64,000 bases of DNA from Burkholderiaceae bacterium. Lineage in GTDB: Bacteria > Pseudomonadota > Gammaproteobacteria > Burkholderiales > Burkholderiaceae_D. Below the pieces are notes generated by a model. The model made no database searches. It saw nothing but the letters and a program-made list of their open reading frames with translations, and had not been told where the DNA came from. The DNA lies in contig JAOASL010000033.1 of assembly GCA_030158675.1 (NCBI GenBank), forward strand, positions 17,160-81,159, written 5' to 3'. Both the position numbers and the translations under genes were made by a program. Positions 1-64,000 of this stretch are shown here, piece by piece. Position 1 is the first letter of the stretch. Every line of letters begins with the position of its first letter.

Positions 1-125
1 CCCAGGGCGGCAATGCCGAAGGCCGTGCCCAGAATCAGCGGCGTCTTCATCCACGGCACCACGAACGGCACCAGCAGGGTGATCGCTGCGAGCAGCAGCG
101 CGACGAATTTTGCTTTGCGTTCCAT
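1..125 (-). CDS. livM: Branched-chain amino acid ABC transporter permease (LivM-like), N-terminal fragment; the gene runs off the left window edge
   Basis: Reverse-strand reading from the ATG at 125..123 gives MERKAKFVALLLAAITLLVPFVVPWMKTPLILGTAFGIAALG, a hydrophobic TM start. The ATG overlaps the TAA stop of the upstream livH-like gene by 1 nt (TAATG). It is absent from the ORF track because it is truncated by the window. Confidence 0.55.
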   Translation of the reverse strand, partial: MERKAKFVALLLAAITLLVPFVVPWMKTPLILGTAFGIAAL

Positions 126-1030
126 TACACCCTCCTCGCCTGTGCCACCGAGAACAGGCCCTGAGGACGGAACATCAGCACCAGCACCATGATCAGGAAC
201 GGCACCAGCACCTCAAGCTCGGGCAGCAGATAGACCGCGAACGAACGCGCCAGCCCGATCAGGATCGCCGCCACCAGCGCGCCCTCGATCTGGCCGAGGC
301 CGGCGGTGGCCACCACCGCAAACGACAACACGATCATTTCGCCGCCGATACCTGGCACCCAGGAGACCGTCGGTGAGGCCAGCGCGCCGGCCAGTGCCCC
401 CAGCACCGAGCCCACTACGAAGGTCAGCAGCGAGATCCGCTTGACATTGATGCCGAGCGCAGTCGACACCTCGCGGTTATGCGACACGGCGACAATCTGC
501 CGGCCCACCGAACTGAATTTCAGGAAGCTGCGCAGCGCGACGAAGATCACCAGCGCCACACCGGGCAGCACCATCAGCTGGTAGCGCGTGTAGGTAATGC
601 CGAGCACTTCCGTGGTGCCGAGGTAGTTGACGATGTCGGACACGAAGTAAGGCTGGGTACCCCAGATCAGGCGCTGCATGTCTTCGAAGATCATGAAGGC
701 CGAGAAGGTAATCAGCAGCTGCAGGATAGGATCCTTCGAATAGATGCGGCGCATCAGTGATGTTTCCATCAGTGTGCCGAACACCGTGCCGACGATGATC
801 GCCGCCAGCGGCAGGATCAGCAGCGACCACGCAGGCGACAGTCCCTGCGAAGCCGCCAGCAGCCCGAGGCTGGCCGCCATGTAGCCGCCCAGCGCGTAGA
901 AACTGCCGTGCGCCATATTGATAATGTTCATCACACCGAACACGAGAGTCATGCCCAGTGCAACAAGAAAAAGCAATGCAGCGTAGGACAGGCCGTCCAT
1001 CACCGCGAGTATGTAGAGATCCTGCGGCAT
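125..1030 (-). CDS. livH: Branched-chain amino acid ABC transporter permease (LivH family)
   Basis: 301-aa multi-TM ORF with a LivH-type N-terminus, MPQDLYILAVMDGLSYAALLFLVALGMTLVFGVMNIINMAHGSFYALGGY. It is flanked by a binding-protein gene upstream and a livM-like start downstream. Confidence 0.9.
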   Translation of the reverse strand: MPQDLYILAVMDGLSYAALLFLVALGMTLVFGVMNIINMAHGSFYALGGYMAASLGLLAASQGLSPAWSLLILPLAAIIVGTVFGTLMETSLMRRIYSKDPILQLLITFSAFMIFEDMQRLIWGTQPYFVSDIVNYLGTTEVLGITYTRYQLMVLPGVALVIFVALRSFLKFSSVGRQIVAVSHNREVSTALGINVKRISLLTFVVGSVLGALAGALASPTVSWVPGIGGEMIVLSFAVVATAGLGQIEGALVAAILIGLARSFAVYLLPELEVLVPFLIMVLVLMFRPQGLFSVAQARRV

Positions 1031-1122
1031 TGAAAGTCTTGGGAATTATTAAGTGTGGGCTGCATCGCGCGCGGCACGGCCAGCCGACCGTGCCGCGCGC
1101 TGCGGCGGGAATCAGAATGGAA

Positions 1123-2418
1123 TCAGAACTGTTTGATGCGCGGATCGTTGATGGCTGCCGGCTTCAGGGTCTTCACCCATTCCGGCGACTTCTGGCCGAC
1201 CGGCGTCGTGACCAGTTCAGCCGGGTAAACAGCAATTTTTTCCAGCGTCGGGAAGTTGTAGCCGGCGACTTTTTTGGTGACGCCGAGCAGTTGGTCTTCC
1301 AGCCCCTGGCCGTCTTCACGCATTTTGACCGTATTGGTCAGGCCGCGAAATTCGACCGAGTGCATCACCGCGGCGACTTGTTCAACCGTCGGCCATGCGC
1401 CCTTGTTGGCCTTGATCGCCTTGTCATAGCCCGCAGCCAGGCCGTCCAGCGCCTGCACCATATGAAACACCGGGTAGATCGGATAGCTGCCGGTCTTGTC
1501 GCGGAATTTCTTGGTGAAGCTGTTCAGTTTGGCATTGTCCTGATGCTGCGGGTGCAAGAAATAGTGGTCGCCGCGCGCGCCGACGATCACGCCGTCCGGC
1601 AGCGCCGAACCCAGGCGCTCGAGCGAGCTTTCTGCCAGCGGCAGCACAAACTGCGACTGCTTGAACAAACCGCGCTGCGAGGCCTGACGCACGAAAGTAT
1701 CCAGGTCACCGCCCCAGGCCGTCGACAACACCACTTCCGGCCGCAGCGCCTGCAAGCGGCTGATCTCGGTCGAATAATCGGTCGCGCCGAATTTTGGGAA
1801 CATCTCGGCGATGATCTTGACGTCCGGCTTGAGCGCCAGCAGCGTATTGCGGAACAGCTCCCACGAATCGCGGCCCCATGCATAGTCCTGATTAACGACG
1901 GCGATCGACTTGATGTCCGGCTTCTGCTTGAGCACATACAGCACGGTGGCGACCATCTCCGACGTCGCGTTCGCCTGCGTGCGCACGGCATATTTGTAGC
2001 GGCGGTCTTCCAGCACTTTCTCGGTGCCGCAGTCCCACATGATGTTCAGCACTTTCAGATCTTCAGCCACCGGCGCGAGCGTATTGCAGTTGCCGCTGGA
2101 GATGGCCGCCAGCATGACCTTGGTATCGCCCTCCTGCACTACGCGACGGTATTCCGACAGCAGTTTGTCAGCGCCGACACCTTCGTCGATGAAGGTCGGC
2201 ACGATCTTCACGCCATTGATGCCGCCGGCAGCGTTCAGCTGATCGATATATAGCTCGGCCGCAGCCTTCGCTGGCACGCCGAACACGGATGCCGGCCCCG
2301 ACAGGAAGGTGGTGACGCCGATCTTGAGCTGCGCGGGCTTGTTATCCGCGATCGCTCCGGACATGGCCAGAGCCGCCAGCGAGCCGGCAAACAGTCGGCC
2401 GAGAAGGGAAAGTTGCAT
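1123..2418 (-). CDS. ABC transporter substrate-binding protein (Leu/Ile/Val-binding, type-1 periplasmic binding fold)
   Basis: ORF 1123..2589 trimmed to the ATG at 2418, which has GGAG 6 nt upstream; the ATG at 2424 is also possible. Signal peptide MQLSLLGRLFAGSLAALAMSGAIA. Same strand and directly upstream of livH/livM. Confidence 0.85.
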   Translation of the reverse strand: MQLSLLGRLFAGSLAALAMSGAIADNKPAQLKIGVTTFLSGPASVFGVPAKAAAELYIDQLNAAGGINGVKIVPTFIDEGVGADKLLSEYRRVVQEGDTKVMLAAISSGNCNTLAPVAEDLKVLNIMWDCGTEKVLEDRRYKYAVRTQANATSEMVATVLYVLKQKPDIKSIAVVNQDYAWGRDSWELFRNTLLALKPDVKIIAEMFPKFGATDYSTEISRLQALRPEVVLSTAWGGDLDTFVRQASQRGLFKQSQFVLPLAESSLERLGSALPDGVIVGARGDHYFLHPQHQDNAKLNSFTKKFRDKTGSYPIYPVFHMVQALDGLAAGYDKAIKANKGAWPTVEQVAAVMHSVEFRGLTNTVKMREDGQGLEDQLLGVTKKVAGYNFPTLEKIAVYPAELVTTPVGQKSPEWVKTLKPAAINDPRIKQF

Positions 2419-2848
2419 TGTCATCTCCAGAAGGACCGGGCCGATGTGCCAGATCTGAATATTATTACGGCGCTTTTTTCGCGGGTAAGCGGCACCTCGG
2501 CGGGAGTCTGAATTACATTCGCTCCAGCGGCAAGCCGAGTTTATTAAAGGGGATATTTGGAAAATGTAAATTCGCTTGCTCTGCACCATTTTTAATCAAA
2601 GACGCATCGCACTACCATAGGAAAATGTGCAATGGCGCATTGCAGCAAGTACTGCCGGGGTCACTTGACGGGCGACAAAGTTATTCATTGACACGAAAAA
2701 TTCCCCCTTGCATCATGATCAAAAAAAGATCGATGTAGAGGCTGCGGACACCTCTTGGGGCGTCGGTGGCCAATTGAAGCAAGCTGGGGACACGGAGAAG
2801 TAAACCGGCTCCGGTGACAATAACGACAACCACAACGGAGGAGCACGC

Positions 2849-3712
2849 ATGAAAAAATTTGGTCTCATCGCATCGATGCTGGCGACGCTTTGCATCACCA
2901 CCGCACCAGCGGCACAATCGCAGGAACTGTACTGGGCAACCAGCGGCTTCTTTGGTCCGTTCAATATCCAGGGCCTGATCCCGACCTACCCCGAAGCAAA
3001 GCAGATCACGATTCCCGTCTCGATGTGGGTCCTGAAGCATCCGAAGGGCGTCGTCGTTTTCGACACTGGCAACAACGTGGCGATCTCGGACAGCATGGAC
3101 AACTGCAAGAAGTACTGGGCCGCCGGCAACTGCGACTTCCTCAAGCCTAACCAGAAGCGTTCTGACGTCATCGACATGCAGCTGAAGAAGCTCGGCCTCA
3201 GCGTCGACGATGTGAAGGCGGTCGTGCACTCGCACTCCCACCTTGACCACATCGGCAACATCGGCATGTTCCCGAAGGCAATCCACGTGATGCAGAAGAA
3301 AGAACTGTATCAGGGCTGGTGGCCGGAGAAGATCCAGGGCCGCGCAGTTAACGGCTCCTTCGTTCTGGCCGATATCGCTGCTGCTCGTGACTTCAACTAC
3401 CTTGAGCTCGACGGCGAATACGACCTGTTCGGCGACGGCACGGTCAAGCTGATCCCGACCCCGGGTCACACGATCGGCCACCAGTCGATGAAGGTCAAGC
3501 TGCCGAAGACCGGCAGTGTGATCATCACGCAGGATGCTGTCTGGATGCAGGAAAACATGGACGGTTACGTCGCTGGCCTGAACTACAGCGTCAAGGACTA
3601 CACCGACTCGGTGAACAAGATCAAGATGATGCGCGACCTCGAAGGCGCACAGGTCCTGATGTCGCACGACGCGAACCAGTTCGCGAAACTGGGCGACCGC
3701 TGGCACAAGTAA
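2849..3712 (+). CDS. Secreted metallo-beta-lactamase-fold hydrolase, N-acyl-homoserine-lactonase-like
   Basis: 287-aa ORF with GGAGGAG upstream. Signal peptide MKKFGLIASMLATLCITTAPAAQS. Contains the HSHSHLDH (HxHxDH) zinc motif plus downstream TPGHTIGH and SHD, as in AiiA/AttM-type lactonases. Confidence 0.8.
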   Translation: MKKFGLIASMLATLCITTAPAAQSQELYWATSGFFGPFNIQGLIPTYPEAKQITIPVSMWVLKHPKGVVVFDTGNNVAISDSMDNCKKYWAAGNCDFLKPNQKRSDVIDMQLKKLGLSVDDVKAVVHSHSHLDHIGNIGMFPKAIHVMQKKELYQGWWPEKIQGRAVNGSFVLADIAAARDFNYLELDGEYDLFGDGTVKLIPTPGHTIGHQSMKVKLPKTGSVIITQDAVWMQENMDGYVAGLNYSVKDYTDSVNKIKMMRDLEGAQVLMSHDANQFAKLGDRWHK

Positions 3713-3733
3713 TACCGCAATCGCTTCATCTCA

Positions 3734-3759
3734 AGCCCCCCTCCCGGGGGGCTTTTTTG
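3734..3759 (+). terminator. Rho-independent terminator after the lactonase-like gene
   Basis: AGCCCCCC-TCCC-GGGGGGCT hairpin (8-bp GC stem) followed by TTTTT, 22 nt after the stop codon. Confidence 0.85.
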
Positions 3760-3790
3760 TGCCCACCTGACACCACCGCGAAACTCTCTG

Positions 3791-4738
3791 ATGATAGAAC
3801 TGGACCGAGTCAACAAGCGTTACGGCTCCAAGCCCATCCTGCACGACATCTCCTTTGACGTGAAGCCCGGCGAGATCGTCGGATTCCTCGGCCCGAATGG
3901 CGCCGGCAAGACCACCACGATGCGCCTGATCGCCGGCTACACTGCCGCGACGTCCGGTACCGTGCGTGTCGCCGGCTACGACATGGCCAGTGGTAACCAC
4001 GACGCGGCGCCAAAGATCGGCTACCTGCCCGAGCAGCCGCCGTTGTATGACGTGATGGACGTGTCGGCCTACCTGAAATTCGTCGCCAAGGCCAAGGGGT
4101 TGCAGGGCGCGCATGCACGCTCCGAGCTCGAGCGCGTGCTCAGCGCCTGCCGTCTGGAAGACGTGACGACAAAAGACATCTACAAACTGTCAAAAGGCTA
4201 CCGCCAGCGGGTCGGCCTGGCGCAGGCGCTGCTGGGCGATCCGGAGGTACTGCTGCTGGATGAACCCACCGCCGGCCTCGACCCCGGACAGATACAGGAA
4301 ACCCGCGAAGTGATTCGCGATGCCGGCATGCGACACGCAGTGCTGCTGTCGAGTCATATTTTGCCGGAGGTGACGCTGCTCTGCCATCGTGTCGCCATCA
4401 TCCATCAGGGCCGGCTGCTGGCTACCGGCTCGCCGCAAGATTTGCAGCGAGCGGCGGACCAGACCAGCGCCGTCTCGCTGGAAGCCGGCGGTGATCCCGA
4501 GGCGCTGAAACAAGCGCTGCTGGCGACCGACGGCGTGGCCGGCGCGCAGTTGCAGGCGTTTGGCGGCCGCCCCGGCATCTTCGCAATCGACTGTCAGGTC
4601 AGCGCCGAAGAAGGGGTCGAGGCACGCATCGCGCGCGCCGTCACGCAATGCGGCGAACTGTACCGCCTCGAGCGCCGCCAGCCGACACTCGAAGACGTAT
4701 TTCTCAACTACATCGGACATCAAGGAGGCCGCGCATGA
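3791..4738 (+). CDS. ABC transporter ATP-binding protein (ABC-2/GldA-like)
   Basis: Walker A GPNGAGKTT, signature LSKGYRQRV and Walker B LLLDEP. The stop overlaps the next start (ATGA at 4735..4738). Confidence 0.92.
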   Translation: MIELDRVNKRYGSKPILHDISFDVKPGEIVGFLGPNGAGKTTTMRLIAGYTAATSGTVRVAGYDMASGNHDAAPKIGYLPEQPPLYDVMDVSAYLKFVAKAKGLQGAHARSELERVLSACRLEDVTTKDIYKLSKGYRQRVGLAQALLGDPEVLLLDEPTAGLDPGQIQETREVIRDAGMRHAVLLSSHILPEVTLLCHRVAIIHQGRLLATGSPQDLQRAADQTSAVSLEAGGDPEALKQALLATDGVAGAQLQAFGGRPGIFAIDCQVSAEEGVEARIARAVTQCGELYRLERRQPTLEDVFLNYIGHQGGRA

Positions 4739-5451
4739 ATGCATGGAATGGCGTGGCTGCGGTGTACGGCAAGGAAATGCAGACCTATTTCCGTTCGCCG
4801 ATCGCCTATTTCGTAATCGCCGTGTTCTTGCTTGGCACCGGCTATTTTTTCACTTACAACATCTTTCTGACCGGCGTCGGCACGATGGATGTGACCCTGC
4901 AGAACATGGGAATCCTGCTCATCACGCTGTCACCGGTGCTGACGATGCGCCTGTTCTCCGGCGAGTACACCGGCCGCACGATGGAGCTGCTCATGACGCT
5001 GCCGCTACGCACCTGGCAGGTCGTGCTCGGAAAGTACCTCGGCGCCGTCTCGATACTGCTGCTGATGACGGCGGCTTCGGCGATCAACCTGGTGCCGCTG
5101 TACCTGTACGGCTCTCCGCACACAAGCAACATTGTGGCCGGGTATATCGGCTTCCTGCTGCTTGGCATGGCTTGCATCGGCATCGGCCAGCTGTTCTCCG
5201 CGCTGACGGAGAACCAGATCGTCGCCGCCCTGATCACGATCCCGGTGCTGCTGCTGTTCTGGTTCATCGGCCACTTGCAGGGTCTGCAGTCATCGGTGCT
5301 GTTGCGCGACCTGTTCGCCCACCTGTCGTTCTCGGAACACTATGCCGACTTCATCCAGGGGCTGTTGCGTACCGAAGCCATCACCTTCTTCCTGGTCGTG
5401 GTCGCCTGCGCGCTGACGCTAAACACCAGCTGGCTGCAATGGCGGCGCTAA
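4735..5451 (+). CDS. ABC-2 type transporter permease (GldF-like)
   Basis: ORF 4648..5451 trimmed to the ATG at 4735, which is translationally coupled to the ATPase gene. Sequence MNAWNGVAAVYGKEMQTYFRSPIAYFVIAVFLLGTGYFF and multiple TM segments. Confidence 0.88.
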   Translation: MNAWNGVAAVYGKEMQTYFRSPIAYFVIAVFLLGTGYFFTYNIFLTGVGTMDVTLQNMGILLITLSPVLTMRLFSGEYTGRTMELLMTLPLRTWQVVLGKYLGAVSILLLMTAASAINLVPLYLYGSPHTSNIVAGYIGFLLLGMACIGIGQLFSALTENQIVAALITIPVLLLFWFIGHLQGLQSSVLLRDLFAHLSFSEHYADFIQGLLRTEAITFFLVVVACALTLNTSWLQWRR

Positions 5452-5513
5452 GCGCAGCACTGAACACGGCACTGCCGGTATCACAAGAACAACAATGAAA
5501 GCTTCCGAACACC

Positions 5514-7136
5514 ATGGATAGCACTTTTCGCTCTGGCCTGATCCTCATTGCCGGCATCGTCGTGCTGATCGCTTCGGCGATCGCAAGCGCACTGTCGGTC
5601 GATTCGTCCGTCGTTACCAATGCCTTGCTGGTCGCGGGTCTTTTGCTGTCGTTGTGGGCGCTGTTCAAGCTGCGCATCGATATCCGTCTGCTGTTTTCCG
5701 CCAACCGGCGCGAGCTGCTACTGTCGACCGTCGGCGTGCTCGGCGTGCTGGTCGCCATCGCCTGGGTCAGTGCGCTTTATCCGAAGCGATTCGACCTGAC
5801 AGCGACACAGGAATATTCGCTGGCGCCGGAAACGGTCGCAATGCTGAAGACGATTGACCGCCCGGTCCATATCACCTTCTTCCATGACCGCGGCATGCGC
5901 GAGACGGTCGAACTATACGAGCTGTTCGCCGCGCAAAACAGCAAGATCAGCGCCGAATTCTTCGACCCCACGCTGAACCCGGCGCAGGCCAAACTACGTG
6001 GCGTGCAGTTTGCCGGCACTGCGTTGTTCGAAAGCGAAGGGCGCAAGCTCACCGTCAACGGGCCGACCGAAACCGATATCGCGAATGGCTTGCTGCGGGT
6101 CACCCAGGCCAAGCAGCAGCTTGCCTGCTTCGTCGAGGGTCATGGCGAACCCAACCCGTTCAGCCTGGAGTCGCACGATCACACCGAAGGCGCCGCCGGC
6201 CATGCGCACGGCCTGGAGACCAAGGTCGTGCAGCACGAACAGCACGGCATGGCCAAGGCACGCGGCGCGCTTGAGGCACTGAACTATCTGGTCGAAAAAG
6301 TTTCGCTGATGCAGGCAAACACCGATCTGTCGCGTTGCTCGGTGCTGATCGTCGCCGGCCCGCAGATGCAGCTGCTCGAGCCCGAGGTGAAGGCGATCGA
6401 CGCCTATCTCGACAACGGCGGCAAGGCGATGTTCATGATCGATCCGTTCATCAAGACCGGCCTTGATCGCGTGATCGCGAAATTCGGCATCGTGCTGGAA
6501 GATGACATGGTGATCGATCCGGCCAGCCACTTCTGGGCCGACCCGTCGACGCCGGCCGTCAGCGACTACAACCCGCACGAGATCACCTCCAAGCTGCCGC
6601 AGACCTTTTTCCCGGGAGCGCGTTCGCTGATGCCGACGGCAGCGGCGGTACCCGGCGTGTCAGTGCGCCAGCTGGTGAATACTTCGAAGAAAAGCTTCTC
6701 AAATTCAGACCGTACGAAAGTCGAGTTCGTCGAAGGTAAGAACCGCGGCGGCCCGCTGACCATCATGGCCACCTCGCGCATCAATCCGCAGACGGTCGAG
6801 TCGGCCGAAACATTGATGCGCCGCCTGCGCGGAGAGAAGGTCGATGCGGCCAAGCCCATTACCGAGCGCAAGGAAGCGCGTATCGTCGTTGTCGGCGATT
6901 CGGACTTCGCGACCAACTCGTTCTATCACCTGGTCGGTAACGGCACGCTGTTCATGAATGCGGTGAACTTCCTCGCGGCGCGCGACAACCTGATCGGCTT
7001 AAAGCCGCGTACCTATGACCTGCCGCTGGTGGTCATGACCAATACGCAGATGAAAGGCACCTTCGTGCTGTCGATCATCCTGATCCCGCTGCTGATGGCG
7101 GCGCTCGGTATCGCTGTCTGGTGGAGGAGGCGTTAA
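5514..7136 (+). CDS. ABC transporter auxiliary protein, GldG-like (large periplasmic domain between N- and C-terminal TM anchors)
   Basis: 540 aa. N-terminal TM helices, a long soluble middle including VVGDSDFATNSF, and a C-terminal TM (FVLSIILIPLLMAALGIAVWW). It follows the GldA/GldF-like pair, as in GldAFG-type systems. Confidence 0.8.
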   Translation: MDSTFRSGLILIAGIVVLIASAIASALSVDSSVVTNALLVAGLLLSLWALFKLRIDIRLLFSANRRELLLSTVGVLGVLVAIAWVSALYPKRFDLTATQEYSLAPETVAMLKTIDRPVHITFFHDRGMRETVELYELFAAQNSKISAEFFDPTLNPAQAKLRGVQFAGTALFESEGRKLTVNGPTETDIANGLLRVTQAKQQLACFVEGHGEPNPFSLESHDHTEGAAGHAHGLETKVVQHEQHGMAKARGALEALNYLVEKVSLMQANTDLSRCSVLIVAGPQMQLLEPEVKAIDAYLDNGGKAMFMIDPFIKTGLDRVIAKFGIVLEDDMVIDPASHFWADPSTPAVSDYNPHEITSKLPQTFFPGARSLMPTAAAVPGVSVRQLVNTSKKSFSNSDRTKVEFVEGKNRGGPLTIMATSRINPQTVESAETLMRRLRGEKVDAAKPITERKEARIVVVGDSDFATNSFYHLVGNGTLFMNAVNFLAARDNLIGLKPRTYDLPLVVMTNTQMKGTFVLSIILIPLLMAALGIAVWWRRR

Positions 7137-7768
7137 TGCGCGGGCGCAAATTGTGGCTGATCTGGGGCGTGCTGATCGTTCTGGCGGTCGTCATCTGGCG
7201 CGGTGAAGTCCGTCGCAGCAGTGAAATTTCGGCCACGTCGGCACGCGAGGCGAAACGTCTGCTGCCTGCGCCGATCGAGGACATCGGCGTTGTCGAGGTG
7301 ATGCTGAAGGGAACAATGCACCGCTTCGAGCGTGCCGGCAACGGCAAATGGTTCTACCACGGCATCCATGACGCCAGCCAGCCCGGGCATGAGCATTCCA
7401 TCGATCCCGCGCAGTCAGACACCATTGCCAATGCATTCACCGGCTTCGGCCGCATGCAGGGCGAGCAGCGGATTCCGCTGAAAGGCGGCGATGACGAATA
7501 CGGCGTGTCGCGGCCGGACATCTTCATCATCGTCTACCACTCCGCCAATGATGCGCCGTTGGCGCGCTTTGCCGCCGGCAGCCTGACGCCGGATGGCTAC
7601 AGCCGCTATCTGCTGCCAGTCGGCGGAGCCGAGATCGTCACCGTGCCGGAATTCCACATCACGAACCTGCTCACGCTGATCGACGCCATGAAGGCCAAGG
7701 TGGCGGCGTCGGCTCCGGCCAATGCTGCCACGAGTACGACGGCTGCCGCTGCCAAGCCGGCGCGCTGA
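7136..7768 (+). CDS. Hypothetical membrane-anchored periplasmic protein with a His-rich patch (possibly DUF4340-like)
   Basis: The ATG at 7136 overlaps the TAA of the upstream gene (TAATG). Single N-terminal TM (KLWLIWGVLIVLAVVIW), His cluster YHGIHDASQPGHEHS and an Ala/Thr-rich tail. No family motif recognised with certainty. Confidence 0.65.
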   Translation: MRGRKLWLIWGVLIVLAVVIWRGEVRRSSEISATSAREAKRLLPAPIEDIGVVEVMLKGTMHRFERAGNGKWFYHGIHDASQPGHEHSIDPAQSDTIANAFTGFGRMQGEQRIPLKGGDDEYGVSRPDIFIIVYHSANDAPLARFAAGSLTPDGYSRYLLPVGGAEIVTVPEFHITNLLTLIDAMKAKVAASAPANAATSTTAAAAKPAR

Positions 7769-7772
7769 TCCG

Positions 7773-8750
7773 ATGCGGCTGCGTGGGCTGTTGACGCTGG
7801 CGGTCGCGTTTGCGGCGGCGCTGCTGCCAGGCGCGACGCGTGCGCATTCCGGCGACGCCACCGGCTTTGCCAGTCTGGCGGTAAGCGGCGCCACGGTCAG
7901 CTATGTATATACGCCGGCAGGGAAATCCACGGACGATCCGGCCACCCTGCCCGCGCTGCTGCGCGAACAAATCATCGTGGAAACCGACGGCAAGCGCTGC
8001 GCGCCCCAACCGGGCGACAGCCTGTCGCTGCGCTTCGATTGCAGTCAGCCGGTCAGTCGACTGACCATTCAAGACCATCTGCCGGCCGTACTCGGCGACA
8101 CCCATCATGTCATCGCACTGCTGACCTGGGACGGCGGCAGCCTGTCGCATGCGTTCTCGGCAGCGCAGCCAACCCTTGAAGCCGACCTGCGGCATCAGGG
8201 TACGCCGAATGGCGCCGGCAGCTTCTTCGTGCTCGGCATCGAGCATATCGCCACTGGCTATGACCACCTGCTGTTCGTGCTGGCGCTGGTGCTGTGCGGC
8301 GGCAACCTGCTGCAACTGCTGAAGATCGTCACCGCCTTCACGCTAGCGCACAGCATCACGCTGGGTGCCGCCGCCTTTGATCTGGTGACCCTGCCGTCGA
8401 TGCTGGTCGAGGCCGTGATCGCGCTGTCAATCGCCTACGTCGCATTCGAGAACCTCGTGCCGCGCTTCGCCGTCTCGCGCCGCTGGACCATCAGCTTCGC
8501 GTTCGGACTGGTGCACGGCTTCGGATTTTCGTCGGTGCTGAAAGAAATCGGCCTGCCGAAGGACAGCGAATTGCTGGCGCTGCTGAACTTCAACCTCGGC
8601 GTGGAGGCCGGCCAGATCGTCGCCGTGGCGATCGTGGTACCGCTGCTGATCCGGGTTCGGCGTCAGTCGTGGGGAATGCGCGCGATCCGCTGGACTTCGG
8701 CGGCCGTGCTGGTAACGGGATTGGCGCTGTTTGTCGAACGAGTCATTTAG
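7773..8750 (+). CDS. HupE/UreJ family membrane protein with an N-terminal periplasmic domain
   Basis: ORF 7722..8750 trimmed to the ATG at 7773, 4 nt after the previous stop. Signal peptide MRLRGLLTLAVAFAAALLPGATRAHS. C-terminal half has GIEHIATGYDHLLFVLALVL and multi-TM segments typical of HupE_UreJ_2. Confidence 0.8.
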   Translation: MRLRGLLTLAVAFAAALLPGATRAHSGDATGFASLAVSGATVSYVYTPAGKSTDDPATLPALLREQIIVETDGKRCAPQPGDSLSLRFDCSQPVSRLTIQDHLPAVLGDTHHVIALLTWDGGSLSHAFSAAQPTLEADLRHQGTPNGAGSFFVLGIEHIATGYDHLLFVLALVLCGGNLLQLLKIVTAFTLAHSITLGAAAFDLVTLPSMLVEAVIALSIAYVAFENLVPRFAVSRRWTISFAFGLVHGFGFSSVLKEIGLPKDSELLALLNFNLGVEAGQIVAVAIVVPLLIRVRRQSWGMRAIRWTSAAVLVTGLALFVERVI

Positions 8751-8825
8751 CTTCTCTGACGACACCCTGTTGAAACGCTTGCCGTCGCTTGACGACGATC
8801 GATTTCAATCGTTCAACGACCCATC

Positions 8826-10190
8826 TCATTCCGACAGCAGTATCGGCACTTTCCCGCATTCCGCCATACCCCACAGCGTTGCGAACGCACGCTCCATCTC
8901 CGCTTCCGAAGCGGCGGCACCGAAGGCCGCCAGCCGCAGCGCCTTGTCTTCCAACTCGCGACGCGTCAGCGTATTGCCCGGGTCGCCCTTGGGCTCGTCA
9001 ACACGCGCGTGCAACACACGGCCGTCGCGCGTGTGCACGGTGACCTTACCGATCCAGCGGGCCGGATAGGCAGCGTCGACTTCTTCGTCCAGCGCCATTT
9101 TCACGCGCACCCGGAAATCCGCCACGTCCGGATCACGATAATGCTGCTCGAATTCGTTGACGCCGGCGGCGCCTTCAATGGCGATCAGGCCGAGCACGGT
9201 GCCCATGGAGAATTTGCCCTGATGAACCGTCTGCGGATCCACCACCGGACCCAGCACGTCAATCGCGCCCTGATGCACATGCGTAATGACTTCGACGATA
9301 TCTGCCGGCTTCAGTGCATGCTCTTTCATCGCCTTCTGCAACGCGTCTGCGGCCGGATGCGTATGCCGGCAACTGGCGTGGAATTTGAACGAGGTCTCGA
9401 TCGTCGCCCAGCGTTCGCCAAGCCGGTCAGTCAGTGCGGCCGGGTTCGCCTGTTCCGACATGCCGGCGGCCATGCCCTGCTTGCCCTCAAGGATCTGCTT
9501 GGCGCCAGTGAAACCCTTCTCTGCCAGCAGCGCGGCCAGCAGGCCATCGGAGGCTGCCTTCGCGGTGTGCAGCTGTTTCGAATCGGCCGCGTCGCGCAGG
9601 AATTCCCACAGGCCGGCGGCCTGCGTGCCGGCCGAGCCGATCGCATCGAGCATCTGTCGTGCGTCCAGGCCGATCAGGCGCCCCACCGCCACTGCGGCCG
9701 CGACCGTGCCGACGGTGCCCGTGGTGTGAAATATCTTGTAGTGCGAACGGCCGAGGAACTCGCCGATGCGGATGCCTGCTTCATAACCCGCGACCGATGC
9801 CGTCAGCAGGTCTTTGCCAGACAGGCCGCGGTCCTGAGCCATTGCGAGCACCGCCGGGAAAATTACCGTGGCCGGATGAAACACCGAACCATTGTGCACA
9901 TCATCCTGCTCCGCGTAGTGCGACGCCGCGCCGTTGACCATCGCAGCGAACAGCGGCGAGGTCTTGCGGCGCGAGATCAGGACTTCGGCGCCACCCTGCT
10001 GCGGCCCTTGCTCGCGCGCGAGCGCCTCAATGGCCTGCACCGGCCGGCCGGCCTTGCCTGCCAGCGCCGAACCGAACCAGTCGAGCAACAGATCTTCGGT
10101 GCGGCGCAGCACCGGTGCGGGAATATCCTCGTAGCGCAGGTTGGCCGCGAAGGCGGCGAGTTGCGCGCCGGGTGCAATCGTATCTTTCAT
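8826..10190 (-). CDS. MmgE/PrpD family protein (2-methylcitrate-dehydratase-like)
   Basis: ORF 8826..10202 trimmed to the ATG at 10190, which has GGAGA 5 nt upstream. N-terminus MKDTIAPGAQLAAFAANLRYEDIPAPVLRRTEDLLLDWFGSALAG is characteristic of the family. Confidence 0.88.
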   Translation of the reverse strand: MKDTIAPGAQLAAFAANLRYEDIPAPVLRRTEDLLLDWFGSALAGKAGRPVQAIEALAREQGPQQGGAEVLISRRKTSPLFAAMVNGAASHYAEQDDVHNGSVFHPATVIFPAVLAMAQDRGLSGKDLLTASVAGYEAGIRIGEFLGRSHYKIFHTTGTVGTVAAAVAVGRLIGLDARQMLDAIGSAGTQAAGLWEFLRDAADSKQLHTAKAASDGLLAALLAEKGFTGAKQILEGKQGMAAGMSEQANPAALTDRLGERWATIETSFKFHASCRHTHPAADALQKAMKEHALKPADIVEVITHVHQGAIDVLGPVVDPQTVHQGKFSMGTVLGLIAIEGAAGVNEFEQHYRDPDVADFRVRVKMALDEEVDAAYPARWIGKVTVHTRDGRVLHARVDEPKGDPGNTLTRRELEDKALRLAAFGAAASEAEMERAFATLWGMAECGKVPILLSE

Positions 10191-10217
10191 CACGGTCTCC
10201 ATTAGCCAGGGTTCGCG

Positions 10218-11375
10218 TCAGAACGAACGGGGCATCCCGAGCACATGCTCGGCGATGTAAGAGAGAATCAGATTGGTCGAGATCGGCGCCACCTGATACA
10301 GCCGGGTCTCGCGAAACTTGCGCTCGACATCGTATTCAGACGCAAAGCCGAAGCCGCCGTGGTACTGCAGGCAGGCGTTGGCGGCTTCCCATGATGCGTC
10401 GGCGGCCAGCATTTTTGCCATGTTCGCTTCAGCACCGCAAGGCAGGCCGGCATCGAACAATTCGCAGGCCTTGTAGCGCATCAGGCTGGCCGCCTCGATG
10501 TTCACGTAAGCCTTCGCGATCGGGAACTGCACTCCCTGGTTCTGGCCGATGGGCCGGCCGAACACGATGCGCTCGTTCACGTATTTCGTGACCTTGTCGA
10601 TGAACCAGTAGCCGTCGCCGATGCATTCCGCTGCGATCAGCGCGCGCTCCGCATTCAGGCCGTCGAGGATGTATTTGAAGCCCTTGCCTTCCTCGCCGAT
10701 CAGGTTCTCGACGGGAATCTCCAGGTTCTCGAAAAACAGCTCATTGGTCTCGTGGTTCACCATGTTGCGGATCGGCCGAACCTCCAGTCCCTTGCCGATC
10801 GCTTCGCGCAAGTCGACGATGAAAATCGACATGCCCTCGGATTTCTTTTTCACCTCGGCCAGCGGCGTGGTACGCGCCAGCAGGATCATCAGGTCCGAAT
10901 GCTGGATGCGCGAAATCCAGACTTTCTGACCGTTGACCACATAGCGATCGCCCTGCTTCACGGCGGTCGTCTTGATTTTCGTCGTATCGGTGCCGGTGGT
11001 CGGCTCGGTCACGCCCATCGACTGCAGGCGCAGCTCACCGCGCGCAATCTTCGGCAGATAAAACGACTTCTGCTCCGCCGAGCCGTGACGCAGCAGCGTG
11101 CCCATGTTGTACATCTGGCCATGGCAGGCGCCCGAATTACCGCCGGCGCGATTGATCTCTTCCATGATCACCGAGGCCTCGACGAGGCCGAGGCCGGAGC
11201 CGCCATATTCCTGCGGGATCAGTGCAGCCAGCCAGCCCGCTTCGGTCAGCGCATTGACGAAAGCTTCCGGATAGCCGCGTTCGTCATCGATCTGCCGGAA
11301 ATAATCGGCGGGGAATTGCGCGCACAAAGCGCGCACGGCATCGCGGATGTCCTGATGGGCATCGATTGGGTTCAT
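10218..11375 (-). CDS. Acyl-CoA dehydrogenase family protein
   Basis: 385 aa. C-terminal helical domain ending GGFGFASEYDVERKFRETRLYQVAPISTNLILSYIAEHVLG is typical of ACADs. Confidence 0.92.
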   Translation of the reverse strand: MNPIDAHQDIRDAVRALCAQFPADYFRQIDDERGYPEAFVNALTEAGWLAALIPQEYGGSGLGLVEASVIMEEINRAGGNSGACHGQMYNMGTLLRHGSAEQKSFYLPKIARGELRLQSMGVTEPTTGTDTTKIKTTAVKQGDRYVVNGQKVWISRIQHSDLMILLARTTPLAEVKKKSEGMSIFIVDLREAIGKGLEVRPIRNMVNHETNELFFENLEIPVENLIGEEGKGFKYILDGLNAERALIAAECIGDGYWFIDKVTKYVNERIVFGRPIGQNQGVQFPIAKAYVNIEAASLMRYKACELFDAGLPCGAEANMAKMLAADASWEAANACLQYHGGFGFASEYDVERKFRETRLYQVAPISTNLILSYIAEHVLGMPRSF

Positions 11376-11531
11376 TTGGGTAATCCAATGGCTGAGACGG
11401 CTGCCGCACGCGGCGCCATCGGTGGTTTGCAGACGGTGAGGCGAGTTTGAAGGAATGCCCGGGCACGGGCAATTCGCGAGTTTTTAGGCTCGTGTTGAAG
11501 GAGATTTAACCCTGCCGCTGAAGTAAATGCA

Positions 11532-11558
11532 GGAAAATCCGGCCCGCAGTCGGGCCGG
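11532..11558 (-). terminator. Rho-independent terminator after the LysR gene
   Basis: On the minus strand, CCGGCCCG-ACTG-CGGGCCGG followed by ATTTTCC, 13 nt downstream of the LysR stop. Confidence 0.6.
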
Positions 11559-11570
11559 AACGGCGCAGCA

Positions 11571-12476
11571 TCAGGCAGCGACCCGGGTCTCGGCGGTCAG
11601 CAGTTCGACCAGCTCGCGCGCGAACAAGGGCAGCGCCTGCAGGTTGCGCACGCAGATCTGCAACCTGCGCACCGCCCATTCATCGGTGATCTCGACGCAG
11701 CGGATGTTCATGCTTTGCGCGTGGCGCGCAGCGGATGAATACGGCACCACGCCGATACCGACGTTGGATTCGACCATCCTGCAGGCCGCTTCAAAATTGC
11801 CGACCTGAATGCGGATCTTGATCTGCCGGTTCAGCTCGTTGGCCGCCTGCGCCAGGAAGGCGTGAATGGCGCTGGCTTCCACCATGCCGACGAAGTCGTA
11901 GGCCAGTGCTTCGCCGAATTCAATCTGGGCGCGTGAGGCCAGCGGGTGCGATTCGGATGTAACGAGCACCAGCCGGTCCTCGCGAAACGGCAGCACTTCC
12001 AGTCCTTCGGTGCGCACATTGCCGGCGACGATGCCGACATCGACCTTGCCTTCGCTGACGGCACGCACGATGTCATTCGACATGCGCTCCTTCAGCTCGA
12101 TATTCACGTCAGGATGGCTTGCAAGGAAGGCCGGCAGCAACGCCGGCAGATACTCGGCCATGGCGGTGGTATTGGCGAAAATCCGCACATGCCCGCGCGC
12201 GCCTTTCACATACTCGGCCAGGTCGCCACGCAAGTCGGTTAGCTGTTGCAGCACCAGTCGCGCATGGTGCATGAACGCCTGCCCCGGCGGCGTCAGCGTC
12301 ACCCCCTGGCTGGTGCGGTACAACAGCTTGACGCCCAGCCCTTCTTCGAGGTTCTTGATCCGGATGGATGCCGCCGGCAGCGACATGTGGGACCTCTCCG
12401 CGCCGCGGGTCAGGCTGTTGGCCTCCGCGATGTTTACGAAAAGCTTGATGTCCGGGAGGTCGAAATGTGCAGCCAT
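11571..12476 (-). CDS. LysR family transcriptional regulator
   Basis: N-terminal wHTH (LFVNIAEANSLTRGAERSHMSLPAASIRIKNLEEGLGVKLLYRTSQGVTLTPPG) followed by a LysR substrate-binding domain. Confidence 0.93.
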   Translation of the reverse strand: MAAHFDLPDIKLFVNIAEANSLTRGAERSHMSLPAASIRIKNLEEGLGVKLLYRTSQGVTLTPPGQAFMHHARLVLQQLTDLRGDLAEYVKGARGHVRIFANTTAMAEYLPALLPAFLASHPDVNIELKERMSNDIVRAVSEGKVDVGIVAGNVRTEGLEVLPFREDRLVLVTSESHPLASRAQIEFGEALAYDFVGMVEASAIHAFLAQAANELNRQIKIRIQVGNFEAACRMVESNVGIGVVPYSSAARHAQSMNIRCVEITDEWAVRRLQICVRNLQALPLFARELVELLTAETRVAA

Positions 12477-12605
12477 ACGAATATCACCTGTTTCTTGTCT
12501 CTTTGGCGTCTCTGAAAAAACGCCTCTTGCGCCGTTGCGCTGCTTGCGATACGAACTGCGCTACCTGCGACGGCACAACTGGCCAGTGCAGTTTTTCAAA
12601 GCGCT

Positions 12606-13823
12606 CTAGCCGAAAATCGGGAATTTGGCGAAATCACTGTACAGCAGCGATTTGCTGTCGCGGTATTCCAGCCAGTCCTCGATCAGGGTCGCATAGACGC
12701 GCCTGAAATCAGTCGTAAAACGAAGGTTACCACCTTCGTCGAGGTCGGTAAGCGAAGGCGCGTCGCCGTAATGGCCGCCGGCGATCTGTTTTCCGATCAC
12801 GTACATGTGGTTTGCCGTGCCGTGGTCGGTACCGAGGCTGGTGTTTTCAGCGGCACGACGTCCGAACTCGGAGAACACCAGCACCGTCACGTCATCGGCG
12901 CGACCAATACGCTGCATGTCCTTCATGAATCCGGCGATCCCGTCCGACACATACGACAGCAGACGGCTGTGCTGCTCGTTCTGCTGCACATGCGTATCGA
13001 AAGCATTGTGGCGGTAAGACACATAAAACAGTCGTGACGACAGGCCGGCATGGATCATTGCCGCGACCTTCGGCAGGTCGACCGGGAGGATGCCGTAGTC
13101 AATCGGGGTACGGTAATTGTCCCAGGCCGCACGCACCAGCTGGGATGCTTCACGCGCGCTTTGGGCCACCTCGTCAAGAAACTTGCGTGACGCGTTCGCA
13201 CCGCTTGCGGCAGCCGGATTGTCGAGCAGCGCACGACTCTGCAACAGCCCCTTGCGCGAGAAGCGGTCAGGATTGTCGAACACCACCGGCACGTGATGCG
13301 CGGCGCGTACGGCAAGCGACTGCCGCTCGTCGATGTTGACCAGGAAATTCGGCGTCAGCGCCGGATCGATCGCATCCGCCACGCGCCCCAGCCAGCCGTA
13401 GGGCTCGCCGCCATTCGGCACACCAGTGTGCCAATACGCCGCCGACGTGAAATGCGAAAACGACGGCTGCTCATAACCACAGCCATGCACGATGGCCATC
13501 TGACCGTCCTTGTACAGCTGCTCGAAGCCCGACAGGCTCGGATTGAAACCGTACATGTCATCGATCTTGCGCACCTTGTCAGCGCGGATGCCGATACGAG
13601 GACGCAGGCCGTAATACGCATCGTCGCCGTACGGCACCAGCGTGTTCAGGCCGTCATTGGCGCCGGTCAGTTCGACGATGACGAGGATACGCTTGCTGCC
13701 AGCGCCTTTGGTGTCGTCCGCGTGCGCCGGGGCCAGCGGCAGTCCGGCAGTCAGGCCAGCGGCGCCAAGCGCCTTGAGCAGGTCGCGGCGACCTTGATTG
13801 ATGTGTGCGTGGTCCATGTTCAT
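12606..13823 (-). CDS. DUF1501 domain protein (Tat-exported, sulfatase/alkaline-phosphatase-like fold)
   Basis: Twin-arginine signal (NQGRRDLLKALGAAGLTAGLPLAPAHA). C-terminal SLGTDHGTANHMYVIG motif is typical of DUF1501. The start overlaps the upstream stop (ATGA at 13820..13823). Confidence 0.85.
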   Translation of the reverse strand: MNMDHAHINQGRRDLLKALGAAGLTAGLPLAPAHADDTKGAGSKRILVIVELTGANDGLNTLVPYGDDAYYGLRPRIGIRADKVRKIDDMYGFNPSLSGFEQLYKDGQMAIVHGCGYEQPSFSHFTSAAYWHTGVPNGGEPYGWLGRVADAIDPALTPNFLVNIDERQSLAVRAAHHVPVVFDNPDRFSRKGLLQSRALLDNPAAASGANASRKFLDEVAQSAREASQLVRAAWDNYRTPIDYGILPVDLPKVAAMIHAGLSSRLFYVSYRHNAFDTHVQQNEQHSRLLSYVSDGIAGFMKDMQRIGRADDVTVLVFSEFGRRAAENTSLGTDHGTANHMYVIGKQIAGGHYGDAPSLTDLDEGGNLRFTTDFRRVYATLIEDWLEYRDSKSLLYSDFAKFPIFG

Positions 13824-15619
13824 CCCAACTGGTAGGCAGGCAGCGACAGGATCACGTGCAGCGTATTGCGCAACGCATCTTCCATGTAGCTGTCGGCGCG
13901 TTTCAGGTCGGCGGTGCCGAGGTCGGCCTCGAGCAGAGCCGCAAGTTTCGTGCGGGTGGCGCTGTCAATCGGCATCGACAGAAAGCGCGCCAGCAGATGG
14001 TCAACCGCCTGCTGCGCAGTCTGGCAACCGGCATCACGCACCAGCCTGGCCATGTCGAGCTGCGCGGTCGCGCGCGGAATCGGCCGCACCTTCTCGATCG
14101 CCTTGCGCCATGCGTTGTAGCTTGCCAGGCGGGTGTTGAAGTCTTCGTCACGGTCGTTCTGCATCGACATCGACGTCACGTCCTTGCCGTCCGGCTTGGT
14201 CGCGGCCGTCACATCCTTGCCCATTGCCAGCTTGTCGGCCACTGGCACGATGCCATAACGGTCGTCAGGCACGCGGTCATTGGCGACGAAATCGATCGGC
14301 GGGAATACGGTGTCATACACGAAGTTGCCGCGCACCAGCAGCAGTCCCGGCGTGATCCAGCTCTTGCCGCCGGCCCAGCCGGCCACGTTGGGCGGAAACA
14401 GCAGTTTTTGCCCCATCGAATCGGTCAGGTCATTGAAGTCAGGTATGCCCGGGATCTCGGTCAGGCCCATCTTGCGGTAGGTTGACACCACCAGCTCGAC
14501 TGGCGGCTTGATACGGTTGCCCACCGACGCGTCGCTGTAGAAGTCGCGCGACATGAACAGCGTCTCGAGGAAAGACCCGATCTCGTAGCGGTTGTCGCGC
14601 AGCAGCTTGCCGAGCTTGATGCGCATCTCCGGCGAGACTTCTTCGCGCACGAAATAACGATACAGCTTGGACGCGATGTACTCGGCCGTCACCGGCTGCG
14701 CGAGGATGATGTCGATTACCTGTACGCCGTCGAAATTGCCGCTGATGCCAAGCACGGTTTTTGCGCCGTTGTCGTGCTTGTCCGGGTTCATGACGAACTT
14801 CAGGCCGTTGAAATTCCAGCCGGTGAAGGCACGCGCTGCCTCGCGAATATCTTCTTCGCTGTAGTTGCCCACGCCCATGGTGAACAGCTCCATGATTTCG
14901 CGCGCGAAGTTTTCGTTCGGCGCGCCCTTCACGTTCACGGCAGCGTCCAGATAAGCGAGCATCGCCGGATCTTGTGCGACGGCGATCAGCAAGTCGCGGA
15001 AGTTGCCGGTCGCCTTATCGCGCAGCAGCTGGTTCTGGATCAGCATCTTGCGATAGTCACGCACCTTCTCGTCGCTGCTGGCAAAGTGACCGTGCCAGAA
15101 CAGCGTCATTTTTTCTTCCAGCGGACGCTTGGTCACCAGCATCCGGTTGGCCCACCAGTAGGCGATGCGCTGCGATTCCAGCTTGGTTGCGCGCAGCCAG
15201 TAGAGGAAGCGGTCGGCGACCTGCTGCAGCTTGCGGTTGCCTTCGGGCTTGGACTTCACGCCGAGCGCTTCGCCGGTCTCCTTCGCCTGATCGGTGGCCG
15301 CGGGCCGCGACGGCACGAACGGATCGAGGCCCGGGTCGAACGCGCCGGACTCCTGAAAAAGCGGCAGCGGATTGTTCACCGTCTTGTAACGCACCAGCGT
15401 CTGCACCGCATCGCGCGGCGACATCGACGCGAACTGCGCCACCTCGGTCGGCGAGCCGCCGAAGCCTGCGCGCTCGAGCAGGTGCGCCGCCCGCGCGCGG
15501 CTCCACTGCGCGGCCGGCAAGGGCTCCAGGCTGTCGATCCAGGCAGCAGGAGCCGCATGAGCGACTGCCGTCGCGCCAAGAACGAGCAGGCCGATAAGTA
15601 GTTTTTTCAGGGGTCTCAT
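13820..15619 (-). CDS. DUF1800 domain protein (secreted)
   Basis: ORF 13820..15847 trimmed to the ATG at 15619. Signal peptide MRPLKKLLIGLLVLGATAVAHA. Has an FWHGHFASS motif as in DUF1800 and is always-paired-type neighbour of DUF1501. Confidence 0.8.
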   Translation of the reverse strand: MRPLKKLLIGLLVLGATAVAHAAPAAWIDSLEPLPAAQWSRARAAHLLERAGFGGSPTEVAQFASMSPRDAVQTLVRYKTVNNPLPLFQESGAFDPGLDPFVPSRPAATDQAKETGEALGVKSKPEGNRKLQQVADRFLYWLRATKLESQRIAYWWANRMLVTKRPLEEKMTLFWHGHFASSDEKVRDYRKMLIQNQLLRDKATGNFRDLLIAVAQDPAMLAYLDAAVNVKGAPNENFAREIMELFTMGVGNYSEEDIREAARAFTGWNFNGLKFVMNPDKHDNGAKTVLGISGNFDGVQVIDIILAQPVTAEYIASKLYRYFVREEVSPEMRIKLGKLLRDNRYEIGSFLETLFMSRDFYSDASVGNRIKPPVELVVSTYRKMGLTEIPGIPDFNDLTDSMGQKLLFPPNVAGWAGGKSWITPGLLLVRGNFVYDTVFPPIDFVANDRVPDDRYGIVPVADKLAMGKDVTAATKPDGKDVTSMSMQNDRDEDFNTRLASYNAWRKAIEKVRPIPRATAQLDMARLVRDAGCQTAQQAVDHLLARFLSMPIDSATRTKLAALLEADLGTADLKRADSYMEDALRNTLHVILSLPAYQLG

Positions 15620-15807
15620 GATTCTCTCTCCCGCAACCCGCATCGCAGGAATGGTTAAGCCGGCGAGCGGCCTGTTTAATATTGCCTTTTTAAGAACGCC
15701 GGATTTGGGGCGACGCTCCCTGAGGGGCTTGTTAAATTTTTTGGAACCGCAGTCTAGGACGCAGATGGTATGTTCGCAATACAGCAATTCATGAATCCTG
15801 CTCTGGC

Positions 15808-16860
15808 GTGAGCGACAAAATAACAAAAAAGCGGCTATTGGGGACACTTATCGCTGCGCTGCCAACTTTAGCGTTCGGCGCCACCGGCAAGTTGTACGGC
15901 ATCCTCGACGAAGGACTGGTCGGCGGATTCGATCAGCACGTCCCTGCGTCCGCGGCAGACATCCGGCACAACTGGGGCAAGGGCAACGGCAGTGGCTTCC
16001 GTACGAATTTTACCTCTCGTATCGGTTATGAATCGTATGAACGCATCTCGAATGATCTCCAAGTCGAGGCGCGCGTCGAAAGCACACTTGATCCGGAGTC
16101 CAGATTTGCGTTTGACCGCCATGCATACATCGGCCTGAACTCACGCTACGGCACGCTGCGAATCGGCCGCACGCGCGACCTGATCAATGGCATTGCCAGT
16201 CGCATGGATCCATTCGTCAACGACGGACTGGTGCAGGACAAAATCCTCATCGCACAGCATGCCAGCATCGGCCTGTATCGCATCTCGCGCTCATTCACCT
16301 ATATCTCGCCGAAATTCAGTGGATTGCAGTTCAGCGCGCAGTACGGCATGCGCAAGAGCGAGCTCGACAGCAGTTCGCTGAAACTACTGCTGACCTATGA
16401 CCAGGGCAACTGGGGCTGGCATGCCGGCATCGATCAGCCGTCGCGCGATCACTATGCCAATGGCAGCAGTGCGGTCGTCTATCACTACGGTCCGCGCGCG
16501 CGCAACATCATCGTCGGCGCGCTGCGGGACTTCGGCGTCGCAAAATTTTCCGCCGAACTGCTGCACTCCACGCGCGACATGGAAGGCAACAACGTGGACC
16601 CGGCACTGCCGCGCCCGAATGCCAGCCCGTGGGGAATGATCGCGACCCTGCGCGTCCCCGTCACTGCAGGCGAGCTCAAGTTCGTGCTGGTCGAAAGCGA
16701 GCAGGTATTCAACAAATACGGCACCTGGCAGCCGATCCGCGAGATAGGCTTCGGCTACGAACATTTTCTGTCAAAAGACACGGTGCTCTACCTTCAGCTC
16801 GGCCACGAGCAGCGCTCCGGCGCCGGCCACTGGCACAGCGGGATCTGGAAGCGCTTTTAA
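15808..16860 (+). CDS. Gram-negative porin (OmpC/Omp32-like)
   Basis: GTG start with no in-frame ATG nearby. Signal peptide ending LAFG. KLYGILDEGL N-terminal strand, alternating beta pattern and C-terminal aromatic residue (WKRF). Confidence 0.8.
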   Translation: MSDKITKKRLLGTLIAALPTLAFGATGKLYGILDEGLVGGFDQHVPASAADIRHNWGKGNGSGFRTNFTSRIGYESYERISNDLQVEARVESTLDPESRFAFDRHAYIGLNSRYGTLRIGRTRDLINGIASRMDPFVNDGLVQDKILIAQHASIGLYRISRSFTYISPKFSGLQFSAQYGMRKSELDSSSLKLLLTYDQGNWGWHAGIDQPSRDHYANGSSAVVYHYGPRARNIIVGALRDFGVAKFSAELLHSTRDMEGNNVDPALPRPNASPWGMIATLRVPVTAGELKFVLVESEQVFNKYGTWQPIREIGFGYEHFLSKDTVLYLQLGHEQRSGAGHWHSGIWKRF

Positions 16861-16953
16861 TATTTGAGCGGATGTGCGGCTCGCAAGGAGCATGCAGAGC
16901 ATTCGGATTCCCGGCACAATCCGGGAAAATAATTATCGTCCCGGAGATCGCAA

Positions 16954-18033
16954 ATGACTCTTTCCAGAATTTCGCGCCGCGGCATGGTCGCGGCCCTGCT
17001 GGCCATGGCCGGCGCCTCAGGTGTCGGATTGGTAACGGCAGAAGACACCGAACGCACCTTGCTCGACCGCGCGCTCGGCGTATTCAAACCACTGCCTGAT
17101 ACCGCGCATGTCGATGATTACCCGCACTCCGGTGCGCGTGTCGAGCTCGGCCGCAAGCTGTTCTTCGAGACCCGCGTGTCCACCGACGGCCGCACCAGCT
17201 GTGCCACCTGCCACAACCCGTCGTTCTACGGTACCGATGCGCTGCCGCGGTCCATCGGCGTGTTTGGCAAGAAGCTGCCGCGCAATGCGCACACCGTATT
17301 CAATACGCCGCTGCTGGTCGCGCAGCATTACGGCGGCAACCGGGTCTCCGTCGAAGAGCAGGCGATGAAGGCACTGACCAGTCCTTTTGCCTATGGCAAC
17401 AAAAGCCCCGAGGAAGCGGCTGAGAAACTACGCGCACTCGGATACCAGAAGCTCTTCGACGAGTCCTTCCCGAACGAGAAAGACGCGGTCTCGGCTGAAC
17501 ACTGGGGCGTGGCGATCGGTGCCTACGAGCGCACGCTGCTGACTCCGGCACCCTTCGACCGCTATCTGAAGGGGGATAGGCAGGCCATCAGCGCCGAGGC
17601 CAAGGTCGGCCTGGACAAGTTCATCAGCTACGGCTGCGCCGGCTGCCACAACGGCGCTACGGTCGGCGGCAACATGTTCCAGAAATTCGGCTTGACGGAG
17701 GATTACTGGAAAGCGACCGGCAGTGTCGAGATCCCGGAGCTGAAAGGCCGCGACAAGGGCAAATTCCATGACACCGGCAAAGAAGAAGATCAGTGGATCT
17801 TCAAGGTACCCCAGCTGCGTAATGTCGCGATGACGCCGCCCTATTTCCATGATGGGTCGGTGGCGACGCTCGGTGATGCGGTGCGCGTGATGGCACGGCT
17901 GCAGTTGGGCCGGCAATTGTCTGACGACGACGTGCAACACATCGTTGCCTTCCTCGAAACTCTGACCGGCGACGTGCCGGCCAACTTTGCCCAGGTGCCG
18001 CAGCTGCCGGTGGCAGCCTTCGCGGCGAAGTAA
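16954..18033 (+). CDS. Di-heme cytochrome c peroxidase (CCP/MauG family)
   Basis: GGAGA RBS. Two heme c sites, CATCHN and CAGCHNG, plus PPYFHDGS, the conserved CCP signature. Confidence 0.92.
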   Translation: MTLSRISRRGMVAALLAMAGASGVGLVTAEDTERTLLDRALGVFKPLPDTAHVDDYPHSGARVELGRKLFFETRVSTDGRTSCATCHNPSFYGTDALPRSIGVFGKKLPRNAHTVFNTPLLVAQHYGGNRVSVEEQAMKALTSPFAYGNKSPEEAAEKLRALGYQKLFDESFPNEKDAVSAEHWGVAIGAYERTLLTPAPFDRYLKGDRQAISAEAKVGLDKFISYGCAGCHNGATVGGNMFQKFGLTEDYWKATGSVEIPELKGRDKGKFHDTGKEEDQWIFKVPQLRNVAMTPPYFHDGSVATLGDAVRVMARLQLGRQLSDDDVQHIVAFLETLTGDVPANFAQVPQLPVAAFAAK

Positions 18034-18176
18034 GAAACTCGGCACGACGACTCGTTCACGGCACGGTGCGCAGCCGGCGCGCTGTGCCGTGCCGCTGCTC
18101 CCCGATGCTCACAGCGCAGCTCCCTGCGCTTTTCGGCTGCTTCTCGGCTGCTTTTTAGTCGCCTTTCAGTCGCCTC

Positions 18177-21100
18177 TCAGCGACTGCCGCTGGCTGATCC
18201 CTCACGCGCCGGCTTCAGCACGATCTTGCACACATCCGCCCCGTCGGCCGGCGTGCGCTCGCCAAACAGCTTCTTCAGCGGCACCCATACGATGGATGTC
18301 GCCAGCCGCACCACCGTCTGCAACACGTCGCCCGGGTTCGGGCCCACATTGAACTGGCTGAAACTGCCGTCAACTTCGATCGGCGTTGCCAGACTCAGGA
18401 ACTGCGCAGTCTTGGCCTGTGGCTGCATGCGCAGGTGCAGTGTCTCTGCGCCGAAATCGACCGAGGCCGTACCGGTCACGCGCATACCGCTGGTGTCGAT
18501 CAGCAGTTGCTTCTGGCGCAGCTTGCCCTCGTTCAGCGCAAAGCGGCCGACCGCGCAATTGACCACCGATTCATTCTTCGGATCCAGCGTCGGCAGCAGT
18601 GCAACGAACAGGTTCACCGCCCACAGGTCGAAAATGCCGGAGCGCAGCTGGCGCGGCCACACGGCAACATCGATGCTACCGCTGCCATGGGCCAGCAGTT
18701 GCGACAACTGCGGCGCGCGCGAATTCACGTCCATGTAAAAACTGAAGCGGCCATCAAGATCGCTGTCGGGGCGGATGCGACGGCTGATGACGCCGTAGTC
18801 GAAATTGTCGATGTCGATCTTCAGCGCAGCCAGCACATCCCGCTCGCGCGGCTCGTAGGACAGCCGCCAGTCGGCACGGCCGCCGGGCATCGTGAGCTGC
18901 ACCGGACCGACCTCGGCGCGCCCGTCGGCCAGCCGTGCCTGCAGACGTCCCTGTCCCAGCACATCGGCACCCGACTTCACTTGATCCACATTCACCGTCA
19001 GGGTGGCGTCTGCCTTCGACAGATTCTCGCGCGACAGCAATGCCTGTGCCTTGTCACTGGCTTCGGCCGCCTTACGGCGCACGGCCTGCGGGTCGGTCTT
19101 CGCGTCAGCTGGCGCGGTGGCCGGCGGAGCCTTGCTGCCGAGCGCGGACCAGCCTTCGGTACGGAAGTCGTCCAGCTGCACCAGCGGGGCCGACAGCGCG
19201 ACATCGAGCTTCGGCCGGCCCCGCGCCGTGTCCATCGTGCCGTGACCGTGCAGCTGGCTACTGCCGATTTGCAGCTTGAGGTCGTCAACCGCATAGCCGC
19301 GCGCACTCATGCGAAAGCGGCCAACGGCCGACCAGGGTCCCCATGGCGGCAGTGACAGCCGCAACAATTTATCGAGCGTGTCCAGCCGCGGCCCGTGCAC
19401 TTCGAGCGCCAGATCGGCATCATGCGCGTCGATGTCGCGATCGACACTGCCCGACAGCTGCAACTGCGTCTGTGCAGCATCGACATTCAGTTCGAACGGC
19501 ACCCGGCGCGCCGGGTCGGCCAGGTCTTTCATGGTCGCACTGCGCATCCGCACCTCGACCGGCAACTGGTCGATCGCCCCGGACAGTTGCAGCGCAACCC
19601 GCTCCCCCGGGCGGGCGGACAGGCTGCCAGTGGACAACGCCACCTGCAGTTGCGATCGGGTATTCGGGTCACGCAGCACCAGACGCCCGCCACTGACCTC
19701 GGCCGACACCAGCGCATTGGCCATCAGCGACGCCAGCCGCGCTGAGCGGCTGTCGATGTACAGGTTCAGACGCTCGACGCCGGCGTCGAGGTCTTTGGCC
19801 AGCTTCAGCTGGCGCAGCACCAGACCGATATCGACCGCCGCCGCCGACAGCCAGAACTGCGCATGCGGCTCTGCCTGGCGCAGATCGAGCGCGACCGCAC
19901 CCTGATAACGTGTTCCGGCGATGTCGGCGAAAAACGGCGAGCTTTGCATATGACCATCGCGCACGCGGCCGTCGAAGCCCATATCGCCCAGTGCGATCTG
20001 CGTGCCGCGAATGTCCCGCACGCGTACGCGCACGTCAGCGTCTTCCAGCACCAGCCGCGCCGGCAGCAGCGGAATATCCAGACTGGCGCGCTGCCCGGGC
20101 CGGGCCGGTGCTGGCGGCGGCAGCAAGCCATCGAGCTGAGCAATGTTCACGCTGGCGATCTCGAGCGATGCCTTCAGTCGCTGCCGGCGGTCGACGGTGT
20201 CCTGCGCCACGTCGGAGTACAGGCTGCTGTCGCCGACCTGGAACACCAGATTGGACAGCGCCCAGCGTTCGGCCGTGCCGCGCACGCGGCCGGCAACGGC
20301 AATCGGCAGGGTTGAGCGCGGATTCAGTCCCAGCCAGGTGCCGACGTCACCGGCACGCTCGGCACCGAGACTGAACATCAGGTCGGCGCTCTGGTCGGCG
20401 CCATTCAGCGTGCCCGACACGCGCGCGGCTATGCGGCCGGTCTGCACTGTCAGCGCGACCGGCGAACCGCCTTTGGCCATCATGGCCATCAGCGAATCGC
20501 CGGACAGCGTTGCCTCCAGCGGCTTGCCGAGCAGGCTGCCCTTCAGCTCGCCGGCCAGCGCCTGGGTGCCGCCGACGCGGAACTGCATCCGGTCCAGTGT
20601 GAAATCGACCGGTCGGGCACCGCCCTGCTCCGGCGCCCGGGCCGTCGCCGCATGCGCTGCATGTGTCGCCTTGCCCTCCCGGTTACCGTAGCTCAGGCGG
20701 CTTTGCGTGACCCGCATCGAGGTCGACAGTGAACGCATCAGCGCGTCGCCGCGCGTGCCACTGGCGGTGACCTCCAGCTGCAGCCTGCCGAGCTGGCCTT
20801 CAATGCCAGGAATGCCGGCAAGGAAGCGCGCCAGTCCGCCGATGGGCGAATCGGCAGCACCAAAGCGCAGCGCCAGCGACTGCCGGCCGGCATCGATATC
20901 GAGCCGGCCCTTCATCGGCACCTGTTCGACGATGGCCTCAACCGGAATGCCGAGCCGGCCTTCGCGCAACAAAAATTGCAATGATGCGCCGCGAATGTCG
21001 CCCGGCAAGCCCAGCCACTGGCCGACCCCAAGCTGCAGGTCGGCATCGAATTCCTTCAGTACTTGCAGGTCGACCCTGGCTTGCGACAGACTGCGATACA

Positions 21101-22181
21101 GCGCGGCGAGATCGGCCGGTTCTTCGTCATCGTTCTGACCGAGGAAAGGGCGCAGGTCGAGCGTCTGCACGCCGAGCGCGCCGGCCAGCCGCGGACGAGA
21201 GCCGCGCGCATCGAATTCCAGCCAGCCGGCCATCACCGACTTGCCGAGCGAGCCCGACAGGCCGTTGATACGCACCACACCGGGTCCGGCCAGCACCGTA
21301 CCCGACAGACCGGCCGCACCGGCGTTTGGCAGCGGCACGCCGATCACTTTGCCGAACTGCGCAAGGTCGGGCGCGCCAAGGCCGAACGTGACCTCGCTGT
21401 CTTGTCCGCCGAGCCGGCCTTGCGCGACCAGACGGCCGCCGGCGAAATCAAGTTGCAGCGTCATCGGCCATCCTTGCTGACCGCGCAGCAGCGCACGCAA
21501 TTCGCCGCCGTCGACCGACAGCGCATACGGCATCGTGCGCTCGACCCTGCCGCTGGCGCGCAGCTTCACGCCGGCACCGATCGGCAGTGCCGCGTCGAGG
21601 CGATCAAGGTGAAATTCGCGCGGCGCGGCCATGCCGCTCCGGTAGACCACGGTGATGTTGTCGAGATCGATGTCGCGGATATCGATGCCGGCCGCATCGG
21701 CCGCATGCAGGCCGTCGCCAGCCTGCGCGGTGGCCGCTGGCGTGTCCGACGGAGTAAAAGCCCAGTTGCCGGCGCCGTCTTCGCGCTGCTGCAATTCAAG
21801 CCGTACGTCGCGCGCCGACAGGCGGTCTGCGCGTAGTTGTCGCCGTAGCAGCGGTATCAGATCGAGCTTCAGTTCAGCCGCGCCGATGCGCAGGAAATCA
21901 CCGGGACCGAATCCGTCCGGCTGCGCAATGCGCAACTCGCCGATCTGCAGCTGCGGACGCAAACCGATGCGCAATTGCAGCGCGCCGTCGATGCGTACTG
22001 CGCGCCCGGTTCGCTGCGACAGCAGGCGGGTCACCGCGTCGCGTTGCGATCCCAGGTCAATCGGAATGCCAAACAATGCCGTCCAGCCGATCACGCCGGC
22101 TGCGGCGAGCACGAAGAAGACGAGCGCCTTCAACAGACGGCGACGCCAGAACACTGCGGACGAGGAGGAGGAAGTGCCCAT
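18177..22181 (-). CDS. AsmA family protein, very large (1334 aa; TamB/YhdP-like envelope-spanning candidate)
   Basis: N-terminal anchor (RRRLLKALVFFVLAAAGVIGW), then an AsmA-like N-region and a long repetitive beta-rich body. The C-terminal region resembles AsmA_2. Confidence 0.8.
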   Translation of the reverse strand: MGTSSSSSAVFWRRRLLKALVFFVLAAAGVIGWTALFGIPIDLGSQRDAVTRLLSQRTGRAVRIDGALQLRIGLRPQLQIGELRIAQPDGFGPGDFLRIGAAELKLDLIPLLRRQLRADRLSARDVRLELQQREDGAGNWAFTPSDTPAATAQAGDGLHAADAAGIDIRDIDLDNITVVYRSGMAAPREFHLDRLDAALPIGAGVKLRASGRVERTMPYALSVDGGELRALLRGQQGWPMTLQLDFAGGRLVAQGRLGGQDSEVTFGLGAPDLAQFGKVIGVPLPNAGAAGLSGTVLAGPGVVRINGLSGSLGKSVMAGWLEFDARGSRPRLAGALGVQTLDLRPFLGQNDDEEPADLAALYRSLSQARVDLQVLKEFDADLQLGVGQWLGLPGDIRGASLQFLLREGRLGIPVEAIVEQVPMKGRLDIDAGRQSLALRFGAADSPIGGLARFLAGIPGIEGQLGRLQLEVTASGTRGDALMRSLSTSMRVTQSRLSYGNREGKATHAAHAATARAPEQGGARPVDFTLDRMQFRVGGTQALAGELKGSLLGKPLEATLSGDSLMAMMAKGGSPVALTVQTGRIAARVSGTLNGADQSADLMFSLGAERAGDVGTWLGLNPRSTLPIAVAGRVRGTAERWALSNLVFQVGDSSLYSDVAQDTVDRRQRLKASLEIASVNIAQLDGLLPPPAPARPGQRASLDIPLLPARLVLEDADVRVRVRDIRGTQIALGDMGFDGRVRDGHMQSSPFFADIAGTRYQGAVALDLRQAEPHAQFWLSAAAVDIGLVLRQLKLAKDLDAGVERLNLYIDSRSARLASLMANALVSAEVSGGRLVLRDPNTRSQLQVALSTGSLSARPGERVALQLSGAIDQLPVEVRMRSATMKDLADPARRVPFELNVDAAQTQLQLSGSVDRDIDAHDADLALEVHGPRLDTLDKLLRLSLPPWGPWSAVGRFRMSARGYAVDDLKLQIGSSQLHGHGTMDTARGRPKLDVALSAPLVQLDDFRTEGWSALGSKAPPATAPADAKTDPQAVRRKAAEASDKAQALLSRENLSKADATLTVNVDQVKSGADVLGQGRLQARLADGRAEVGPVQLTMPGGRADWRLSYEPRERDVLAALKIDIDNFDYGVISRRIRPDSDLDGRFSFYMDVNSRAPQLSQLLAHGSGSIDVAVWPRQLRSGIFDLWAVNLFVALLPTLDPKNESVVNCAVGRFALNEGKLRQKQLLIDTSGMRVTGTASVDFGAETLHLRMQPQAKTAQFLSLATPIEVDGSFSQFNVGPNPGDVLQTVVRLATSIVWVPLKKLFGERTPADGADVCKIVLKPAREGSASGSR

Positions 22182-22241
22182 GCCACGAGGATAACCGACG
22201 GCGGGTCCGGACGTACAACCGACGCCCGTGGATGCTCAGGT

Positions 22242-22272
22242 AAAAACCAGCCTCCCCAGAAGGGGAGACTGG
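22242..22272 (-). terminator. Rho-independent terminator downstream of the PQQ dehydrogenase gene
   Basis: On the minus strand, CCAGTCTCCCC-TTCT-GGGGAGGCTGG (11-bp stem, one mismatch) followed by TTTTTA. A second perfect palindrome, CTCCGGCCGGCCGGAG, lies at 22311..22326. Confidence 0.75.
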
Positions 22273-22375
22273 AAAACCCAACGCGAGAGAAAAATCGCTG
22301 TATTGCCAGCCTCCGGCCGGCCGGAGAACCGACCGGAGACCTTGGCTGACGAATCAGCCTTGCTGCACTGCCGAG

Positions 22376-24130
22376 TTAGTTCTTCGGCAGCTTGAACACC
22401 ATCAGCGTGCCGCCCTGCGGAACGATGGTATTGGTGCCACGCACGTGGTCGATTGCGGAGGCCAGACGCTGCGCGTCAACGCCCCAGCCCGACTGCACGG
22501 CGATGTACTGCTCACCGTCGACTTCATACGAGCTCGGCACACCGATCACGCCGGAAGGAGTTGCATACTCCCAGAGGATCTTGCCGGTCTTCGCATCCAT
22601 CGCGCGGAACTTACGGTCAGGCAGACCACCCGAGAACACCAGGTTGCCGCCAGTGACGAAGGTCGGCGTCCAGATCTGGTCGCCAAACTTGGTCGACCAG
22701 GCCAGCTTGCCGGTCTTCGGATCCCATGCCTGGATCTCGCCGATCGAGTTCTTCGCACCCGGTCCAAGGCGGACGTTGGTCAGCACGCCTTCGAGCGGGA
22801 AGCCGATGAACAGATCACCCGCCTTATACGTGGTCGTCTCGCCCTTTGGCAGTTCCGAGCACATATTGTCGTTGGCCATCGTGTAGATCAGGCCAGTCTT
22901 CGGGCTGTACGATTCCGGCAGCCAGTCCTTGCCACCCCACAGCGACGGGCAGAAACCTGCGCCCTGCTTCATCGACGGCTTGTGCGTCATGTCGACATCA
23001 GGACGGCCCGTCTTCGGATCCAGCGACTTGAACACGTTGTTGCCAACGTAAGGCCAGCCCTTGACGAATTTCAGCGCGCCGGTGTTGGTGCGCTCGAGCA
23101 CCCACATGTAGCCGTTACGGCCGGCACGGACAGCTGCCGGGGTCTTCTTGCCGTTGATTTCGGTGTCGATCAGCAGCGGCGGGGTCACTTCATCCCAGTC
23201 CCACGAATCGTTCTGAGCGTACTGGTGGTAGCCCTTGATTTCGCCGGTGTCGACATCCAGTGCCATCGTGGAGCTTGCAAACAGGTTGTCGCCCTGACGC
23301 AGGTCAGGCGTCCACGGACCCGGGTTGCCGGTGCCCCAGTAAGCGGTGTTGGTCTTCGGATCGTAAGTACCCGTGACCCAGACTGAGCCGCCGCCGGTCT
23401 TGTACGAACCGTTGTTTGGCCAAGTGTCGCCACCCTGCTCGGTCGGGCCAGGAATGGTGTGACGGCGCCATGACATCTTGCCGGTCTCCGCATCGACAGC
23501 TGCGATGAAGCCGCGGATGCCGTATTCGCCACCCGACACGCCGACCATGATCTTGCCCTTCGCAGCCAGCGGCGCGAGGGTCATGTAGTAGCCGGTCTTC
23601 CAGTTTTCGATCTGCGTGGTCCAGAGGACTTTGCCGGTCTTGGCATCGAGCGCAACCAGGTTGCAGTCGGTGGTCGCGACATAGACTTTGTCGCCGTACA
23701 GTGCCACACCGCGGTTGGTCGGGTGCAGCTGGAACAGCTCAGAGGGGATCTCTTTCTTGTAACGCCAGATTTCCTGACCGGTCTTCGCATTCAGCGCGAG
23801 CACCTGGTTCTGCGGCGTAGTGACGAACATGAAGCCATCGTTGACGATCGGCGGCGACTGGTGACCTTCGGTCACGCCGGTCGAGTAGGACCATGCCAGT
23901 TGCAGCTTGTTGACGTTCTTGTCGGTGACTTTGTCCAGCGCGCTGTAACCCCAGCTGCCGTAGTTACCGCGCCAGCTGAGCCAGTTGCGTGCTTCCGGGC
24001 TCTGCAGACGCGAATCGGTCACCGGCTTATAGGCCGGAACGCCTTTGCCCGCTGCCGGGCCTTCTGCCATCACCGACGCTGCTGGCAGCAGCGCGAGCGC
24101 GAATGCGAGGTGCTTCATGCGAAATGTCAT
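22376..24130 (-). CDS. PQQ-dependent dehydrogenase, methanol/ethanol family (atypical: no vicinal Cys-Cys)
   Basis: GGAGGA sits 8 nt before the ATG at 24130. Signal peptide MTFRMKHLAFALALLPAASVMA. Propeller W-motifs, GVSGGEYGIRGF (metal-binding Glu), GDNLFASS (Asn) and NDSWDWDE (catalytic Asp region). Confidence 0.9.
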   Translation of the reverse strand: MTFRMKHLAFALALLPAASVMAEGPAAGKGVPAYKPVTDSRLQSPEARNWLSWRGNYGSWGYSALDKVTDKNVNKLQLAWSYSTGVTEGHQSPPIVNDGFMFVTTPQNQVLALNAKTGQEIWRYKKEIPSELFQLHPTNRGVALYGDKVYVATTDCNLVALDAKTGKVLWTTQIENWKTGYYMTLAPLAAKGKIMVGVSGGEYGIRGFIAAVDAETGKMSWRRHTIPGPTEQGGDTWPNNGSYKTGGGSVWVTGTYDPKTNTAYWGTGNPGPWTPDLRQGDNLFASSTMALDVDTGEIKGYHQYAQNDSWDWDEVTPPLLIDTEINGKKTPAAVRAGRNGYMWVLERTNTGALKFVKGWPYVGNNVFKSLDPKTGRPDVDMTHKPSMKQGAGFCPSLWGGKDWLPESYSPKTGLIYTMANDNMCSELPKGETTTYKAGDLFIGFPLEGVLTNVRLGPGAKNSIGEIQAWDPKTGKLAWSTKFGDQIWTPTFVTGGNLVFSGGLPDRKFRAMDAKTGKILWEYATPSGVIGVPSSYEVDGEQYIAVQSGWGVDAQRLASAIDHVRGTNTIVPQGGTLMVFKLPKN

Positions 24131-24222
24131 TCTGATTCTCCTCCATCGTTGAATTTGGCTACTTTCGTAGCTCCCCTTTTCGCGAACGGGATCACCACCC
24201 GCGAATTCTGCTCCGGTCGTCG

Positions 24223-24795
24223 TCAGACGCCCGGCTTGTTCGAAAAGCCGCCGGCAATGGTCAGCAGCCCGTCTTTTTCAGTCAGCGGCACATAGGCCAA
24301 TGACTTCGCCGCCGGCCCCTTGGCCACGGTGCCGTCAGCCGGATTGAATTTCGAGAAATGGCAGAAGCACATCAGCACTTTTTCAGCGCTGACGAATTCG
24401 GTCACATCGCAGCCCTGATGGGTGCAGACGGCGGAATAGGCAACCACGCCATTGACGGCACGCGCCTTAGTTTCGTCGGTCATCGCGGCCGGATCGAGGC
24501 GCACCAGCATCAGCTTGTTCAGACGCGAACCATCTTTCGGCTTCTTCTCTTTCAGGTCGTACGGGAACACCAGCACAGGCTTGGCGCCGACCTTGATGTC
24601 GTCAGCCTTCAGCGGTGCGGTCGCTTCGCCTTTGGCCGGCACCAGCAGATCGCCCTTGGCCGGGCCTTCGACGTTGTCATCGGCTTGCGCGGAACCGATC
24701 GGCATGGCGCAGCAGCCGGCCGCAGCACCGGTGGCCTTCAGCAGCAGGCGGCGCTGTACGTCGACGGAATTCATTTCTTTCACTTCGTAGTTCAT
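24223..24795 (-). CDS. Tat-exported Rieske [2Fe-2S] protein
   Basis: AGAGG RBS. Twin-arginine signal (VQRRLLLKATGAAAG). Rieske ligands are CTHQGC ... CFCH, i.e. C-x-H followed by C-x-x-H, separated by 16 residues (DVTEFVSAEKVLM precedes the CFCH box). Confidence 0.88.
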   Translation of the reverse strand: MNYEVKEMNSVDVQRRLLLKATGAAAGCCAMPIGSAQADDNVEGPAKGDLLVPAKGEATAPLKADDIKVGAKPVLVFPYDLKEKKPKDGSRLNKLMLVRLDPAAMTDETKARAVNGVVAYSAVCTHQGCDVTEFVSAEKVLMCFCHFSKFNPADGTVAKGPAAKSLAYVPLTEKDGLLTIAGGFSNKPGV

Positions 24796-24808
24796 TTCAA
24801 CCTCTTGA

Positions 24809-24839
24809 GCTTTTAAATCTGCTTTTAAATCTTTAAATC
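24809..24839. repeat. Tandem direct repeat GCTTTTAAATCT x2 plus a partial third copy
   Basis: Exact 12-mers at 24809..24820 and 24821..24832, then TTAAATC at 24833..24839, which overlaps the gntR stop. It fills the gap between gntR and the Rieske gene RBS. Confidence 0.9.
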
Positions 24840-25534
24840 AAAACATGCTTCTTTTCGTCCGACGCATGGTCCGCCTGGACCTCGCTATCGGTGTTGCTGA
24901 TGACCGTTACAGCCGAAAAATTAATATGATGCCGCGCGAGCCGTTCCGCTTCAGCCGCATTGCCATCGATCACCGCCTGAATGATGGCTTCATGCTGCGT
25001 CCAGATCTCGACCGGCGCCCGCCCGATCATCAGTACTGCACCCATCGCGCAGCGCAAGTAGCTCCAGTGCGATGACGCTGTCTCAGCAATCATCGGATTG
25101 CCGGACAGCTCGTACAAAAAATGGTGAAAAGCCATGTCGGCAGAGACGAGGTCGGAGATCGAATTCTTCTTCACGGCCTGCCATCCGCGTTCGATATAGT
25201 CGGGGCCTTCGGCGGCTGCACGCACGCTTGAGCGTTCGGCCGCCCGACCGCAGGCCAGCGCGTCCAGGCTGGCGCGGATCTCATACAGATTGCGCACTTT
25301 GTCCTGATCGAATGGCGCGACCATCAGGCCGCGACCCGGCGCGCTGGTCAGCACGCCTTCGTTGCGAAGTAACAAGAGTGCCTGTTGAACCGGTTGCCTC
25401 GACACACCAAGCGACTCGGCGATCTCTTCCTGGATCAGCCGCGCGTCGACACCAAAGGTACCTGCCTCGATCCGCGAAAGAATCGCCTCGTACACCTGGT
25501 CGACCAGAGTCAATTGTGGCCGCGATATTTGCAT
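24833..25534 (-). CDS. GntR family transcriptional regulator (FCD-type C-terminal domain)
   Basis: GGGAGA RBS. wHTH region EEIAESLGVSRQPVQQALLLLRNEGVL followed by a helical FCD-like domain. Confidence 0.92.
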   Translation of the reverse strand: MQISRPQLTLVDQVYEAILSRIEAGTFGVDARLIQEEIAESLGVSRQPVQQALLLLRNEGVLTSAPGRGLMVAPFDQDKVRNLYEIRASLDALACGRAAERSSVRAAAEGPDYIERGWQAVKKNSISDLVSADMAFHHFLYELSGNPMIAETASSHWSYLRCAMGAVLMIGRAPVEIWTQHEAIIQAVIDGNAAEAERLARHHINFSAVTVISNTDSEVQADHASDEKKHVLI

Positions 25535-25867
25535 CGTCTCCCTAGCGGCGAGCCTGAAGGCCCGTCATACCTCGTTATTTTTGAATTCTGAATTCTGAAT
25601 TCGAATTTTCATTTTGAACGAGAGTAGTGATCACCGCACATTGTGTCAATGCAAGCCGTTTCGAATCTTCGAAAGTCCCCCTTGTAAATTTGCAAATCTA
25701 TCCGCTCTCTAGCAGCTTTCTTCAGGAAATGAAGACCAAATTGCCACCGAAAGCGCCCGTGCCACCCACCGATGGCGTCCCAAGGCTCCCGAACTTTTGA
25801 TCTCGGTCATATAGATTTTTGAAAGAATTCCATAAAGTAATACCGTTTAGTCCGATAACGGAGACCC

Positions 25868-27298
25868 ATGCCTTGCCTCGTGCCGCTACGGATGCGCCTG
25901 TTCGCGCTGACTTTCACCGGCAGTGTCGTCGCGGCATTGCTTTCGACCGCTGCTGCGCTTGCCGGTACGATGCAATCGCCGATAGAGCTCAACGCAGCCT
26001 ACCTGCAGCCGATCGAAGACCTGTCTGCCGATGAGGCGCGCCAGTTCCGGGCCGGCGAGACCATGTTTCGCACCCTATGGCTGACCTTCCCGGCGATGCC
26101 GGTGCAAAACAACTGGCAATACATGCGACCGCGTGGCGGTTATGCATGGGGACTCGGACCGACCTTTATCGCCAATTCGTGCATGGCCTGTCATGTGCAG
26201 GCCGGTCGCGGCAAAACGACCGACCGATCCAACAGCACCGTATTCCAGCAATTGCTGCGTGTGTCCCTGCCCGGCGAGAACCCGCACGGCGGACCACGGT
26301 CTCATCCTCACTATGGCGGGCAGTTGCAGGTTTTTGATGTGATTTCCGCTGATCGCCAGCAAGTACGGCAGGGCGAAGCGGATGTGTTTGTCGACTGGCA
26401 GCCCGAACCGGTATCCCTGCCCGATGGCACACAGGTCGAGCTGCGCCGCCCGAAGATCCGGGTCGAGAGCCTGTCGTATGGGCCGCTGGGCGATCAGGTG
26501 ATGACCTCATTGCGGAATGCACCGCCCATCTTCGGACTGGGCTATTTGGAGTCGGTCAGCGAAGACGACATCCTTCACATCGCCGCCGCACAACAGGCAA
26601 TCGGCCTGAACGGGCGCATGAACTATGTGCGCGACGATGTGCGGGATAAAAGTTCGCTCGGTCGCTTTGGCTGGAAGGCGAATCAGCCTAGCGTGCGCCA
26701 GCAGGTAGCGGCTGCATTTCTGCATGACATGGGTATTACTTCATCGCTCTATCCAAAACAAAACTGTCCGCCGGTTCAGATCTACTGCAAGGCGGCACCA
26801 CCCGGCGATTCGGTCGAATTGTTTGCGGATGAATTTGACGATCTCACCTTTTGGGCGCTCGCGCTGGAGGCGCCGCCGCGTCGAGAGCGCGACCGTGCGG
26901 ATATTCAGACGGGAGAAAAGTTATTCGGGCAGGCCGGTTGCGCCCAATGCCATTTGCCGCAGATGAAAACTGCCGCCAACGCGCCCTTTCCCGCGCTGGC
27001 CGGCCGCGTATTTCATCCCTACACCGATCTGCTGGTGCATGACATGGGCGACGGCCTTGCCGACGGCCGCCCCGACTACAAGGCGGGGCCACGCGACTGG
27101 CGCACTGCTCCGTTGTGGGGCATCGGATTGTCAAAGCAGGTCAATGGCAGCACCCATCTGATGCATGACGGACGGGCACGCAATGTGACTGAGGCCGTCC
27201 TGTGGCACGGCGGTGAGGCACAGCCGGCACGCGACGCATTCGCGCGTTTCAGTCAGGAAGACCGTGATGCCCTGGTCGCCTTCGTGAATTCGCTCTGA
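25868..27298 (+). CDS. DUF1111-type di-heme oxidoreductase (putative peroxidase / thiol oxidoreductase family)
   Basis: GGAGA RBS and a signal peptide. Two heme c sites, CMACH and CAQCH. The C-terminal block WRTAPLWGIGL...HDGRARNVTEAVLWHGGEA is shared with the paralog at 63027..64000. Confidence 0.85.
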   Translation: MPCLVPLRMRLFALTFTGSVVAALLSTAAALAGTMQSPIELNAAYLQPIEDLSADEARQFRAGETMFRTLWLTFPAMPVQNNWQYMRPRGGYAWGLGPTFIANSCMACHVQAGRGKTTDRSNSTVFQQLLRVSLPGENPHGGPRSHPHYGGQLQVFDVISADRQQVRQGEADVFVDWQPEPVSLPDGTQVELRRPKIRVESLSYGPLGDQVMTSLRNAPPIFGLGYLESVSEDDILHIAAAQQAIGLNGRMNYVRDDVRDKSSLGRFGWKANQPSVRQQVAAAFLHDMGITSSLYPKQNCPPVQIYCKAAPPGDSVELFADEFDDLTFWALALEAPPRRERDRADIQTGEKLFGQAGCAQCHLPQMKTAANAPFPALAGRVFHPYTDLLVHDMGDGLADGRPDYKAGPRDWRTAPLWGIGLSKQVNGSTHLMHDGRARNVTEAVLWHGGEAQPARDAFARFSQEDRDALVAFVNSL

Positions 27299-27429
27299 GC
27301 GCCAGCGCAAAAGCGATGAGGCCGGGGCTCTTGTTGGCATGATGCCTGCTGACCTCGGTTGCTTTTGACATTTATGATCGATTATCAGCATTAGAATGGC
27401 AGGGATATGTCAGAGTTGATTCTCTTAGC

Positions 27430-30114
27430 GTGCATGTGCCGATTGCTTCCCTCATGCTTCGTCAGCTGAACGGGTTGAGTGTTGCGATGTACCGCGTCAT
27501 CGGTGCGGGCATCGTAATCATTGGCATCTGGACGATGGTCTTCGTCAACATCCAGAATGACCGCCGGCTGATATACGACCAGGCACTGGAAAAGGCGCAT
27601 GGTTACGCCGAAGGTTTTGCCGAAAACCTGCAAAAGGCCCTGCTGCAGATCGACCAGTTGTCGCTGACGCTGACGCAGCTGCACGAAGCCCATGTCGCGC
27701 CCGACACCATCCAGCAGATCTATCAGGGCGTGTTGCACGACCTGCCACTCCACCCGCTGTTCCTCGACGAGAATGGCCTCGCGCGCCATCGGCGTACCGG
27801 CTCGTCGGAAATCATCGACCTGTCGAAAGCCGAATTTTTTCGCTTCCATCGCGATTCACCGTCCCGCGAATTGCGCATCAATGCACGCGAAGAAGGCGTG
27901 GCGGCATTCGCCGGACAACCTATCGTGCGGCTGACGCGTCGCGTGAACAAGGTCGACGGCAGTTTCGGCGGTGTAGTGGCGATCACGATGCTGCCGCGTT
28001 ACATGAATGCGTTCAGTGGTGACACGAGCCTGAGCGTGCACGACTTTGCGTCAGTCTGGATCGCCGACGGGGCGATGCTGACCAACCGCACCCGTGGCTG
28101 GGGCGACCGCATCTTTCAGCACTACCGTGTTCCACCCACGCTACCCGGCCAATCCGGCGCACGGATCGACGATGCCGAGAGATTTCACGACCATGGCCGC
28201 CATGTCATCGGCTGGAGCCGGCTGAAAGGCTATCCGCTGATTGCGCTGGTCGCCTTTACCGAATCGAACGTCGTCGCACCACTGACCAACACCGAGCGGC
28301 TGGACTATGCGGGCGGCGCGCTGGCGACGCTGTTTGTGCTGTTATTTGCGTGGACCAACGCGCGCAGCGCCACGCGGCGTGAACTGGTGCGACAGCGCAT
28401 TGAACAGGCGCAGGCGCGTTACCGGCATGCGGTCGACAACGTACGCGACGCGATCTTCGTCTTCACCCCCTGTCCGGCCAGCATCAGCCCCAGCGAATTC
28501 TGCATCGAGGATTGCAATGCGCAGGCGGCGCGGATGGTGCATATGACGCGTGACGCGACCGTCGGACGTGCGCTGAGCGAGCTGTTTCCGGAGCGGGAAT
28601 CGCAGGTGCTGCGCGAGCTGCTGCGTAGCGCCGTGCAGGATGGCGACGCCCAAAATGAAATCACCACCGAGCGCGACGGCCAGCCGGCCTGCTATTTCAA
28701 TCGTGCCATACGCATCGACAGCAGCATTGCACTGACGCTGCGCGACGTCACCGAGCTGAAGGCGCGCGAGCAGCAAGTGCAGTCAATGACGCTGTCCGAT
28801 CCGCTGACCATGCTGAACAACCGGCTGTGGCTGGAAGAATATCTGCCGACGGCCATTCAGCTGGCGCACGCAGAGTCGCGCATGCTCGCGCTGGTAATGC
28901 TGGATTTCGACAATTTCAAGCTGGTCAACGACGCGTTCGGCCATAAATTCGGCGACGAGCTGCTAGTGGCTGTCGCTGTCGCGCTCAGGCATTCGCTGAA
29001 TTCGACCAGCCATGTCGCGCGCGTCGGCGGCGACAGTTTTGCGGTGCTGTTCGATCACATTGGATCGGTCGCCGAAATCGATGCCCTGGTTGCCGGCATC
29101 CGTGCGGTGCTGCTCAGTTCGCCATGGCCGGAGAAGGCCTCCGAGCAAGTACGTAAGGTGTCGATCGGCGTGGCCGTGTATCCGAACGACGCCGACGGTG
29201 CCATGGAGCTGATGAAGGCGGCCGAAATTGCCGTGCATGCGGCCGGCCAGGGCAGCGGCGGGCTGACCCGTTATTACGAGCGCTCGATGCTGGAACTTCG
29301 CGAACTGCGCCTGTGGCTCGATAGCGCGCTGCCACTGGCGATGCAGAATGGCGAGATGATGCTGCACTACCAGCCGCGCCTGTCCGCGATCACCGGTCAA
29401 CTGCGCAGCTTCGAGGCACTGCTGCGCTGGCAGCACCCGGAGCGCGGCATGCTGTCGCCGGCAAAATTCATTCCGCTGGCTGAAGAAAACGGGCAGATCA
29501 TACCGTTGGGCGCGTGGGTCATCGCCGAAGCATGCGCGCAACTGGCGCGCTGGCGCGCCGAGGGCCACAGGCTGGTGCCGGTGTCGGTCAACGTGTCAGC
29601 GCAGCAGTTGAAAGATGCGAGCTGCCGCGAACTGATCGCTGAGTGCCTGCAGCGTCACCGGCTGGCGCCGTCGCTGCTGCCGATCGAGCTGACCGAATCG
29701 ACCATGGTCGGCGAAGATCCGGTGATGCTCGCCGAGCTGAAGGCGCTGCGTGCGATGGGAATCGAGCTGCACATCGACGATTTCGGCACCGGCTATTCGT
29801 CGCTGTCGCAGCTGCAAAAAGTCGAGATTGACGCATTGAAGGTCGATCAGTCCTTCGTGCGTGCGCTGGGCTTGCGCGGCTCGGGACATCAGCTGTGCGA
29901 GGCCGTGATCAGCATCGGCAAGTCGCTCGGCGCGACGGTGGTGGCCGAGGGCGTCGAAACTGCCGAGCAGTTCGCGCAATTGCGTTCAATGGGTTGCGAC
30001 GAGATCCAGGGTTATCTGGTGTCGCCGGCAATCCCGCCGGCGCTGGCGGCGAAGATGCTCGACCATCCGCAACTGATCGAGGTCATGCCGCGCAACAGCG
30101 AACGAGCGGCGTGA
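27430..30114 (+). CDS. Membrane sensor with periplasmic (Cache-like) domain, PAS, degenerate GGDEF (GGDSF) and EAL domains
   Basis: GTG start is uncertain; in-frame ATGs lie at 27454 and 27487. Two TM segments flank a roughly 250-aa loop. GGDEF region has RVGGDSFAVLF. EAL signatures FEALLRW, ELTES, DDFGTGYSSL and EGVET are intact. Confidence 0.88.
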   Translation: MHVPIASLMLRQLNGLSVAMYRVIGAGIVIIGIWTMVFVNIQNDRRLIYDQALEKAHGYAEGFAENLQKALLQIDQLSLTLTQLHEAHVAPDTIQQIYQGVLHDLPLHPLFLDENGLARHRRTGSSEIIDLSKAEFFRFHRDSPSRELRINAREEGVAAFAGQPIVRLTRRVNKVDGSFGGVVAITMLPRYMNAFSGDTSLSVHDFASVWIADGAMLTNRTRGWGDRIFQHYRVPPTLPGQSGARIDDAERFHDHGRHVIGWSRLKGYPLIALVAFTESNVVAPLTNTERLDYAGGALATLFVLLFAWTNARSATRRELVRQRIEQAQARYRHAVDNVRDAIFVFTPCPASISPSEFCIEDCNAQAARMVHMTRDATVGRALSELFPERESQVLRELLRSAVQDGDAQNEITTERDGQPACYFNRAIRIDSSIALTLRDVTELKAREQQVQSMTLSDPLTMLNNRLWLEEYLPTAIQLAHAESRMLALVMLDFDNFKLVNDAFGHKFGDELLVAVAVALRHSLNSTSHVARVGGDSFAVLFDHIGSVAEIDALVAGIRAVLLSSPWPEKASEQVRKVSIGVAVYPNDADGAMELMKAAEIAVHAAGQGSGGLTRYYERSMLELRELRLWLDSALPLAMQNGEMMLHYQPRLSAITGQLRSFEALLRWQHPERGMLSPAKFIPLAEENGQIIPLGAWVIAEACAQLARWRAEGHRLVPVSVNVSAQQLKDASCRELIAECLQRHRLAPSLLPIELTESTMVGEDPVMLAELKALRAMGIELHIDDFGTGYSSLSQLQKVEIDALKVDQSFVRALGLRGSGHQLCEAVISIGKSLGATVVAEGVETAEQFAQLRSMGCDEIQGYLVSPAIPPALAAKMLDHPQLIEVMPRNSERAA

Positions 30115-30136
30115 GCGGCAGCATGCCGGCGGTCGC

Positions 30137-31306
30137 TCAGGACACCCGTCGGTAGCCGCCATCCCAGCCACACGGCGACAACACCACCTGCCACAGCTGG
30201 TTGTCGCGCGCGCGGAAAGTGCCGGCGCAGCACAACAGGTAATAGCGCCACATCCGGTAAAAGCGCGGACTGTAGTTGGGCTGAAGCTGCGGCCATGCCG
30301 CCTCGAAGCGCGCATGCCAGGCCATCAGCGTGCGGTCGTAGTCGGCGCCGAAGTTGTGCCAGTCCTCGACGATGAAGTCATGCTCGCTGGCCGCAGCGAT
30401 CTCCTGCACTGACGGCAGCGAACCGTTCGGAAAAATATATTTGTCGATCCACGGGTCGATCGGCCCGCCGCTGACGTTCTTGCCTATCGTATGCAGCAGG
30501 AACAGACCGTCGTCCTTCAGCGAGCGCCGCGCGACCGCGAAATAATCGCGGTAATTCTTGTGTCCGACATGCTCGAACATGCCGACCGATGCGACCCGGT
30601 CGAAGCGATCGCCGCCGCCGGGATTGAAATCGCGATAGTCCGTCAGATCAAAGCGCACCGGCAGGCCGGCCGCTCTCTGTGCGCCCCACTTCGCCTGCTC
30701 TTTCGACACCGTCACGCCGACGCATTCGACGCCGTAATGCGTGGCCGCGAAATGCATCAGGCTGCCCCAGCCGCAGCCGATGTCGAGCAGGCGCATGCCC
30801 GGCTGCAGGCCCATCTTGCGGCAGATCAGGTCGAGCTTGGCTTTTTGGGACTGCTCGAGCGTATCGGCGTTTGCCCAATAGCCGCAGCTGTAGGCCATGT
30901 AAGGATCGAGCATGCGCTCGTAAAGGTCATTACCGAGGTCATAGTGTTCGCGCCCGACCTGCCAGGCGCGCGTGGTCGACTGCAGGTTGACCAGCTTGGC
31001 GCGCAGCACCGCCAGCAGTTCGCCCGGATGAGCGACCCGGCGGTCGAGCCGGGCACGCAGCACGCGCGCGATGAATTCATCGATCTGCTCGCAATCCCAC
31101 CAGCCGTCCATGTAGCTTTCGCCAAGGCCCAGGCTGCCCTTGGCAAGAATGCGGCTGAACACATCGGGATGGCGCATCTGGAAATCCCACGGCCGGCCGC
31201 CGTCGATGCGAACGTCGGCTTGCGCCAGCAGAGTCGCCACCAGCGCATGCTGTGACGGATCGGGCTGCTTGCCGGACGGTGAGAGATCTGCCGTGATCGA
31301 TGCCAT
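30137..31306 (-). CDS. cfa: Cyclopropane-fatty-acyl-phospholipid synthase
   Basis: 389 aa. SAM motif LLDIGCGWGSL and typical CFA synthase blocks (GESYMDGWWDC, FEHVGHKNY). Confidence 0.92.
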   Translation of the reverse strand: MASITADLSPSGKQPDPSQHALVATLLAQADVRIDGGRPWDFQMRHPDVFSRILAKGSLGLGESYMDGWWDCEQIDEFIARVLRARLDRRVAHPGELLAVLRAKLVNLQSTTRAWQVGREHYDLGNDLYERMLDPYMAYSCGYWANADTLEQSQKAKLDLICRKMGLQPGMRLLDIGCGWGSLMHFAATHYGVECVGVTVSKEQAKWGAQRAAGLPVRFDLTDYRDFNPGGGDRFDRVASVGMFEHVGHKNYRDYFAVARRSLKDDGLFLLHTIGKNVSGGPIDPWIDKYIFPNGSLPSVQEIAAASEHDFIVEDWHNFGADYDRTLMAWHARFEAAWPQLQPNYSPRFYRMWRYYLLCCAGTFRARDNQLWQVVLSPCGWDGGYRRVS

Positions 31307-31816
31307 TGCGACTCCCGAACGGTGAAGATGCCTTGAAAGAATTTATTACTTCTCAAAATTTTTTGCAAAGCCTTCCTGCCGCGCGGCGGCCCCGGCACGC
31401 TGTTGAATTATCGGCAGTCATCCGTCGGCTGGCGCGCGCGCGGATCAAGCTGTCTGCAAGCCTGCCGATCAAACGGTGCTGCCGGACTGATCGGGGGCGA
31501 CCATTGCCAGTACGCGCGCAAGCGGTCATGGCGATAGAAGCGGCGTTAGATGAACCCGGCGCTCAGGAGAGAGGCCGGCTGCAGGGTCACCCGCATGCCG
31601 AAGGACGGGCGGCAGCAGCGTAAAACCCACTGCCGCTCACTGGCCGGAATACGGCAGTGCCACCACCAGCAACTCACCACCGGACAAACTGCCCGGCGAC
31701 TGCGGGCAGGTATAAAATCTGACTGATGATTGCCCGCAGTTACAAGTCATCACAATCATTCCCGGCCAGCCCGCTAGAATTCACGGATGTTCCTTCACAT
31801 TCAGATCGGAGTCGTC

Positions 31817-32260
31817 ATGCAAAAGCGTCTGTCGTCGCTGCTGGCCGCCTTGGCGCTGCTGCCCGGACTTGCCCTGGCTCACGGACCGTCACCGTCCAAT
31901 CAGCCGCGTTACCGACCGGCCCCGCATCAGAGCTATCACCCGAGCTACCACCCGCGCAGCAGCGTGAATTTCGGCTTCTCTATCGGTAGCGGCTCCTATT
32001 ATCCGGGATACTACGGACCTTCTTACTGGTACGGACCACCGGTGACCTATCCAGCGCCGGTGTACACCGCGCCGCCGGTGGTGATCCAGTCGCAGCCGCC
32101 GGTGTATATCGAACGGCCGGCAGAGCCTGCCGAGACACCGGCATCGGCTTACTGGTACTACTGCGCCGCGTCCCAATCCTACTATCCTTACGTCAGCGAA
32201 TGCTCGCAGGCATGGCAGCGCGTGTCACCGGTGCCACCGGCGAGCGGAACCCAGCCGTAA
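31817..32260 (+). CDS. Secreted Pro/Tyr-rich protein with a C-terminal two-Cys WYYC...YYPYV..C..W motif
   Basis: ORF 31787..32260 trimmed to the ATG at 31817 (GGAG upstream). Signal peptide MQKRLSSLLAALALLPGLALA. Low-complexity YHPSYHP / YYPGYYGPSYWYGPP region and a YWYYCAASQSYYPYVSECSQAWQRV tail. Confidence 0.7.
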   Translation: MQKRLSSLLAALALLPGLALAHGPSPSNQPRYRPAPHQSYHPSYHPRSSVNFGFSIGSGSYYPGYYGPSYWYGPPVTYPAPVYTAPPVVIQSQPPVYIERPAEPAETPASAYWYYCAASQSYYPYVSECSQAWQRVSPVPPASGTQP

Positions 32261-32287
32261 AGGACCCAAGGCCTTACAAAGGACATC

Positions 32288-32821
32288 ATGAAAAAAATCC
32301 TGTTCGCTCTCGCCGTCCCGGCCATGCTGGCCGGTTGTGCGACCGCGCCGACCGGACCCAGCGTGCTGGTGCTGCCGGGTACCGGCAAGAGCTTCGACCA
32401 GTTCAACCGCGATGAAGTCTATTGCCGCGACTATGCGATGCGCGGTCTCGAAGGCAAGTCGCCGGGCAAAGTATCCACCGACTCGACCGTCGCCACCGCC
32501 GTGGCCGGCACAGCGATCGGTGCCATGGCCGGCGCCGCGCTCGGCGGCCATGACGGCGCTGCCGTCGGCGCCGGTACCGGGCTGCTGTTCGGCAGTGCGA
32601 TGGGCAGCGAATCGGGACGCTACGAACGCGGTACCTCGCAGACTCGCTACGACAACAGCTATATCCAGTGCATGTACGGGCTGGGGCACCGTGTGCCGGT
32701 CCCGGCGGGCATGGTCACGCACGACGCGCGTCCGGTGCGCAGCGCGCCGGCCACCACGGCGCCTCCTCCGCCGCCTCCACCACCAGGCACCCCCCCTCCG
32801 CCGCCACCCGGTGTCAGGTAA
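32288..32821 (+). CDS. Glycine-zipper outer-membrane lipoprotein with a poly-proline C-terminus
   Basis: Lipobox MKKILFALAVPAMLAGC. Gly-zipper region VATAVAGTAIGAMAGAALGGHDGAAVGAGTGLLFGSAMG. The tail has runs of 8 and 6 consecutive Pro codons. Confidence 0.85.
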   Translation: MKKILFALAVPAMLAGCATAPTGPSVLVLPGTGKSFDQFNRDEVYCRDYAMRGLEGKSPGKVSTDSTVATAVAGTAIGAMAGAALGGHDGAAVGAGTGLLFGSAMGSESGRYERGTSQTRYDNSYIQCMYGLGHRVPVPAGMVTHDARPVRSAPATTAPPPPPPPPGTPPPPPPGVR

Positions 32822-32988
32822 GCGCAGAGATTGCACGCTTGTCAGGCCGTGCCGACAAGCCCCCCTTCCATATTCCGAGTTTTTCAGCGGCCGTCGTTCG
32901 GCCTAAAATGCATATGCATTTCGACAATCCTGACCGCGCAAGCGAGTGACGGGTCTGTCGGGCTTTGCGACACCTCTCTGTCATTTCG

Positions 32989-33022
32989 CTCCTGCAGGAC
33001 TTGTGCCTGCAGGAGATTTTTT
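32989..33022 (+). terminator. Strong rho-independent terminator in a convergent intergenic region
   Basis: CTCCTGCAGG-ACTTGTG-CCTGCAGGAG (perfect 10-bp stem) followed by ATTTTTT, 168 nt after the lipoprotein stop. Confidence 0.8.
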
Positions 33023-33081
33023 GCCTGTCGATCCATGTGCCGCAACCGAATCGGGTGCCGCATGCGATCGATGCACAACGC

Positions 33082-33121
33082 AAAAAAATGCGGGCACGGG
33101 CCAAAGGCCGCGTGCCCGCAT
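33082..33121 (-). terminator. Rho-independent terminator after pyruvate carboxylase
   Basis: On the minus strand, ATGCGGGCACG...CGTGCCCGCAT (long GC stem) followed by TTTTTTT, 30 nt downstream of the pyc stop. Confidence 0.85.
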
Positions 33122-33151
33122 CTTGCCGAAGCGAGCCGGTCTGGCGCCGCG

Positions 33152-36100
33152 TCAAGCGGCCAGATCCACCATCAGGTCTTTTGCCGCGATCACCATGCCC
33201 GGCTTCACGTGCACATGGCGCACGACGCAGTCGAACTCGGCGCGAACCATGGTCTCCATCTTCATCGCCTCGATTGACACCAGCGGATCGCCCTTCGCGA
33301 CCTTCTGGCCGGCCTTCACCGCCACCGTCACCACCATGCCGGGCATCGGCGCGCCGACGTGATGTGTGTTGCCTTCTTCAGCCTTCGGATGCGACACCGT
33401 TGACACCACGCCCGCATGCTGAATGCGCACCATGCGCGGCTGGCCGTTGAGTTCGAAGAACAGTTTGCTCTGGCCCTCTTCCTCGATCTCGGTACGGCCA
33501 AGCAGTCGGATCACCAGCGTCTTGCCCTGGTCGATGCTGACCGACACTTCCTGACCGTCCTTCAGACCCTCGAAGAACACCTGTGACGGCAACACCGACA
33601 CGTCGCCATGGCTGCGGCGATGCTGCGCATATTCAGTGAAGACCTTCGGGTACATCAGGTAAGACGCCAGTTCCGGCTCGCTGATCTTGCGATCGACCGC
33701 TTTCTCGGCGGCGGCACGCGCCTGCAGCAGATCGACCGGCGGCACGTTCGCGCCGTAACGCCCCTCCAGCGGCTTGCCGCCCTTCAGCACCTTTTGCTCC
33801 AGCGCCTTGGGGAAACCGTCCGGCGGAAAGCCGAGCTCCCCCTTGAACAGCGAGATCACCGATTCCGGGAAAGCGACTTCCTTGTCCGGATCGGACACAT
33901 CGGCCGGCGTCAGGTCGTTCGCCACCATGAACAGCGCGAGGTCCCCCACGACCTTCGAGGTCGGCGTCACCTTGACGATGTCGCCGAACAGCTGGTTGAC
34001 GTCTGCATACGCCTGCGACACTTCCGGCCAGCGATGCTCGATGCCCATCGCGCGCGCCTGCTCGCGCAGGTTGGTGTACTGGCCACCCGGCATCTCGTGG
34101 CGATACACGTCGGACGTGCCGGAACGAATGTCGGCCTCGAACGGCGCATAGGTGCGGCGCACGCCTTCCCAGTATTGCGACACGGCGAACAGCGTGCCCC
34201 TGGGCAGCTGCGGATCTTTGTCAGTATGTTCAAGGGCGGCGACGATGGAGCCGAGGTTAGGCTGTGATGTCAGGCCGCTCATCGCATCCATCGCGGCGTC
34301 GACCGCATCGCAGCCGGCCTCGATTGCGGCCAGCACGCTGGCGGCGGCGATGCCGCTGGTGTCATGCGTATGGAAATGAATCGGCAGGCCGACTTCTTCC
34401 TTCAGCGCCTTCACCAGCGCGCGCGCCGCGTTCGGGCGACAGACGCCGGCCATGTCCTTGATCGCCAGGATGTTCACGCCGGCTTTTTCCAGCTCCTTCG
34501 CCATCTTCACGTAATACTGCAGGTTGTATTTGCTGCGCGCCGGATCGAAAGGATCGCCGGTGTAGCAGATCGCCCCTTCGCACAGCGCACCGGTTTCGCG
34601 CACCGCATCGATCGCCACGCGCATGTTCTCGACCCAGTTCAGAGAATCAAATACACGGAACAGGTCGATGCCGCCAGCAGCGGCCTGCTGCACGAAATGC
34701 CTGACGACGTTATCCGCATAATTCGTATAGCCGACGGCGTTCGATGCGCGCAGCAACATCTGGAACAGGATATTCGGCACCGCTTCGCGCAGCTGCGCCA
34801 GGCGATCCCACGGATCTTCCTTCAGGAAGCGCATGGCGACGTCAAAGGTCGCACCGCCCCAGCATTCCATCGAGAACAGCCCCGGCAGCAGGCGGGCATA
34901 GTAAGGTGCAATCGCGATCATGTCGGCGGTACGCATGCGCGTTGCGAACAGCGACTGGTGCGCGTCACGCATCGTCGTGTCCGTGATCAGCACCTGCTTC
35001 TGCTCGCGCATCCAGACGGAAAACTTGTCCGCGCCGAGTTCCTTGAGCGTGTCGCGCGAGCCCGGTTGCAGCGGCAGGTTGCGCCCCATCTTCGGCATTG
35101 GCGCGTGCGGCAGGATGATGTCCGAGCGCTTGCGGCCCTTCATCTCCGGATTGCCATTCACCACCACGTCGCCGATGAAGCGCAGCAGACGCGTCGCGCG
35201 GTCGGCGCGCTTGGCGAACTTGAACAGATCAGGCGTGGTGTCGATGAAGCGCGTGGTGCACTCGCCCGACTTGAACAACGGGTGATTGATCACGTTCTCG
35301 AGGAACGGCAGGTTGGTTGACACGCCGCGGATACGGAACTCGCGCAACGCGCGGTCCATGCGCACGGTCGCCTCGGCTGCCGTTGGCGCCCATGCGGTGA
35401 CCTTCACCAGCAGCGAATCGTAGTACGGGGTGATCACCGCGCCTGTATAGGCGGTGCCGCCATCGAGGCGGATGCCGAAGCCGGACGCGCTGCGGTAGGC
35501 AGTCAGGCGGCCATAGTCCGGCGTGAAATTGTTTTCCGGGTCTTCCGTCGTCACGCGGCACTGCAAGGCGTGGCCGTTCAGCTTCACTTCATCTTGCAGC
35601 GGAATGCGCGTGCCGTGTTCGTCCGGCTGGCCGATCGCCAGGCCTTCGGTCACGCGGATCTGCGACTTCACGATATCAACGCCGGTCACCTGCTCGGTGA
35701 CGGTGTGTTCGACCTGGATGCGCGGATTGACCTCGATGAAGTAATACTTGCCGGTGTCGGCATCCATCAGGAACTCAACAGTGCCGGCATGCGTGTAATT
35801 CACCGCGCGGCCCAGCTTCAGCGCCGCTTCGCACAGCGCGCTGCGGGTCGCTTCATCGAGGTAAGGCGCAGGCGCGCGCTCGACTACTTTCTGGTTGCGT
35901 CGCTGCACCGAGCAGTCGCGCTCGAACAGATGAATCAGGTGGCCGTGCGTGTCGCCGAGTATCTGGACCTCGACGTGGCGCGCGCGGCGCACCAGCTTTT
36001 CCAGGTACATCTCGTCATTGCCGAACGCAGCGGCCGCTTCGCGCCGCGCCACTTCCAGCTGCGACGGCAGCTCGGCCTCGGACTCGATCATGCGCATGCC

Positions 36101-36607
36101 GCGACCGCCGCCGCCCCAGCTGGCCTTGAGCATCAGCGGATAGCCGACCTCGGCCGCCATCGCTTTCGCTTGCTCGATGTCATCCGGCAGCGCCTTCGTC
36201 GCCGGCACCACCGGCACGCCGGCGGCAATCGCCGCGTTGCGCGCGGCGACCTTGTTGCCCAGCGTGCGCATCACATCCGGCCTGGGGCCGATGAACAAGA
36301 TGCCATTGGCCGCGCAGGACTCGGCGAAATCAGGATTCTCGGACAGGAAACCATAGCCGGGATGAATCGCATCGACGCCGGCTTCCTTCGCGATGCGAAT
36401 GATGTCGTCGATGTCCAGATAAGCCGCAATCGGCTTTTTGCCCTCGCCGACGAGATAGCTCTCGTCCGCCTTGAACCGATGAAGCGCGAAACGGTCTTCG
36501 GCGGCGTAGATCGCGACGGTCCGAATGCCAAGTTCGGTCGCGGCACGCATTACGCGAATCGCAATCTCGGAACGGTTCGCAACAAGGATTTTCTGGATTT
36601 TTTTCAT
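33152..36607 (-). CDS. pyc: Pyruvate carboxylase (single-chain)
   Basis: ORF trimmed to the ATG at 36607 (MKKIQKILVANRSEIAIRVMRAATELGI). Biotin carboxylase ATP-grasp domain, carboxyltransferase block HFHTHDTSG and biotinyl site SIEAMKMETMV. Confidence 0.95.
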   Translation of the reverse strand: MKKIQKILVANRSEIAIRVMRAATELGIRTVAIYAAEDRFALHRFKADESYLVGEGKKPIAAYLDIDDIIRIAKEAGVDAIHPGYGFLSENPDFAESCAANGILFIGPRPDVMRTLGNKVAARNAAIAAGVPVVPATKALPDDIEQAKAMAAEVGYPLMLKASWGGGGRGMRMIESEAELPSQLEVARREAAAAFGNDEMYLEKLVRRARHVEVQILGDTHGHLIHLFERDCSVQRRNQKVVERAPAPYLDEATRSALCEAALKLGRAVNYTHAGTVEFLMDADTGKYYFIEVNPRIQVEHTVTEQVTGVDIVKSQIRVTEGLAIGQPDEHGTRIPLQDEVKLNGHALQCRVTTEDPENNFTPDYGRLTAYRSASGFGIRLDGGTAYTGAVITPYYDSLLVKVTAWAPTAAEATVRMDRALREFRIRGVSTNLPFLENVINHPLFKSGECTTRFIDTTPDLFKFAKRADRATRLLRFIGDVVVNGNPEMKGRKRSDIILPHAPMPKMGRNLPLQPGSRDTLKELGADKFSVWMREQKQVLITDTTMRDAHQSLFATRMRTADMIAIAPYYARLLPGLFSMECWGGATFDVAMRFLKEDPWDRLAQLREAVPNILFQMLLRASNAVGYTNYADNVVRHFVQQAAAGGIDLFRVFDSLNWVENMRVAIDAVRETGALCEGAICYTGDPFDPARSKYNLQYYVKMAKELEKAGVNILAIKDMAGVCRPNAARALVKALKEEVGLPIHFHTHDTSGIAAASVLAAIEAGCDAVDAAMDAMSGLTSQPNLGSIVAALEHTDKDPQLPRGTLFAVSQYWEGVRRTYAPFEADIRSGTSDVYRHEMPGGQYTNLREQARAMGIEHRWPEVSQAYADVNQLFGDIVKVTPTSKVVGDLALFMVANDLTPADVSDPDKEVAFPESVISLFKGELGFPPDGFPKALEQKVLKGGKPLEGRYGANVPPVDLLQARAAAEKAVDRKISEPELASYLMYPKVFTEYAQHRRSHGDVSVLPSQVFFEGLKDGQEVSVSIDQGKTLVIRLLGRTEIEEEGQSKLFFELNGQPRMVRIQHAGVVSTVSHPKAEEGNTHHVGAPMPGMVVTVAVKAGQKVAKGDPLVSIEAMKMETMVRAEFDCVVRHVHVKPGMVIAAKDLMVDLAA

Positions 36608-36844
36608 GGGAATTCCAAGCGGGGTCTGTGGCTGCAGCCAAGTCAAAACTGAAAAAAACAATGCCCTCGATTGTACGCAAGCTGCTGCGGCGCAACATTG
36701 CTTTTTTTAATACCCGCCCTTCGGTCGACCGCAGATCTCGGCCCGGGCACCGGCGCGCACCGATGGCCAGAGGTAAAATCCGGCGCACACGCAACACCCT
36801 GGCCGCAGCAGGCAGCCGCGCCACGTCACCGCACAAAGGAAAAA

Positions 36845-38206
36845 ATGGGAACCCATCCCTCGAACCCGGCCGAAGCTCCCTCCCGTACCGCCCCCGATCC
36901 CCGGAAACCGCGCCGCCGGCTGGCCTGGCTGCCGCTGCTGCTCGTGATTGCGCTGATCGCCGGACTGGCCTGGTACGTCAGCGCCCGCAAGAACAGCGGC
37001 GGCGAGCGTGCCGGCATGCCGCGCGGCCGGCCGCCGGCGACCGTGGGCGTGGCCGCCGTCGAGCAGCGCGATTTTCCGGTGGAATTCGATGCACTCGGCA
37101 CCATCACGCCGATTGCCACCGCCAGCGTGCGCGCGCAAGTCGCTGGCGTGCTGCAGCAGGTGCTGTACAGCGAAGGTCAGCTGGTCAAGCGCGGACAGCT
37201 CCTGGCCGTGCTCGACCCGCGGCCGTTCGAGAACGCATTGATGCAGGCCAGCGGACAACTGCAGCGCGACGAAGCCCAGCTCGACAATGCGCGCGTCACC
37301 GAGCGCCGCTATCGGCAGCTGATGGCGCAGGACTCGATCGCGCAGCAGGAAGTCGATGCGCAGGTCGCGCTGGTGCGGCAGCTCGAAGGCACGGCAAATG
37401 TCGACCGGGCAGCAGTCCGCAGCGCGAAACTGAACCTGGAATTCTCTCGCATCACCGCGCCGATCGCGGGCCGCATCGGCCTGCGCACTATCGACGTCGG
37501 CAATCTGGTCGGGCCGTCTGATGCGAACGGGCTGGTGACGATCACGCAGGTCGACCCGATCGACGTGGTATTCGCGGTACCGCAGGACACGGTGCCGGCG
37601 CTGCGCGAAGCGCTGTCCGGCGGCGCCCCGCTGGCCGTGACTGCATTTGACCGTGAACGCAGCGCGCAACTGGCAACCGGCCGTTTCCTTGCGCTCGACA
37701 ATCTGGTCGATACGCAAACCGGCACCGTGCGCGCCAAGGCACGTTTCGAGAACGGCCAGACCCGGCTGTTCCCGAACCAGTTCGTCAATGTGCGGCTGAA
37801 GCTGCGCACTATCGCCAACGCAAGCGCTGTGCCGGTGTCGGCGGTGCGTAACGGCGCCGACGGTCCATTCGTCTATGTGCTAAATGCGGAGAAGCGCACG
37901 GTGTCGCTGCGCAAGGTCGAGCGTGGACTGAGCAGCCAGGGCAGCACGCAGATCCTGTCCGGCGTAAAGGCCGGCGAGCAGGTCATTACTGAAGGCGCGG
38001 ATCGCCTGTCCGATGGCGCCAGCGTGCGTCTGCCCGGCGCACGCGCGGGTGGCAAAGGTAGCGGCAGTGGCGGCGGCAAGACGGGCAACCCGGGCAGTGC
38101 GCGCGAAGGCGGCGCAACTTCGGATGCTTTGGCCAAACCCGGCGCCGGCGGCAAAATCGAAGGCGAGCGGCGCGGCGGCGAACGCCGCCCGGCGAGCGGC
38201 GGATGA
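36845..38206 (+). CDS. mdtA: RND efflux periplasmic adaptor (MdtA-like) with a Gly/Arg-rich C-terminal tail
   Basis: ORF 36671..38206 trimmed to the ATG at 36845. TM anchor LAWLPLLLVIALIAGLAWYV followed by an HlyD/MFP fold. It is followed by two tandem RND pumps, and its stop overlaps the next start. Confidence 0.85.
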   Translation: MGTHPSNPAEAPSRTAPDPRKPRRRLAWLPLLLVIALIAGLAWYVSARKNSGGERAGMPRGRPPATVGVAAVEQRDFPVEFDALGTITPIATASVRAQVAGVLQQVLYSEGQLVKRGQLLAVLDPRPFENALMQASGQLQRDEAQLDNARVTERRYRQLMAQDSIAQQEVDAQVALVRQLEGTANVDRAAVRSAKLNLEFSRITAPIAGRIGLRTIDVGNLVGPSDANGLVTITQVDPIDVVFAVPQDTVPALREALSGGAPLAVTAFDRERSAQLATGRFLALDNLVDTQTGTVRAKARFENGQTRLFPNQFVNVRLKLRTIANASAVPVSAVRNGADGPFVYVLNAEKRTVSLRKVERGLSSQGSTQILSGVKAGEQVITEGADRLSDGASVRLPGARAGGKGSGSGGGKTGNPGSAREGGATSDALAKPGAGGKIEGERRGGERRPASGG

Positions 38207-41200
38207 ATCCGTCGCTGCCGTTCATCCGCCGGCCGGTTGCGACCTCGCTGCTGATGCTGGCGATCCTGCTGGCCGGCCTGGTGGCGCTGCGCTTTCTGCC
38301 GGTCTCGGCGCTGCCGCAGATCGATTTCCCCACCATCCAGGTGCAGACACTGTATCCCGGCGCCAGCCCGCAGGTGATCAGCCAGACCATCACCGCGCCG
38401 CTCGAGCGCCAGTTCGGCCAGATGTCCGGGCTGAAGCGGATGAGTTCAGCCAGTGCCGGCGGCCTCTCGACCATCACGCTGCAGTTCGGGCTGGGCGTGC
38501 GCCTCGATGTCGCCGAGCAGGAAGTGCAGGCAGCCATCAACGCCGCAGCCACGCTGCTGCCGGCCGACCTGCCGGCGCCGCCGACCTATGCCAAAGTCAA
38601 TCCGGCTGATGCGCCGGTGCTGAGCCTGGCGCTGACCTCCGACACCCTGCCTCTGACCGAGGTGCAGAACATCGCCAACACCCAGCTGGCGCTGAAGATC
38701 AGCCAGGTGGCCGGGGTTGGCCTGGTGTCGCTGTCCGGCGGCCAGAAACCGGCGATCCGCATCCAGGCCGACCTGCAGGCGCTGGCGGCGGCCGGTCTCG
38801 GGCTGGACACGCTGCGCAGCGCGATCACCCAGGCCAATGCCAACACCGCCAAGGGAAGTTTCGACGGCCAGACACGCTTCTACACCATCAATGCGAACGA
38901 CCAGCTGAAGTCGCCACAGGACTATGCCAACCTGATCGTCGCCTGGAAAAACGGCGCGCCGGTCCGGCTGGCCAATGTCGCCCATGTCGTGCAGGGCGCT
39001 GAGAACGTGCGGCTGGCCGCCTGGTCGGGCCTGAAGCCGGCGATCATCCTGAACGTGCAGCGCCAGCCGGGCGCGAACGTGATCGAGACTGTCGATGCAA
39101 TCCGGCAGCGGCTGCCTGAACTGACCGCCAGCCTGCCGGCCGACCTGCGCGTCGACGTGCTGACCGATCGCACCGGCGGCATACGGGCGTCGGTCCATCA
39201 TGTGACGATCGAATTGTTCATTGCCGTCGCGCTGGTGGTCCTGGTGATCCTCGCCTTTCTGCACAGTCTGCGCGCGACCCTGATCGCCAGCATCGCGGTG
39301 CCGATCTCGCTGATCGGCGCCTGCGGTGCGATGTACCTGCTCGGCTACAGCCTGAACAACCTGACGCTGATGGCACTGACGATTGCGACCGGCTTTGTGG
39401 TCGATGACGCGATCGTCATGAGCGAGAACATTGCGCGCCATATCGAGAACGGCGCCTCGCCGATGCAGGCGTCAAAACAGGGTTCGGCCGAAATCGGTTT
39501 CACGATCATTTCGCTGACCCTGTCGCTGATTGCGGTGCTGATACCGCTGCTGTTCATGTCCGACGTGGTCGGCCGCCTGTTCCGCGAATTCGCGGTCACG
39601 CTGGCGGTGACGATACTGATCTCGGCAGTGGTGTCACTGACGCTGGTGCCAATGATGGCCGCGCGACTATTGCGCGCCGGAGGCGAAGGTCTGCAGACGG
39701 CCTTCGGGCGCCGGCTGCAGGCGCAGTTCGAGCGCGTTGTACGTGCCTATGACCGCGGATTGTGCCGGGTGCTGGAACACCAGCCACTGACGCTCGCCGT
39801 CGCGCTGCTGACGCTGGCGCTGACGGTCGCGCTGTACGTCCTGATACCGAAAGGCCTGTTTCCGCAGCAGGACACCGGACAGTTGCAGGCGCGCGTCGAG
39901 GCCAGCCCGTCAGTGTCGTTCGCACGCATGGCCGAGCTGCAGCAGTCGGTGGTGCGCGAGATCGTACAGGACCCAGATGTGGCCAGCGTCAGTTCGCAGG
40001 TCGGCGTTGGCGGTGCCAATGCGATGCCGCATACCGGCAGCCTGCTGATCAACCTGAAAGCACGGCGCAGCGGCAGCCAGCGGCAGACGATGGACCGTCT
40101 GCGCGACAGCGCCGCGCGGGTTGCCGGCGTCATGCTGTATGTGCAGCCGGTGCAGGACCTGACGATCGATGCCGAAAGCGGTCCGACCCAGTACCGGCTG
40201 TCGATCGAAGGCGCCGACCCGGCCACCGTGCGCCGTTGGGCCGGCCTGCTGATGCAGCAACTGTCCGGCGATCCGGCGGTAAGCAATGTCAGCTCTGACA
40301 TCGAGGCGACCGGGCCGTCGGTGATGGTCAGCGTCGACCGCGACAGCGCCGCCCGGGTCGCCGTCACCGCCGCTGCCATCGATGATGCGCTGTACAGCGC
40401 TTTCGGGCAGCGCATTGTATCGACCATCTTCACCGAGACCAATCAGTACCGCGTGGTGCTCGAAGCCCTGCCCGGCAGCACCGACAGCCCGCAGGCCCTC
40501 GGCCGCATTCCGCTGAAGACCGGTTCCGGCAAGCCGACCACGCTGGACGCAATCGCGCGCGTCGAGGAACAACCGGCGCCATTGCAGGTCACGCGCGTCG
40601 GGCAATTCCCGGCGACCACCATCGGCTTCGACACCCCGCCCGGCGGTGCGCTGGAGCAGTCGGTCACGGCAATTCGCTCGGCTGCGCAAGCGATCGGCGT
40701 ACCGGATTCGGTCGCGCTGAACTTCCTCGGCGCAGCCGGCGCATTCGAAGCCGCGCTCGACAACCAGCTGTGGCTGATCCTCGCCGCAGTGATCTGCGTG
40801 TACATCGTGCTGGGCGTGCTGTACGAGAGCTACATCCATCCGCTGACCATACTGTCGACGCTGCCGTCGGCCGGTGTCGGCGCACTGCTGGCGCTGATGC
40901 TGGCCGGCGAGGATCTCGGCGTGATCGGCGTGATCGGCATCATCCTGCTGATCGGCATCGTGAAAAAGAACGCGATCATGATGATCGACTTCGCCATCGC
41001 CGCCGAACGCGATGAGAACAAGAGCGCGCGCGAGGCGATCCATCAGGCGGCCCTGCTGCGTTTCCGCCCGATTCTGATGACGACACTGGCCGCGCTGTTC
41101 GCCGCACTGCCGCTGATGCTCGGCTGGGGCCAGGGTGCGGAACTGCGCCATCCGCTCGGGTTCGCAATCTTCGGCGGTCTGGTGCTGAGCCAGTTGCTGA

Positions 41201-41292
41201 CGCTGTTCACCACACCGGTGATCTACCTCGGATTCGACCAGCTCGGCCGGCGCTGGCTGGGCGCGCGTACGCAACACGGAGCCCCCTCTTGA
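38203..41292 (+). CDS. mdtB: RND multidrug efflux permease (MdtB-like)
   Basis: 1029 aa with AcrB/ACR_tran architecture (MNPSLPFIRRPVATSLLMLAILLAG). First of two tandem RND permeases. Confidence 0.9.
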   Translation: MNPSLPFIRRPVATSLLMLAILLAGLVALRFLPVSALPQIDFPTIQVQTLYPGASPQVISQTITAPLERQFGQMSGLKRMSSASAGGLSTITLQFGLGVRLDVAEQEVQAAINAAATLLPADLPAPPTYAKVNPADAPVLSLALTSDTLPLTEVQNIANTQLALKISQVAGVGLVSLSGGQKPAIRIQADLQALAAAGLGLDTLRSAITQANANTAKGSFDGQTRFYTINANDQLKSPQDYANLIVAWKNGAPVRLANVAHVVQGAENVRLAAWSGLKPAIILNVQRQPGANVIETVDAIRQRLPELTASLPADLRVDVLTDRTGGIRASVHHVTIELFIAVALVVLVILAFLHSLRATLIASIAVPISLIGACGAMYLLGYSLNNLTLMALTIATGFVVDDAIVMSENIARHIENGASPMQASKQGSAEIGFTIISLTLSLIAVLIPLLFMSDVVGRLFREFAVTLAVTILISAVVSLTLVPMMAARLLRAGGEGLQTAFGRRLQAQFERVVRAYDRGLCRVLEHQPLTLAVALLTLALTVALYVLIPKGLFPQQDTGQLQARVEASPSVSFARMAELQQSVVREIVQDPDVASVSSQVGVGGANAMPHTGSLLINLKARRSGSQRQTMDRLRDSAARVAGVMLYVQPVQDLTIDAESGPTQYRLSIEGADPATVRRWAGLLMQQLSGDPAVSNVSSDIEATGPSVMVSVDRDSAARVAVTAAAIDDALYSAFGQRIVSTIFTETNQYRVVLEALPGSTDSPQALGRIPLKTGSGKPTTLDAIARVEEQPAPLQVTRVGQFPATTIGFDTPPGGALEQSVTAIRSAAQAIGVPDSVALNFLGAAGAFEAALDNQLWLILAAVICVYIVLGVLYESYIHPLTILSTLPSAGVGALLALMLAGEDLGVIGVIGIILLIGIVKKNAIMMIDFAIAAERDENKSAREAIHQAALLRFRPILMTTLAALFAALPLMLGWGQGAELRHPLGFAIFGGLVLSQLLTLFTTPVIYLGFDQLGRRWLGARTQHGAPS

Positions 41293-44200
41293 ATCTGTCG
41301 CGGTCCTTCATCGAGCGCCCGGTCGCCACCTGGCTGCTGACCATCGCAATCGCGCTGGCCGGCGTTGCCGCATTCTTTGCGCTGCCGGTCGCGCCGCTGC
41401 CGCAGGTCGAATCACCGGCCATTTCGGTGCGCGCGCAGCTGCCGGGTGCCAGTCCGGCGACGCTGGCCGCCAGCGTCGCCGCGCCACTCGAGCGCCGGCT
41501 CGGCGCCTTGCCTGGGCTGACCGAAATGACCTCGACCAGCGGCAATGGTTCGACGCGCATTTCGCTGCAATTCGACCTGTCGCGCAAGATCGATTCGGCC
41601 GCACGCGAAGTGCAGGCCGCCATCAATGCGGCGCGCGCCGACCTGCCGCTGGCACTGCGTTCGAATCCGACCTATACGAAATCGAATCCGGGCGACACCC
41701 CGGTGATCGTGCTGACGCTCACCTCGAAAACGAAGTCCACCGGACAGATCTACGAAGCTGCATCGAACCTGATCCAGCAGCGGCTGTCACAGGTGAGCGG
41801 CGTCGGTGAGGTCGACATCGGCGGCGGTTCGCTGCCGGCGGTGCGCATTGAGCTGCTGCCCTTCGCGCTGAACCGGCACGGCATCAGCATGGAGGACGTG
41901 CGCGCGGCGATCCAGTCCAGCACGGCAAACCGGCCGAAAGGCGTGATCGAAGGTCGCGGCCTGGCGTTCCAGGTGCTGACCAACACCGGCGCGACCGCGT
42001 CGCGGCTGGACGCCAACGAATACAAAGACCTGATCGTCGCCTGGCGCAACAGCGCGCCGGTACGGCTGAAGGATGTGGCGAACGTCGACACCGGCCCCGA
42101 GGACAGAAACAATCTCGGCCTGTTCAATGGCATGCCCGCTGTCGTCGCCATGGTCTATCGGCAGCCAGACGCGAACGTGATCGAAACGGTCGATGCGGTG
42201 CGTGCGTTGCTGCCTTCACTGGGTGCGGACCTGCCGCCGGATGTCGAGCTGCATGTGTCGTCCGACAGCACGCATTCGATCCGCGCGTCGCTGTTCGAGA
42301 TCGAGGTGACGCTGCTGATTTCGGTCGTGCTGGTGGTGCTGGTGGTCAGCGCCTTCCTGCGCAGCGCGCGCGCCACCGTGATTCCGGCAGTGGCGACCGT
42401 GGTGTCGCTGCTCGGCACCTTCGGCGTGATGTATTTGCTCGGCTTCTCGCTGAACAACCTGTCGCTGATGGCACTGACAGTCGCCACCGGCTTCGTGGTC
42501 GACGACGCCATCGTCGTGCTGGAAAACATTTCCCGCCATCTCGACGCCGGCATGAATCGTTTCGAGGCCGCCATGCGCGGCGCGCGCGAAGTCGGCTTCA
42601 CGGTGCTGTCGATCTCGCTGTCGCTGGTGGCGGTGTTCATTCCGCTGCTGTTCATGGGCGGCCAGGTCGGCCGACTATTCCGCGAGTTCGCGCTGACCTT
42701 GTCGGCGGCGGTGATGATCTCGCTGCTGATCTCGCTGACCACCACGCCGATGATGTGCGCCTGGATGCTGCGGCCCGACCATGATCGCCGGCGGCAGGGC
42801 CGCGTGGCGCGCCTGTTCGAGCGCGCCTATGTGTGGGTGCAGCAGGTTTATGCGCACACGCTCGACATTGCGCTCGACCATCGCTGGCTGGTGCTGCTGA
42901 TGCTGGGCGGCGTGGTCGCCCTGAACTTCTGGCTCTTCAGCATCGTGCCGAAAGGTTTTTTCCCGACGCAGGATTCCGGCCAGATCAGCGCCAGCCTGCG
43001 CGCAGACCAGAGCATTTCGTTCGACGCGATGAAGGGCAAGGTGCAGCGGCTGACCGACATCGTCCGGCACGATCCGGCGGTCGCCACCGTGACCGCCTAT
43101 GCCGGTGGCATGCGCACCGGCGGAGGCTTCATGTTCATCACCTTGAAGCCGCTGGCGCAGCGCGGCGAACCCGGGCAGCAGGTGATTGCGCGACTGCGCC
43201 CGCAACTGGCGCGCGTGACCGGCGTGACTGCCGTGCTGATCCCGGTGCAGGATCTGCGCGTGGGCGGACGGCGCGATATGAGCGTGGTTCAGTACACGCT
43301 GAAAAGCGACAATCAGCGCGACCTGAAATTGTGGACCGGCAAGCTGGTTGCGGCGCTGAAGCAGCAGCCCGGGCTGGTCGATGTCGATTCCGATCTGCAG
43401 GAAAACGGCGTCGAGAGTTTCGTCAGGGTCGACAAGGACGCTGCCGCACGGCTGGGCGTGAGCGCGCGCGACATCAACAATGCGCTGTACAACGCCTTTG
43501 GCCAGCGCCAGGTCGCCACGCTGTACGGCGAGCTGAACCAGTACCGCGTGATCATGGAGGCCAACCCCCGCTATGCACGTAGCCCGCAGGCGCTGAATGA
43601 CATTTATGTACCGGTGCGCGCGGTCGCGGGCTCGCTGCCGGCCAATCCGGCGCTGCGCGATGTCGCCAGCGGGCAGCCGCTGTCGACGCAAAGCTCGACG
43701 ATGGTGCCGCTGTCAGCGATCGCCAGCTTCATCGAGCGGCCGACTGCCGCATCGGTCAGCCATCAGGACGCCGAGCTGGCCAGCACGATCTCGTTCAACG
43801 TCAATACGGGCATATCGCTGGCCGATGGCCAGGAAGCACTGCGGCGCGCCGAAGCATCGATCGCGATGCCGTCGAATGTGCGCGGCAGTTTCCAGGGCAA
43901 TGCCAAGGTGTTCCAGGAAAGCCAGGGCCGGCAGCCGCTGCTGATCGTCGCCGCGCTGGTGGTGATCTACATCGTGCTGGGCATCCTGTACGAAAGCCTG
44001 GTGCATCCGCTGACCGTGTTGTCGACGATACCGTCGGCCGGCATCGGTGCCGTGATTGCGCTGATGTTGTTCGACATGGAGTTCTCGCTGATCGCATTGA
44101 TCGGTTTGTTCCTGCTGATCGGCATCGTAAAAAAGAATGCGATCCTGATCATCGACTTCGCGCTCGAAGCCGAACGTACGCTGGGCCTGACGCCCCGTGC

Positions 44201-44495
44201 GGCCGTGCGCGAGGCCTGCCTGAAGCGGCTGCGCCCGATCCTGATGACCACCGCCGCCGCCGCGCTCGGCGCGCTGCCGCTGGCGGTCGGATTCGGCGAA
44301 GGATCCGAGCTCCGCCAGCCACTCGGCGTGGCCATCATCGGCGGGCTGATTGCCAGCCAGCTGCTGACCCTGCTGACCACGCCCGTCGTCTATTTGTCGC
44401 TGGACCGCTGGCGTCGCCGCAGCCCGCATGAGCGCGAGCTCGGGCGAGCGTCGTCAGACGAACGCGCGCCTGCCGACCGCCCGGCCGCCACCTGA
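41289..44495 (+). CDS. mdtC: RND multidrug efflux permease (MdtC-like)
   Basis: 1068 aa (MNLSRSFIERPVATWLLTIAIALAG). Second tandem RND permease, with a 4-nt overlap with mdtB. Confidence 0.9.
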   Translation: MNLSRSFIERPVATWLLTIAIALAGVAAFFALPVAPLPQVESPAISVRAQLPGASPATLAASVAAPLERRLGALPGLTEMTSTSGNGSTRISLQFDLSRKIDSAAREVQAAINAARADLPLALRSNPTYTKSNPGDTPVIVLTLTSKTKSTGQIYEAASNLIQQRLSQVSGVGEVDIGGGSLPAVRIELLPFALNRHGISMEDVRAAIQSSTANRPKGVIEGRGLAFQVLTNTGATASRLDANEYKDLIVAWRNSAPVRLKDVANVDTGPEDRNNLGLFNGMPAVVAMVYRQPDANVIETVDAVRALLPSLGADLPPDVELHVSSDSTHSIRASLFEIEVTLLISVVLVVLVVSAFLRSARATVIPAVATVVSLLGTFGVMYLLGFSLNNLSLMALTVATGFVVDDAIVVLENISRHLDAGMNRFEAAMRGAREVGFTVLSISLSLVAVFIPLLFMGGQVGRLFREFALTLSAAVMISLLISLTTTPMMCAWMLRPDHDRRRQGRVARLFERAYVWVQQVYAHTLDIALDHRWLVLLMLGGVVALNFWLFSIVPKGFFPTQDSGQISASLRADQSISFDAMKGKVQRLTDIVRHDPAVATVTAYAGGMRTGGGFMFITLKPLAQRGEPGQQVIARLRPQLARVTGVTAVLIPVQDLRVGGRRDMSVVQYTLKSDNQRDLKLWTGKLVAALKQQPGLVDVDSDLQENGVESFVRVDKDAAARLGVSARDINNALYNAFGQRQVATLYGELNQYRVIMEANPRYARSPQALNDIYVPVRAVAGSLPANPALRDVASGQPLSTQSSTMVPLSAIASFIERPTAASVSHQDAELASTISFNVNTGISLADGQEALRRAEASIAMPSNVRGSFQGNAKVFQESQGRQPLLIVAALVVIYIVLGILYESLVHPLTVLSTIPSAGIGAVIALMLFDMEFSLIALIGLFLLIGIVKKNAILIIDFALEAERTLGLTPRAAVREACLKRLRPILMTTAAAALGALPLAVGFGEGSELRQPLGVAIIGGLIASQLLTLLTTPVVYLSLDRWRRRSPHERELGRASSDERAPADRPAAT

Positions 44496-45874
44496 TGAAA
44501 CGAATGAAAACACTGACCTCTGCCGCCCTCGCCCTGCTGCTCGCCGGTTGCGCCGTCGGCCCGACCTATCGGCAGCCCGCAGTGGCGACACCACCTGCCT
44601 TCAAGGAAGCCGATGGCTGGGTCGCGGCCCGGCCCGCGGACGCGATCGAGCGCGACCGCTGGTGGGCGCTGTTCCGGGATCCGCTGCTCGATGAGCTGGC
44701 ACCACGGGTCGCGCTGTCGAACCAGAACGTGGCCGTGGCCGTGGCCGCCTACGCGCAGGCGCGCGCACTGGTGGGCCAGCAGCGTGCGCTGCTGCTGCCG
44801 GCATTGAACCTGACCAGCAGCGGCAACCGCAGCAACATCGCAACGGCGGTCACGCCGACACAGCGCGTGCGCGTCGATCTCGGCGCCAGCTGGGAGCCGG
44901 ATGTCTGGGGACGGCTGCAACGCACGGTCGAGGCCGCCAGTGCGAACGTGCAGGCCAGCGCCGGCGATCTCGCCACCGCGACGCTGTCGGCGCAGGGCGA
45001 GTTGGTGACCAACTATTTGCTGCTGCGGCAAGCGGATGCGCAGCGCCAGCTGCTGGAAACCGCGATCGCCGATTACGAGCGCGTGGTGACCATCACGGAG
45101 AATCGCTATCGCGCCGGTGTCGCCGCGAAGACGGACCTGCTGCAGGCACAGACGCAGCTGGCCACTGCACGTGCCGACCATGCGGGACTGGCCAGCCAGC
45201 GCGCGCAGCTCGAGCATGCGATTGCGGTGCTGGTCGGCGAAGCGCCGGCCGCTTTTTCTATCGCGCGGCGCAACGACTGGCAGCCGACCGTGCCGGAAGT
45301 ACCGTTGCTATTACCGTCCGAGCTGCTGCAGCGCCGCCCGGATATCGCCGCCGCCGAGCGCCGTGTCGCGGCCACCAACGCGCAGATCGGCATCGCGCGC
45401 TCGGCCTATTTCCCCAGCTTCACGCTGAATGCCAGTAGCGGCGGCTTCGGCGGCTCAGTCGCCGGCCTGCTGGCCAGCCCGACCAGTGTCTGGTCGGTCG
45501 GCTTCGCGCTGACACAGACGGTGTTCAATGCCGGGCTGGTGAAATCACGCGTGCAAGGCGCCGAGGCCGCCTATGAAGGCGAAGTCGCGCGCTACCGGCA
45601 GACGGTGCTGTCGGCGCTGCAGGGCGTCGAGGACCAATTGGTCGCCGCACGCGTACTGGCCGAACAAGAACAGCTGTTGACGGCCGCAACCGATGCATCG
45701 CGGCAGGCGCAGCAGCAGGTGCTGAATCGCTACCGCGCCGGTCAGGTCAGCTTCCTCGAAGTCGTGGTCGCGCAAACCACCGCGCTGAATGCGCGGCGCG
45801 CGCTGCTGCAGGCGCAGGCAAACCGGCAAGTGGCCGGTGTGGCGTTGATACAGGGGTTGGGCGGCGGGTGGTGA
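44495..45874 (+). CDS. Efflux outer membrane factor lipoprotein (NodT family)
   Basis: The ATG overlaps the mdtC TGA. Lipobox LLLAGCAVGPTY and OEP repeats. Ends QGLGGGW. Confidence 0.9.
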   Translation: MKRMKTLTSAALALLLAGCAVGPTYRQPAVATPPAFKEADGWVAARPADAIERDRWWALFRDPLLDELAPRVALSNQNVAVAVAAYAQARALVGQQRALLLPALNLTSSGNRSNIATAVTPTQRVRVDLGASWEPDVWGRLQRTVEAASANVQASAGDLATATLSAQGELVTNYLLLRQADAQRQLLETAIADYERVVTITENRYRAGVAAKTDLLQAQTQLATARADHAGLASQRAQLEHAIAVLVGEAPAAFSIARRNDWQPTVPEVPLLLPSELLQRRPDIAAAERRVAATNAQIGIARSAYFPSFTLNASSGGFGGSVAGLLASPTSVWSVGFALTQTVFNAGLVKSRVQGAEAAYEGEVARYRQTVLSALQGVEDQLVAARVLAEQEQLLTAATDASRQAQQQVLNRYRAGQVSFLEVVVAQTTALNARRALLQAQANRQVAGVALIQGLGGGW

Positions 45875-45882
45875 TCGTGACT

Positions 45883-46560
45883 TCAGCAGTTCGACCGCCC
45901 CGGCACCTTGCCCGCATTCGCGCGGCTATGCACCAGGGTCAGGAAGCTTTGCTGAACCGCGTATGCCTCGTACTCACGCGCGTACCAGATGCGGCATCGC
46001 ACCCGCGGGCTGGCCGCCTCCAGCGCCAGCATTTCATCGGGCTGCTGCGCCTGCAGGTAATGCACCATCTCGTGCAGCAGGACGGAGCGGTCGAACAGGC
46101 TGATCAACGGGTTCAGGCTGTGGTCCAGGAAGATGTCGCGACCGCCGGCGTAATAGGCAAGCACCGGACAGGGAACCGAGCAGGCCTGTGTGCGAATTTT
46201 CTCGGTCGGCAGATAAATCAGCCGTGGCGGCTCGGCCGGCCGCGGGTAGCGTGCCAGTGAAGGCAGCGCGTCCAGCAGCGCATCGATCAGCGTGGGTTCA
46301 TCCAGATCAAGCCGGGCGATCTGCTGCGGCGGGAATGTCGCGGAGCGCACCAGCGAATGGCTTTCGCCATCATCGCTGCGCGCAGCTGCCTGCACATCGC
46401 CCTCTACTTGCGCCTGCATTGGGTCTTGCAGCCGGCCCTGGTCTTGCGCCTGCGTCGGCGCAGCGCACAGCGCACCGCACAGCATGGCAGACCACGCAAG
46501 CGATCTACCAGTGCGCTTTCGGCGGCTGCGCATTGTCGTAAGCTTCGATTCAAGAGTCAC
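45883..46560 (-). CDS. Hypothetical secreted protein with an HExxH zinc-metallopeptidase-type motif
   Basis: GTG start at 46560 with AGGAG 6 nt upstream. Signal-like segment RSLAWSAMLCGALCAAPTQAQ. Single LLHEMVHYLQ motif with acidic residues downstream (PDEMLALE). Confidence 0.65.
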   Translation of the reverse strand: MTLESKLTTMRSRRKRTGRSLAWSAMLCGALCAAPTQAQDQGRLQDPMQAQVEGDVQAAARSDDGESHSLVRSATFPPQQIARLDLDEPTLIDALLDALPSLARYPRPAEPPRLIYLPTEKIRTQACSVPCPVLAYYAGGRDIFLDHSLNPLISLFDRSVLLHEMVHYLQAQQPDEMLALEAASPRVRCRIWYAREYEAYAVQQSFLTLVHSRANAGKVPGRSNC

Positions 46561-46948
46561 GCCACGCTCCTACTGTGTCATTCCACACGTCCGGCCCGCC
46601 ACGTTTGAATGGACAAACCGTGTGGTGAGTTTAACGCTTACCGCGCGCCCTTGCCGGCATGCGCCGATGCGTTACCGATGCGTCCGTGTCGCTACCGTAC
46701 CCCCACCCATCGGTACATACGCTATACCGCGCGGCGAATGCTCATTTCGGCAATCCCGAGCGCCGCGCTGCAGGTCAGCGAGTTTGCCGCTACGATGTGG
46801 GCAGTACAGCAGTGCCACTACAGCAGCCGCCAATGCAGCGGCCTGCGCCAATTAAACGGGTTGCCACCAGGAGCTGGTCCGGTACGCCATGCGTACGGGA
46901 TACGCTCGAACTGACGCGTCCGCATGTGCGGAAGCGAAGGAGTCGCAC

Positions 46949-47503
46949 ATGTTCCGATCCCTGCTGGCCGCAGCAATGATGTCTGCCATTCTCATTACGT
47001 CCGCCCATGCGCTGCCGATGTCCGACGGCAGTGAGTTGCAATGCGTGGTCACCCGCGCTGGCCAAAACGGTATCGCCAAAGAAAACTGGGTGCAGTACGA
47101 CAGCATCCAGAACCGTGACCCGGAACTCGGCAAGGCCGTTGCCGTCGTGCGTACCGACGCCACCGGCTGGCCGGTCATCTACATCGATGCAGTCGCGCAC
47201 CGGCGCGGACGCCAGTCGAATGCCGGTCTGTGGGATTTCGTCTTTCTGCATGAATGCGCGCATGCGCAGGATATGAAACTGACCGAGATCGAGGCCAACT
47301 GCTCCGCCTACGTCGAGATGGAGCGGCGCGGACTGATGAACCCGATCCGCTTCAAGGACATCGAAGCCGCCCACTTGCAGATCCTGAACCTGCCGGCGGA
47401 ATACGGCGGCAACGGCGTGGAATTCTGGCGCCGCACGATGGAGTGCGTGCAGGCAAAGGCCGGTGCCGAAAAATCGGCCGGGCGTGAGGCGGCGCCGCGC
47501 TGA
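46949..47503 (+). CDS. Hypothetical secreted protein with an HExxH zinc-metallopeptidase-type motif
   Basis: ORF 46889..47503 trimmed to the ATG at 46949 (GAAGGAG upstream). Signal peptide MFRSLLAAAMMSAILITSAHA. FLHECAHAQD motif followed by EIEANC. Confidence 0.65.
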   Translation: MFRSLLAAAMMSAILITSAHALPMSDGSELQCVVTRAGQNGIAKENWVQYDSIQNRDPELGKAVAVVRTDATGWPVIYIDAVAHRRGRQSNAGLWDFVFLHECAHAQDMKLTEIEANCSAYVEMERRGLMNPIRFKDIEAAHLQILNLPAEYGGNGVEFWRRTMECVQAKAGAEKSAGREAAPR

Positions 47504-47644
47504 TTGGGATTCAGCCACCCCTTGCGCGGCGGCGCTATCTGCCCGACGCTGCTTTTTTATCCCCGCGAGCCATTCAGTTTTTGTAGCGCATTTTTTGCCG
47601 TGCACTTTTCCAGGTCCGCTCCCGTCCAACGGTGATCCGGCGAC

Positions 47645-47677
47645 GCGCGGCGCATGCCGCGCTTCTTTCGTTTCGTT
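47645..47677 (+). terminator. Terminator-like hairpin upstream of the MscS coding core
   Basis: GCGCGGC-GCAT-GCCGCGC (7-bp GC stem) followed by a T-rich tract, TTCTTTCGTTTCGTT. It lies inside the 5' part of the maximal ORF 47463..48752. Confidence 0.45.
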
Positions 47678-47690
47678 ACACCCGATCGCA

Positions 47691-48752
47691 TTGGCCGACA
47701 ATTTTGCCCGTCTGCAGACGCTGGCTGCCGCTTCCCCCTGGGCCGCATTGCTGGTGTCATCGATATGGATGTGGATCGTCGTCTGGATCGGCGGCCACTT
47801 CACGCAGCACGCGCTGGCCCGGCTGGCGCCATCCTTTCCTTTTCTGGCGCGCTTGCTCACCTGTGCATTTTCTCCTGCGCGGCTGCTATTGTTTCTGCTG
47901 TTGCTGCAGGCGCTGCTGCGCAACCTGCCGCAACCCGCAGGTACGTTCGGCCTGCTGCGCGACATCAATGCAGTGCTGATGGTGGCCGCACTGACATGGA
48001 CGCTAATGCGGATGGTCGCAGCGGTACGTGACACCATTATCAGTACCCATCCGGTAACGACGGCCGACAATCTTGCCGCGCGCCGTATCCAGACGCAGAC
48101 GCGCGTGCTGGCGCGATCGGTGACGGCCCTGCTGGTGCTGATCGGCACCGGGCTGGCGCTGATGAATTTCCCGGCGCTGCGACAGCTCGGCACCAGCCTG
48201 CTGGCCGCCGGCGGTCTGGCCGGCATCGCCGCCGGCTTTGCGGCCAAGCCGATTCTGTCGAACCTGCTGGCCGGGCTGCAGATCGCATTGACGCAGCCGA
48301 TCCGCCTGGATGACGTGGTAATCGTGCAAGACGAATGGGGCCGCATCGACGAAATTACCGGCACCTATGTGGTGGTCAGGCTCTGGGACCAGCGGCGCCT
48401 GATCCTGCCGCTGCAGTGGTTCATCGAGAATCCGTTCCAGAACTGGACGCGGCACAGCGCCGAGCTGCTCGGCACGGTCTTGCTGTGGCTGGACTATCGC
48501 GCGCCGGTAGCACTGATCCGTGCGGAAGCCATCCGCATCTGCCATGCCGCAGCTGAATGGGACGGACGGCTGGTCGAAGTACAAGTGGTCGACACCAGCC
48601 CGCAAGCCTTGCAGCTGCGCGTGCTGGTGTCCGCCGCCAATGCCGATCTTGCCTGGCATCTGCGCTGTCGCCTGCGTGAAGAGCTGCTCGCCTTCATCAC
48701 GCAAACCTGTCCCGAATACCTGCCGCGTCTGCGCGTGCAGCCGCCGCACTGA
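47691..48752 (+). CDS. Mechanosensitive ion channel (MscS family)
   Basis: The maximal ORF starts at GTG 47463, but that region is Arg/Pro-rich and contains a terminator-like hairpin. Likely starts are TTG 47691 or ATG 47769. TM helices are followed by the MscS beta-domain block PIRLDDVVIVQDEWGRIDEITGTYVVVRLWDQRRLILP. Confidence 0.8.
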   Translation: MADNFARLQTLAAASPWAALLVSSIWMWIVVWIGGHFTQHALARLAPSFPFLARLLTCAFSPARLLLFLLLLQALLRNLPQPAGTFGLLRDINAVLMVAALTWTLMRMVAAVRDTIISTHPVTTADNLAARRIQTQTRVLARSVTALLVLIGTGLALMNFPALRQLGTSLLAAGGLAGIAAGFAAKPILSNLLAGLQIALTQPIRLDDVVIVQDEWGRIDEITGTYVVVRLWDQRRLILPLQWFIENPFQNWTRHSAELLGTVLLWLDYRAPVALIRAEAIRICHAAAEWDGRLVEVQVVDTSPQALQLRVLVSAANADLAWHLRCRLREELLAFITQTCPEYLPRLRVQPPH

Positions 48753-48903
48753 AGCAAACCATTACTTCACTTAAAATCGCGCTACACAAAACAAGCAAAG
48801 GCACCATGGCTTGCCCCAACTCCGGCGTCTTCCCTGCCGTGCTCATGCTGCTGCCGGAATCGATCCGCCACCGGCACCTTGCTGACGGCGGAACACGTTG
48901 CCA

Positions 48904-50121
48904 ATGCCCGTCCTGATTTCACCGGCATTCAGCCGGCTTACGGCCTACCGCGCCGGCATCACCCTCGCCTATCAGATCCTCACCGTCACTGCCGGCTGGC
49001 ACATCTATGCGCTGACGCATGATGTGGTCACGCTCGGTCTGATCGGGCTGGCTGAAGTGATTCCGTATTTCGGCCTGTCGCTGTTCGCCGGCCATGCGGT
49101 CGATGTGCTGCCGAAGAAGCGGCTCGCCTGGCTGGGCTGCGCCTGCTATGGCGCGGTCGCGGTGCTGATGGCCTGGCTGTCGGCACGCGACGGCGCGTCG
49201 TCCGCCGCCATCTATGGCGCAATGGCGCTGGCCGGCACTGCGCGTTCGCTGCTGCGGCCGTCCTACTCGGCTATTCTGGTACGCATCATCGAGCGTGATC
49301 AGCTGGCGCGTGCGACCGCGATCGGCACGGTGGTGTTTCAGGCTGCGCTGGTATCCGGGCCCTTGCTCGGCGGCTTGCTGATCGCCTGGGCTGGCGTTGG
49401 CGCAGCCTATCTGGCCACCGGCGTGCTGGCCGCAGCCGCTGCGCTCGCGTTGCGCCGGCTGTCGGTACAGGAGACCGCGCCGGTCAACACCGGCCTGTCG
49501 ATGATGGGCAGCATCCGCGAAGGTCTGCGCTTCGTGACATCCACCCAGGTGATGCTGGCTGCGATGGCACTGGACATGTTTGCGGTGCTGTTCGGCGGCG
49601 CGGTCGGCGTGCTGCCGGCCTTCATTCATGAAGTGCTGAACGGCAGCCCGCAGACGCTGGGCTTGTTGCGGGCGATGCCGGCCGCCGGCTCGGTGATCGT
49701 CGGATTGTGGATGACGCGCCGCCCCATCCATCAGCATTCCGGCAAATGGCTGCTGTTGTCGGTTGCGGCGTTTGGCGTGTCCATCATCGGCTTCGGCCTG
49801 TCGGATTCGCTGTGGCTGGCGGCGATATTCCTGTTTGCGTCCGGACTGTTCGACGGCGTGTCGGTGGTTCTGCGGCAGACCATTGTGCAGCTCGTCACGC
49901 CGCGGCAGATGCAGGGACGGGTGACGGCCATCAACGGGCTCTTCATCGGCTCGTCGAACGAGATCGGCGCACTCGAATCCGGCTTCGCCGCCCAATGGCT
50001 GGGGCTGGTGCCGTCGATCGTGTTCGGCGGCTCAATGACGCTGGCCATTGTCGCCATCGCCTGGGTATTGGCGCCGCAGTTGCGCGGGCTGCATTTGCGC
50101 GACCTGCACACTCGGATTTAA
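48904..50121 (+). CDS. MFS transporter (MFS_3/EntS-like)
   Basis: The ATG at 48904 is 2 codons inside TTG 48898. About 12 TM segments. N-terminal FSRLTAYRAGITLAYQILTVTAGWHIYALT resembles the MFS_3 family. Confidence 0.85.
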   Translation: MPVLISPAFSRLTAYRAGITLAYQILTVTAGWHIYALTHDVVTLGLIGLAEVIPYFGLSLFAGHAVDVLPKKRLAWLGCACYGAVAVLMAWLSARDGASSAAIYGAMALAGTARSLLRPSYSAILVRIIERDQLARATAIGTVVFQAALVSGPLLGGLLIAWAGVGAAYLATGVLAAAAALALRRLSVQETAPVNTGLSMMGSIREGLRFVTSTQVMLAAMALDMFAVLFGGAVGVLPAFIHEVLNGSPQTLGLLRAMPAAGSVIVGLWMTRRPIHQHSGKWLLLSVAAFGVSIIGFGLSDSLWLAAIFLFASGLFDGVSVVLRQTIVQLVTPRQMQGRVTAINGLFIGSSNEIGALESGFAAQWLGLVPSIVFGGSMTLAIVAIAWVLAPQLRGLHLRDLHTRI

Positions 50122-50266
50122 CTCGCTGGCCGGTCGCTGCCGGCACATGCCCCCCTTTTGCATTCGAAAACCGCCGCCTGTCACGGCGCGCTAACCTGCG
50201 CAAAAAATCCGCGCCGCGCCAGCGTCGAACGACGCATGACCGTCGCACTACATTCACGGAGATTCC

Positions 50267-51802
50267 ATGACCGCCACCACCCCGTTCATCCGCCTTCACC
50301 CGAACGACGATGTCGTCATTGCACGCGCCCAGCTGATCGGCGGCAGCATGATCGAGAACGTGACTGCACGCGGCCTGATTCCGGCTGGCCACAAAGTTGC
50401 CACGCATGACATTGCCATGGGTGCGCCCATACGCCGCTACAACCAGATCATCGGCTTCGCCAGCCGCGCCATTCAGGGCGGCGAGCATGTGCACGTACAT
50501 AACTGCACGATTGGCGAAGAAAAAGGCGGCTTCGCGCGCGACTATGCGTTCTGCGCTGACGTGCGTGCGGAACCGCCGCGCCAGCAGGCAAGCTTCATGG
50601 GCTACAAGCGCTCGAACGGCCAGGTCGCCACGCGCAACTACATCGGCATTCTGTCGACGGTGAACTGTTCGGCAACGGTCGCGCGCGGCGTCGCCGAACA
50701 CTTTTCGCGCCGGATGAACCCGGGCGCACTGCAGCCGTTTGCCCACATCGACGGCGTAGTCGCGCTGACCCACGGCACCGGCTGCGGCATGGACCATAGC
50801 GGGCTCGGCATGCAGCTGCTGCGGCGCACGCTATCCGGCTATGCACGTCACCCGAACTTCGCCGGCGTGCTCGTGATCGGCCTGGGCTGTGAAACCAACC
50901 AGATCGCCGCCTGGCTGGACGACAGCCACCTGTCCGAAGGACCGCTGCTGCGCACCTTCAATATTCAGGACAGCGGCGGCACTGCGTCCACCATCGCCAA
51001 GGGCGTGAAGCTGGTCGAGGAAATGCTCGCGCAGGCCAATGACTGCCAGCGCGAACCCTGCGATGCGTCACACCTGACGGTCGGCCTGCAATGCGGCGGC
51101 TCGGACGGTTATTCGGGCATCAGCGCCAATCCGGCGCTCGGCGTGGCGGTCGACCTGCTGGTCGCGCACGGCGGCACTGCGATTCTGTCGGAGACGCCGG
51201 AAATCTACGGCGCCGAGCATTTGCTGACGCGGCGCGCGGTGTCACGCGAAATCGGCGAAAAGCTGGTCGAGCGCATCCGTTGGTGGGAGCACTACACCGC
51301 GATCAATGAAGGCGAGATGGACAACAATCCCTCGCCCGGCAACAAGGCCGGCGGCCTGACCACCATCCTCGAAAAATCGCTGGGCGCGGTCGCCAAGGGC
51401 GGCACCGGCAACCTGCATGGCGTGTTCGAGTATGCCGAGCCGGTCAACACGCGCGGCTTCGTGTTCATGGACACGCCCGGCTATGACCCGGTCAGCGCAA
51501 CCGGTCAGGTGGCCGGCGGCGCCAACATGATCTGCTTCACCACCGGGCGCGGCAGCGCGTACGGCTGCGCGCCGTCGCCGTCGCTAAAGTTCTCGACCAA
51601 CAGCGCGCTGTGGCAGCGGCAGCAGGAAGACATCGACCTGAACTGCGGCGAGATCGTCGACGGCACCAGCGACGTGAATACAATGGGCCGGCGCATCTTC
51701 GAGCTGATGCTCGCGACCGCCTCCGGCAATCGCAGCAAGAGCGAACAGCATGGGTACGGCCAGGCCGAGTTTGTGCCGTGGCAGGTGGGCGCGGTGATGT
51801 AA
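50267..51802 (+). CDS. UxaA family hydrolyase (altronate/galactarate dehydratase-like)
   Basis: CGGAGA RBS. N-terminal SAF domain ([16 protein letters not shown]...[10 protein letters not shown]) followed by a large UxaA/GarD C-domain. 511 aa. Confidence 0.88.
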
Positions 51803-51837
51803 TGCCGCTGCGGGTGCCCGCAATTAAATTCCTTCCA

Positions 51838-51857
51838 TACTGTGTTTTTATACAGTA
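51838..51857. promoter_or_regulatory. LexA (SOS) box, TACTGT-N8-ACAGTA
   Basis: TACTGTGTTTTTATACAGTA has perfect CTGT-N8-ACAG with palindromic flanks. It overlaps a TATTAT -10-like hexamer (51856..51861) and lies 44 nt upstream of the ATG at 51901. Confidence 0.7.
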
Positions 51858-51900
51858 TTATTTCATCGAACCATTCGATGACTCACGGAAGGAGCGATCA

Positions 51901-52089
51901 ATGAACACCGGCACCCGCTACGAAGATCTGGATTCCCCCAATGGCATGCGCCCGCATGCCGACGTGCAAAGGCTGTGGCGCAAGCGCGGCTGGCAGCCGC
52001 CGACGGAGTATCGGCAGGATTTCCGACAGTCTTGCCGTCCGGCGATCTACGCTGGCATGGAGCGACTGGAAATGGTAAAGGCCCGCTGA
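51901..52089 (+). CDS. Small hypothetical protein (62 aa), putatively SOS-regulated
   Basis: ATG preceded by GGAAGGAG. Sequence MNTGTRYEDLDSPNGMRPHADVQRLWRKRGWQPPTEYRQDFRQSCRPAIYAGMERLEMVKAR. It is followed by the 20-bp perfect palindrome GGGCATGCGCGCGCATGCCC (52096..52115). No family recognised. Confidence 0.5.
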   Translation: MNTGTRYEDLDSPNGMRPHADVQRLWRKRGWQPPTEYRQDFRQSCRPAIYAGMERLEMVKAR

Positions 52090-52145
52090 ACTGACGGGCA
52101 TGCGCGCGCATGCCCTGCAACCCCGGTCGGTCGTCCGGTATGAAT

Positions 52146-52173
52146 TTGACATCAATCAATTACGCGCCCATCC
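52146..52173 (+). promoter_or_regulatory. Possible RpoH (sigma-32)-type promoter for hsp20
   Basis: TTGACA, then 14 nt, then GCCCATCC. This resembles CTTGAAA-N13-15-CCCCATNT. It lies about 85 nt upstream of the hsp20 ATG. Confidence 0.3.
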
Positions 52174-52255
52174 GCTGAGCGCTAGGATGGTCTTCGGTGC
52201 CACTGGCACCGACACCCCTGACTACGGGAATGCCAACGTAATGAAAGGAGATGTC

Positions 52256-52684
52256 ATGTCCCACCTGACACGTTTTCCGCGCAATCTGTTCGGCGACCTG
52301 ATGGCTGACGCACCCTCGCTCGGTTACCTGATCCGGCCGCTGCACGGCGAGGGCCTGCCGTCCGAATTCAAGTGCGACATCAAGGAAAGTCCGCAAGCCT
52401 ACATCGTGCATGCCGAACTGCCGGGTGTCAGCAAGGAAGACCTGCAAGTCACCGTCGACAGCGGCGTGCTGACCATTGCCGCCGAAGTCAGGCAGCACGA
52501 TCAGAAGACCGAGGATGAAAAAGTGGTGCGCAGCGAACGCTATTTCGGCTCGGTATCGCGCAGCTTTCAGCTGCCGCTCGAAGTCGACCAGTCAGGCGCA
52601 AAGGCCAGCTACGAAAACGGCATCCTCGAGCTGGCCCTGCCGAAGAAGCAGGCGCAAGGTGGACGGCGGATCGAAGTGAACTGA
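52256..52684 (+). CDS. Hsp20/alpha-crystallin family small heat-shock protein
   Basis: ORF 52100..52684 trimmed to the ATG at 52256 (AAAGGAG upstream). Alpha-crystallin domain AELPGVSKEDLQVTVDSGVLTIAAE ... YENGILELALPKK. Confidence 0.9.
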   Translation: MSHLTRFPRNLFGDLMADAPSLGYLIRPLHGEGLPSEFKCDIKESPQAYIVHAELPGVSKEDLQVTVDSGVLTIAAEVRQHDQKTEDEKVVRSERYFGSVSRSFQLPLEVDQSGAKASYENGILELALPKKQAQGGRRIEVN

Positions 52685-52688
52685 ACGC

Positions 52689-53708
52689 TCAGGCCAGCCC
52701 GATCCGCAGCCACTGCCCGCGCTTGTCCTGCATTGCCACGCCGACGCCCCAGTGACTGGCGGCAGCCGCAACCCGCTCTTTCGGCAGCATGAAAAACACC
52801 TTGGTCAGACCGTCGGCCAGCGCGGCACTGCGCGCGACGACGGTCACCGATGACCAGTATTGCGGTGAATCGCCAGAGCGCGGATCGAGGATATGGTGAT
52901 GCACGCGGTCGGCGGTGAAGGTGGTGTGCGCGTCCGACGAGGTCGCAGCTGCATACGCATCCGGCACCATAATGGCCGGCGTGGCTGAGCCGGTGCCGCT
53001 GACAACAGCGCCGTTGGCATGGACGTCTTCAATTCCGAAACGCCACGGCGTGCGGTCGGGCGCGAGGCCGAGCACGGCGGTCTCGCCGGTATCGAGCATC
53101 GCGTCGCGTATGCCCAGCGTCCGCAGTTCGCCGCGCACTGCGTCGGCGGCGTAGCCCTGCGCAATGCCGTTCAGCGACAGCGAAAATCCCCTGGGCAGCA
53201 ATACGCGTTCACGGCTTGCATCGAGCGCGCGCCAGTTCACCTGCGCGGTCGCACGGCTGAGCTCGCGCGCCGACGGCAGTCGCGCGTCGCGCCGTGCGCC
53301 ATCCCACAGTTCCCACAACGGCTGCATCGTCACGTCGAATGCGCCACCGCTGTCGGCGGCGATCCGGGTTGACAGTTGCAGCACCTGGAGCAGCCCGGCA
53401 TCGGGCCGGTCGAGCCGGCCGCTGCGGTTCAGGCGGCGCAATGCGCTGTTGTCGTCAAACAGGCTCATCTGTGCTTCGATCATGCGAATGCGCTTCACTG
53501 CACGGTCGAGCGCATGCTCGACCCGGCCGGCATCGGCGTGCGCGGCGCGCAGCCACAGCGTGGTACCGAAACCCTGCAGTACGCGCTCGCGCCAGGCAAG
53601 CGCGTCAGCTGACTCGCGTGTCTGGCCGGCAGCGGCCAGTTTCGGGAAGGCGCTGACAGCAGCCAGCCCCATGCCGAAACCGAGAAATTGACGTCGGGTA
53701 GTATTCAT
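52689..53708 (-). CDS. apbE: FAD:protein FMN transferase (ApbE family), Tat-exported
   Basis: ORF trimmed to the ATG at 53708, which overlaps the upstream stop (ATGA). Tat signal MNTTRRQFLGFGMGLAAVSAFPKLAAA followed by an ApbE fold. Confidence 0.88.
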   Translation of the reverse strand: MNTTRRQFLGFGMGLAAVSAFPKLAAAGQTRESADALAWRERVLQGFGTTLWLRAAHADAGRVEHALDRAVKRIRMIEAQMSLFDDNSALRRLNRSGRLDRPDAGLLQVLQLSTRIAADSGGAFDVTMQPLWELWDGARRDARLPSARELSRATAQVNWRALDASRERVLLPRGFSLSLNGIAQGYAADAVRGELRTLGIRDAMLDTGETAVLGLAPDRTPWRFGIEDVHANGAVVSGTGSATPAIMVPDAYAAATSSDAHTTFTADRVHHHILDPRSGDSPQYWSSVTVVARSAALADGLTKVFFMLPKERVAAAASHWGVGVAMQDKRGQWLRIGLA

Positions 53709-55816
53709 GCGGCCTCCTTGTGCGGCACGATCGCAATCATCGTGCGCTTTTTTTCCTGTATCAACGGCAGACATTGCTTGTCGTCCTGCCAGATCGCGAC
53801 GCAATCGAGGCACTGGAAGCATTCCTGGTACGCCACCTTGCCTTCCTTCGAAATCGACTGGTAGTCGCAACGGCTGCGGCAGGTCTGGCATGGCTTGCCG
53901 CAGGCATCACGACGCGCGATCCAGCCCCAGCGCTGCAGTGGGTTCAGCACAGCCAGCGCAGCACCGAGCGGACAGATGTAGCGGCAATAGCCGCGATAGA
54001 CGAAAACACTCAGCGCAAGACAGGCCAGCGCCCAGGCCACGTACGGCCAGTCGCGCACGAAATACAGGCTGATCGCTGTCTTGAACGGTTCGATTTCAAC
54101 AAGAATTTCAGTCGCTGACGGTGCAGCCCAGAGCGATGCGACGATCGCCGCCAGCACGCCGTACTTGATCCACTTCAGCCGACGGTCCCATTCGTGGCGG
54201 ATGCGCCGGTGGCGCACGCCGACAACCCGCATCGTCTTGCTGACCAGTTCCTGCAATGCGCCGAACGGGCACAACCAGCCGCAGAAGGTGCCGCGCCCCC
54301 AGACCAGCAGCGTGACAAATACGGCCAGCCACAAAATCACCGTCATCGGATCAGTCAGCAAAAAGCGCAGGTCATTGCCCATCGCCAGCGATTCAATCGA
54401 CGAGGTGATGTTGACGATCGACAGCTGTCCCTGAAACAGCCAGCCAATGCCACTCACGGTAAACAGCAAAAAAGGCACGCGGACACGGCGCAGACGCCGC
54501 GCACTGGTCGTCACGCTGTGCTGGCGCAGCAGCACCGTGCTCAGCACGGCCAGCGCACAGAACAGCAAGCCGATCTCCCACCAGCGCTTCTGCCAGACCT
54601 CGAACCAGTCCGAATCACGCCACGATGCCAGGGTCGCGCGCCAGCCATGGAAGCGATACGGCAGCGGGAAAGCGGCGGTGGCCACCATGGTCGGGAACGG
54701 ACCGTAGCGGCGCTGCAGCCTGACCGTCAGATCGAAGGCGCGTGTGACGTCGAAAGGCGTGTCGGCGTCGATGATGAAAATGCGGTTGCGCGCACGGCTG
54801 TCGGTGGGCAGTTTGACGGTTTCGTCATAGCCCAGCTGGCGCAGCGGCAGCGGCTTGCCGTCCTGCTCCAGCGTGAAGCTCAGCGAACCGCCGCGCGGGC
54901 CGCGCAGCAGGTCCGACAGCGGCCCGCTTTCACTGACCAGGAGGGCTTCGCCGCCGCGCAGGTTGGCTTCGACGACGCGCCAGCCTTTGTCGTCCAGTAG
55001 GTTGCGCCCGATCTGCGGCAGGCTGACCAGCGCAACGTGAAACTCGATCGCCAACTCGTCCGGATGCGATGCCGCGTCGGCATCGGCCCCGGCCGCACGC
55101 GTGCCCTTGAACGCCGCCTCGATCTGCGCGCGCGCCAGTCGCGTGGTCTCGACCATGCGACGCGATTGCAGTTGCGCCCAGTCCAGCGAACGGATATCGA
55201 CATCGCTGGCGCGCCGAGTCATGCGTTTACCTTCGGACGCCCCATTACTCTCGAGCGCTTCGGGCGCCAGCGTCAGCACGGTATTTACTGACTGCAGCAT
55301 GGTCTTGTCGATCGCGCGCGCGGTCACCGTGCCGGCCTGCACGCCATGCAGTATGGCCTGCTGGCTGTCACGACTGACCGCCGCCTGCGGGCCCTTGATG
55401 TCGATATGGTGGCGCACCGACAGGCCTTTGTACTGCGCGGCGAAGTCGGCGATCTTGCGCGTGCCGGATTCGGCACGGAACAGCGGCTCGCGATGCTCGA
55501 GCAATCGCACCTCAAGATAATTGCCTTCGGTGTCGGTGAGCACGAACAAATTGATCGGCTTGCCGCTGTAGCCGCGCACCGGTTCGATGTCGACCGATTC
55601 GAATGCATAGCCGCTCAGCTGCGGCTTCTGGCCAGGAATGGCCGGGTCGCGCTGATACAGCGGCCAGACCGGCAGCATCGACAGCATGTCGCCGACGATG
55701 TAGCGCGCACCCAGCTCCTGTTCGACATCGATCTTGCGCAAGGTGGTCGCGCCGACGGCGCTGGCCAGCAGCGCAAGCAGGCAGCTCAGCAGCGCCCGCA
55801 ACAACAGATTCTTCAC
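53705..55816 (-). CDS. NosR/NirI-family membrane redox protein (periplasmic FMN-binding-type domain, polytopic core, C-terminal Cys clusters)
   Basis: Probable GTG start at 55816; the maximal ORF extends to 55936. Signal/anchor KNLLLRALLSCLLALLASAVGA. Two CxxxCP motifs (CGWLCP, CRYICP) and ferredoxin-like clusters CGKPCQTCRSRC and CFQCLDC. Confidence 0.82.
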   Translation of the reverse strand: MKNLLLRALLSCLLALLASAVGATTLRKIDVEQELGARYIVGDMLSMLPVWPLYQRDPAIPGQKPQLSGYAFESVDIEPVRGYSGKPINLFVLTDTEGNYLEVRLLEHREPLFRAESGTRKIADFAAQYKGLSVRHHIDIKGPQAAVSRDSQQAILHGVQAGTVTARAIDKTMLQSVNTVLTLAPEALESNGASEGKRMTRRASDVDIRSLDWAQLQSRRMVETTRLARAQIEAAFKGTRAAGADADAASHPDELAIEFHVALVSLPQIGRNLLDDKGWRVVEANLRGGEALLVSESGPLSDLLRGPRGGSLSFTLEQDGKPLPLRQLGYDETVKLPTDSRARNRIFIIDADTPFDVTRAFDLTVRLQRRYGPFPTMVATAAFPLPYRFHGWRATLASWRDSDWFEVWQKRWWEIGLLFCALAVLSTVLLRQHSVTTSARRLRRVRVPFLLFTVSGIGWLFQGQLSIVNITSSIESLAMGNDLRFLLTDPMTVILWLAVFVTLLVWGRGTFCGWLCPFGALQELVSKTMRVVGVRHRRIRHEWDRRLKWIKYGVLAAIVASLWAAPSATEILVEIEPFKTAISLYFVRDWPYVAWALACLALSVFVYRGYCRYICPLGAALAVLNPLQRWGWIARRDACGKPCQTCRSRCDYQSISKEGKVAYQECFQCLDCVAIWQDDKQCLPLIQEKKRTMIAIVPHKEAA

Positions 55817-55936
55817 GTGTCCCCAGCCGCATTGCTCATGATTTGCGGGCAATGTACACCAGCGTGGCGCCGGCGCCCTTTGAATTCCTTTAAGCGCGCT
55901 TTGTGGCGAGAAAGGGGCGCGGGGACTCGCGCGCAA

Positions 55937-56947
55937 TCAGGCCGGCATCATCAATGCCTGTGCGGAGATATCGAGCGAGCGCAGGCGCAGCGCCGGGTCA
56001 TACACATCGGACACCAGGATGAATTCGTCAGCACGGGTCAGTTCTGCCAGTTGCCCGAAGCCGTCGCGCACCGTGTCCGGACCGCCGATCACGGCCGCGG
56101 CGAGAAAATCGGCGATCGCTTCCTGTGCCGGCAGGTCCAGGCTGTCCATAAATCCGGGCACAGGCGGCTGCAGCGGGCGGCGGTCGCCGGTCAGGATGCC
56201 GAGCACGCGCTGATAGGTGCTGCTGGCAAGATACTCGGCCTCGTCATCGCTCGGCGCTGCAATCACTTGCATGCCGATCGCGACATAGGGCTCGCTGAGG
56301 GTGTCAGAGGGCCTGAATTCATTGCGGTACAGCGCGATGGCCTGCATCAGCAAGCGCGGCGCAAAGTGCGATGCGAACGCATACGGCAGCCCGCGCGCCG
56401 CCGCCAGCCGCGCGGAGAACAGGCTGGAGCCGAGCAGCCAGATCGGCACATTCGTTCCCGCGCCCGGCATCGCGATCACACGCTGGCCCGGCTGCGCCGG
56501 CCCGAGCAGGTGCTGCAATTCGGCGACGTCTTGCGGAAAGTCGTCTTCGCTTTCAACACGATCGCGCCTCAGCGCACGCATGGTCAGTCCGTCCGTGCCC
56601 GGTGCGCGGCCAAGGCCGAGGTCGATACGGCCCGGATACAGCTCGGCGAGGGTACCGAAAGCTTCGGCGACCACCAGCGGCGCATGATTGGGCAGCATCA
56701 CCCCCCCCGAGCCCACCCGGATGCGCGATGTGCCGCCGGCGATATGACCGACCAGCACCGCCGTGGCCGAGCACGCCAGGCCGGCCATATTGTGATGTTC
56801 TGCCAGCCAGTAGCGGGTAAAGCCCAGCGACTCGGCATGCTGCGCGGTACGCAGCGCAATCGCCAGTGCGTCGGCGACGGTGCCGCCTTCACGCACGGCC
56901 ACCAGGTCAAGCATCGAAAGACGGGGAGACATCGGGGATGAGGACAT
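55937..56947 (-). CDS. LLM-class (luciferase-like) flavin-dependent oxidoreductase
   Basis: ORF trimmed to the ATG at 56947; 56932 is also possible. LSMLDLVAV...[12 protein letters not shown]...[36 protein letters not shown] is typical of the YhbW-like LLM subgroup. Confidence 0.88.
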
Positions 56948-57136
56948 GTTCAGCCAATGAAAAGGTCGCCGGAACCTCCGGCAAGGGCGAAGTATAAGCC
57001 CGCCATTGATTCGGCTCCGGACAGGACGGACACACATCCGCCGTGCTTCGACGCAGCAATCTCGGGCAATTATCAAAACAATAAATCTGGCGCTCGATCT
57101 GAAAACCGAGCATCGGTGCGGTCTTTGGTTGCAGGC

Positions 57137-57159
57137 TTATCCACAGATTTTGGGGATAA
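57137..57159. promoter_or_regulatory. Inverted pair of DnaA-box-like 9-mers / palindromic operator
   Basis: TTATCCACA (exact DnaA-box consensus) at 57137..57145, then a 5-nt spacer, then TGGGGATAA (reverse complement TTATCCCCA, one mismatch) at 57151..57159. The site lies in the divergent region between the LLM and glcG-like genes. Confidence 0.3.
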
Positions 57160-57434
57160 CTCAGGCAAATCGGCCGACAGTGCAAGGGCAAGTCACTGAT
57201 TTTTAAAAGATTTAAAAAATCCTTTCGGGCTCGAAAAAAAACGTGCACTTCTCCTGACTGCACGCAAATACGCGCCGCAACAATGTCGTACGAGAAAAGG
57301 AACTTTCGACGCGAGTGGCGTTACGCGCGTCCATCTGCAACCGGGACAAAATCCCCGCTGAACGAATGCAAAACGCCGCCAGCGGCGCTCTCGGCTACCA
57401 TGGCGTTCCATTCAAACAACTCAGGGATCACGCC

Positions 57435-57923
57435 ATGAAAATCCGTCACTTGTTCACCGCCGCTCTGGCCACGTTCGCGCTGACCGGTGCGGCGCACGCG
57501 CAGCAACAGAAGACCACGCTGGGGCTGGAGGCCGCGAAAAAAATGGCCGCCGCCTGCGAGGACTTCGCGCGCAAGGAGGGCTGGAACATGATCATCGCGA
57601 TCGTTGATGATGGCGGCAACCTGAAGCAGTTCAGCCGGATGGACAACTCCTTCCGCGCCAGCATCGAGATCGCGCAACTGAAGGCGAATACATCGTCCGG
57701 CTTCCCGCGCTCGACCCGTCAGGTCGGCGAGATCGCGCAACAGCGCGCGCCGGGCATCGTGCATGTGCCGGGCATCGTGACGTTCGCCGGCGGCCTGCCG
57801 ATCATCACGGCCAAAGGCGAGCACATCGGCGCCATCGGCGTCAGCGGCGCCACCTCCGATCAGGACGAGATCTGCGCACAGGCCGGACTGGACGCGGTCA
57901 AGGCCGAACTGAATCTGAAATAA
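57435..57923 (+). CDS. GlcG/HbpS-like heme-binding protein (DUF336) with signal peptide
   Basis: ORF trimmed to the ATG at 57435. Signal peptide MKIRHLFTAALATFALTGAAHA. Contains the AIGVSGATSDQDEICAQAG motif. Confidence 0.85.
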   Translation: MKIRHLFTAALATFALTGAAHAQQQKTTLGLEAAKKMAAACEDFARKEGWNMIIAIVDDGGNLKQFSRMDNSFRASIEIAQLKANTSSGFPRSTRQVGEIAQQRAPGIVHVPGIVTFAGGLPIITAKGEHIGAIGVSGATSDQDEICAQAGLDAVKAELNLK

Positions 57924-57956
57924 AAAAACCGGATGCGGGCTTGCGCCGGCATCCGG
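57922..57956 (-). terminator. Rho-independent terminator (minus strand; possibly bidirectional)
   Basis: On the minus strand, CCGGATGC...GCATCCGG followed by TTTTTTT. It lies between the convergent glcG-like gene and the small His/Lys-rich gene. Confidence 0.75.
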
Positions 57957-57972
57957 TGTCGATGCGAGCGGT

Positions 57973-58347
57973 TTACTTGGGTTTCTGGTCGGCCGGCTTC
58001 TTGCCGTCGGCGCCCTTAGCTTCCTTGTTGGCGGCCTTGGCGTCGGCTGCCGGTGCGGCGGCGTCAGGCGCGGCACCTTCGCCCTGAGCCTTTTTCGGGC
58101 CGCCCTTGTGGGCTTCTTTGTGCATTTCCATTTGGCCTTCCTCATGGCCCTCGGCCCGGCCTTTGCCGTGTTCCTTGCTATGGCCTTTCCGCTTGCCCTT
58201 CTCATGGCCTAGCGCCTTACCTTCCTTGCCCGGCTCTGCAGGGCTGGCCGGCGTGGCGGCAGGTGCTGCCGTGTCGGGCTTGGCCGCCTGTGCGAATGCT
58301 GCCGTCGAAGCGATCATCAGGGCGGTAATCAAAGCGAGTTTTTTCAT
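57973..58347 (-). CDS. Small secreted low-complexity His/Lys/Gly/Ala-rich protein
   Basis: AGGAGA RBS. Signal peptide MKKLALITALMIASTAAFA. Repetitive GHEKGKRKGHSKEHGKGRAEGHEEG core. Confidence 0.7.
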   Translation of the reverse strand: MKKLALITALMIASTAAFAQAAKPDTAAPAATPASPAEPGKEGKALGHEKGKRKGHSKEHGKGRAEGHEEGQMEMHKEAHKGGPKKAQGEGAAPDAAAPAADAKAANKEAKGADGKKPADQKPK

Positions 58348-58534
58348 CGGGGTTCTCCTGTCAGTGAAAGTGCGGGTCGCCAGCAGCTGGCGCGAGCTTG
58401 AAACACATTCATCTTACGGCCGCAGCATGTGCCGCTTTAAAACTGCTTACAAATGTAAACCAATCTGCAGACACCTGGAGCGTTCACCGACGATGGCAGC
58501 CGGAAGAAAAACCGTCTTACCGGCGCAGAGCCGC

Positions 58535-59815
58535 TCAGGCATCTATCAGGATCGCCCTGAAATCATTCACGTTCGTCAGCGTCGGACCGGTGACCACCGC
58601 ATCGCCGAGCGCACTGAAATAAGTATGGCCGTCATTGTTGGCCAGGTACTGCAGCACCGGCATGGCCTGCGTCCACGCGCGCGCCAGCGTGTCCGGCCCG
58701 ACGAGAGCGCCGGCGATTTCTTCCAGACCGTCGACCCCATCGGTGTCGCCCATCAGCGCATGAATGCGCGCATGGCCGCCAAGCGTCGCTGCCAGCGACA
58801 GCAGACATTCGACATTGCGCCCGCCCCGCCCTTCGCCACGCACGGTGACGGTGGTCTCGCCACCGGACAGCAGCACGCAGGGCGCCGCAAACGGCTGGCC
58901 ACGCCCGGCCACTTGCAATGCGATCGCCGCCAGCACCTTGCCGACGTCGCGTGCCTCACCTTCGATCGCATCGCCCAGAATGTGGGCGCGATAGCCCGCC
59001 TGCTCGGCCACGCGCGCCGCTGCTTCCAGCGCCATCTGCGGCGTCGCGATCATCCTGACCTCGTTACGCGCCAGCCGCGCGTCACCCGGCTTGACCGATT
59101 CGCCGCGTCCGCTGCTCAGCACCGCGCGCACTTCGTGCGCCAGTTCGATCTGGTAGCGATCGACGATGGCCAGCGCATCGGCGCAGGTGGTCGGGTCGGC
59201 CACCGTCGGACCCGACGCGATATCGACCGGATGATCGCCCGGCACGTCCGACAGCAGCAGCGTGATCACGCGCGCCGGATGACAGGCCGCCGCCAGCCTG
59301 CCGCCCTTGATCGCCGACAGGTGCCGGCGCACGCAATTCATCTCGCTGATGGTCGCACCCGACGCCAGCAGCGCCCGGTTCACCGCCTGCTTGTGCGCCA
59401 GCGTCAGCCCGTCGACCGGCAAGGGCATCAGCGACGAGCCGCCGCCCGAGATCAGGCATAGCACCACGTCATCGGCCGACAGTCCCTGCACGAACGCCAT
59501 CATGCGCTGTGCCGCCACCAGTCCGGCCTCGTCCGGCACCGGATGCGCGGCCTCGACGATCTCGATGCGTTCGCACGGCACGTTGTAGCCGTAACGCGTG
59601 ATCACCAGCCCCGTCAGCGGCCCGTCCCACGCATCTTCAACCGCGCGGGCCATCGCCGCCGACGCCTTGCCGGCGCCGATCACGACCAGCCGGCCATGGG
59701 TGCCCAGCGCCTCGCGCGACGGCAGTTGTGGCGGCACGCACAGCGCCGGCTGGGCGGAAGCGACTGCGGCGTCGAACATGCGCCTGAGCAGCGCTTCTTG
59801 TGCTTTTGCCGCCAT
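58535..59815 (-). CDS. Glycerate 2-kinase / hydroxypyruvate-reductase-like protein (DUF4147 + MOFRL, TtuD type)
   Basis: ORF trimmed to the ATG at 59815, which overlaps the upstream TAA. MAAKAQEALLRRMFDAAVASAQPALCVP, VVIGAGKASAAMA and a C-terminal MOFRL-like block ending GPTLTNVNDF. Confidence 0.85.
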   Translation of the reverse strand: MAAKAQEALLRRMFDAAVASAQPALCVPPQLPSREALGTHGRLVVIGAGKASAAMARAVEDAWDGPLTGLVITRYGYNVPCERIEIVEAAHPVPDEAGLVAAQRMMAFVQGLSADDVVLCLISGGGSSLMPLPVDGLTLAHKQAVNRALLASGATISEMNCVRRHLSAIKGGRLAAACHPARVITLLLSDVPGDHPVDIASGPTVADPTTCADALAIVDRYQIELAHEVRAVLSSGRGESVKPGDARLARNEVRMIATPQMALEAAARVAEQAGYRAHILGDAIEGEARDVGKVLAAIALQVAGRGQPFAAPCVLLSGGETTVTVRGEGRGGRNVECLLSLAATLGGHARIHALMGDTDGVDGLEEIAGALVGPDTLARAWTQAMPVLQYLANNDGHTYFSALGDAVVTGPTLTNVNDFRAILIDA

Positions 59816-60705
59816 TACTGCTTCTCGATCGTAAAATTGGCCATGTTTTCCAGCGCCTTCACCATCGCCGAATGGTCCCAGCCCTTGCCGCCGTGCCCGA
59901 CACACGAGCTGAACAGCTGCTGCGCATTCGCGGTATTCGGCAACGACAGCCCGAGCGAACGGGCGGCAGTCAGCGCGAGGTTCAGGTCCTTCTGGTGCAG
60001 CTCGATACGGAAGCCGGGGTCGAAGGTACGCTTGATCATCCGCTCGCCATGCACCTCAAGGATCTTCGACGACGCAAAGCCGCCCATCAGGGCTTGCCGC
60101 ACCTTGGCCGGATCAGCGCCATTGCGCGCGGCGAACAGCAGCGCCTCAGCGACCGCCTCAATGTTCAGCGCGACGATGATCTGGTTCGCCACCTTGGCGG
60201 TCTGGCCGTCGCCATTGCTACCGACCAGCGTGATGTTCTTGCCCATCAGCTCGAAAAGCGGCCTGACTTTGCCGAAGGTCGCATCGCTGCCGCCGACCAT
60301 GATGGTCAGCGTTGCATTCTTCGCGCCGACCTCGCCGCCGGACACTGGCGCGTCAAGATAGTCAGCGCCGAGCGCCGCGATTTTCTGCGCGAATTCCTTG
60401 GTCGAGATCGGCGAGATCGAGCTCATGTCGACCACGGTCTTCCCTTTCGTCAGCCCCGCGGCCACACCCTGTTCGCCGAACAGCACCTTTTCCACGTCTG
60501 GCGTGTCGGGCAGCATCAGGAAAATGATGTCGGCCATCTGTGCGACCTCGGTCGCGCTTGCGCAGACCTGTGCACCGTCCTGCAACAGGTAGTCAGCGGT
60601 CTTGCTGCGCGTGTGCGTAAACAACTGATGGCCGGCCTTCAGCAGGTGCTGCGCCATTGGCGCGCCCATGATGCCCAGCCCGATGAATCCGAGTTTCATG
60701 CTCAT
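59815..60705 (-). CDS. 2-hydroxy-3-oxopropionate (tartronate semialdehyde) reductase
   Basis: ATG at 60705 with GGAGA 6 nt upstream. NAD-binding site MKLGFIGLGIMGAPMAQHL. 3-hydroxyisobutyrate dehydrogenase-family fold. Confidence 0.88.
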   Translation of the reverse strand: MSMKLGFIGLGIMGAPMAQHLLKAGHQLFTHTRSKTADYLLQDGAQVCASATEVAQMADIIFLMLPDTPDVEKVLFGEQGVAAGLTKGKTVVDMSSISPISTKEFAQKIAALGADYLDAPVSGGEVGAKNATLTIMVGGSDATFGKVRPLFELMGKNITLVGSNGDGQTAKVANQIIVALNIEAVAEALLFAARNGADPAKVRQALMGGFASSKILEVHGERMIKRTFDPGFRIELHQKDLNLALTAARSLGLSLPNTANAQQLFSSCVGHGGKGWDHSAMVKALENMANFTIEKQ

Positions 60706-60891
60706 TGCTTGTCTCCATTGCATCTTTTATTTCACTAGCGCCTTCAGACGATACCGACCTCGGTCTGCGCGGCAGGCTCATTGCGAGCCGCGATTATCCG
60801 CGATCTGGATCGGACGGCAAACCTGAGCAACTTCATTTCCTCAATTTTTACCGGACGGCGACGTGCACAGCGGATGAGACCGTCGGAGAAT

Positions 60892-61623
60892 TCAGCCGGC
60901 GAAACGGCTGAACAGCCACGGAATCAGCACCGCGCCGAGCACGCCGTGCATGCCCATGCCGAGGCTGGCATACGTTCCCGCCTCCGGATGCACGCTGAAA
61001 GCGCGCGAGGTGCCGATGCCATGCGATGCGACGCCGAGCGCAAAGCCGCGCTGCCACCACTGCCGCATCTTCAGCGCGTCCATCACATACCGGCCGAGGA
61101 TGGCACCAAGCACACCCGTCGATAGCGCGTACACGGCAGTCAGCGTCGGCGACACATAAATACGTTCGGCGATGCCCATGGCAATCGGAGCCGTCACCGA
61201 CTTCGCATACAGCCCGCCGATCAGTGCCGCATCCAGCCCGAACAAATGCGCAGCGCCCAGCGCAGACGCCACGGATGTCACGCCGCCGGCCAGCAACACG
61301 CCGAGCAGGAGAGCGAAGCGGCCACGCAGCGACGCCCAGCTTTTGTAGATCGGAATGGCCAGCGAGACCGTCGCTGTACCGAGCATGAAATGCACGAACT
61401 GCGCGCCTTCGAAATATTTTTTATACGGGATGTCGAGCAGGCCGACCACGGATGAAACGATCAGCACGGCGATCAGCACCGGGTTGGCGATCGGATTGCG
61501 CTGGCTGCGCTCATACATCGTGTGGCCGAACCAGTAAGCCGACAGCGTCAGCACCAGCGCAAACAGCGGATTGCCGGACAGGTAGACCCAGATTTCGGCG
61601 ATCTGCGGCAGCTCAGCTTTCAC
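60892..61623 (-). CDS. LrgB/CidB family membrane protein
   Basis: 243-aa polytopic protein with a GTG start that overlaps the upstream LrgA-like gene by 11 nt. Confidence 0.85.
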   Translation of the reverse strand: MKAELPQIAEIWVYLSGNPLFALVLTLSAYWFGHTMYERSQRNPIANPVLIAVLIVSSVVGLLDIPYKKYFEGAQFVHFMLGTATVSLAIPIYKSWASLRGRFALLLGVLLAGGVTSVASALGAAHLFGLDAALIGGLYAKSVTAPIAMGIAERIYVSPTLTAVYALSTGVLGAILGRYVMDALKMRQWWQRGFALGVASHGIGTSRAFSVHPEAGTYASLGMGMHGVLGAVLIPWLFSRFAG

Positions 61624-61984
61624 GCTTCTCTCCCGCGAACAGTTTCAGCAGGCCACCGGTCACGGTGATGGTCGCGACCACACTGATCAGCAGCGTACCG
61701 ACCACGGCCCAGGCGTTCGCCTTGAGGATCGGCAAATACAGCAGCACGCCAACTGAGGCCGGTATGAACAGCAATCCGAGGTGCTGCAGGATGGCGCTGC
61801 CGACACCGTCGATGTCGGACGGCAGCCTGCGCGCGAGGAGCAGAAACAGCAGCAGCAGCACCAGCCCGATCACGGGGCCGGGGATGAAGGGAATCAGGAA
61901 GTTGGAGACCAACTCGCCCAGTGCCTGGAACAGAAAGAGTTTAACGAGGCCGGAGATCAAGAGCGAACCTGCGAAAAATGACAA
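61613..61984 (-). CDS. LrgA/CidA family holin-like membrane protein
   Basis: 123 aa, TTG start, 4 TM segments. FQALGELVSNFLIPFIPGPVIGLVLLLLFLLL is typical of LrgA/YohJ. Confidence 0.8.
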   Translation of the reverse strand: MSFFAGSLLISGLVKLFLFQALGELVSNFLIPFIPGPVIGLVLLLLFLLLARRLPSDIDGVGSAILQHLGLLFIPASVGVLLYLPILKANAWAVVGTLLISVVATITVTGGLLKLFAGEKRES

Positions 61985-62067
61985 AAAATGGAAGCATCAA
62001 CGATAGCAGAGTTTTATTCGGCCCCGGCTTATCGGGGCTGGCCCTCGGCCTGCGCCCTCTTGCACCT

Positions 62068-62961
62068 TCAATCGCCTATAAACGCCAGCAGCTCCTGCGC
62101 CACCCTGTTCGCCTGCTCGCGCTGCGGAAAATGGCCGACGCCGTCCAGCACCACGCGGTGGTACACGCCGCTGAACAAGGTTTCCTTGTGCGCCGATGTC
62201 GCCACCGGATTCACATAGTCGTCCTTGCCATGAATGACCAGCGTCGGCGTGGCGATCACGGGCGGCGGCTTGAGCGCGGCAGTGTCGCCCGCATAGACCG
62301 GATCGCCCGGCACGAAGCCCCAGCGGTGACGATAAGAATGCAGCGTCACGTCGATCCAGTCCGGATTGTCGAACGCCGCGGCGGTCGCGGCGAACTCGGC
62401 TTCGTCAAACCAGCCCGGCGGCGACCAGGTCTCCCACATCGTGTGCGCAAAGGCCTTCGGGTTTTCGCGCACGGTGCGCTCACCCAGCGGCGTTGCCATG
62501 AACCAGTGATACCAATAGCAGCGCGCCTGCTCTAGCGCCATCGGCTGCGACGGATCGTTGGTGCCGTAGCCGACCGACACCGACACCAAATGCGAACCCA
62601 GTCCCGGCACCAGTCCGGCGGCGTTCAGTACCGCGCGCGCACCCCAGTCATGACCGACCAGTACCGGCTGGTCGAGCGCGAGCGCCTGCACGAAACCGAT
62701 CAGGTCGCGACCAAGACTGACCAGCTCACCGCTGCGCGGCGTATCAGCGTCGAGAAAGCGCGTGCCGCCGAAGCCACGCAACGACGGCGCCAGCACGCGG
62801 TACCCGGCCTGCGCCAGCAGGGTCGCCACCGCGAACCAGGTGCGCACCGAATCCGGCCAGCCATGTACCAGCACGACAGTGCGCCGGCCGACAGGGTTCC
62901 ATTCGAGATATTCGATGTCGAGGCGCTCAATGCGCACGGATTTTTTTTCACACTGAGTCAT
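62068..62961 (-). CDS. Alpha/beta hydrolase, epoxide-hydrolase-like
   Basis: HGWPDS oxyanion motif, GHDWGA nucleophile elbow (Asp nucleophile) and a C-terminal GHFPQRE catalytic-His region. Confidence 0.88.
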   Translation of the reverse strand: MTQCEKKSVRIERLDIEYLEWNPVGRRTVVLVHGWPDSVRTWFAVATLLAQAGYRVLAPSLRGFGGTRFLDADTPRSGELVSLGRDLIGFVQALALDQPVLVGHDWGARAVLNAAGLVPGLGSHLVSVSVGYGTNDPSQPMALEQARCYWYHWFMATPLGERTVRENPKAFAHTMWETWSPPGWFDEAEFAATAAAFDNPDWIDVTLHSYRHRWGFVPGDPVYAGDTAALKPPPVIATPTLVIHGKDDYVNPVATSAHKETLFSGVYHRVVLDGVGHFPQREQANRVAQELLAFIGD

Positions 62962-63026
62962 TTTTTCCGGCCTGGTGGGCCGCTCTCTGATTACTTCATT
63001 CCGGGGGTAGCGACTCTGGCCGAAAT

Positions 63027-64000
63027 TCAGAGTGAATTAACGAAGGCGACCAGTGCGTTGCGGTCGTCACGTCCCAGCCGCGCGAATGCGTCGCGCGAGT
63101 GCTGCGCCTCACCGCCATGCCACAGGATGGCCTCGGTCACATCGCGGGCCCTGCCGTCATGCAGCAGATCGACACTGCCATTGACGCGTGCCGACACACC
63201 GATGCCCCACAGCGGCGCGGTGCGCCAGTCGCGGCCGCCGGCACGGAAATCCGGCCGGCCGTCGGCCAATGCCTCGCCCATATCATGCAGCAACAGGTCG
63301 GTATAGGCATGGAAGCGACGCCCCGCCAGTGCCGGCAGCGGATCGTACTTGCCCGCTGTGAGCTCCGGCACATGGCAAACGGCGCAGTTCATTGCGCGGA
63401 ACAGCTGGCTGCCGCGGCGCACCAGTTGCTCGTCCATGCGACGCGGGCGCGGCACATCGGTCGCTGCCATGAAATGATTCACCGCCTGCCATGCCGCATC
63501 AGTCAGCTCCGGCTTGCTCTTCTTGTAGCCGAAATTCAGACACTGCACTTCTGTCCCGGTGCAATCGTCATCCGGATACAGCGAGGTGGTGATGCCCATG
63601 TCGCCGAGATGCGCCGCGGCCACCTGCTGGCTGATCGTCGGCTGATTGGCCTTCCAGCCGAAGCGCCCGAGCCGCTTGCGCCCGGTGTTGTCGTCATTCA
63701 CATAGTTCGGCCGGCCGTTGAAGCCGAGCGCCTTTTGCGCGTCGGCCAGCGCCAGGATGTCAGCCTCCGCGACCGCGTCCAGATAGCCAAGCCCTAGCAA
63801 TGCCGGCGTGTTGCGCAGCGAGGTCATCACCTGCGCGTCGAGTTCACCAAATTTCGCATTCGTGATCGTCACCTTCGGGCGTCGCAGCGTCACTTCGTCG
63901 CCCTCACCCAGCACGATTTTCTCGTGCTGCCATGCGATGTGCACGTCCGCTTCGCCCGACACCGGCTCTGTACTTGGCCCGAAAATGCTGAACGGCTGCA
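63027..64000 (-). CDS. DUF1111-type di-heme oxidoreductase, C-terminal part; the gene runs off the right window edge
   Basis: The frame stays open upstream of the track's GTG at 63962 (...QPFSIFGPSTEPVSGEADVHIAWQ...) to position 64000. The CAVCH heme site and the shared C-terminal block ending ALVAFVNSL make it a paralog of 25868..27298. Confidence 0.85.
   Translation of the reverse strand, partial: QPFSIFGPSTEPVSGEADVHIAWQHEKIVLGEGDEVTLRRPKVTITNAKFGELDAQVMTSLRNTPALLGLGYLDAVAEADILALADAQKALGFNGRPNYVNDDNTGRKRLGRFGWKANQPTISQQVAAAHLGDMGITTSLYPDDDCTGTEVQCLNFGYKKSKPELTDAAWQAVNHFMAATDVPRPRRMDEQLVRRGSQLFRAMNCAVCHVPELTAGKYDPLPALAGRRFHAYTDLLLHDMGEALADGRPDFRAGGRDWRTAPLWGIGVSARVNGSVDLLHDGRARDVTEAILWHGGEAQHSRDAFARLGRDDRNALVAFVNSL

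What the first reader, a model, noticed from the sequence alone, without database searches (positions are those of the whole stretch)
22242..25534. GntR / Tat-Rieske / PQQ-dehydrogenase unit: a quinoprotein paired with an iron-sulfur partner instead of a cytochrome c
Three co-directional minus-strand genes form one compact unit.
- A GntR/FCD regulator lies at 24833..25534.
- After a 37-bp gap comes a 190-aa protein with a twin-arginine signal (QRRLLLKATGAAAG) and a full Rieske ligand set (CTHQGC ... CFCH).
- After a 92-bp gap comes a 584-aa Sec-exported PQQ dehydrogenase.
- The unit is closed by two hairpins, one with a T-run (22242..22272).

Characterised methanol/ethanol-family quinoproteins pass electrons to a dedicated c-type cytochrome encoded alongside (MxaG, XoxG, ExaB/cyt c550). 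No cytochrome c gene lies inside this unit. The only co-transcribed redox protein is a periplasmic [2Fe-2S] Rieske protein.

This suggests a PQQH2-to-Rieske electron route. I do not know of a characterised example. The substrate is unknown, and the GntR/FCD regulator hints at an organic-acid or sugar-acid effector.
Basis: partly seen in the sequence, partly recalled or inferred. Interest (0 to 1): 0.7.

Follow-up and report, generated by a model that had tools for sequence, protein, structure and literature searches.

The report
PQQ alcohol dehydrogenase with Rieske partner
A periplasmic PQQ alcohol dehydrogenase is almost always encoded beside its own exported Rieske iron-sulfur protein rather than the usual cytochrome c, which points to an undescribed way for these enzymes to pass on electrons.

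Summary
Three co-directional minus-strand genes are present: a GntR/FCD regulator, a 190-aa Tat-signal Rieske protein and a 584-aa Sec-signal PQQ dehydrogenase. A hairpin followed by a T-run closes the unit.

- Of 80 genomic loci found with the Rieske protein, 77 have this PQQ dehydrogenase immediately downstream.
- Of 67 usable metagenomic loci found with the dehydrogenase, 62 have the Rieske immediately upstream.
- The pairing recurs in the reversed gene order in Paracoccus and Alteromonas, and next to a XoxF-like enzyme in Deinococcus.

No cytochrome c gene is conserved nearby. The dehydrogenase clade has lost the vicinal Cys-Cys disulfide found in all the cytochrome-c-linked relatives compared here. 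It keeps every PQQ and metal ligand, plus the extra Asp that marks lanthanide enzymes. The Rieske protein is closest to the Thermus thermophilus bc-complex Rieske protein.

Frequent neighbours are an AldA-type aldehyde dehydrogenase, an acyl-CoA ligase, a 2-hydroxyacyl-CoA lyase and a possible epoxide hydrolase. These suggest 1,2-diol or 2-hydroxy-alcohol substrates. The window carries a cut-down version of a longer operon.

Electron transfer to the Rieske protein is inferred, not shown. I found no paper describing this pairing. I rate it a new variant of a known kind, interest about 0.7.

The parts
25621..25649 (-). Promoter-like TTGACA, 17-nt spacer, TACTCT, upstream of the regulator gene
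   Evidence: Read from the sequence. The same layout occurs upstream of gntR in relatives L001 and L002 (TTGACA ... TAATCT). The consensus scanner did not call it because the -10 hexamer is weak. Assignment is inferred.
25582..25610 (-). GAAAATTC followed by three tandem GAATTCA units between the promoter-like site and gntR; candidate operator
   Evidence: Read from the sequence. GAATTC-type repeats sit at the same place in L001 and L002. Function is inferred.
24833..25534 (-). GntR/FCD-family transcription regulator, 233 aa
   Evidence: PF00392 and PF07729. A GntR homologue lies near the pair in 30 of 77 genomic loci. Weak sub-cutoff resemblance to LldR and GlcC.
24809..24832 (-). Tandem 12-mer AGATTTAAAAGC x2 that fills most of the 37-bp gap between gntR and the Rieske gene
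   Evidence: Read from the sequence. Absent from L001 and L002; L090 has only a loosely similar AT-rich stretch (GAAGATTTAAAGC) at the same place. Meaning unknown.
24223..24795 (-). Tat-signal periplasmic Rieske [2Fe-2S] protein, 190 aa; proposed electron acceptor of the dehydrogenase
   Evidence: PF00355. In the family alignment the RR motif, CTHQGC and CFCH are invariant. The family profile hits the T. thermophilus Rieske protein 1NYK/3FOU at E 2e-39. The AF2 model has pLDDT above 90 in the mature domain and matches 1NYK with TM 0.90, rmsd 1.6 A.
22376..24130 (-). Sec-signal PQQ-dependent dehydrogenase of the methanol/ethanol family, 584 aa; lacks the vicinal Cys-Cys and carries the lanthanide-type Asp
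   Evidence: TIGR03075 557 bits, above the 480 cutoff. Best solved relative is the chain deposited as 'Quinoprotein ethanol dehydrogenase' (6ZCV/6ZCW), which I take from memory to be Pseudomonas putida PedH, E 1e-102. ...QLHPTNRG replaces the CC site, and WDWDEV is invariant in 77 of 77 clade members.
22308..22341 (-). G+C-rich 15-bp hairpin in the 3' untranslated region
   Evidence: RNA fold of 22225..22378.
22242..22272 (-). Intrinsic-terminator-like hairpin (11-bp stem) plus T-run that closes the unit

Best explanation
The Rieske protein is the dedicated first electron acceptor of the adjacent PQQ dehydrogenase. It fills the role that cytochrome cL, XoxG or c550 plays for other soluble quinoprotein alcohol and methanol dehydrogenases.

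**Proposed mechanism (all steps inferred unless marked).**
1. Both proteins are exported separately, the dehydrogenase by Sec and the Rieske protein, already folded, by Tat.
2. In the periplasm the dehydrogenase, probably lanthanide-loaded, oxidises an alcohol.
3. PQQH2 is re-oxidised in two one-electron steps by the [2Fe-2S] cluster.
4. The reduced Rieske protein hands electrons to the respiratory chain through an unidentified carrier. Candidates are a housekeeping c-type cytochrome, by analogy with arsenite oxidase, or in some lineages a NosR-like flavo-iron-sulfur membrane protein.

**Substrate.** It is most likely a 1,2-diol or 2-hydroxy-alcohol. The product would continue as 2-hydroxy-aldehyde, then 2-hydroxy-acid, then 2-hydroxyacyl-CoA, which is cleaved to formyl-CoA plus a carbonyl compound.

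**Regulation.** The GntR/FCD regulator probably senses an acid intermediate. It is probably transcribed with the pair from a promoter upstream of gntR.

**Origin.** The window's three-gene unit is a reduced form of a longer operon: GntR, MFS transporter, CoA ligase, 2-hydroxyacyl-CoA lyase, Rieske, PQQ dehydrogenase, acyl-CoA dehydrogenase.

**Shown versus inferred.** Shown: gene content, motifs, folds and conserved adjacency. Inferred: electron transfer, lanthanide use, substrate and the downstream acceptor.
For: **Conserved pairing**
- 77 of 80 Rieske-anchored genomic loci have the PQQ gene immediately downstream on the same strand.
- 62 of 67 PQQ-anchored metagenomic loci have the Rieske gene immediately upstream.
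- In 134 pairs the approximate intergenic gap has a median of 62 nt (range -3 to 178). The two proteins' pairwise-identity matrices correlate at r = 0.84, Mantel p = 0.001.
- The pair is kept in the other gene order (PQQ then Rieske) on Paracoccus and Alteromonas plasmids. In Deinococcus it sits as Rieske, XoxF-like enzyme, then a transporter substrate-binding protein that may be XoxJ-like.
- The pair survives when the pathway genes between gntR and the Rieske gene are deleted. L006 still shows the deletion scar.

**No cytochrome c partner**
- No neighbour family shared by 5 or more loci has a CxxCH motif.
- Only 12 of 160 loci hold any cytochrome-c-like ORF, and these are of mixed kinds.

**An active dehydrogenase with an altered acceptor side**
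- Glu202, Asn269, Asp311, Asp313, Arg338 and Trp251 are conserved.
- The Cys-Cys site present in PedH, 1KV9, 1YIQ and XoxF 6DAM is replaced by L-H-P/N-T-N/S-R-G in all 77 clade members.
- The Asp two residues after the catalytic Asp matches the lanthanide enzymes (6ZCV/6ZCW DfD, XoxF DyD). The quinohaemoproteins 1KV9 and 1YIQ, which I know as Ca2+ enzymes, have Thr there.

**A bc-type Rieske protein**
- It has both cluster boxes including the disulfide cysteines, and an RR signal.
- Arsenite oxidase has a solved complex with cytochrome c552, its native acceptor (8ED4). From my own knowledge, its Rieske subunit is the electron exit.

**Pathway context**
- AldA-type aldehyde dehydrogenase in 37 loci, CoA ligase in 33, and 2-hydroxyacyl-CoA lyase in 21 (NF058623, 788 bits against a cutoff of 600).
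- An alpha/beta hydrolase with a weak epoxide-hydrolase N-terminus in 5 loci.
- MFS, TRAP and AEC transporters.
- The lyase route from 2-methylpropane-1,2-diol is established in an actinobacterium, where a GMC oxidoreductase does the diol step (PMC7176365).
Against: - No experiment shows interaction or electron transfer, and no complex prediction could be run.
- Five of 67 PQQ-anchored loci have no Rieske gene within the fetched flanks.
- The Deinococcus enzyme keeps its Cys-Cys although a Rieske gene is adjacent. Loss of the disulfide is therefore not a strict correlate of the pairing.
- The acceptor downstream of the Rieske protein is unknown.
- In the window, two di-haem proteins flank the unit.
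- The window itself lacks the aldehyde dehydrogenase, ligase and lyase genes. The substrate inference is borrowed from relatives that are 80-87% identical.
- The cytochrome c screen was crude (jackhmmer seeded with four proteins, plus the CxxCH motif) and could miss divergent small cytochromes.
Confidence: 0.65

Rival explanations
1. The dehydrogenase uses an ordinary c-type cytochrome encoded elsewhere. The Rieske protein is co-located for another reason, for example as partner of a different periplasmic enzyme or in cofactor handling.
For: - Electron carriers can be encoded at a distance. In Aromatoleum petrolei a cytochrome c plus SBP_bac_3 pair lies about 8 kb away.
- Five clade members have no adjacent Rieske gene.
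- Members of the same Rieske family sit next to other proteins in L041 and L043 and on Thermus plasmids.
Against: - Adjacency holds in about 93-96% of loci across four bacterial classes and in two gene orders.
- Intergenic gaps are short, and divergence of the two proteins is correlated.
- No third gene is conserved with the pair that the Rieske protein could serve instead.
Confidence: 0.15
2. The pair supplies electrons to a periplasmic haem peroxidase. Alcohol oxidation would be coupled through the Rieske protein to the neighbouring di-haem DHOR or CCP/MauG-like proteins rather than to respiration.
For: - DHOR lies divergently next to gntR in the window. It is also present in L001, L002, L006 and L090, and in part in L065.
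- A CCP/MauG-like gene lies about 4 kb away in the window.
Against: - DHOR is found only in the closest relatives, 6 of 160 loci. CCP-like ORFs occur in 2 of 160.
- Neither protein can explain the pairing across the family.
Confidence: 0.08
3. The Rieske protein is an alternative subunit of the cytochrome bc1 complex, a PetA paralogue, and is only fortuitously linked to the dehydrogenase.
For: - Its closest solved relatives are bc-complex Rieske proteins.
- RefSeq names one homologue 'ubiquinol-cytochrome c reductase iron-sulfur subunit'.
Against: - The proteobacterial Rieske model TIGR01416 scores 29 bits against a cutoff of 97.
- No cytochrome b or c1 gene was recognised among the conserved neighbour families.
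- The region after the RR motif is weakly hydrophobic and ends in an A-x-A site (SAQA|DD). More distant members have ARA|A and AWA|A. This suggests a cleaved, soluble protein. No signal-peptide predictor was available.
Confidence: 0.05
4. The propeller protein binds no PQQ (an 'empty quinoprotein'), and the Rieske cluster is the only redox centre of the pair.
For: The second-best family hit is TIGR04528, 'acido-empty-quinoprotein group A', at 382 bits.
Against: - That score is far below its 650-bit cutoff, whereas TIGR03075 is above its own cutoff.
- All metal ligands, the catalytic Asp and the PQQ-stacking Trp are invariant in the clade.
Confidence: 0.03

Closest known systems
Soluble lanthanide-dependent PQQ alcohol dehydrogenases (PedH/ExaF type; solved entries 6ZCV and 6ZCW, deposited as 'Quinoprotein ethanol dehydrogenase')
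   Same: - Same family (TIGR03075), and the best solved relative (E 1e-102).
- Sec-exported periplasmic eight-bladed propeller.
- Same metal and PQQ ligands, including the extra lanthanide Asp.
- An aldehyde dehydrogenase is often encoded nearby.
   Different: - No vicinal Cys-Cys disulfide.
- No adjacent cytochrome c550 (PedF/ExaB-type) gene; a Tat-exported Rieske protein is encoded alongside instead.
- Different neighbours, including 2-hydroxyacyl-CoA lyase and a CoA ligase.
XoxF/XoxG/XoxJ and MxaFI/MxaG methanol dehydrogenase systems
   Same: A periplasmic PQQ dehydrogenase is encoded next to its own small, dedicated one-electron carrier. The Deinococcus locus reads Rieske, XoxF-like enzyme, then a transporter substrate-binding protein (possibly XoxJ-like), so the Rieske protein sits where a XoxG-type carrier would be expected.
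   Different: The carrier is a [2Fe-2S] Rieske protein exported by Tat, not a haem c protein exported by Sec. The likely substrates are multicarbon compounds.
Arsenite oxidase AioAB (Rieske small subunit AioB)
   Same: A periplasmic oxidoreductase has a Tat-signal, bc-type Rieske protein. From my own knowledge this subunit is the electron exit towards cytochrome c or azurin; a solved complex with cytochrome c552 exists as 8ED4. AioB is among the structural neighbours of the Rieske model.
   Different: - The catalytic partner is a PQQ propeller, not a molybdopterin/[3Fe-4S] subunit.
- Here the partner has its own Sec signal. In arsenite oxidase, from my own knowledge, the large subunit is carried out with the Rieske protein by Tat.
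- The AioB model TIGR02694 scores 39 bits against a cutoff of 96.
Thermus thermophilus respiratory Rieske protein (1NYK, 3FOU)
   Same: Closest solved relative. The whole soluble domain aligns (E 2e-39; TM 0.90, rmsd 1.6 A, 38% identity). Both cluster boxes and the disulfide cysteines are shared.
   Different: - The Thermus protein belongs to a membrane bc complex.
- The window protein has no cytochrome b neighbour and probably a cleavable signal.
- Box II reads CFCHFS, not CPCHGG.
Actinobacterial 2-methylpropane-1,2-diol / 2-hydroxyisobutyrate pathway (2-HIBA-CoA ligase plus thiamine-dependent 2-hydroxyacyl-CoA lyase; PMC7176365)
   Same: Relatives of the window locus encode the same lyase family (NF058623, above cutoff) next to an acyl-CoA ligase and an aldehyde dehydrogenase.
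   Different: - In the actinobacterium the diol is oxidised by a cytoplasmic GMC-family oxidoreductase. Here a periplasmic PQQ/Rieske pair occupies that position.
- The window itself has lost the ligase and lyase genes.

Membership tests
PQQ-dependent dehydrogenase, methanol/ethanol family (TIGR03075) | Profile score above the curated cutoff | tested here: met
   557.4 bits against a cutoff of 480.05.
PQQ-dependent dehydrogenase, methanol/ethanol family (TIGR03075) | Metal ligands (Glu, Asn, Asp), catalytic Asp and the PQQ-stacking Trp | tested here: met
   E202, N269, D311 and W251 are invariant in 77-78 clade sequences and align to the 6ZCV/6ZCW (taken to be PedH) and XoxF positions.
PQQ-dependent dehydrogenase, methanol/ethanol family (TIGR03075) | Vicinal Cys-Cys disulfide above PQQ | tested here: not met
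   The CC of 6ZCV/6ZCW, 1KV9, 1YIQ and 6DAM aligns to Q-L-H-P-T in the window. No Cys occupies this site in 77 genomic and 80 metagenomic clade members.
PQQ-dependent dehydrogenase, methanol/ethanol family (TIGR03075) | Dedicated c-type cytochrome acceptor encoded alongside or fused | tested here: not met
   No CxxCH motif in the protein itself or in any conserved neighbour family. Cytochrome-c-like ORFs occur in 12 of 160 loci.
Lanthanide-dependent PQQ dehydrogenases (XoxF/ExaF/PedH kind) | Additional Asp two residues after the catalytic Asp | tested here: met
   W-D-W-D-E-V is invariant in 77 of 77 Rieske-anchored sequences. 6ZCV/6ZCW have DfD and XoxF has DyD, whereas 1KV9 and 1YIQ have Thr.
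Lanthanide-dependent PQQ dehydrogenases (XoxF/ExaF/PedH kind) | Activity or expression dependent on lanthanides | not testable with these tools
   Needs enzyme assays or growth experiments with and without La3+.
bc-type (high-potential) Rieske [2Fe-2S] proteins | Boxes C-x-H-x-G-C and C-x-C-H, including the two disulfide cysteines, and the Rieske fold | tested here: met
   CTHQGC and CFCH are invariant in the 21-sequence family alignment A1. PF00355. The model matches 1NYK with TM 0.90.
bc-type (high-potential) Rieske [2Fe-2S] proteins | Subunit of a cytochrome bc1, b6f or bcc complex (adjacent cytochrome b, membrane anchor) | tested here: not met
   No cytochrome b or c1 gene was recognised among the conserved neighbour families. 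TIGR01416, NF050121 and NF010001 all score far below their cutoffs. The anchor-versus-cleavage question was judged by eye only.
Arsenite oxidase small subunit AioB (TIGR02694) | Profile score above cutoff and an adjacent AioA molybdopterin subunit | tested here: not met
   38.9 bits against a cutoff of 95.65. No molybdopterin gene is next to the window's Rieske gene.
GntR family, FCD subfamily | N-terminal GntR winged helix plus C-terminal FCD domain | tested here: met
   PF00392 at residues 11-72 and PF07729 at residues 83-205. No specific equivalog reaches its cutoff.
Tat-exported proteins | Twin-arginine motif before a hydrophobic stretch | tested here: met
   R15-R16 are invariant in the family alignment. 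122 of 149 family representatives have RR in the first 60 residues. Export itself was not tested.

The most novel reading that the evidence does not exclude
These loci define a further architectural class of PQQ alcohol dehydrogenase, a 'quinoprotein plus Rieske' enzyme, in which electrons leave PQQH2 through a [2Fe-2S] cluster instead of haem c. The two proteins may form a stable periplasmic complex. In some lineages this may be wired to a NosR-like flavo-iron-sulfur membrane protein. That would give a haem-free route from periplasmic, lanthanide-dependent diol oxidation to the quinone pool.
Probability: 0.25. Interest if true: 0.85.

Novelty: new variant of a known kind. Interest (0 to 1): 0.7.

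Why it matters
**A new kind of redox partner.** To my knowledge, every characterised eight-bladed PQQ alcohol or methanol dehydrogenase hands its electrons to haem c, either a separate cytochrome or a fused or bound one. A large and widespread clade with a dedicated Rieske partner would add an iron-sulfur acceptor. The Rieske family comprises about 170 clusters at 50% identity.

**A test case for the Cys-Cys disulfide.** The role of the conserved disulfide in electron exit is long debated. This clade offers a natural set of enzymes without it.

**More lanthanide enzymology.** The set of predicted lanthanide enzymes would extend beyond methylotrophy.

**A pathway link.** The neighbours point to a periplasmic entry step for diol or epoxide degradation through 2-hydroxyacyl-CoA lyase. 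That enzyme is of current interest for one-carbon bioconversion.

**Ready to test.** Cultured strains carry the pair: Azoarcus sp. KH32C, Aromatoleum petrolei, Neptuniibacter, Paracoccus yeei, Methylobacterium aquaticum 22A and Noviherbaspirillum suwonense.

Tried and rejected
**Sulfonate pathway.** I first suspected an isethionate/sulfoacetaldehyde pathway, because of the TPP enzyme, AMP-ligase and TRAP transporter. I rejected this. The TPP enzyme scores 788 bits on the 2-hydroxyacyl-CoA lyase model, above its cutoff, but only 180-197 bits on the Xsc models, below theirs.

**Conserved cytochrome c.** Neighbour clustering with CxxCH counting and an iterative profile search seeded with four cytochrome c proteins found none that is conserved.

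**nos cluster.** I asked whether the window's NosR homologue belongs to a nos cluster. It does not: it sits with ApbE and a luciferase-like monooxygenase. I keep it only as a speculative downstream acceptor.

**Pathway genes elsewhere in the window.** The aldehyde dehydrogenase, ligase and lyase are not encoded anywhere in the window.

**Unannotated neighbour families.** Pfam at relaxed thresholds gave nothing significant for five of these families (c33, c35, c36, c40, c56), though it did annotate c62, c64, c68 and c75. By eye or from annotation elsewhere:
- c40 is an outer-membrane barrel, annotated as Phenol_MetA_deg in Aromatoleum.
- c33 is a small secreted HExxH protein.

**Literature.** Nine searches combined Rieske with PQQ, quinoprotein, lanthanide, twin-arginine and 2-hydroxyacyl-CoA lyase. 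Five papers were searched for relevant terms. None describes the pairing. The library lacks most subscription-journal papers, so absence is not proof.

**Complex prediction.** This was not attempted, because the structure tool takes one chain made only of window or database sequences.

Full report

Yes.
- 24833..25534 encodes a 233-aa regulator with GntR (E 1.2e-13) and FCD (E 4.6e-22) domains.
- 24223..24795 encodes a 190-aa protein with a Rieske domain (E 3.6e-10).
- 22376..24130 encodes a 584-aa PQQ propeller (PF01011, E 1.1e-75).

The PQQ protein passes the curated cutoff of TIGR03075, the methanol/ethanol family (557 bits against 480). The gaps are 37 and 92 bp.

The 3' region folds into three hairpins (z = -5.4). 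The last, at 22272..22247, has an 11-bp stem followed by a T-run. It is the only long-stemmed terminator-like site on that strand; two shorter matches nested inside it were also listed. There is none between the three genes.

A TTGACA-17-TACTCT element and a run of GAATTCA repeats lie upstream of gntR. They recur in the two closest relatives. I infer a single autoregulated transcript; this is not shown.

Two di-haem proteins flank the unit:
- DHOR (PF06537), 25868..27298, divergent from the unit.
- A CCP/MauG-like protein, 16954..18033, beyond an AsmA-family gene.

Neither is a typical small electron carrier.

**2. Is the pairing conserved?**

*Rieske-anchored.* The Rieske protein has many homologues of 190-210 aa. 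In an alignment of 21 of them, the twin arginines, CTHQGC and CFCH are invariant. A scan of one genome per species with this alignment gave 80 loci. In 77 of them a homologue of the window's dehydrogenase (54-95% identical) starts just downstream on the same strand. Of the three exceptions, one is a contig end.

*PQQ-anchored.* A metagenome scan with the dehydrogenase gave 80 loci. Of the 67 with enough upstream sequence, 62 have the Rieske gene immediately upstream. Five have no Rieske motif at all.

*Pair statistics.* Over 134 pairs the approximate intergenic gap has a median of 62 nt. The two proteins' identity matrices correlate at r = 0.84, Mantel p = 0.001. The pair is therefore inherited as a unit.

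*Taxa.* They include many Burkholderiales, Rhodocyclales (Aromatoleum, Azoarcus, Denitromonas), Neptuniibacter, Dokdonella, and Hyphomicrobiales and Acetobacteraceae MAGs.

*Annotated plasmid records extend the picture.*
- Azoarcus sp. KH32C has the full cluster.
- Paracoccus and Alteromonas carry the pair in the opposite order: PQQ, then Rieske, then a small secreted Cys-rich protein.
- Deinococcus aetherius has Rieske, a XoxF-like dehydrogenase, then a transporter substrate-binding protein that may be XoxJ-like.

Adjacency that survives changes of gene order, of dehydrogenase clade and of phylum is strong evidence for a functional partnership.

**3. What is absent?**

No neighbour family present in five or more loci contains a CxxCH motif. 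A profile search seeded with four c-type cytochromes found cytochrome-like ORFs in only 12 of 160 loci, of mixed kinds. The window's DHOR recurs only in its nearest relatives.

**4. The dehydrogenase**

The closest solved structures are 6ZCV and 6ZCW, deposited as 'Quinoprotein ethanol dehydrogenase' (E 1e-102). I take these from memory to be the lanthanide enzyme PedH.

| Feature | Cytochrome-c-linked relatives | Window clade |
|---|---|---|
| Vicinal Cys-Cys site | 6ZCV/6ZCW rpCCdvinrg; 1KV9 tsCCdavnrg; 1YIQ aCCdavnrg; XoxF 6DAM mCCdtvnrg | lfqlhptnrg |
| Residue two after the catalytic Asp | Asp in the lanthanide enzymes (6ZCV/6ZCW DfD, XoxF DyD); Thr in 1KV9 and 1YIQ | Asp (DwD) |

In 77 Rieske-anchored sequences the former Cys-Cys site is invariably L-H-P/N-T-N/S-R-G. 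Glu202, Asn269, Asp311 and Asp313 are invariant. In the metagenome set the DWD motif was part of the search pattern, so it is not independent evidence there. The Cys-less site is independent.

The enzyme therefore looks catalytically intact, is predicted to be lanthanide-dependent, and is altered at a feature implicated in electron exit to cytochrome c. That last point is from my own knowledge of the methanol and ethanol dehydrogenase literature.

Two caveats came from the plasmid records:
- The Paracoccus/Alteromonas sister clade is also Cys-less but has Ala at the lanthanide position (WDWA), the calcium type.
- The Deinococcus enzyme keeps its Cys-Cys.

Rieske pairing is therefore broader than either trait.

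**5. The Rieske protein**

A profile of the family matches the Thermus thermophilus respiratory Rieske protein over its whole soluble domain (E 2e-39). Actinobacterial QcrA and arsenite oxidase AioB come next.

An AlphaFold2 model has mean pLDDT 83.7, above 90 in the mature domain. It superposes on 1NYK with TM 0.90 and rmsd 1.6 A.

Both cluster boxes include the cysteines that form the stabilising disulfide of bc-type Rieske proteins. Box II reads CFCHFSKF. The Ser that hydrogen-bonds the cluster in bc1 proteins is kept, and the Tyr is replaced by Phe. From general knowledge I infer a moderately high potential, suitable for accepting electrons from PQQH2.

The region after the RR motif is weakly hydrophobic and ends in A-x-A (SAQA|DD), so I expect a soluble periplasmic protein. 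No signal-peptide predictor was available.

All specific Rieske-subunit models score far below their cutoffs. In a library of 1.84 billion representatives, 170 clusters match at E <= 1e-30. Nearly all of the top 149 keep both boxes.

The dehydrogenase has a Sec-type signal, so the two proteins are exported separately. From my knowledge this differs from arsenite oxidase, whose large subunit rides out with the Rieske subunit.

**6. What does the pair act on?**

Neighbour clustering over the 80 genomic loci gave these counts:

| Neighbour | Loci |
|---|---|
| Aldehyde dehydrogenase of the AldA type (NF007497, 755 bits) | 37 |
| Acyl-CoA ligase | 33 |
| GntR regulator | 30 |
| Thiamine enzyme above the cutoff of the 2-hydroxyacyl-CoA lyase model (NF058623, 788 bits against 600) | 21 |
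| Sigma-54 activator | 14 |
| Alpha/beta hydrolase with a weak epoxide-hydrolase N-terminus | 5 |

AEC, MFS and TRAP transporters, acyl-CoA dehydrogenases and SDRs also recur.

Further context:
- Alteromonas has an alpha-hydroxy-acid oxidase nearby.
- Aquabacterium has a molybdenum aldehyde oxidoreductase after the pair.
- In Actinomycetospora, 2-methylpropane-1,2-diol goes to 2-hydroxyisobutyrate, then its CoA ester, which the same lyase cleaves. There the diol step is assigned to a GMC oxidoreductase (PMC7176365).

I therefore propose that the PQQ/Rieske pair is a periplasmic dehydrogenase for 1,2-diols or 2-hydroxy-alcohols. It may also act on the aldehyde, because some operons lack AldA but carry a carboxylate-type transporter. 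My confidence in this substrate assignment is about 0.4. Other sub-clades, such as the Aromatoleum type with an outer-membrane channel and MimR-like activators, may take other alcohols.

FCD-type regulators include the lactate and glycolate sensors.

**7. The window's version is reduced**

The closest relatives with 80-87% identical dehydrogenases (L003, L004, L005, L007, L009) carry a longer operon, complete or in part: GntR, MFS, CoA ligase, lyase, Rieske, PQQ, acyl-CoA dehydrogenase.

L006 retains a scar in which MFS residues 20-109 abut lyase residues 403-572.

The window, together with L001, L002 and L090, has gntR directly against the Rieske gene. Those pathway genes are nowhere else in the 64 kb. 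The pair is what is kept.

**8. Where do the electrons go next?**

This is unknown.
- By analogy with arsenite oxidase, a general c-type cytochrome is the simplest guess. A solved complex of that enzyme with cytochrome c552 appears among the structural neighbours.
- In L043 a family member sits between a 153-aa cytochrome c and a tri-haem cytochrome c, so this Rieske family can keep company with cytochromes.
- A NosR-like membrane protein (FMN-binding domain plus 4Fe-4S domain) directly follows the PQQ gene in four loci. It lies divergently in the Neptuniibacter loci.
- The window encodes a 41-43% identical NosR-like protein with an ApbE flavin transferase, 30 kb away.

This is a lead, not a finding.

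**9. Comparison with what is known, and novelty**

The parts are familiar: a methanol/ethanol-family quinoprotein, a bc-type Rieske protein and an FCD regulator.

The combination is not one I know of. It did not turn up in nine full-text searches or in five papers searched for relevant terms. These included recent surveys of lanthanide PQQ enzymes. Public annotation calls the gene only 'Rieske 2Fe-2S domain-containing protein'.

The dehydrogenase meets the family's profile and catalytic features. It fails two traits usual in characterised members: the Cys-Cys disulfide and the cytochrome c partner.

I file it as a new variant of a known kind.

**10. Verdict**

| Claim | Confidence |
|---|---|
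| Observation at the stated coordinates | confirmed |
| Rieske protein is the physiological acceptor | about 0.65 |
| Lanthanide dependence | about 0.7 |
| Diol or 2-hydroxy-alcohol substrate | about 0.4 |

Interest is 0.7. The finding is well supported in silico, widespread, apparently undescribed, and directly testable in cultured strains.

Noticed in passing
window 52689..57076 (minus strand): ApbE flavin transferase (52689..53891), a NosR-like 4Fe-4S membrane protein (53705..55936) and a luciferase-like monooxygenase (55937..57076) sit together with no NosZ. The NosR-like protein is 41-43% identical to the NosR-like genes that directly follow the PQQ gene in L038, L045, L067 and L074.
   Followed up: partly
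window 25582..25649 (minus strand): A TTGACA-17-TACTCT element is followed by GAAAATTC and three GAATTCA units, upstream of gntR. The same layout is conserved in L001 and L002. It is a likely promoter plus operator, but was not called by the consensus scanner.
   Followed up: partly
window 24809..24832 (minus strand): The 12-mer AGATTTAAAAGC is repeated in tandem and fills most of the 37-bp gap between gntR and the Rieske gene. It is absent from L001 and L002; L090 has only a loosely similar AT-rich stretch there.
   Followed up: partly
L006 5376..5962: Deletion scar between gntR and the Rieske gene. An MFS N-terminal fragment (residues 20-109) abuts a 2-hydroxyacyl-CoA lyase C-terminal fragment (residues 403-572). 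This shows how the window's compact unit arose.
   Followed up: yes
L043 4903..8140: A Rieske homologue without a PQQ gene lies between a 153-aa cytochrome c and a 514-aa cytochrome with three cytochrome c domains.
   Followed up: partly
L041 2925..6579: A Rieske homologue without a PQQ gene follows a 329-aa WD40-like propeller. A rhodanese/metallo-beta-lactamase protein lies upstream, which suggests a sulfur-related context.
   Followed up: no
L171 1672..4587; L172 2931..5936; L173 2976..5905: Paracoccus and Alteromonas plasmids carry PQQ, then Rieske, then a 136-153-aa secreted protein with conserved cysteines and no known domain. Their dehydrogenases lack the Cys-Cys but have Ala at the lanthanide position (WDWA).
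   Followed up: partly
L175 4977..8241: A Deinococcus aetherius plasmid encodes Rieske, then a PQQ dehydrogenase that keeps its Cys-Cys and has WDYDG (XoxF-like), then a transporter substrate-binding protein (possibly XoxJ-like). The Rieske gene sits where a XoxG-type cytochrome gene would be expected.
   Followed up: partly
L065 8338..8862 and nine other loci (cluster c33): A 174-aa secreted protein with an HExxH motif (FHECAHAQ) lies directly downstream of the PQQ gene in ten loci. It has no Pfam match.
   Followed up: no
L001-L004, L065, L070, L079 (record titles): Several MAG records titled 'uncultured Bifidobacterium sp.' hold Burkholderiales-like DNA that is syntenic with the window. The taxonomic labels look wrong.
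   Followed up: no
window 25868..27298 (+) and 16954..18033 (+): Two di-haem c-type proteins flank the unit: DHOR (PF06537) and a CCP/MauG- or MbnH-like protein. DHOR is kept next to gntR only in the closest relatives (L001, L002, L006, L090).
   Followed up: partly
L170 5980..6573: Thermus thermophilus plasmids encode a second Rieske protein, 35% identical to the window's, next to a GH15 glycoside hydrolase and a TauE-family exporter. It is not next to a PQQ enzyme or a bc complex.
   Followed up: no
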